Shown: positions 1 to 4,579 of the stretch, piece by piece
Layout of the letters: each line of letters opens with the position of its first letter
How positions within the stretch are numbered: position 1 is the stretch's first letter
From: a virus
Taxonomy: Duplodnaviria > Heunggongvirae > Uroviricota > Caudoviricetes
Length of the DNA stretch: 4,579 nucleotides
IMG/VR virus record: IMGVR_UViG_2698536450_000001
Reading direction: 5' to 3' (one strand)
Made by a program: the position numbers and the translations under genes
The notes under the pieces: generated by a model
Told to the model about the DNA's origin: nothing
Databases searched by the model: none
Seen by the model: only the letters and a program-made list of their open reading frames with translations

Positions 1-140
1 TCCCGGGCAACCTGTGATGAAGACTGATTAATCGCCGTTGTGGCCACGCGGTTAATCGTCATTGCTGAAGCCGCCGGAATGGCGTTTTTACGAACCCGGC
101 TCAGATTATCAATCGCCTGAGCAAGCCCTTTTATCGCCAT
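1..140 (-). CDS. Z: Tail completion protein Z (lambda gpZ-like), N-terminal portion only; the gene continues beyond the window start
   Basis: Minus-strand ATG at 140-138 (plus-strand cat). My translation of the reverse complement gives MAIKGLAQAIDNLSRVRKNAIPAASAMTINRVATTAINQSSSQVAR..., open to position 1. This resembles the lambda gpZ N-terminus as I recall it (MAIKGLEQAVENL...). It lies directly downstream of FII, as in the lambda late operon. Confidence 0.75.
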   Translation of the reverse strand, partial: MAIKGLAQAIDNLSRVRKNAIPAASAMTINRVATTAINQSSSQVAR

Positions 141-155
141 AATTTCACCCTGCGT

Positions 156-509
156 TTATCGTCGCCGGTTAACAGCGGGTGGTTGCCCACGGTTGAGCCA
201 GAGATAACAGCTTCCCCCGTCATCCGGAGAAACACGATCCACCCAGAACATCTCGCCGTTAATGGTCAGCGTGTCACCACGCCGCACGGCACGCACCGTA
301 TCCGTCCGCACAAATAATGACGGGCTGCTTCCTTCAATACGGACCCCGCCACCGGCAAAACCCAGCGACTCCGGATCGTCAAAAACCCCCTGAACTTCGC
401 CGCCACGTTGTGCCCCCGAGGTGAACTGCGCACAGAGCCCCATCACTTCAACAATCGTTCTGTCCACCCCGGCAAGGGCAGCATCAAAGGAATTCTCAAA
501 ATCACGCAT
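156..509 (-). CDS. FII: Head-tail joining protein FII (lambda gpFII-like), 117 aa
   Basis: ORF track 156..509 minus. Translation MRDFENSFDAALAGVDRTIV...FWVDRVSPDDGGSCYLWLNRGQPPAVNRRR closely resembles my recollection of lambda gpFII (same 117 aa length, ...GDTLTI...FWVDRVSPDDGGSC.LWL.RG.PPAVNRRR). ATG at 509-507 lies 5 nt upstream of the FI stop (minus-strand ATGCGTGA), an 8-nt gene overlap typical of translational coupling. Confidence 0.9.
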   Translation of the reverse strand: MRDFENSFDAALAGVDRTIVEVMGLCAQFTSGAQRGGEVQGVFDDPESLGFAGGGVRIEGSSPSLFVRTDTVRAVRRGDTLTINGEMFWVDRVSPDDGGSCYLWLNRGQPPAVNRRR

Positions 510-870
510 AAACGGCCATTCCGCTCCTAACCATGTCTTTTGCCACTGAGGGGGGCATCAGAATTACTCTGCCAGCATCAACATGCTCAACAGGCTCACC
601 TGTTTCATCGTCAACACCGCACAGGTAAAAACACTTCAGAAGCCTGATACGTTCCAGAATACCAACGTCATCCTCACCGGTGTGCCTGCATGCCTGCTCA
701 TGAACGGTATCATCAACATCTGCGATTTCATTTTCCGAGGCGCAAACCTCCTCTTCCCACTCTGCCACACGCTGTGCGATATCCGCAGCACTCCCCGACA
801 TATCCGCCTCGCGCCCCAGCAGACCAGCCAGTTCACGAAGACGTTTCTGATTTTCTTCTTTTGTTGCCAT
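502..870 (-). CDS. FI: FI-like DNA-packaging / head assembly protein (lambda gpFI-like), about 122 aa
   Basis: Same frame as ORF 502..918, but I place the start at the internal ATG at 870-868 (MATKEENQKRLRELAGLLGRE...). This start is preceded by a GGGAG Shine-Dalgarno-like motif and lies downstream of the post-E hairpin, whereas the 918 start is a GTG inside that hairpin region. The N-terminus is lambda gpFI-like by recall, and the position between E and FII matches lambda. Confidence 0.75.
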   Translation of the reverse strand: MATKEENQKRLRELAGLLGREADMSGSAADIAQRVAEWEEEVCASENEIADVDDTVHEQACRHTGEDDVGILERIRLLKCFYLCGVDDETGEPVEHVDAGRVILMPPSVAKDMVRSGMAVYA

Positions 871-885
871 ATCCAGCTCCCTGTG

Positions 886-913
886 AAAAAAACACGGGGG
901 CATTTCGCCCCCG
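886..913 (-). terminator. Intrinsic terminator-like hairpin plus U-tract immediately downstream of the major capsid gene E
   Basis: Plus strand 895-913 is cgggggc-atttc-gcccccg: a 7-bp all-GC inverted repeat with a 5-nt loop. It is preceded on the plus strand by A7 (886-892), so on the minus strand the hairpin is followed by UGUUUUUUU. It sits 9 nt after the E stop codon (TAA at 924-922) and about 25 nt before the FI start. Confidence 0.5.
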
Positions 914-921
914 CTCACGGA

Positions 922-1950
922 TTATTTCACCTGTACCACCACAAACTCATCCGGATCCGGCAGCACCATCAGCGGCGCGGACTGCGTCATGGTGAATTCA
1001 CAGGACGGATCGCCCACGGTCAGCCAGTGTTTCGGGTAACGGGAAGAAGCCACCACTCCTTCAGACAACGCCTGTGCATCCTTAATGGCTCCATAGCAAC
1101 GAATCCCCTCTGCTGCCGTATTCCCCAGCACCAGCGTGCCCTCCGGCAGATAACGTTTTTCGGTACCGTCCTCTGCCACATAAGACGTTTTCGCTACCAC
1201 AATGGCCAGATCGCCGTAATACCCCTTGAAGGATACCACTGCGCCCAGATCTTTCACTGCCGTTTCGAGTTGTGAATTTGAACCGCGACGGGTATCCATT
1301 TTTTCGCGGAAAAGCTTAAAGCCATTCAGCAGACGCCAGACGGTACCGTCCATAATGGCAATATTCACAAGACCACTGGCCTGATCACAGAAAAGGTCGA
1401 TATCATATGTCGGGTCGAACGTGTCACGATCCTGTTTTGACCACTCCTTACCGCTACCTTGTATGATGTTATTCTTCGTCGATCGGCCAAAATCGACTTC
1501 AATTTTCTCGAACTGGTCTCCTTCCATCGTATATTTGCCATACAGCACGGCATTCACCGCCTGCATTTCTTCCACCTGCACAATAGCGTGCTCTTCCTGT
1601 TTGAGGTTATCAGTGATGATACGCAGACGACGGTAGGCCGGGTCGTTCAGCTGAGCCGGATCTTCACCGGGAAGGCGCTCAACCGCCTGCTGGTAATTAA
1701 ATTCGTGTTTCGGCTTGACGTAGCCCGGACGCAACACGCGGGTTTCACCACCACGATGGCGCAGCACTTTTCCTTCAACGATCGGGGAGACATAGGCCGC
1801 CACCGGCGTTTTTCCGGTAATTTTGTCCAGCATCACCTCTTCGGTGTGGAAATTCACCGTACGGCGGAAAAACAGCTCCAGAAATAGCGCACGGAATTTC
1901 ACTTTTTGTTCGGTATAACCGAGTAACTGGCGGGTCGTAAACAATCCCAT
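922..1950 (-). CDS. E: Major capsid protein (lambda gpE-like), 342 aa
   Basis: ORF track 922..1950 minus. The translation matches lambda gpE along its length by recall (…TTRQLLG.TEQK.KF…LFF…YVSPIV.G.V…RGG…PGYVKPKHE…DPAYRR.RII…EEMQAV.AVL.GKYTM.G…TRRGSNS.LETAVKDLG…GDPS.EFTM.QSAPLM.L.DPDEFV.VQ). ATG at 1950-1948 is preceded by an AAGGA motif. The length is close to lambda gpE (341 aa). Confidence 0.95.
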   Translation of the reverse strand: MGLFTTRQLLGYTEQKVKFRALFLELFFRRTVNFHTEEVMLDKITGKTPVAAYVSPIVEGKVLRHRGGETRVLRPGYVKPKHEFNYQQAVERLPGEDPAQLNDPAYRRLRIITDNLKQEEHAIVQVEEMQAVNAVLYGKYTMEGDQFEKIEVDFGRSTKNNIIQGSGKEWSKQDRDTFDPTYDIDLFCDQASGLVNIAIMDGTVWRLLNGFKLFREKMDTRRGSNSQLETAVKDLGAVVSFKGYYGDLAIVVAKTSYVAEDGTEKRYLPEGTLVLGNTAAEGIRCYGAIKDAQALSEGVVASSRYPKHWLTVGDPSCEFTMTQSAPLMVLPDPDEFVVVQVK

Positions 1951-1978
1951 AAATCAGTTCCTTTCATTCAGAAATCAG

Positions 1979-2000
1979 TCAGGCCACCATGGTGGCCTGA
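1979..2000. other. Perfect 22-bp palindrome (tcaggccaccatggtggcctga) in the D-E intergenic region; candidate RNA stem-loop or dyad-symmetric protein-binding site
   Basis: Read directly: 1979-2000 is its own reverse complement (9-bp arms around the central catg). It lies 8 nt after the D stop (TAA 2010-2008) and about 28 nt before the E start. On the minus strand it is not followed by a strong U-run. Confidence 0.45.
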
Positions 2001-2007
2001 TAACGTG

Positions 2008-2355
2008 TTACGGCAGAGCCGCGTGACTCAGGGCTGTGCCGGCAAAGGCATTTGCCTTTTTGTGTTCATCCACACTGTCAGGCCAGCGGATTGCCTCCGT
2101 CGCAAAGGTCCCCGACTTGTAATAGGTCAGCACCGTCTCTGTGCCTTCAAGCGGCAGTACCAGTATGCCAACCGCACTACCGGCTTTCTGTCCATCCCAG
2201 ACCACCAGTTTCCCGGTGGCTTCATCCAGCATCAGGGGCGTCAGAGCCGGTGTTGCAGAAGAAATCCCGCTGCTGCCTGTGGCGGTATGAGCCGGATCAT
2301 TACCAGCAAAAATACGTACTTCCGCACGCTGTTCAGTGATGGTTTTCGTCACCAT
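2008..2355 (-). CDS. D: Head decoration protein (lambda gpD-like), 115 aa
   Basis: ORF track 2008..2355 minus. The translation contains DPAHTAT...TPLMLD...KLV.WDG...A.VGIL...T...YKSGTF...FAGTA, which matches my recollection of lambda gpD. The size (115 aa versus 110 aa) and position between C and E are as in lambda. Confidence 0.9.
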   Translation of the reverse strand: MVTKTITEQRAEVRIFAGNDPAHTATGSSGISSATPALTPLMLDEATGKLVVWDGQKAGSAVGILVLPLEGTETVLTYYKSGTFATEAIRWPDSVDEHKKANAFAGTALSHAALP

Positions 2356-2391
2356 TTTGTTAAAACCTCATATTGATAGTCAGCACTGACT

Positions 2392-3207
2392 TCATGGCAT
2401 GGCCATGAGCATTTTCACGTCCGCATCACCGTCTGCTGACGTCTGTGACACGCCACCCCGCACCGCTGCCGGTGAATGATTCGCCATGAAATGTTCAAAC
2501 AGGGCGGTTGTGGATGCAGAGACCGGTTCGGCCTTACCTGATCCCGCAGCCAGCACAGCCCGGGCGTTCTCCACGGTCATTCCCGGGCAGGCAGCCAGTT
2601 TTTCAGCCTGCGCTTCTGCCCCTTTTGCCTCATCCAGGGCCATGATCTGATCACGAAGTGAGGGCCCGGCATCCGCCAGTGGTGCAGCCGCCAGGATCGG
2701 GCGGGCTTTTTCCACCGTCATCTCCGGCATCGCCGCCAGCGTTGCCGCCAGTTGTTCACGACCGTTCGCTTCTTCACACGCCATAATGCGATCGGCTTCA
2801 CTCTGCGCGGATGCCACCGGCTGCTGCGGTGCCGCCGCGGCCAGAATCGCCCGGGCCTGTTCAACGCTCATGCCCTGTTGCCCTGCCAGCATCGTGGCAA
2901 GCTGTTCACGTCCTTTCGCTTCCTGACACGTCAGGATCCCCATCACTCGCTGGTTCTCCTGCACTGCGGCTTCCGTTGCAGTTAATTGCGGCATAGTGCC
3001 TCCTCTGACATTACTGTTCAGCGCCGTGGCCATCACACTGATGGCATCCGACGCATTGATTAATTCATCCGCCAGCCCGGCCTCAATGCCGGACTGACCT
3101 TCAAAAACGGCGGCCTCTGTTCCCGTGACGGCATCAACAGACAGACCGGTAAACATCGCCACTTTTTCGGCAAACATCCGGCGCGCCGCATCAATGCGCT
3201 GCTGCAT
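2392..3207 (-). CDS. Nu3: Putative nested in-frame scaffolding protein (Nu3-like), translated from an internal start in the C frame; start position uncertain
   Basis: In lambda, Nu3 is the C-terminal about 200 codons of the C frame, translated from an internal start. The candidate internal ATGs here are at 3207-3205 (DMQQRIDAARR, with GAGG about 11 nt upstream), 3177-3175 and 3156-3154. The C-terminal part is Ala/Gln/Glu-rich and repetitive, as expected for a scaffold. Which start is used, if any, cannot be decided from sequence. Confidence 0.3.
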   Translation of the reverse strand: MQQRIDAARRMFAEKVAMFTGLSVDAVTGTEAAVFEGQSGIEAGLADELINASDAISVMATALNSNVRGGTMPQLTATEAAVQENQRVMGILTCQEAKGREQLATMLAGQQGMSVEQARAILAAAAPQQPVASAQSEADRIMACEEANGREQLAATLAAMPEMTVEKARPILAAAPLADAGPSLRDQIMALDEAKGAEAQAEKLAACPGMTVENARAVLAAGSGKAEPVSASTTALFEHFMANHSPAAVRGGVSQTSADGDADVKMLMAMP

Positions 3208-3897
3208 GTCCTGGCGAACCTCTGCCGGTAAGGCTTCAAACTGATTGCCATCCACCTTGTGCGTCCCTGAGTAAATCAGCGTGATATCCACACCGGCCTG
3301 CGCCAGATGACCGGCATAGCTGACATGGCTCATCATCACGCCAATGGAGCCGATACGGGATGTCTGGGTAACCAGCCGTCGGGAGCAGGCCGACGCCAGC
3401 AGCATGGCTGCAGAACAGGCCGTGTCATTGCACAGTGCCCAGACCGGCTTCTGCTGACGGAGGCGGTAAATCATGTCAGCGCAGTCAAACGCGCCGGCGG
3501 CCTGCCCGCCCGGACTGTCAATGTCCAGCAGTACGCCCCGCACCTGGCTATCCGCCATTGCCTGCTGAAGACAGGCGACAATACCGTCATAGCCTGTCAT
3601 TCCGGAAAATGGCCGCATACCCCCCAGCCGGTGCACCAGCGTGCCGGTCACCGGCAGTACAGCAATACCGTTCACCACCCTGTAAACACGGGCCGGTCGT
3701 TTACCTCCGGCCATGTACTCGTCCGTTTCAGCCAGCATTCCGGGAGCATCAAACTGTACCTGCTGTTGTGGTACCGAAAGACTTGCTGCCCCCATCTCGC
3801 GCCCGAGCGCGCAAAAGAAAACCCGCGCATAGGCGGGCTCCAGAAGCAGCGGTTCATTGAATGCTGCGGCAATAATGTGTGAAAGATTACGTCTCAC
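2392..3897 (-). CDS. C: Prohead protease / scaffold fusion protein (lambda gpC-like, S49/ClpP-fold peptidase domain with C-terminal Nu3-like scaffold domain), 501 aa, GTG start
   Basis: ORF track 2392..3897 minus. The N-terminus RRNLSHIIAAAFNEPLLLEPAYARVFFCAL matches the lambda gpC N-terminus by recall (RNLPHIASMAFNEPLMLEPAYARVFFCAL). Conserved protease-region blocks are present (NGIAVLPV.GTLV, GMTGY.GI, GAFDCAD.I, KPVWAL.ND..CSA..LLAS...RRLVTQT.R.GSIGVMM.H, ITLIYSG.HKVDGN). The start codon is GTG at 3897-3895 (plus-strand cac), preceded by AGGAGA at a 9-nt spacing; an in-frame stop lies upstream at 3936-3934. Confidence 0.9.
   Translation of the reverse strand: MRRNLSHIIAAAFNEPLLLEPAYARVFFCALGREMGAASLSVPQQQVQFDAPGMLAETDEYMAGGKRPARVYRVVNGIAVLPVTGTLVHRLGGMRPFSGMTGYDGIVACLQQAMADSQVRGVLLDIDSPGGQAAGAFDCADMIYRLRQQKPVWALCNDTACSAAMLLASACSRRLVTQTSRIGSIGVMMSHVSYAGHLAQAGVDITLIYSGTHKVDGNQFEALPAEVRQDMQQRIDAARRMFAEKVAMFTGLSVDAVTGTEAAVFEGQSGIEAGLADELINASDAISVMATALNSNVRGGTMPQLTATEAAVQENQRVMGILTCQEAKGREQLATMLAGQQGMSVEQARAILAAAAPQQPVASAQSEADRIMACEEANGREQLAATLAAMPEMTVEKARPILAAAPLADAGPSLRDQIMALDEAKGAEAQAEKLAACPGMTVENARAVLAAGSGKAEPVSASTTALFEHFMANHSPAAVRGGVSQTSADGDADVKMLMAMP
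2542..2952 (-). repeat. Three tandem in-frame copies of a ~35-50 aa motif (about 140-150 nt period) inside the C-terminal scaffold region of C/Nu3
   Basis: Protein residues about 316-452 contain ILTCQEAKGREQLATMLAGQQGMSVEQARAILAAAAP / IMACEEANGREQLAATLAAMPEMTVEKARPILAAAP / IMALDEAKGAEAQAEKLAACPGMTVENARAVLAAGSG. The repeat is visible at DNA level, for example plus strand around 2562-2590, 2700-2729 and 2851-2882 (cgggc.t.ttc.ac.gtcat..cc), and around 2610-2660, 2740-2800 and 2885-2945. Confidence 0.7.
3265..3852. repeat. Direct repeat copy 1 (inside intact C); 588 bp, about 99.5% identical to 3992..4579
   Basis: Base-by-base comparison of 3265-3852 with 3992-4579 at a constant offset of 727 bp. 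I find only 3 mismatches, in the motifs gacaatAccgtc/gacaatGccgtc, cgcatAcccccc/cgcatCcccccc and caccaccctg/caccacccgg, and no indels. Confidence 0.9.
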
Positions 3898-3906
3898 GTG
3901 GTGTTG

Positions 3907-3912
3907 TCTCCT
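3907..3912 (-). promoter_or_regulatory. Shine-Dalgarno sequence (AGGAGA) for the GTG-initiated C gene
   Basis: Minus-strand sequence ...gccggaagAGGAGAcaacaccacGTG; 9-nt spacer to the GTG at 3897-3895. Confidence 0.55.
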
Positions 3913-3966
3913 CTTCCGGCCTGCGACTCTCCGCTATCTGCTGCTGATACGCCTGCGCTATCCACA

Positions 3967-3991
3967 CCGGACGTGAGAGTCCGGCTTTTTA
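3967..3991 (+). terminator. Terminator-like hairpin plus T-tract oriented for plus-strand (antisense) transcription, inside the C-prime / C junction
   Basis: ccggac-gtgaga-gtccgg (6-bp stem, 6-nt loop) at 3967-3984, followed by cttttta (3985-3991) on the plus strand. On the minus strand it is preceded by an A-run rather than followed by a U-run, so it would act as an intrinsic terminator only on the plus strand. Confidence 0.3.
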
Positions 3992-4579
3992 CCCTGAGTA
4001 AATCAGCGTGATATCCACACCGGCCTGCGCCAGATGACCGGCATAGCTGACATGGCTCATCATCACGCCAATGGAGCCGATACGGGATGTCTGGGTAACC
4101 AGCCGTCGGGAGCAGGCCGACGCCAGCAGCATGGCTGCAGAACAGGCCGTGTCATTGCACAGTGCCCAGACCGGCTTCTGCTGACGGAGGCGGTAAATCA
4201 TGTCAGCGCAGTCAAACGCGCCGGCGGCCTGCCCGCCCGGACTGTCAATGTCCAGCAGTACGCCCCGCACCTGGCTATCCGCCATTGCCTGCTGAAGACA
4301 GGCGACAATGCCGTCATAGCCTGTCATTCCGGAAAATGGCCGCATCCCCCCCAGCCGGTGCACCAGCGTGCCGGTCACCGGCAGTACAGCAATACCGTTC
4401 ACCACCCGGTAAACACGGGCCGGTCGTTTACCTCCGGCCATGTACTCGTCCGTTTCAGCCAGCATTCCGGGAGCATCAAACTGTACCTGCTGTTGTGGTA
4501 CCGAAAGACTTGCTGCCCCCATCTCGCGCCCGAGCGCGCAAAAGAAAACCCGCGCATAGGCGGGCTCCAGAAGCAGCGG
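3989..4579 (-). pseudogene. Truncated duplicate of C (C-prime): encodes residues corresponding to about 16-211 of the protease domain, then stops at the duplication breakpoint; its N-terminus and start codon lie beyond the window end
   Basis: ORF track 3989..4522 minus has a translation identical to residues 35-211 of the intact C product, and the frame stays open to the window end. The reading frame ends ...DITLIYSG then TAA (3991-3989), whereas intact C continues THKVDGN.... The stop codon is formed by junction bases immediately outside the repeat. Confidence 0.7.
3992..4579. repeat. Direct repeat copy 2 (upstream partial copy of the C 5' region); extends to the window edge and probably beyond
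   Basis: Same alignment as for copy 1. Homology starts exactly at 3992 (ccctgagtaaatcagc...); the bases just before it (3988-3991 ttta versus 3261-3264 gcgt) differ. Confidence 0.9.

Follow-up and report, generated by a model that had tools for sequence, protein, structure and literature searches.

Immediately downstream of the major capsid gene E in a phage-21-type prophage, before the start of the DNA-packaging gene FI, the late transcript is predicted to form a strong GC hairpin that is followed by a U-tract. Predicted hairpins that are equivalent in position but not homologous in sequence are present at the E-FI junction in all lambda-type head modules that we sampled, usually accompanied by a second one upstream of E, and this comparison shows that the E-FI element is subject to purifying selection and is not a product of chance. 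We infer, with moderate confidence, that it is a genuine intrinsic-terminator-type RNA element, which Q-loaded polymerase would read through, leaving a hairpin that protects the 3' end of the capsid message, and which would stop polymerase that lacks Q.

The element was identified in a stretch of 4,579 nucleotides (hereafter, the window) from the IMG/VR virus record IMGVR_UViG_2698536450_000001. The window represents a lambdoid head module of the phage 21 type, and the prophage is phage-21-like. All genes in the window are on the minus strand, namely, the S49 protease/scaffold gene C (3897..2392, confirmed by Pfam), the head decoration gene, a shp/D homologue that adjoins E upstream (2355..2008; Pfam HDPD, 5.7e-25), the major capsid gene E, which corresponds to gene 7 of phage 21 (1950..922, 342 aa; Pfam Phage_cap_E, 2.5e-65) and ends with a TAA stop codon at 924-922, the DNA-packaging protein gene FI (870..502; Pfam Packaging_FI, 5.5e-16) and FII (509..156, also confirmed by Pfam). 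Phage 21 (Jouyvirus) is the closest named phage: its gp7 shares 95.5% identity with the capsid protein of the window, and the 241 nt of DNA around the hairpin are 87% identical to the corresponding phage 21 sequence. Closely related prophages were detected in about 1560 of the 5426 complete Escherichia coli genomes, including O104:H4, O111 and O55:H7 strains. Genomes of the O157:H7/EHEC type contain the E-FI junction in several copies, up to five per genome.

The start of FI, which bounds the region of interest, was assigned to the ATG at 870..868. It is preceded by a Shine-Dalgarno sequence, AGGGAG (882..877), and the equivalent site is annotated as the ribosome-binding site in the phage 21 records; the RefSeq annotation of a 98%-identical prophage also supports the gene. 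A longer frame, ORF 502..918, starting from the GTG at 918 or from an ATG in the hairpin loop, was rejected given the homologues, the Pfam match and the Shine-Dalgarno sequence. What appears to be a mis-call of the same kind occurs in the phi80 record (NC_021190, 7196 onward; positions 1736-1760 of our locus L084), where FI is begun at a GTG within the 5' arm of the hairpin, 9 nt past the E stop codon; the N15-like ATG located 36 nt further on, behind a GGAG, is the likelier start.

Several other features of the window were noted. Positions 3265-3852 are repeated exactly, in direct tandem orientation, at 3992-4579; the period is 727 nt, the junction is at 3991/3992 and the duplication extends to the window end. 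As a result, the full protease gene C is preceded by a truncated second copy of its N-terminal part (ORF 4522..3989, 177 aa, ending in LIYSG-stop). The 98%-identical prophage in the complete genome FDAARGOS_536 lacks the 727-nt duplication, and among the listed matches in complete E. coli genomes, the best 12 contain the two pieces flanking the junction about 729 bp apart and never contiguous. The duplication is either a rare real event or an assembly artefact. A few bases from this junction, at the border between the portal and protease genes, there is a terminator-like site on the plus (antisense) strand (3967-3984), CCGGACGTGAGAGTCCGG followed by CTTTTTACCC. Further along gene C, its C-terminal third (approximately 2500-2900, minus strand) encodes a protein segment that is repeated three times in tandem, with a unit of about 38 aa (…EAKGREQLATMLAGQQGMSVEQARAILAAAAP…, …EANGREQLAATLAAMPEMTVEKARPILAAAP… and …EAKGAEAQAEKLAACPGMTVENARAVLAAGSG…), the counterparts of the repeats that the phage 21 record labels 'Tri box' and lists as being of unknown function.

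The core of the E-FI hairpin (895..913, minus strand) consists of seven G-C pairs (913-907 with 901-895) that enclose a GAAAU loop (906-902), and an outer G914.U894 wobble can lengthen the structure to 894-914. Directly 3' of the stem lies the U-rich tail UGUUUUUUU (886..894, minus strand; U894, G893, U892-U886), with seven to eight U per 9 nt and an nT value of 3.44. The minus strand across the junction reads GUGAAA UAA UCCGUGA G CGGGGGC GAAAU GCCCCCG U G UUUUUUU CAC AGGGAG CUGGAU AUG. Within the 51-nt intergenic region, the hairpin sits 8 nt past the E stop codon, and the Shine-Dalgarno sequence of FI is located 11 nt past the hairpin, outside its pairing. The initial annotation had placed a 7-bp all-GC stem with a 5-nt loop and a U-tract at 886-913, between the E stop codon and the FI ribosome-binding site; the minus-strand sequence agrees in every respect except the distance between the stop codon and the 7-bp stem, which had been given as 9 nt and is 8 nt.

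The isolated hairpin has a predicted free energy of -16.8 kcal/mol (-14.8 for the 7-bp core), and the pair probabilities of the stem remain between 0.95 and 1.00 in sequence contexts of 90 to 800 nt. In a consensus scan of the window for terminators, the site at 886-913 ranked at the top. With strict motif criteria (7 Watson-Crick pairs, at least 6 of them GC, and at least 6 U in 9 nt), it is the only match on either strand, and only 12 of the 2000 dinucleotide-preserving shuffles of the whole window (0.6%) contained any such match. Taken as a whole, the 76-nt segment has an unexceptional minimum free energy (z = -1.77), and the rarity lies in the combination of a hairpin with a U-tract; the motif-specific shuffle test was used for this reason. 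Over its entire length, the window contains 14 matches to the terminator pattern compared to 4.5 expected from shuffles. A scan of the whole window against Rfam yielded no match at 886-914 and, elsewhere, only three sub-threshold matches with E-values of at least 0.33; no sigma-70 promoter-like sites were detected in the window, compared to 2.4 expected, which is a weak negative result. A bidirectional terminator was considered and rejected because the plus-strand tail, UCACGGAUU, has only 3 U in 9 nt. The canonical intrinsic-terminator architecture on the coding strand that had been proposed for this site is thus upheld by the pattern scan, folding energy, shuffles, tail score (see below) and pair probabilities alike: a stable GC stem-loop is immediately followed by a U-tract, in the sense orientation, downstream of a coding region. 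The element also has the structural features of an mRNA-stabilising stem-loop, that is, a stable hairpin at the 3' boundary of the cistron that is required in the greater amount, with the structure conserved rather than the sequence.

Within the phage-21-like group, the hairpin hardly varies. We tabulated 81 phage-21-type loci (80 from IMG/VR and phage 21 itself); the stem is unchanged in 73, and the remaining eight represent six variant types, all of which retain the ability to fold. L018 shows the matched deletion of a G and a C, C-to-U changes that yield G.U pairs occur in L059 and L068, and single-base length changes in the G5/C5 runs, possibly sequencing errors, occur in L052, L058 and L060. 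The loci L089 and L090 (from E. coli and Shigella) combine a compensatory change from G-C to A-U with a new loop base and retain a run of five U although the rest of the spacer has diverged. Phage 21 has an identical hairpin with the tail GUCUUUUUU, which most of the relatives also carry in place of the tail found in the window. Among approximately 2300 prophage copies in E. coli, the hairpin is better conserved than the flanking coding sequence: 1512 of 1555 complete E. coli records match the 42-nt segment that contains the hairpin with at least 95% identity, compared to 627 of 1565 for the surrounding 241 nt. The 42-nt query found 2301 places in 1552 genomes, and the 241-nt query spanning the E-FI junction found 2313 places in 1562 genomes; these nearly equal counts indicate that the hairpin is not a dispersed repeat, and a dispersed palindrome of the REP/BIME type was rejected accordingly, the sequence being confined to E-FI junctions.

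Covariation within groups is weak because the stems scarcely vary inside a group. In the alignment of 21-like sequences, 100% of the cells are paired, with one compensatory pair (G-C to A-U) and two G.U pairs, a level reached by 105 of 500 shuffles. In the alignment of lambda/N15-like sequences, 97.6% of the cells are paired and three contain a U-A to C-G replacement; the covariation score is reached by only 1 of 500 shuffles and comes from a single varying pair. Between groups, the hairpins cannot be aligned, and the support for the element is positional.

The positional conservation among distant relatives is the strongest evidence for the element that comparison provides. The E-FI stem of lambda, AUGGCCC-UUCG-GGGCCAU, is unrelated to that of the window, and other distinct stems were found in N15 and phi80 (GUGGCCC-N4-GGGCCAC), Gifsy-1 (AAAGGCCUG-AUU-CAGGCCUUU), Providencia (CGGCGGG-GAAA-CCCGCCG) and an Aeromonas phage (12-16 bp), with further stems in each of Serratia, Trabulsiella (11 bp), Buttiauxella, Erwinia and Cedecea. 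Strong GC hairpins are present at this place even in four E-family phages with about 30% capsid protein identity, namely, Proteus phage pPM_01, Vibrio phage K290, Pseudomonas phage ZRG1 and a chi-like Salmonella phage. Altogether, at least 10 lineages have non-homologous stems at this one position, and lineages that have lost the U-tract still keep the stem. The spacing is constrained as well: in most of the 50 distinct hairpin-bearing E-FI regions, the hairpin ends 17-24 nt before the FI start (full range 11-31). In many lineages, the E stop codon is only 2-9 nt from the stem. To quantify the enrichment, perfect-stem hairpins with a predicted free energy of -11 or lower were counted in 23 diverse loci (85 kb). 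The E-FI intergenic regions contain 18 of these in 1.4 kb and the D-E intergenic regions contain 20 in 1.8 kb, compared to 59 in the remaining ~82 kb, so that such hairpins are about 18-fold denser in the two junctions than elsewhere.

Two further observations were made in the course of this survey. A contig of Kosakonia sp. S29 (FONB01000025.1, 14052-21504; L130 and L147) encodes two E-family capsid homologues within about 3.7 kb, 60% and 42% identical to the window protein; there is no hairpin after the more distant one, and the next gene begins 9 nt past its stop codon. In addition, capsid genes about 60% identical to the window protein, which is the level of lambda E, were found on short, mostly low-coverage contigs assigned to unrelated organisms, such as Chromatium, Neobacillus, Kitasatospora, Paenibacillus, Bradyrhizobium, Prevotella, Akkermansia and Corynebacterium (L096-L111, L129, L133-L141 and L144). 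In the two that were checked, L096 and L102, the E-FI intergenic region is identical to that of lambda, and most likely these contigs represent lambda DNA contamination or spike-in.

In the window, E is bracketed by two hairpins. The one in the D-E intergenic region, UCAGGCCAC-CAUG-GUGGCCUGA (1979..2000, minus strand), has 9 bp, a predicted free energy of -15.8 and pair probabilities of at least 0.92; its U-tract is poor, and with a score of -27.4 it is not terminator-grade. At the DNA level, this hairpin is a perfect 22-nt palindrome, TCAGGCCACCATGGTGGCCTGA. The counterpart in phage 21 (L001, approximately 607-628), TCAGGCCACCGCGGTGGCCTGA, differs by an A-to-G and a T-to-C change in the center (CCATGG vs CCGCGG), in bases that would be located in the RNA loop, and is still a perfect palindrome. 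Unlike this 21-type D-E hairpin with its poor tail, the lambda/N15-type modules carry a canonical terminator, consisting of an A-tract, GCCGC-N4-GCGGC and U6-7, directly upstream of E (L002, 1100-1135, which corresponds to lambda 6099-6134; also L083, L084, L115-L128 and L143). It is kept, with variable loops, in Escherichia, Kluyvera, Citrobacter, Enterobacter, Klebsiella, Erwinia and Aeromonadaceae. The presence of a canonical terminator ahead of the gene for the most needed late product implies that late transcription must ignore such signals. A more ambitious possibility, which we regard as doubtful, is that E is a hairpin-bracketed cassette that would be insulated from non-antiterminated transcription in lysogens, thereby avoiding leaky capsid production detectable by capsid-sensing abortive-infection systems, and that the two hairpins would also cap both ends of a long-lived processed E or D-E message during lytic growth, within an antiterminated transcript of more than 20 kb that is uniform in other respects.

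The E-FI hairpins differ widely in the quality of the tail. We graded them with an approximate score of the d'Aubenton-Carafa type, the values of which are only indicative because the formula was calibrated on older energy parameters and modern energies were used. On this scale, the window allele scores +20.8, lambda about +10, phage 21 +5.9, N15 -12.5, and Trabulsiella, Buttiauxella, Cedecea and the distant phages between -16 and -44. Terminator-grade scores were obtained for about half of the distinct E-FI hairpins, and about half of the lineages have a poor U-tract or none. The stem, by contrast, is universal, which points to the hairpin, and not the variable U-tract, as the element common to the set. 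The U-runs themselves are well conserved in the E-FI hairpin of the 21-like group and in the D-E hairpin of the lambda type, which argues that termination proper or some other U-dependent function is selected there, and not the stem alone.

In the scenario that we favor, the late operon would be transcribed during lytic growth by Q-loaded RNA polymerase, which would pass the site because the Q nozzle blocks hairpin formation in the RNA exit channel. Q-loaded polymerase has been described as deficient in pausing and termination, with the Q nozzle precluding formation of terminator hairpins (10.1101/651190, PMC9388147); the read-through of the terminators upstream of E agrees with the mechanism described there. 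The E-FI hairpin would fold afterwards, in the completed transcript, and once the message is cleaved endonucleolytically in the single-stranded U-rich spacer, the hairpin would block 3'-to-5' exonucleases, so that the capsid (D/E) segment is proposed to outlive the segment comprising FI and the downstream genes. In contrast, polymerase without Q, be it in the prophage state, after spurious initiation or before Q accumulates, would terminate at the hairpin, since no feature of an efficient intrinsic terminator is missing from the window allele. Besides the weak covariation within groups and the well-conserved U-runs, two considerations count against this scheme. A stop codon located 2-9 nt from the stem implies that terminating ribosomes would repeatedly melt the hairpin, and differences in the yield of lambda late proteins reportedly stem mainly from translation initiation and not from mRNA amounts (Sampson and coworkers, 1988). 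A full-text literature search, which did not reach key lambda papers, found no experimental study of the window hairpin or its equivalents in lambda, 21 and N15, and a paper on Salmonella prophage transcriptomes contains nothing on the E-FI junction (PMC7067206).

Several other explanations have to be weighed against this scenario. The selected role could be insulation only, that is, stopping Q-less polymerase that arises from leaky read-through of tR', spurious initiation in the late region or the prophage state, so that the capsid and the downstream head and tail genes are silent until Q appears and any effect on message stability is incidental. We consider this explanation rather unlikely, albeit plausible for the window itself, where the allele is a textbook intrinsic terminator. 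The U-runs of the 21-like group are kept even next to a diverged spacer, as in L089, and the lambda/N15-type modules retain GCCGC-N4-GCGGC-U6-7 before E across many genera with varied loops; furthermore, stopping spurious, non-antiterminated transcription is named as a possible role in the discussion of phage L by the Casjens laboratory (PMC8022706), and terminators are documented as insulators in the mobile element Tn916 (PMC11658703). However, about half of the lineages, including Trabulsiella, Buttiauxella, Cedecea, N15, the chi-like phage and others, have no usable U-tract at E-FI, and the D-E hairpin of the window is not terminator-grade, so termination cannot be the shared function of the whole set; nor does the window contain a sigma-70 promoter-like site that would need insulation. 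Partial termination during lytic growth, whereby some late transcripts would end at the hairpin and the transcription of FI, FII and the tail genes would be lowered relative to the capsid, appears improbable. The strong hairpin with its U-tract, located after the most abundant structural gene, resembles T7 T-phi, which follows gene 10 and downstream of which RNA coverage falls (PMC6938266), and partial termination is listed among the possibilities in the phage L paper (PMC8022706). Such attenuation is difficult to reconcile with the termination deficiency of Q-loaded polymerase and the exclusion of hairpins by the Q nozzle (10.1101/651190, PMC9388147). Moreover, the equal or better terminators upstream of E in lambda/N15-type modules would cut capsid synthesis, which is the opposite of what the phage needs. 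In lambda, the major tail protein is required in amounts of the same order as E, which also speaks against attenuation.

A role in translation is similarly hard to credit. Here, the hairpin would prevent long-range pairing or re-initiation and thereby keep the FI initiation region isolated from the heavy translation of E, and the U-rich spacer would be a landing pad for the ribosome (S1); the narrowly constrained distance to the FI start, mostly 17-24 nt, the location of the Shine-Dalgarno sequence, which is never within the stem, and the U-richness of the spacer in many lineages all fit this idea, but UUCG or GNRA-like loops on very stable GC stems are found more typically in terminators and exonuclease barriers than in translational insulators, and there are hairpins without a U-rich spacer (L093 and L131). 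Finally, the palindrome might act in the DNA, as a recombination site or module boundary between head-gene alleles or as a protein-binding site, or might have no role at all. The FI alleles are mosaic, the homology of several phages to the window ends inside FI, and the neighboring D-E element is a perfect 22-nt palindrome that is still palindromic in phage 21. Nevertheless, we deem this explanation very improbable: the E-FI element is polar, with the U-run on the mRNA side only and 3 U in 9 nt of the plus-strand tail, the G.U-tolerant variation in L059 and L068 fits pairing in RNA and not in DNA, and chance is excluded by the shuffles and the 18-fold positional enrichment. Among the three roles that the initial annotation had offered, the mRNA-stabilising 3' hairpin suits the comparative pattern best, whereas partial termination that sets the capsid dosage is the least likely; stopping Q-less polymerase in the prophage state is plausible for the window allele, given its very good U-tract.

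As a sequence feature, the window hairpin is ordinary: any terminator finder predicts it, and its positional counterpart in N15 is already annotated. The interest lies in the setting. Textbooks present the lambdoid late operon as a single promoter that yields a single antiterminated transcript, with translation determining the protein ratios, and yet hairpins and canonical terminators are conserved on both sides of the capsid gene in lambda-type head modules of many genera. If the proposed role in message stability or lysogen silencing is correct, it would add a post-transcriptional or insulating layer to the classic regulatory model and would matter for the engineering of lambda- and Stx-type phages and display vectors, in which the D-E and E-FI junctions are common insertion points.

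The closest precedent is N15 (NC_001901), where both stem-loops flanking the capsid gene 8 (5980-6004 and 7053-7073) are annotated as 'putative rho-indep. transcription terminator'. N15 shares with the window the order C, D, hairpin, E, hairpin, FI and the 7-bp GC stems on the coding strand between the capsid stop codon and the FI start. In contrast, its E-FI stem, GUGGCCC-AUUC-GGGCCAC, is unrelated, and the tail, CUUUCU, is poor compared to the excellent tail of the window; the strong terminator is upstream of E in N15 and downstream of E in the window. In the phage 21 (M81255 and OL657228) and lambda (NC_001416) records, the E-FI hairpin is unannotated in all three. The lambda hairpin occupies the equivalent position, separated from the E stop codon by 2 nt, with the tail UGUUUCUCU, but it has a non-homologous stem, a UUCG tetraloop and an interrupted U-tract.

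Beyond the E-type head modules, the procapsid gene module of the P22-like phage L ends with a predicted rho-independent terminator that is internal to the late operon, and the roles of such terminators are described as not known (PMC8022706). Like that of the window, it is a predicted terminator in an antiterminated, single-promoter lambdoid late operon, but it belongs to a head-gene family with a P22-type, not an E-type, coat, and its sequence is unrelated. T7 T-phi, the single terminator of T7, similarly comes right after the capsid gene 10, and lower downstream RNA has been measured (PMC6938266); it differs in being experimentally proven and in acting on T7 RNA polymerase, which has no Q-type antitermination, whereas the window element would meet Q-loaded host polymerase. 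Differential decay caused by secondary structure within E. coli operons has been described by Dar and Sorek (2018), as cited in PMC6938266. With intercistronic stabilising stem-loops, the window element shares a stable stem-loop at the 3' end of the higher-yield cistron, followed by single-stranded A/U-rich RNA. The REP in malEFG is an example of such a stem-loop, and unlike REP/BIME elements, the window hairpin is restricted to E-FI junctions. The window hairpin is thus an addition to an already annotated class of terminator-like hairpins beside phage capsid genes.

Follow-up and report, generated by a model that had tools for sequence, protein, structure and literature searches.

The decoration–capsid region and its palindrome

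The window, as the whole stretch of 4,579 nt analysed here is called, is the D–E region of a phage-21-like E. coli prophage, in which every gene lies on the minus strand. The gene order along the mRNA is a partial extra copy of a protease gene, the S49 protease/scaffold gene (3897..2392), the head decoration gene D (2008..2355; phage 21 shp, homologue of lambda D), the major capsid gene E (922..1950; phage 21 gene 7, homologue of lambda E), an FI-like gene (870..502), an FII-like gene (509..156) and the start of Z. The D–E region is 95–99% identical to that of phage 21 (shp and 7) and of many E. coli prophages, and over 2000 of the 5426 complete E. coli genomes contain a relative. The match reaches 99.9% across the whole window in E. 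coli O39:NM F8704-2.

The N-terminal part of the protease gene is repeated over 588 nt (window 3992-4579 against 3265-3852, with an offset of 727 bp and 3 mismatches), and the junction of the repeat, at about 3990, comes directly after the portal gene's final ~90 nt. This repeat is missing from the best E. coli matches (99.9%), which cover the 4579-bp query with about 3992 bp; it may reflect a genuine tandem duplication or the assembly of two related prophages into a chimera. The C-terminal part of the protease/scaffold (about 2430-3000, minus strand) contains three similar units of about 45 residues (…GMSVEQARAILAAA…, …EMTVEKARPILAAA… and …GMTVENARAVLAAG…), which correspond to the ‘Tri1/Tri/Tri3 boxes, function unknown’ of the phage 21 record M81255. 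Self-BLAST of the C/Nu3 region at word size 11 finds no repeat beneath these boxes at the DNA level.

The stop codon of D (2010..2008) and the start of E (1950) enclose an intercistronic spacer of 57 nt (2007..1951, minus strand), the length given in a preliminary description of this DNA. Downstream of D and upstream of E, it contains a hairpin built on a perfect 22-bp palindrome, TCAGGCCACCATGGTGGCCTGA, at 1979-2000. The sequence is identical to its own reverse complement and the symmetry ends there, with G at 1978 and T at 2001. No other perfect palindrome in the window comes close in length, the runner-up being 12 bp long. The analytic expectation for palindromes with 11-bp arms is 0.0013 for the whole window and 1.7e-5 for a 57-bp spacer; of 3000 simulations of the window under a first-order Markov model, 0.17% contain one. 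The exact self-complementarity claimed in the preliminary description and its improbability by chance are thereby confirmed, and folding in the mRNA sense recovers the 9-bp stem and 4-nt loop that it had placed between the D stop and the ribosome-binding site of E. It is right in every one of these particulars, save for the strand, which was left unstated and on which the genes are read as minus.

In the late mRNA, the core stem-loop (1979..2000, minus strand) pairs UCAGGCCAC with GUGGCCUGA in a 9-bp stem closed by the loop CAUG, with a ΔG of −15.8 kcal/mol for the 22-mer, and begins 7 nt past the D stop. An extended helix (1974..2004, minus strand), beginning 3 nt past the stop codon, adds four pairs (GUUA/UGAU, including G·U pairs) over a 1-nt bulge. 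The minimum free energy over an 81-nt region is −23.4 kcal/mol in the mRNA sense (z = −2.2 relative to shuffled sequences), and the 57-nt spacer alone gives a z of −3.1. A gap of 16 nt separates the stem from the downstream Shine-Dalgarno sequence AGGA of the major capsid gene (1959..1962, minus strand; ribosome-binding site annotated in M81255 and OL657228.1), and neither AGGA nor the AUG pairs with the stem. The antisense fold of the perfect palindrome is as stable as the sense fold; a function on the antisense strand is rejected since the antisense tail, UAACGUGU, is not U-rich and the G·U pairs of other lineages exist in the sense reading only. A scan of the whole window with the Rfam 15 covariance models gives no match overlapping 1940-2020, even at E ≤ 10. 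A REP/BIME-type repeat is likewise rejected, as each E. coli genome has the element at one or two places, in every case next to the decoration gene.

The core stem, with six G-C pairs among its 9 bp and a 4-nt loop, is within the limits applied to the stem of an intrinsic terminator (GC-rich, about 5–14 bp, loop of 3–8 nt). The main determinant of intrinsic termination is, however, the run of U residues directly past the stem, and the single-stranded tail of the window (1963..1978, minus strand), CUGAUUUCUGAAUGAA, is AU-rich but U-poor. Past the GC core it reads ACUGAUUU, with U at only four of eight positions and at neither of the first two, where lambda-like homologues have 6–8 of 8; it is the second poorest tail in the set. 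This poverty in U belongs to the 21 lineage, whose tail is CUGAUUUC. A permissive terminator scan flags the window hairpin, solely through its rule of 5 T in 8 positions, offset by 2 nt.

Variation among close relatives and IS200C insertions

Close relatives were sampled as 120 IMG/VR contigs, retrieved with a pattern anchored on the conserved flanks only and thus without bias towards the palindrome. The palindrome is perfect in 82 of them, with a GCGG centre in 61 and the ATGG centre of the window in 21. Phage 21 is perfectly palindromic too, as TCAGGCCACCGCGGTGGCCTGA, and differs from the window at two central bases. An asymmetric GCGT centre, which leaves an 8-bp stem and a 6-nt loop, is present in 27 contigs and, with an extra change in the loop, in one more; a few contigs show further loop or wobble variants (including one ACGG), and about seven have an uncompensated stem mismatch or a 1-nt deletion. 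CCACGG, the single-step intermediate between the two symmetric centres, turns up in one contig of each of two overlapping IMG/VR samples (L046; L191), and natural variants with uncompensated stem mismatches include L016, L078 (G17→U), L161 and L086/L087. Compensatory double changes in the stem are absent within the phage-21 clade. A second, independent sample, anchored on the E start, gives the same picture of variants, and the remaining spacer is invariant there except for one G/T position.

An intact stem of 8–9 bp is found in about 94% of the 120 relatives and variation sits mostly in the loop, a pattern in which the stem is kept and the loop free, exact dyad symmetry being common yet dispensable. 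The conservation in relatives that the preliminary description proposed as a check is seen for the stem, at about 94%, and not for perfect symmetry, which is lacking in the 28 of 120 contigs with GCGT. A separate case is one contig (L033, identical to L166; IMGVR_UViG_2548876964_000001) with a normal spacer in which the D frame passes the usual TAA and ends at a TGA in the 3′ arm of the palindrome, so that ribosomes would translate through the hairpin in that variant.

The U-poor tail past the stem holds the insertion point of a mobile element in relatives of the window. In about 10 of ~2000 E. coli genomes, a copy of IS200C (711 bp) interrupts the spacer 6 nt past the 3′ end of the palindrome, with the junction ...GUGGCCUGACUGAUU|IS between window positions 1973 and 1972, within ±2 nt. 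Loci bearing the element among the sequences collected are L002 (2522-3232), L061, L264 (1213-1930) and L265-L300. In viral contigs, all 21 distinct left flanks of IS200C examined consist of a GC hairpin and, after it, a T-rich tail that directly abuts the element, and one copy within gpU obeys the same rule. Terminator-like sequences have been described as over-represented just upstream of IS200/IS605 elements (PMC13548323). The IS200C machinery presumably groups the palindrome and its tail with terminator-shaped sites, recognized as a hairpin in single-stranded DNA. As a secondary reading, the hairpin extruded in single-stranded DNA would be a recurrent landing pad for IS200C that inactivates prophages, and the insertion data designate such hairpins as vulnerable points for prophage disruption.

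The hairpins flanking E in lambda-like lineages

For more distant comparisons, an alignment of three E proteins was used to fetch one locus per species, and every spacer from D stop to E start was extracted. The lineages covered are those of E. coli, Salmonella Gifsy-1, Serratia, Buttiauxella, Kluyvera, Klebsiella, Trabulsiella, Erwinia and an Aeromonadaceae MAG. A GC-rich hairpin on the sense strand is present in 18 of 19 representatives, down to ~57% identity in E, with stems of 7–10 bp, loops of 3–6 nt and as many as 15 distinct 5′ arms among the 19 spacers. Examples are those of lambda (AAAGGCCGCcuguGCGGCUUUUUUU, lambda 6098-6120), Gifsy-1 (GAAGGCCGCgaaGCGGCCUUU), Serratia (AAAGGCUGCCaauuGGCGGCCUUU), Trabulsiella (GGGUCGCccugGCGGCCC) and the form found in Kluyvera, Klebsiella and Citrobacter (AGCCGCnnnnGCGGCU). 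Nearly all of the hairpin-bearing spacers (17 of 18) fold better than their dinucleotide shuffles, with a median z of about −2.5. The only lineage without a hairpin is that of the Providencia relatives, in which the D–E spacer is reduced to 26 nt. Providencia alcalifaciens (L088/L089) retains a canonical post-E terminator, CGGCGGGgaaaCCCGCCG followed by AUUUUUAU.

Lambda-identical capsid contigs (L093-L108, L126-L134, L137), short and of low coverage, also turn up in assemblies of unrelated taxa such as Neobacillus, Kitasatospora, Paenibacillus, Bradyrhizobium, Akkermansia, Prevotella and others; they are almost certainly due to contamination of sequencing libraries with lambda DNA.

Two forms of the D–E hairpin can be distinguished. 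In lambda and a large lambda-like clade, it lies 15–40 nt past the D stop and has 6–8 U in the 8 nt past the GC core, while in the 21-like clade (the window, phage 21, Gifsy-1 and Trabulsiella guamensis/L090) it lies 3–7 nt past the stop, has 3–5 U in 8 and is more stable (−12 to −17 kcal/mol), the window-type stem topping all lineages at −16 to −17 kcal/mol. The distance from hairpin to AUG is 15–21 nt in lambda-like lineages. On this anatomy, the element of lambda and about 13 other lineages qualifies as a textbook intrinsic terminator with a tract of U6–U8. The D–E and post-E hairpins of lambda and of the window share their positions, their strand, a GC stem of 7–9 bp, a 4-nt loop and an operon transcribed by Q-modified polymerase. 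However, the two D–E elements have no sequence similarity; that of lambda lies 17 nt past the stop, carries a U7 tail and reaches −11.7 kcal/mol, whereas that of the window lies 7 nt past the stop, reaches −15.8 kcal/mol and combines a U-poor tail with a perfect palindrome.

Turnover of the sequence is particularly clear in Gifsy-1 and L090, which are 15–21% diverged in E and in which the sequence is replaced but the hairpin kept at the same place. The D–E hairpins include 16 G·U or U·G pairs in the sense reading, some of them internal (L090, L091, L092, L117), which on the other strand would be A·C mismatches. Since position and structure are conserved, sequence has turned over and G·U pairs are tolerated in the sense reading only, the spacers bear the mark of selection on an RNA structure, and a conserved protein-binding sequence is excluded; this evidence of covariation is a comparison between lineages whose spacers cannot be aligned base by base. 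These comparisons show that the hairpin is selected as a structure of the late mRNA, and neither as a sequence nor as a symmetric DNA site. It is not indispensable, given the natural mismatch variants and its lack in Providencia.

The D–E hairpin has a partner on the other side of the capsid gene. In the window, a canonical intrinsic-terminator hairpin (886..914, minus strand) separates E from FI, with the stem-loop GCGGGGGCgaaauGCCCCCGU (914..894) followed by GUUUUUUU, and a second hairpin in the E–FI spacer exists in nearly all lambda-like lineages examined. The bracketing of E by structured RNA, noted in the preliminary description, is therefore real and conserved in nearly all of these lineages. 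The post-E hairpin of lambda is AUGGCCCuucgGGGCCAU, with a UUCG tetraloop, and lambda-like loci usually show a C(UUCG)G tetraloop at this place, as in GGCCCuucgGGGCC (L004 1562-1580 and lambda-like loci). This RNA-specific stability motif is consistent with an RNA-level role of the E-flanking hairpins. A strict reciprocity between clades, in which a U-rich hairpin on one side of E would go with a U-poor one on the other, was considered and rejected, as many lambda-like post-E tails are also moderately U-rich.

The surrounding operon is compact; in most lineages the C–D spacer measures 9–36 nt, and the other late genes are for the most part contiguous or overlapping. When sense-strand terminator-like structures are ranked over the first 20 kb of phage 21, the post-E hairpin comes first and the D–E hairpin is also in the top two. 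Neither hairpin carries an annotation in lambda RefSeq or in the curated phage 21 genome, and the post-E hairpin has none in either M81255 or OL657228.1. The curated phage 21 record does annotate terminators at I–J and after J, and the Q21 elements are annotated in OL657228.1.

Probable role of the D–E hairpin in the late transcript

Overall, the palindrome is probably (at a rough probability of 0.6) the phage-21-lineage form of a conserved sense-strand stem-loop, which would act mainly as a barrier to 3′-exonucleases or as a processing element and would give at most weak termination. The U-poor tail of the 21 lineage implies that termination of RNA polymerase not modified by Q is weak at most. 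Judged from anatomy, a stability element is the best fit among the roles first proposed in the preliminary description, which missed two points, namely the canonical terminator form of the lambda homologue and the incidental character of the palindromy. The exact 22-bp symmetry is best seen as a self-complementary loop atop a perfect stem. Such loops make up two of the four common loop variants, and 2 of 17 in other lineages against about one expected; symmetry is possibly maintained by quasipalindrome (hairpin-templated) correction.

The alternative closest to the lambda situation holds that the hairpin is a working intrinsic terminator or insulator, at which unmodified transcription (for example stray transcription in the prophage) stops and Q-modified transcription passes, making capsid expression strictly Q-dependent. 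Lambdoid late operons are indeed transcribed by a terminator-resistant Q-modified polymerase, a textbook terminator stands at the homologous position in about 13 lineages besides lambda, the hairpin is picked up by the permissive scan and IS200C handles it like its other terminator-shaped targets. This reading is nonetheless rather unlikely for the window, in view of a tail with four U in eight and none in the first two positions, and of a stem which starts 7 nt past the D stop, near the footprint of a terminating ribosome. Loss of the U-tract in the 21 clade could also mean that a functionless remnant of the ancestral D–E terminator is decaying there, its symmetry kept or regenerated by quasipalindrome mutation and not by selection. 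Quasipalindrome mutagenesis is an established template-switching process, and it would yield the observed pattern of two symmetric centres (CCGCGG and CCATGG) with a rare CCACGG intermediate; moreover, stem changes that have no compensating partner, a 1-nt deletion and insertions of IS200C are all tolerated in natural prophages. Decay is difficult to reconcile with a stem that is the most stable of all lineages and not eroded, that about 94% of close relatives retain with a freely varying loop, and whose counterparts in Gifsy-1 and L090 changed sequence and kept the hairpin, so that this explanation is improbable.

Its location between the D stop and the Shine-Dalgarno sequence of E, together with the near-invariance of the downstream spacer in close relatives, has suggested that the hairpin modulates translation of E by insulating the ribosome-binding site, by blocking the scanning of post-termination ribosomes from D or by offering a standby platform. 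This is quite improbable for a stem that pairs with neither AGGA nor AUG and stays 16 nt away from the former, the more so as the distance to the AUG and the context differ in lambda-like lineages, where the element is plainly of the terminator type, and an equivalent hairpin follows E, where expression of FI is low. The preliminary description had further proposed processing by RNase III or the binding of a dimeric protein to the DNA as an operator; both can be set aside with near certainty. RNase III does act on double-stranded RNA, but its classical substrates extend over roughly two helical turns (~20 bp), against 9 continuous base pairs here or 13 with the bulge. The operator would account for a perfect dyad that exceeds every other perfect palindrome of the 42.9-kb phage 21 genome in length; it conflicts with the asymmetric GCGT centre of 28 of 120 relatives, with the unrelated stems and the odd-length or asymmetric loops of other lineages (GAA, CAGGU or GUUUCA), with their sense-only G·U pairs, and with the fact that the phage 21 genome contains no second copy within 5 mismatches and the window no promoter-like site.

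The preferred reading, in which the hairpin mainly protects upstream mRNA, can be cast as a succession of events. During late infection, the Q-modified polymerase would read through both the D–E and the post-E hairpins, and the long late transcript would be cut endonucleolytically in the AU-rich tail of the spacer. A putative site of the RNase E type is found there, CUGA|UUUC (GA|UUU), which resembles the cleavage preference of RNase E as known from its published consensus. After cleavage, 3′-to-5′ exonucleases would be halted at the D–E hairpin, leaving the D segment protected, and E would be shielded in like manner by the post-E terminator hairpin; together they would delimit a protected capsid-gene segment for the two head proteins required in greatest abundance. 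In the prophage state, any residual termination would help to silence the capsid genes. More tentatively, and with considerable reserve, the two E-flanking hairpins may form a conserved processing cassette that turns the cleaved Q-antiterminated transcript into discrete exonuclease-protected D and E messages, the D–E element of the 21 clade having become a pure stabilizer through loss of its U-tract. Full-text literature searches reveal no mention of the D–E hairpin of lambda or phage 21, and the literature searched contains no transcript-end, half-life or termination data for the site. Sampson et al. are said to have reported in 1988 that the differential expression of lambda late genes comes mainly from translation initiation, which would leave only a limited contribution to be made by an mRNA-stability element.

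Several known systems offer points of comparison. With intrinsic terminators, the element shares a GC-rich stem, a short loop, an intergenic location just past a stop codon and the orientation of the operon; it differs by the lack of a contiguous U-tract past the stem (ACUGAUUU), and efficient termination is not to be expected from such a tail. It resembles the mRNA-stabilizing stem-loops of malEFG (REP) and puf, as a stable hairpin placed directly 3′ of a highly expressed cistron within a long operon, with no efficient terminator tail, and a barrier to 3′-exonucleases would by analogy be the action shared with them. In contrast to REP hairpins, it is present in a single copy per phage genome and in one or two per E. 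coli genome, and has no REP similarity by eye. The stem-loop terminators of the SPP1 late cluster are likewise predicted stem-loops in the few long spacers of tightly packed late operons, but they belong to another phage family and host, and their U-tracts are present (PMC6316719).

The palindrome is an unannotated, ordinary terminator-like intercistronic stem-loop in a phage late operon, not a regulatory site of a new sort, and is no surprise to the specialist. Only two points are mildly new, namely the conservation of the D–E and post-E hairpins across lambda-like head operons and the U-poor version in the 21 clade. The significance of the finding beyond annotation is small, yet few non-coding features of lambda-like head operons are as well conserved as these hairpins. 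Were the stabilizing role demonstrated, phage engineers would gain a defined insulating element between capsid genes, and mRNA would take its part in the ~1000-fold differences in protein amounts that arise from one late transcript; the processing cassette, if true, would add a layer of mRNA stability to late-gene dosage.

Follow-up and report, generated by a model that had tools for sequence, protein, structure and literature searches.

The 501-aa head protease/scaffold protein encoded in the 4,579-nt stretch of viral DNA analyzed here (the window) contains three tandem units of about 41-42 aa each, spanning residues 315-453 (window 2539-2955, minus strand). Each is a copy of the conserved Nu3 module I..C.EAKGRE..A..LA..PGMTVE.A..ILAAAP, and together the three conserved modules build the part of the scaffold that is common to the protease and to a nested scaffold protein. 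Judged by its sequence, the feature is the known threefold Tri-box repeat of the phage-21-type head-protease/scaffold gene (gp5, with the nested gp6). An initial annotation of the window had delimited the array at 2542-2952, which deviates by no more than 3 nt at either end.

Unit 1 (residues 315-356; 2830-2955), unit 2 (residues 365-406; 2680-2805), and unit 3 (residues 412-453; 2539-2664), all on the minus strand, match the module HMM at 4.7e-26, 8.5e-26, and 3.5e-25, respectively. Smith-Waterman scores between the units are 86-105, compared with 25.5-27.7 +/- ~5 for shuffled sequences (z = 11.5-16.3); the null comprised 2,000 composition-preserving shuffles with a maximum score of at most 56. 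Shuffles and HMM matches alike confirm the three consecutive copies proposed in the initial annotation. They also dispose of a concern raised there, namely that the repeat could be a low-complexity artefact with no real internal homology, a reading to which the composition of gp6 (23% alanine) lends some appeal. No shuffle comes near the observed scores, and the profile recognizes every unit at ~1e-25 along with 1,590 homologous modules in other proteins, so the alanine content is not the cause of the repeat. The artefact reading is already refuted, and its probability is practically nil. The repeat is visible in the protein only, as neither a DNA direct-repeat search nor TRF, both run on the window, reported the array. 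Codon-aligned unit cores share 60-70% of their nucleotides, and about half of the residues that are identical between units use different codons. Copies that differ this much in DNA and escape DNA repeat finders point to an old duplication.

The repeat has been on record for phage 21. GenBank entry M81255.1 ('Bacteriophage 21 head gene operon') places three repeat_region features within gene 6, named 'Tri1 box', 'Tri box', and 'Tri3 box' and described as 'function unknown; putative'. The M81255.1 locus and the window are offset by +334, which maps the boxes to 2824-2927, 2677-2787, and 2533-2646, overlapping units 1, 2, and 3, respectively. The source paper for these boxes is presumably that of Smith & Feiss (1993, Gene 126:1). 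The triple repeat is not only already known but also among the commonest E. coli prophage sequences: the 603-nt gp6 region is colinear and full-length in 1,865 of 5,426 complete E. coli genomes (about a third), with up to five copies in one genome. A few relatives look like decayed or rearranged prophages. They include a 182-aa 'phage portal protein' entry that contains units 2-3 (P0032), a protein in which parts of the unit region are joined to an unrelated N-terminus (P0043), and one E. coli genome (H223) in which only 25% of the gp6 region is left, beside the portal gene. A second phage 21 record, OL657228.1 (2022), puts two 'CII binding site' matches (ttgynnnnnnttgy) at approximately 2742-2755 and 2976-2989 of the window, on the plus strand and antisense to gene C, one in unit 2 and the other just upstream of unit 1; both are pattern-only.

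All genes of the window lie on the minus strand and form a phage-21-type head operon, the DNA being 93-96% identical to coliphage 21 and its relatives. The gene 5/C homologue (2392-3897) encodes the 501-aa protein, an S49 prohead protease with a C-terminal scaffold domain. It is accompanied downstream by a D-type decoration protein (2008-2355; PF02924), an E-type major capsid protein (922-1950; PF03864), FI (502-918), and FII (156-509), and the 3' end of the portal gene lies upstream. The FI open reading frame (138 aa, GTG start) exceeds the phage 21 annotation (375 nt, start MATKEENQ), and its upstream extension is probably spurious. In the protease, Pfam Peptidase_S49 (PF01343) matches residues 146-293 (3019-3462, minus strand; 1e-34), and PHROG 53, 'head maturation protease', matches across residues 1-501 (2.7e-228). 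Ser162 pairs in alignment with Ser166 of lambda gpC, which is reportedly the catalytic serine (Medina et al. 2010). Relative to phage 21 gp5, 12 of the 501 residues are changed, and an identical protein was found on 57 blocks of public E. coli assemblies; at six loci that encode it, an intact lambda-type portal gene lies upstream.

The window contains a direct duplication with a 727-nt period (3265-3852 and 3992-4579, junction 3991/3992) whose copies are identical at 585 of 588 positions, with mismatches at 3583, 3619, and 3681. It yields a second, upstream partial gene C (codons ~16-211; ORF 3989-4522, ending in TAA) fused to the final ~31 portal codons, and it reaches the end of the window. 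The duplication is absent from phage 21 and from the six loci encoding the identical gpC, and its junction occurs in 0 of the 5,426 complete E. coli genomes. Most probably, either two prophage alleles were assembled into a chimera or the rearrangement is private to this sequence. Separately, the 254-kb record of Aeromonas phage AP1 (MT713136.1) includes 245 unannotated nucleotides that match window 1707-1951, the 5' end of the coat gene, at 96.7% identity and look like contamination or misassembly in that record.

From the sequence and the phage 21 annotation, the scaffold gene gp6, the Nu3 analogue, is predicted to be nested in frame and to have its own translation start, extending from Met302 to Pro501 (200 aa; 2392-2994, minus strand). 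A Shine-Dalgarno sequence, GAGGAGG (2999-3005, minus strand), can be read 4 nt upstream of the gp6 ATG (2992-2994). Both phage 21 records have a corresponding coding sequence, called gene 6 in M81255.1 and 'scaffolding protein' in OL657228.1, and each marks a ribosome-binding site where the window has GAGGAGG; many database gene calls begin at Met302. All three units lie inside gp6, in agreement with the earlier placement of the repeat in the region common to protease and scaffold. They are followed by a C-terminal tail (residues 454-501; 2395-2538, minus strand) that is single-copy and not duplicated, with F..FM and a terminal LLMxMP as conserved anchors. Residues F166, M170, and P200 of gp6 are near-invariant in the gp6 alignment, and phages of Burkholderia, Proteus, Xylella, and Vibrio have a comparable 'F/L..(A/L)M' motif after the unit.

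Beyond phage 21 and its closest relatives, S49 prohead protease/scaffold proteins share the unit as a conserved module, usually in a single copy. In lambda gpC (439 aa) the same HMM finds a single unit (1.2e-26), at residues 358-399, so the length and the single clear copy given for lambda in the initial annotation are both correct. The protein studied here is indeed some 60 residues longer (501 versus 439 aa), but the excess of 62 residues is not simply that of two added units, because the linker before the unit is ~32 residues longer in lambda (where it is Ser/Thr/Ala-rich) and the lambda tail is shorter. When a profile built from 24 diverse units was run on 1.84 billion cluster representatives, 1,590 proteins matched at E <= 0.001. 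An S49 domain is present in 56 of the best 150 of these 1,590 matches, a sample skewed to multi-copy proteins since scores add; even so, 53 of the 56 have one unit, two have two units, and one has three. In tblastn searches the unit occurs in 222 sequenced-phage records, in more than one place only in ~18, which are phage-21-type. These copy counts come from the cluster-representative search and from tblastn against phages, since a protein homologue search with gp6 yielded almost exclusively contig-end fragments. Three copies in lambda and most relatives would have made the array ancestral, as the initial annotation had pointed out; lambda has one and so do most relatives, which makes three copies the derived state here.

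The module also reaches distant phages, such as Burkholderia AH2, Xylella Sano, Proteus PM87, and Vibrio HY01, each of which has one unit and the full W-portal-protease-D-E cassette; in Sano, a nested scaffold gene is annotated as well. Pfam gave no match over the unit, even at E <= 10, the best Pfam entry for gp6 being DUF7178 (E 0.061; 13.7 bits against a cut-off of 27). An NCBIfam search with gp6 returned no match, and no sequence relative covering the unit was found in the PDB. The unit is absent from the S49 protease-scaffolds of Felixounavirus, Barbavirus, and Saclayvirus (448-468 aa), which have charged, coiled-coil-like C-termini in its place, a replacement implying that the scaffold domain of this protease family has been swapped at least once. 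The protease genes of these genera have the same arrangement beside the coat gene, and an E-type coat (PF03864) is annotated in Barbavirus. 

Two simple ideas about the module were tried and rejected. One made it an obligate partner of E-type coats; in Barbavirus such a coat adjoins a protease-scaffold that has no unit, and the unit-free protease-scaffolds of Felixounavirus and Saclayvirus, with their same gene arrangement, undercut the idea further. The other took the near-constant length of gp6 (200 aa) and Nu3 (201 aa) for a 'ruler'; gp6 is 137 aa in phi80-type phages, and the nested scaffold of Sano is 142 aa.

Clustering of the units groups every first unit with the single unit of lambda. 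For units 2 and 3 of the window, the nearest neighbors are the correspondingly numbered units of Salmonella homologues, with 80% identity between the window unit 2 and a Salmonella unit 2. On this evidence, unit 1 is the ancestral copy and the positional orthologue of the lambda unit. Since units 2 and 3 pair with Salmonella units 2 and 3, the triplication is older than that split, and units 2 and 3 can be traced to an old in-frame duplication that preceded the separation of the E. coli phage-21-type and Salmonella Gifsy-type head modules. The initial annotation had likewise suggested an expansion by in-frame tandem duplication.

The module has expanded independently in several lineages, to as many as four copies. 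A gpC homologue on an E. coli contig of GCA_032727965.1 (P0025) has four units with an exact 46-residue period, which share 74-91% identity in protein and 71-80% in DNA, and the coat protein paired with them is 82% identical to that of the window. This contig (1-6042) carries lambda-type head genes (D, E, FI, FII) followed by GPW_gp25 and Baseplate_J, and by its gene content the locus is a mosaic of a lambda-type head and a myovirus (contractile) tail. Two units each are found in P0140 and in the pair P0102/P0091, and these units are most alike within their own lineage. In rare cases, a nearly identical E. coli sequence has only two units or a shortened unit 2 (P0013, P0019, P0022, P0008/P0009); among them, P0022 is an in-register hybrid of units 1 and 2, the pattern expected of unequal recombination.

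Comparison with the Salmonella prophage Gifsy-1 suggests what has been preserved. Identity is 76%, 76%, and 62% for the three units and 72% for the protease domain, as against 25-40% for the linkers and 26% for the tail. Values of pN are 0.15-0.25 for the units and 0.18 for the protease, with pS at 0.52-0.78, saturated or nearly so (unit 2, pN 0.20 and pS 0.78; unit 3, pN 0.25 and pS 0.52). Low pN combined with near-saturated pS means that each unit is conserved as protein, and by this measure all three are kept by purifying selection on the protein. The same figures bear on the proposal that the Tri boxes act as DNA or RNA elements, such as repeated binding sites or structured RNA, and not as protein modules. 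GenBank does list the boxes as DNA repeat_regions of unknown function, and two pattern-only CII matches fall in the region, on the antisense strand. Nonetheless, the copies are only 60-70% identical in DNA and go unseen by DNA repeat finders, their conservation is at the amino-acid level (pS 0.52-0.78), and Rfam and promoter/terminator scans of the repeat region returned nothing relevant, with no Rfam match and no promoter-like site. The divergence at synonymous sites effectively refutes a DNA-level role, which is left as an extremely improbable explanation.

Conservation also weighs against the view that the expansion is neutral or redundant, with the extra units as passengers of unequal recombination whose number has no effect on assembly. 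Lambda and phi80-type phages manage with one unit, there are nearly identical E. coli variants that have only two units or in which unit 2 is cut short (including the hybrid P0022), and the four-unit scaffold stands alongside a coat 82% identical to that of the window. Yet the conservation of the units matches that of the protease domain even as the linkers drift, E. coli and Salmonella lineages alike have retained three units despite saturated synonymous sites, and the length of the gp6 region is invariant in the 1,865 genomes; the short variants, moreover, may reflect defective prophages or misassembly at repeats. Neutrality is accordingly regarded as quite unlikely.

Structure prediction is consistent with modular units. 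In an AlphaFold2 model of gp6 (22-sequence alignment), the units reach pLDDT 74-82 and the linkers, which are Pro/Ala/Gln-rich and poorly conserved, 51-65, with a pTM of 0.28; confident helical units separated by low-confidence linkers suggest independent beads on a flexible string. A single-unit model (24-sequence alignment; pLDDT 86.5) places helices at unit residues 3-9, 17-24, and 31-40 and puts the invariant EAKGRE at the junction of helices 1 and 2, so that the unit is modeled as what is probably an autonomously folding small three-helix bundle. Foldseek with the whole gp6 model gave a best E of 4.2 and is uninformative because the units are flexibly linked. With the single unit, the top matches in BFVD (TM 0.81-0.86, 22-32% identity) are all S49 prohead proteases, one each from a Salmonella phage, a cyanophage, and an uncultured siphovirus, which fits a family-specific module.

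The coat-binding domain of P22 gp8 is a basic two-helix element, present once and located at the extreme C-terminus. The units have charges of +1, -3, and -2, which makes them neutral to acidic, and they lie upstream of the tail instead of at the C-terminus; they are not basic two-helix hairpins of the P22 type. Among the matches listed, none links them to the P22 domain by sequence or by fold. The coat-binding helix-turn-helix role proposed for the units in the initial annotation thus lacks specific structural support, the model giving three helices and no specific resemblance to the P22 coat-binding domain. As a whole, the interpretation offered there is partly supported.

The favored mechanism, with an even chance of being correct, is that the Tri-box modules are multivalent binding beads of the scaffold, with the inner face of the coat shell as their likeliest partner. 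Each unit would fold alone as a three-helix bundle, strung like a bead between Pro/Ala/Gln-rich linkers, and would be a module through which the internal scaffold binds another protein. Up to three equivalent contacts could then be made by each gp6 chain or gp5 protease tail, most likely on the interior of the gp7 (E-type) coat shell. Such multivalency would raise avidity and cross-link neighboring coat subunits during procapsid assembly, and the units would bring the protease inside the shell. Once assembly is over, cleavage of the scaffold by the S49 protease would produce fragments that leave the shell; from lambda biology, this part of the scaffold is expected to be proteolysed and missing from mature heads.

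The coat shell is favored as the partner because lambda Nu3 and E interact in a two-hybrid assay, in which no region was mapped (PMC3224144), and because valency towards a 415-subunit lattice would be selectable. The W-portal-protease-D-E cassette shared by distant unit-bearing phages was also counted for this explanation. Against a coat partner stand the neutral to acidic charge of the units, their position upstream of a conserved C-terminal tail, and the existence of other S49 protease-scaffolds that have an E-type coat and no unit. Conservation of the unit across phages with diverged coats could point to a conserved partner, whether the scaffold itself, the portal, or the protease. No assigned partner for the module was found in the literature open to search. 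Lambda builds the same T=7 shell with one unit, and the combination of one-unit lambda, a four-unit scaffold with an 82%-identical coat, and two-unit variants implies that the coat does not strictly require three.

A possible, though clearly less probable, arrangement is that the units are self-association, portal-docking, or protease-docking modules and that the single-copy tail binds the coat. Added units would then raise homotypic valency and favor a scaffold network, leaving coat valency as it is. The tail, with its near-invariant F166, M170, and P200, is never duplicated and has a similar counterpart after the unit in distant phages. Conservation is much stronger in the unit than in the tail, which is what a self partner or a conserved partner would produce. 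In the scaffolds of P22, phi29, SPP1, and 80alpha, the coat-binding element is at the extreme C-terminus. Nu3-Nu3, Nu3-C, and Nu3-B interactions have been published for lambda (PMC3224144). On the other hand, the AlphaFold2 model of gp6 displays no packing of unit against unit (pTM 0.28), a monomer model being unable to show intermolecular contacts, and the Nu3-E interaction exists, albeit with its region unmapped.

A broader proposal, rather unlikely on present evidence, is that module copy number is an evolvable dial of scaffold valency with each copy under purifying selection. It would involve at least three to four independent expansions, to three units in the phage-21/Gifsy type, four in the E. 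coli myovirus-tailed prophage, and two in two further lineages. If this were true, coat or scaffold contacts per chain would be adaptively tuned, and phage 21 and lambda, which form viable hybrids, would constitute a natural test of valency, procapsid nucleation, and stoichiometry. As a discovery the repeat matters little, having been in GenBank since the early 1990s as part of a very common prophage sequence. Its interest lies in the ~41-residue module, which is the most conserved part of lambda-family scaffolds and lacks a curated family or a solved structure, and in the natural one-, two-, three-, and four-copy versions around very similar coats, an allelic series for questions of partner and valency.

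Among known systems, coliphage 21 has the same gene (gp5/gp6), with the same three repeats identically placed and a nested scaffold gene that likewise has its own ribosome-binding site. There is no essential difference from the window, which represents an E. coli prophage allele and has the extra 727-nt partial duplication upstream that phage 21 lacks. Gifsy-1 STM2605, a gpC homologue of 498 aa, has three units at positionally orthologous places within the same cassette; its units are 62-76% identical and its linkers and tail 25-40% identical to those of the window, and its C-terminal extension differs. Lambda gpC/gpNu3 (NC_001416; C 4418-5737, nu3 5132-5737) shares the S49 protease, the C-terminal scaffold domain, the nested in-frame scaffold gene, and the head cassette, with its residues 358-399 orthologous to unit 1. 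It differs in having one unit and not three, and in the start of Nu3 at residue 239, within the protease region, compared with residue 302 for gp6.

More remote parallels exist for the gene arrangement and for the module. In the herpesvirus UL26/UL26.5 pair, the protease and an abundant scaffold share a C-terminal region through an in-frame nested gene, and the shared region directs the protease into the procapsid. The nested protease-scaffold arrangement is alike, whereas the protease family and the scaffold sequence are unrelated, and we know of no such repeat in UL26/UL26.5. The C-terminal helix-turn-helix of P22 gp8 is also a small helical module of a transient internal scaffold; the module described here, in contrast, is predicted to be three-helix and is neutral to acidic, internal, and threefold. 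Generic three-helix-bundle binding domains, such as protein A/affibody, RuvA domain III, and UBA/CUE, are also among the closest known systems.

Follow-up and report, generated by a model that had tools for sequence, protein, structure and literature searches.

Does a phage head-gene block that carries a second, broken copy of one of its own genes record an event in the life of the phage, and what do silent differences between the two copies say about selection on the extra one? The question is raised by a stretch of Caudoviricetes DNA of 4,579 nucleotides, analysed as a whole and called the window here, in which a complete gene C is preceded, in gene orientation, by a fragment of another C. 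The initial annotation took the silent differences as a hint that both copies had diverged under purifying selection, and proposed that the fragment came by recombination from a second, closely related phage rather than from duplication on the spot or sequencing noise. The answer reached here is a different one. The 727-nt tandem is probably a false (heterotype) duplication that arose when a sample containing two related prophages or strains of the phage 21 type was assembled or scaffolded.

The minus strand of the window is a colinear lambdoid head-gene block in the order portal-C-D-E-FI-FII, with the repeated fragment lying beyond the broken portal gene. The features are the following:

1-140, minus strand: 5' part of a Z-like minor tail protein gene (RefSeq coding sequence of the near-identical locus L001, 3565-4140, which corresponds to window -435 to 140; Pfam Minor_tail_Z in sibling loci)
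156-509, minus strand: FII-like head-tail joining protein, 117 aa (open reading frame, annotation of relatives and PF05354)
502-870, minus strand: FI DNA-packaging protein, 122 aa as annotated (L001 4502-4870; PF14000)
922-1950, minus strand: major capsid protein E, 342 aa (open reading frame, annotation and PF03864)
2008-2355, minus strand: head decoration protein D, 115 aa (open reading frame, annotation and PF02924)
2392-3897, minus strand: complete gene C, 501 aa, S49 family prohead protease of the phage 21 gene 5 type, with the scaffold nested in it (open reading frame; PF01343)
3265-3852, minus strand: repeat copy 1, within the complete gene; it covers C codons 16-211 and reads A/T/T at codons 73/93/105
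3887-3990, minus strand: final 104 nt of the portal gene; colinearity with intact relatives holds as far as 3990, where the gene is broken
3991, single base: junction base A (T in gene orientation), unlike the bases at portal -94 (C/G) and at C nt 634 (A/G)
3992-4579, minus strand: repeat copy 2, which has C codons 16-211 in what appears to be another natural allele (C/G/C) and is cut off where the window ends

The complete gene C is an ordinary member of a well-known family. Its 501-aa product is identical to the RefSeq protein WP_053899249.1, an "S49 family peptidase"; PF01343 (Peptidase_S49) lies in the N-terminal half and is recorded both for the exact 501-aa product and for a 211-aa fragment of it, and the C-terminal part is scaffold-like. 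The portal stop codon overlaps the C start (GTGA). Over a query of 1,315 nt, the DNA is 99.4% identical to genes 4 and 5 of phage 21 (M81255, OL657228). The three features that define a gpC/Nu3-type protein, namely, the S49 domain, a position between the portal and the decoration and capsid genes, and identity to phage 21, are all present, and by sequence the head module can be assigned to the phage 21 type. The complete gene at 2392-3897 is the same gene, in the same order, as the phage 21/lambda head gene C-Nu3 (phage 21 gene 5, GenBank M81255), but no described member has a partial second copy upstream, and the fragment in the window is the sole case among the records searched. The closest complete genomes, Escherichia coli O39:NM F8704-2 (CP050998) and Z1323HEC0393 (CP148357), differ from window positions 1-3991 at 3-4 places.

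The repeat itself is simple in form. Positions 3265-3852 recur at 3992-4579 as a direct repeat of 588 nt with an offset of 727, ungapped, with exactly three mismatches. The boundary at 3265/3992 is sharp, the 15 bases to the left being unrelated between the copies, and on the right the repeat is limited by the end of the window. Tandem Repeats Finder missed the 727-nt repeat because its period limit was 500. Copy 1 is identical to the closest genomes (loci L001 and L002) and to loci L093 to L102. Alignment and a codon check confirm that all three mismatches are synonymous and that the two translations are identical over the shared region, as had been noted at first. One of the three adjoins a C homopolymer. 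They are listed below as copy 1/copy 2, with the bases found at the same sites among related loci:

3583/4310, minus strand: A/G, codon 105, GGT/GGC, both Gly; population T 17 and C 35
3619/4346, minus strand: A/C, codon 93, GGT/GGG, both Gly; population T 33 and G 19
3681/4408, minus strand: T/G, codon 73, AGG/CGG, both Arg; population A 17 and C 35

These counts come from a sample made up of 80 related loci from IMG/VR together with loci from complete genomes, 52 of which align over the full 588 nt. All three mismatch sites are common polymorphisms. Among the 52, the haplotype of copy 2 at these sites (CGC) is the commonest, with 19 cases, followed by that of copy 1 (ATT) with 17 and by CTC with 16. 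Copy 2 has no private bases; the window as a whole has only two, one of them being the junction base at 3991. Seven complete E. coli genomes have intact C genes that contain the 588 nt of copy 2 without a difference. These data support the identification of copy 2 as another C allele that occurs in nature, and, by the same comparison, the three mismatches appear to be ordinary allelic differences between two functional C genes. The exact match to a natural allele rules out drift after in situ duplication as well as sequencing noise. In this respect, the proposal that copy 2 derives from the C gene of a second, related phage has held.

The synonymous pattern calls for closer reading. Of the single substitutions possible in the 588-nt stretch, 25.8% are synonymous. 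Three silent changes out of three have a probability of 0.017 under random change (0.016 given one transition and two transversions), a nominally significant departure from random mutation or sequencing noise. Between close natural alleles, 79% of the differences are synonymous and the chance of three in three is about 0.5; the silent-only pattern is therefore unsurprising for two natural alleles. It is also partly an effect of truncation, since the first non-synonymous difference between the two phage types (T212A) falls at C nt 634, one base past the end of the repeat. Across the whole of gene C, 25 synonymous and 12 non-synonymous changes separate the window's type from a natural phage that has the copy 2 haplotype. 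The suggestion of purifying selection stands for full-length C genes in phage lineages and fails for the fragment, copy 2 being an allele that already existed in nature.

Where the copied block begins and ends is more telling than the mismatches within it. In gene orientation, C runs through nt 633, a single base follows, and the portal gene resumes from position -93: ...TTTACTCAGGG, then T, then AAAAAGCCGGACTC... Intact relatives read ...CCGGCTTTTT(G/C)CCGCTCTGCAG across the portal break. The T creates an in-frame TAA directly after C codon 211. Both ends of the block adjoin sites that vary in nature: portal -94 is C in 38 loci and G in 41, and C nt 634 is A, the window's type, in 5 loci and G in 76. 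Over C nt 1-700, phages with the exact haplotype of copy 2 differ from the window's own type only at 217, 279, 315, 634, 666 and 669. When the most frequent natural combination (G at -94, CGC, G at 634; n=22) is set against that of the window (C, ATT, A; n=13), the differences are at -94, 217, 279, 315 and 634 and nowhere else. Put differently, the 727-nt block spans the interval from one flanking allele difference, at -94, to the other, at nt 634, and the three mismatches are the differences internal to it.

The same two positions are places where other assemblies break. A 211-aa product cut at nt 633 and named "S49 family peptidase, partial" is on record for 48 contigs, and all 10 C-fragment contig ends that were examined lie at C nt 632-634, whether the contigs came from NCBI drafts, from an ENA MEGAHIT metagenome or from Logan. 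The position is independent of assembler and of k-mer size, as expected if it is set by a forward fork at a single-nucleotide polymorphism (SNP). On the other side, two IMG/VR contigs from different genomes (L004 and L022) start exactly at portal -93 (window 3990); they carry alleles other than those of the window's type, and the break is therefore a generic fork and not the footprint of a duplication. In the sample, 4 of 11 contig starts abut a common SNP, compared with a background of 6%, and the probability that two breakpoints placed at random would each fall next to a common polymorphic site is about 0.06 x 0.06 = 0.004. The breakpoints of a genuine duplication should be unrelated to assembly forks, and those of a heterotype duplication should coincide with positions at which contigs end; the latter is what is seen. 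The idea that the contig ends at nt 633 and -93 are footprints of a real duplication carried by many genomes was considered and rejected, given that the contigs starting at -93 carry alleles of a different type, that the closest complete genomes lack the junction and that the breaks do not depend on the assembler. The right end of the window (C nt 46) was also considered as a fork but is uninformative, as C nt 45 is invariant in the sample and no polymorphic site adjoins it; for this reason, the window is not obviously one whole fork-bounded contig.

A genuine duplication would also be expected to recur, with its junction, in independent related genomes, and this was not found. With a 106-nt probe for the junction, coverage of at least 80% is reached nowhere in 5,426 complete E. 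coli genomes. Among phage and plasmid records, all BLAST matches collapse the 1,315-nt query onto about 729 nt and none has the junction. The exact junction 36-mer and a degenerate pattern that allows any filler base are both absent from GTDB genomes, IMG/VR and the JGI metagenomes, and the 196-aa and 177-aa forms of the truncated protein (C') are absent from the protein collection searched. None of 82 related loci has a second match to the repeat. Wherever the exact C protein is encoded (10 places, the two closest complete genomes among them), the portal gene upstream is intact and the duplication is lacking. A portal allele with T at -94, which would make the junction base templated and the join a simple one at a GG microhomology, was sought and rejected: a synthetic 88-nt probe for it reached only 87 of 88 in all 1,867 records, and the allele occurs in none of the 5,426 complete E. 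coli genomes. The proposal that the fragment arrived by recombination thus finds no support, with the junction seen nowhere else and both ends of the block lying at allele differences that are recurrent contig ends.

How could such a structure arise in an assembly? Suppose that two phage types were present in the sample: the window's own (P1), which has the ATT haplotype, C at -94 of the portal and A at nt 634 of C, and another (P2), which has the CGC haplotype and G at both of these positions. Short reads extended greedily along P2, through terminase, portal and C, would give a contig that ends at the forward fork at nt 634. Extension in the opposite direction along P1, through the tail and head genes and C, would give a second contig, ended by the backward fork at portal -94. 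The two contigs would have an end overlap of 726 nt, with mismatches at the three internal allele sites, and, instead of being merged, they would have been placed end to end with one filler base between them. The filler may have been, for example, a single "n" left by a scaffolder and later turned into a base. We infer that two contigs were actually joined in the source assembly. The untemplated base between the copies, the unique junction and the block ends at forks were all counted in favor of such a join. Counting against it is that 3991 is a called base and not an N or a gap. The standard contigs of de Bruijn assemblers do not abut unlinked unitigs and, together with the called base, this means that a scaffolding, gap-closing, merging or N-to-base step has to be assumed.

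The requirement for two similar prophages in one sample is easily satisfied in E. coli. Genomes that have any head module of this kind have a median of two places for it, and CP050998 carries two prophages that are identical over more than 5.7 kb here. As expected of a heterotype duplication, the copies carry different variants that existed beforehand, copy 1 the P1 allele and copy 2 another natural allele. The complete genomes that contain the exact 588 nt of copy 2 have C, not G, at portal -94, and their nearest upstream difference is at -101. The second phage in the source must accordingly be a slightly different combination from theirs. Types with G, CGC and G are common, and none in the sample is 100% identical to copy 2.

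The main rival is that the join is real and that illegitimate recombination or deletion between co-resident or tandem phage 21-type prophages connected C nt 633 to portal -93 through one base. We regard this as unlikely, though it is the strongest of the alternatives. It requires copy 2 to be a different natural allele, which it is; polylysogeny occurs, and two C genes can even be found on one contig; there is a true base at the junction, with a clean in-frame stop; a GG/GGG microhomology exists between ...CAGGG and ...GCGG(G); and the extra 727 bp is within what lambdoid packaging tolerates. However, both breakpoints would have to adjoin flanking allele differences by chance, the probability of about 0.004 given above for common SNPs being lower still for P1/P2-specific ones, and they would have to fall at the very nucleotides at which unrelated assemblies also break. 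The junction is also found in no other genome or collection searched, its base is untemplated, and a direct repeat of 727 nt is unstable to homologous recombination. Were the join real, the window would show a hybrid prophage with a predicted 211-aa C' open reading frame ended by the junction TAA, a dead portal tail and a complete C with its own ribosome-binding site, and expression of an N-terminal S49 protease fragment upstream of the intact C would be predicted. In that event, the window would show lambdoid mosaicism in the making by illegitimate recombination, as a raw intermediate that selection had not yet tidied up.

A chimeric template is less likely again, and we consider it improbable. 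A template switch between prophage copies during library preparation, PCR or multiple displacement amplification (MDA), or a chimeric long read at a contig end, would account for a real base, for the lack of shared k-mers at the junction and for its uniqueness, and also for the sequence past the junction stopping after 588 nt at the end of the window. Yet a random switch has no reason to adjoin allele differences on both sides, and the end of the window may be a mere chunk boundary. In situ tandem duplication with later neutral drift, or errors of sequencing or consensus at the three sites, would agree with the tandem geometry at an offset of 727 nt and with the mismatch beside the homopolymer, but is effectively refuted. 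All three changes are synonymous, at odds with random change to the extent calculated above, and they reproduce natural alleles base for base, for which the chance is roughly (43/588 x 1/3)^3, or about 1e-5, using the 43 polymorphic sites in the 588 nt; the whole of copy 2 is, moreover, an existing haplotype. A false duplication built from two natural prophage types is thus the reading retained here.

Duplications of this kind have been described elsewhere. In false heterotype duplications, allelic copies end up next to one another in an assembly, frequently at a join or gap (Ko et al. 2022, Genome Biol 23:205, PMC9516828). The vertebrate assemblies of that study and the window have in common divergent versions side by side, variant-specific k-mers, the location of the duplication at a join and a spurious partial gene (PMC9516828). 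They differ in that the versions here would be paralogous prophages or strains in a bacterial sample instead of diploid alleles, and in that a single base, not an N gap, separates the window's copies. By analogy, the duplication in the window is best read as a bacterial counterpart of the vertebrate case. The mosaicism of lambdoid prophages in E. coli offers a second comparison. There, too, several near-identical head modules occur per genome and alleles reassort; many combinations of the states at -94, the three-site haplotype and nt 634 are seen among the loci. Unlike the window, however, the natural mosaics seen here are colinear, as in homologous exchange, and none has a non-homologous join or a duplicated fragment.

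For work on prophages, the case carries a lesson of method: a tandem repeat in polylysogenic E. coli that ends at differences between prophages, and at positions where the contigs of other drafts end, is to be regarded as a false duplication. If its copies differ by silent changes only, this is uninformative on selection acting on the extra copy. Taken at face value, the window would be a partial prophage gene duplication held under purifying selection; on the reading favored here, the signal of selection would belong to the usual differences between alleles of a head gene well known from phage 21 and lambda.

In the window, the head genes lie on the minus strand, and the sites considered here are as follows.

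2008-2355, minus strand: D, head decoration protein gene
2378: single base in the spacer between C and D, lying 23 nt upstream of the start codon of D
2392-3897, minus strand: C, the gene for the prohead protease with its nested scaffold
2518-2949, minus strand: three units of about 45 aa, back to back, in the scaffold-like C-terminal part of C (residues 317-460)
3887-3990, minus strand: end of the portal gene

The base at 2378 is an A (T in gene orientation) that is private to the window, while all 94 of the 94 related loci covering the site have a G (C in gene orientation). It is the only such private base, apart from the junction base at 3991 between the two copies of the C fragment. Either a mutation private to this sequence or an error in the consensus could account for the base at 2378. 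Variation of another kind is seen in the portal gene at -94, counted from the start of C. In intact genes, the codon containing this position (equivalent to window 3990-3992) is either GCA (Ala) or GGA (Gly), a non-synonymous difference that is a balanced polymorphism in the sample (38:41), and the portal stop follows 31 codons later.

The three units within C follow the pattern (R/Q)(V/I)M..E(A/E).G.E....LA...GM(S/T)VE.AR.(I/V)LAA, with 22 of 44 residues identical in an ungapped comparison of units 2 and 3, and no DNA-level repeat corresponding to them is detectable by TRF. Lambda gpC/Nu3 carries a single unit of this type. The 90%-identity protein cluster holding the 501-aa C protein also includes 530-aa portal proteins, its representative among them. 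This shared membership suggests a clustering artefact of the protein collection, possibly originating from fused or overlapping gene calls.

Several complete genomes have an IS200C (IS200/IS605 family) insertion within this head module (matches H13, H14, H19 and H20; e.g., NZ_CP146564.1 166444-171146), and the match there is in three pieces across about 4.7 kb. Head modules can also occur twice. The 45,485-bp contig IMGVR_UViG_2869970738_000006 carries two different C genes (loci L013 and L067) with 99% and 97% identity to that of the window, in the same orientation and about 34 kb apart, an arrangement that could reflect tandem prophages or a mis-joined contig. The closest complete genome, CP050998.1, has two separate prophages (L096, 4449400-4460905, and L097, 5018239-5029744), one of which is flanked by IS66 elements. 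Their portal-to-tail regions show no differences over a stretch that reaches at least from -1700 to +4000 relative to the start of C, and the pair illustrates the kind of repeat at which short-read assemblies break in this region.

Follow-up and report, generated by a model that had tools for sequence, protein, structure and literature searches.

The stretch between positions 3898 and 3990 of the window (the whole 4,579 nucleotides of DNA that were analysed) is the ordinary 3' end of a portal gene standing directly before the head-protease gene C. At its upstream edge this portal tail meets a second, partial copy of C, here called C-prime. We infer, with a probability of roughly 0.8, that this junction is an assembly seam at which two contig ends overlapping by 726 nucleotides (3265-3990) were abutted and not merged. 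The duplication, the junction and C-prime are therefore most likely not real. The argument draws on the identity of both sides of the junction to native genes, on the reading frames that cross it, on the coincidence of the breakpoints with the ends of independent draft contigs, on the polymorphic sites that flank them and on the finished genomes searched, in which the junction does not occur.

The minus strand of the window carries a lambdoid head-gene block, as read from the list of open reading frames (Table 1), and the order and products of its genes are annotated in the same way in phage 21 and in E. coli prophages. The exact 501-residue product of C sits beside a 530-residue portal protein in many genomes. 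Prophages of E. coli O39:NM F8704-2 and of several other strains share 99.95% identity with the window from position 1 to 3990, where the match ends. The closest finished prophage (L014 of F8704-2) shows two differences only over this length, at 2378 in the D-C spacer region (A in the window, G in the prophage) and at 2593 within C (A against C).

Table 1. Features of the window, in positions counted from its first letter
Feature	Positions	Strand	Remarks
FII	156-509	minus	List of open reading frames
FI		minus	Between FII and E in the lambdoid head block; list of open reading frames
E, major capsid gene	922-1950	minus	List of open reading frames
D, decoration gene	2008-2355	minus	List of open reading frames
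C, complete head protease/scaffold gene (S49 peptidase, Nu3 nested)	2392-3897	minus	GTG start at 3897-3895; list of open reading frames and annotated relatives
726-nt stretch present twice	3265-3990	minus	Second copy would run from 3992 to about 4717; bounded by polymorphic 3264 and 3991
Native portal gene 3' end (lambda B / phage 21 gp4)	3887-3990	minus	Last 33 codons, TAA at 3889-3887 and two bases of the preceding codon
Shine-Dalgarno sequence of C, AGGAG	3908-3912	minus	In the portal coding sequence, 10 nt before GTG; annotated equivalent in OL657228
12-mer TATCCACACCGG	3959-3970; 3285-3296; 4012-4023		In the portal tail; in C; in the second copy of C
Hairpin CCGGAC-GTGAGA-GTCCGG followed by CTTTTT	3967-3990 (stem-loop 3967-3984)	plus	Sense strand encodes portal K-A-G-L-S-R-P-V
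Base at the proposed seam, A (sense T)	3991		Matches neither parent; makes TAA in the C-prime/portal frame
Second copy (C-prime), C codons 16-211	3992-4579	minus	Same as 3265-3852 except for three synonymous differences

The portal gene end and its overlap with C

The sequence at 3898-3990 is 100% identical to the portal 3' end of phage-21-like E. coli prophages at 13 of the 15 native loci compared, and the remaining two, phage 21 (L001) and L015, each differ from the window at two sites. A portal protein and an S49 peptidase are annotated at the native loci that match. The real portal frame is that of C-prime; it reads KAGLSRPVWIAQAYQQQIAESRRPEEETTPRET and then stops 11 nt within C, and in native loci the portal C-terminus in the same frame is ER(Q/E) followed by KAGLSRPVWIAQAYQQQIAESRRPEEETTPRET and the stop. 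A single translation across the junction gives ...ITLIYSG, a stop, then KAGLSRPVWIAQAYQQQIAESRRPEEETTPRET and a second stop, the part behind the first stop being the C-terminus of the RM9872 portal and differing from that of phage 21 by one substitution. Annotated portal genes of relatives likewise terminate 11 nt within C, the portal stop lying 8 nt beyond the C start and producing an 11-nt gene overlap. Alignment with phage 21 and RM9872 shows that the upstream portal continuation, (G/C)CCGCTC..., is absent from the window, where 3991/3992 marks a change to sequence from within C.

The Shine-Dalgarno sequence of C falls within the last portal codons, and its equivalent is annotated as a ribosome_binding_site of gene 5 in the phage 21 record OL657228. 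A site in this position lets ribosomes that complete the portal go on to initiate C, which is also the situation in lambda B/C. The gene order and the GTG start of C are those of the lambdoid portal-protease overlap (lambda B/C; phage 21 genes 4/5), and in both of these systems, as in the window, the Shine-Dalgarno sequence is found within the last portal codons and the portal stop downstream of the C start. The overlap measures 11 nt in the window and in phage 21, but 20 nt in lambda. The window DNA is near-identical to that of phage 21 (M81255, OL657228) and there is no substantive difference from either system; the window's portal tail is cut at 3990 by the proposed seam. The portal tail, its overlap into C and the ribosome-binding site of C inside the portal gene are real and have long been known for lambda and phage 21, so that this stretch of the window holds nothing new.

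It was proposed in the original prediction, made from the letters of the window, that 3898-3990 is a native portal 3' end directly before C, and identity in many E. coli strains and near identity in phage 21 bear this out; the stretch also carries the ribosome-binding site of C. The portal had, however, been looked for in another minus-strand frame. This frame is indeed open from a TGA at 4154-4152 to a TGA at 3896-3894 that overlaps the GTG start of C as GTGA; AGGAGA is present just upstream of C (3912-3907, 10 nt ahead of the GTG), and the frame contains no ATG, GTG or TTG upstream of the junction, with one GTG past it at 3965. As a portal frame with coupling through GTGA it is nevertheless wrong, as the portal uses the frame of C-prime and its TAA. 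The peptide LRVKSRTLTSGV..., put forward as the portal C-terminus, is an out-of-frame read, and for this reason the tblastn search proposed with it would have failed despite the correct origin of the DNA. Because both the GTGA frame and this peptide are out of frame, the portal tail is not the frame-scrambled relic that they had suggested; it stands in its native frame and equals annotated portal C-termini.

Across 107 loci, the last ~65 nt of the portal gene (3924-3990) contain no site with a minor-allele frequency of at least 5%, while the flanking sequence has one such variable site per ~15-20 nt. The invariant segment includes the 12-mer and the hairpin listed in Table 1, and the ribosome-binding site of C is just downstream of it.

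Two copies of C and the termini of draft contigs

The second copy of C follows the first head-to-tail at an offset of 727 nt and is 99.5% identical to it. The copies differ at 3583 (A/G), 3619 (A/C) and 3681 (T/G), which correspond to 4310, 4346 and 4408 in copy 2. All three differences are synonymous, leaving the amino acid sequence unchanged, and the three differing alleles are natural variants already present in other prophage lineages, including those among the 107 loci. Copy 1 matches the F8704-2 type, and prophages of other strains, for example MS15236 and N1, match copy 2 with 100% identity.

The 211-residue product of C-prime, queried on the assumption that its first 15 residues are those of C, has been recorded solely as a partial gene cut short by the end of a contig ("S49 family peptidase, partial"; 48 contigs). 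The same product, with its terminus at C codon 211, is listed in at least 83 blocks of a public assembly collection in which NCBI, ENA and Logan assemblies are shown. Among ten of these contigs that were fetched, six end at ...CTCAGGG, equivalent to 3992/3265 of the window, three end one base short of this point and one ends one base beyond it. The 33-residue portal tail, for its part, is a partial gene at the start of contigs in 310 blocks, and eight of ten fetched contigs begin at AAAAAGCC, equivalent to 3990. The junction in the window consists of exactly these two common termini with one extra base between them. Both termini adjoin sites that vary between prophages (3264, T/C; 3991, G/C), and L013 and L014, two prophages of the one F8704-2 chromosome, differ at both. 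Assemblers halt at 3990 and 3265 because the path forks at 3991 and 3264, which vary between co-resident prophages. As the breakpoint coincides to the nucleotide with common ends of draft contigs, it points to an assembly seam and not to recombination; from the ~1% difference between lineages we estimate that a real recombination would meet both termini to the nucleotide with a chance of about 1e-4 or less.

On the sense strand the junction reads ...CTCAGGG, then T, then AAAAAGCC.... The base in the middle belongs to neither parent, since the native portal gene has G or C at 3991 (47 and 60 of the 107 loci, with no A) and native C has T or C at the equivalent position 3264, of which T marks the lineage of the window and C other lineages. 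A natural nonsense allele of the portal with A at 3991 was considered and rejected, being found in 0 of 107 loci and in none of the species-representative genomes or JGI metagenomes.

The junction itself has no counterpart in the collections searched. Of 5,426 complete E. coli genomes searched with a 60-nt query centred on it, none gave a match that spans it; ~2,000 of these genomes contain the module. With a 301-nt query, the match in E. coli genomes and phages always splits into two pieces that span 729 nt of the matched record, and there was no single-piece match in phages or plasmids. Exact matches to the junction were likewise absent from species-representative genomes, IMG/VR and JGI metagenomes; the native continuation, which served as positive control, was found in at least 120 IMG/VR contigs. 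Exact look-up of the C-prime products as they are limited by the window (196 and 177 residues) returned no match.

The seam could have formed as follows. One piece (1-3990) would run from the tail-proximal head genes through C and into the last 33 portal codons, and the other (3992-4579) would be the end of a sequence coming from the terminase and portal side and running into C up to codon 211. The genome itself would have a single, normal portal-C arrangement in which these pieces overlap by 726 nt. Short-read assemblers would stop at 3990 and 3265, where the next bases differ among the near-identical prophages of such strains, and a later step, whether scaffolding, an end-to-end join or the closing of a contig with redundant ends, may have set the two ends side by side, with a single base remaining at 3991 as a placeholder or an error. 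The seam would then account, as its by-products, for the 727-nt duplication, for the truncation of C-prime and for the TAA at the end of C-prime. Certain scaffolders may mark a negative gap with one "n", and our guess is that the base at 3991 may be such a placeholder that was later converted or filled. One published scaffolder tests only 300-400 nt of contig ends and, where the test fails, has as its default to place overlapping contigs one after the other (PMC4177539).

An artefact of the class proposed here is present in the same genes of a JGI metagenome scaffold (L037; 3300000357, EM177_1065662), which has 10-N spacers at 458-467, 1749-1758 and 2241-2250. There, contig ends with overlaps of 182, 87 and 300 nt have been abutted with the spacers between them, giving rise to a false C of 563 residues. 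Like the window, an abutted-overlap scaffolding artefact displays a false tandem duplication whose length is that of the overlap and whose boundaries are contig termini from multi-copy, near-identical sequence. The window departs from this pattern in having one called base at the seam, and not a run of N or nothing at all.

Two observations sit less comfortably with a seam. If the co-resident prophages differ at 3583, 3619 and 3681, the contigs passed these forks and yet stopped at 3264 and 3991, for which there is no evident reason. A seam likewise fails to explain why the 12-mer lies so near both termini, a placement with a probability of ~3e-4 by chance. The case nevertheless carries a caution, as the abutting of overlapping contig ends from near-identical prophages can generate a false duplication (here of 727 nt), a truncated protease gene and a stop codon. 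Such seams can be recognised without reads by comparing the breakpoints with the places where independent draft contigs stop and with the sites that vary between prophages of one genome.

Recombination as a less likely origin of the junction

Two head-to-tail copies with 99.5% identity are what might be left by a real tandem duplication within a single prophage, the copies of which later diverged by point mutation. The three synonymous differences, however, all match alleles common in other lineages, which random mutation would not achieve, and copy 2 has identical counterparts in prophages of other strains; this rules out a duplication whose copies then diverged by random mutation. The objection drawn from the contig termini holds here too, and we regard a single-prophage origin as very improbable. 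A genuine in-vivo event of another kind deserves more weight, although it is still unlikely: two co-resident phage-21-like prophages, or a phage and a prophage, may have been joined out of register through 2-3 nt of microhomology (CC/CCC), with one base changed or untemplated and a 727-nt partial duplication as the result. The product would comprise a complete portal gene, C-prime cut at codon 211 by the TAA made at the junction, a 93-nt portal tail with the ribosome-binding site of C, and an intact C. The junction does look like illegitimate end joining, with CC(C) common to both parents and one non-parental base, and its two copies come from two lineages, as an exchange between prophages would give. 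The window sequence is moreover contiguous with its bases called, De Bruijn assemblers need supporting k-mers to create a join of this kind, and an independent rearrangement is present close by in the finished genome of E. coli B-JRPT-4119. Set against this, both breakpoints are to the nucleotide the commonest contig termini and lie beside sites that vary between prophages, the junction occurs in none of the 5,426 finished genomes, and between prophages of 99% identity homologous exchange in register should vastly outnumber an out-of-register join. Such a join, if true, would be a minor curiosity.

The original prediction had offered a duplication mediated by the 12-bp direct repeats, together with a frame-scrambled portal relic overlapping C at GTGA and a functional antisense terminator, and this combination we consider scarcely credible. 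The three positions given for TATCCACACCGG hold, the breakpoint at 3991/3992 does lie inside the 41-nt spacer 3971-4011, and the 12-mer flanks the junction on both sides in a placement that is unlikely by chance: among 400,000 random junctions, a copy within 45 nt of each breakpoint occurred at a rate of ~3e-4. A crossover between the repeats would nevertheless leave one hybrid copy and a period of 674 nt, whereas the window retains both copies with a period of 727 nt; the 12-mer is not at the junction but 20-21 nt away on either side. The duplication and deletion junctions that the 12-mer predicts were found nowhere in the 5,426 genomes at a coverage of at least 80% of the query. The portal tail stands in its native frame and not in that of GTGA, and the hairpin, while its stem and T5 fit the terminator consensus, is no stabler than shuffled sequences, has no promoter-like site in the window to go with it and is not conserved.

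Short-homology illegitimate recombination makes use, for example, of homologies of 9-13 bp at the junctions of tandem duplications or of lambda-bio phages. The window resembles these cases in the 12-nt identity between the regions that are joined; it differs from them in the position of the join, which in short-homology recombination falls inside the homology and leaves one copy of it. Template switching or annealing by way of the 12-mer or the hairpin was also considered, and was rejected because no model that could be constructed puts the join 20-21 nt outside both repeats. The 12-mer is native to both the portal gene and C in all phage-21-like loci examined, and site 3292, within the copy in C, is polymorphic in ~16% of the 107 loci. 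Exact direct repeats of at least 12 nt are ordinary here, with nineteen repeated 12-mers in ~13 separate pairs over 10 kb of native sequence. We treat the proximity of the 12-mer to both termini as an unexplained coincidence, and as neither a seam nor recombination accounts for it, it does not discriminate between the two.

The 12-mer has a further neighbour in the 7-mer CCTGCGC, which directly precedes it in the portal tail (3952-3958) and directly follows it in C (3297-3303) and in the second copy (4024-4030). The two native sites thus resemble circular permutations of one 19-mer, which is probably a coincidence.

In the B-JRPT-4119 genome (NZ_CP106756.1; L020, 2990-3020), FI, E, D and C are deleted and the equivalent of window position 510 is joined to 3959. 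The start of FII (…ATCACGCAT) runs directly into the portal tail at ATCCACACCGG…, with 2 nt of microhomology. The breakpoint on the portal side, 3959/3960, is the left edge of the 12-mer and lies 32 nt from the window seam, on the opposite side of the hairpin. This independent deletion gives a hint that the ~30-nt stretch 3959-3991 might be a hot spot for illegitimate joining; that it is one, and that the junction is at the same time a real out-of-register prophage join with a truncated protease, seems to us quite doubtful.

The antisense hairpin

A plus-strand hairpin followed by a run of T is present at 3967-3990, as had been described, and consists of six pairs, five of them G-C, around a 6-nt loop, with CTTTTT behind the stem. 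In these respects (6-bp GC-rich stem, 6-nt loop, CTTTTT) it is like an intrinsic, Rho-independent terminator. It differs from one in being inside a coding region and antisense to the operon, in its ordinary stability and in its loss from relatives. The minimum free energy is -11.6 kcal/mol with z = -0.87, and 36 of 200 shuffled sequences fold at least as well. The window contains 14 terminator-like matches, nine of which, this hairpin among them, are on the plus strand and hence antisense; promoter-like sites were found on neither strand of the window, and Rfam gave no matches anywhere in it. Gifsy-1 keeps the stem and encodes the same amino acids with the T run absent, and lambda and phi80 have neither stem nor T run. 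The reading as an antisense terminator is not supported, given this combination of ordinary stability, no promoter-like site found in the window, the T run lost in Gifsy-1 and a motif absent from lambda and phi80. Judged from sequence, nothing supports a terminator function, and the hairpin and the 12-mer are native coding sequence with no demonstrated role.

The best terminator-like matches of the window lie elsewhere, in the sense direction, where strong GC-rich hairpins with T runs occur on the minus strand at 894-914, in the space between E and FI, and at 1979-2000, in the space between D and E. Since both are internal to the late operon, they would not be expected to terminate transcription fully; the hairpin at 1979-2000 is a perfect 11+11 palindrome, TCAGGCCACCA/TGGTGGCCTGA.
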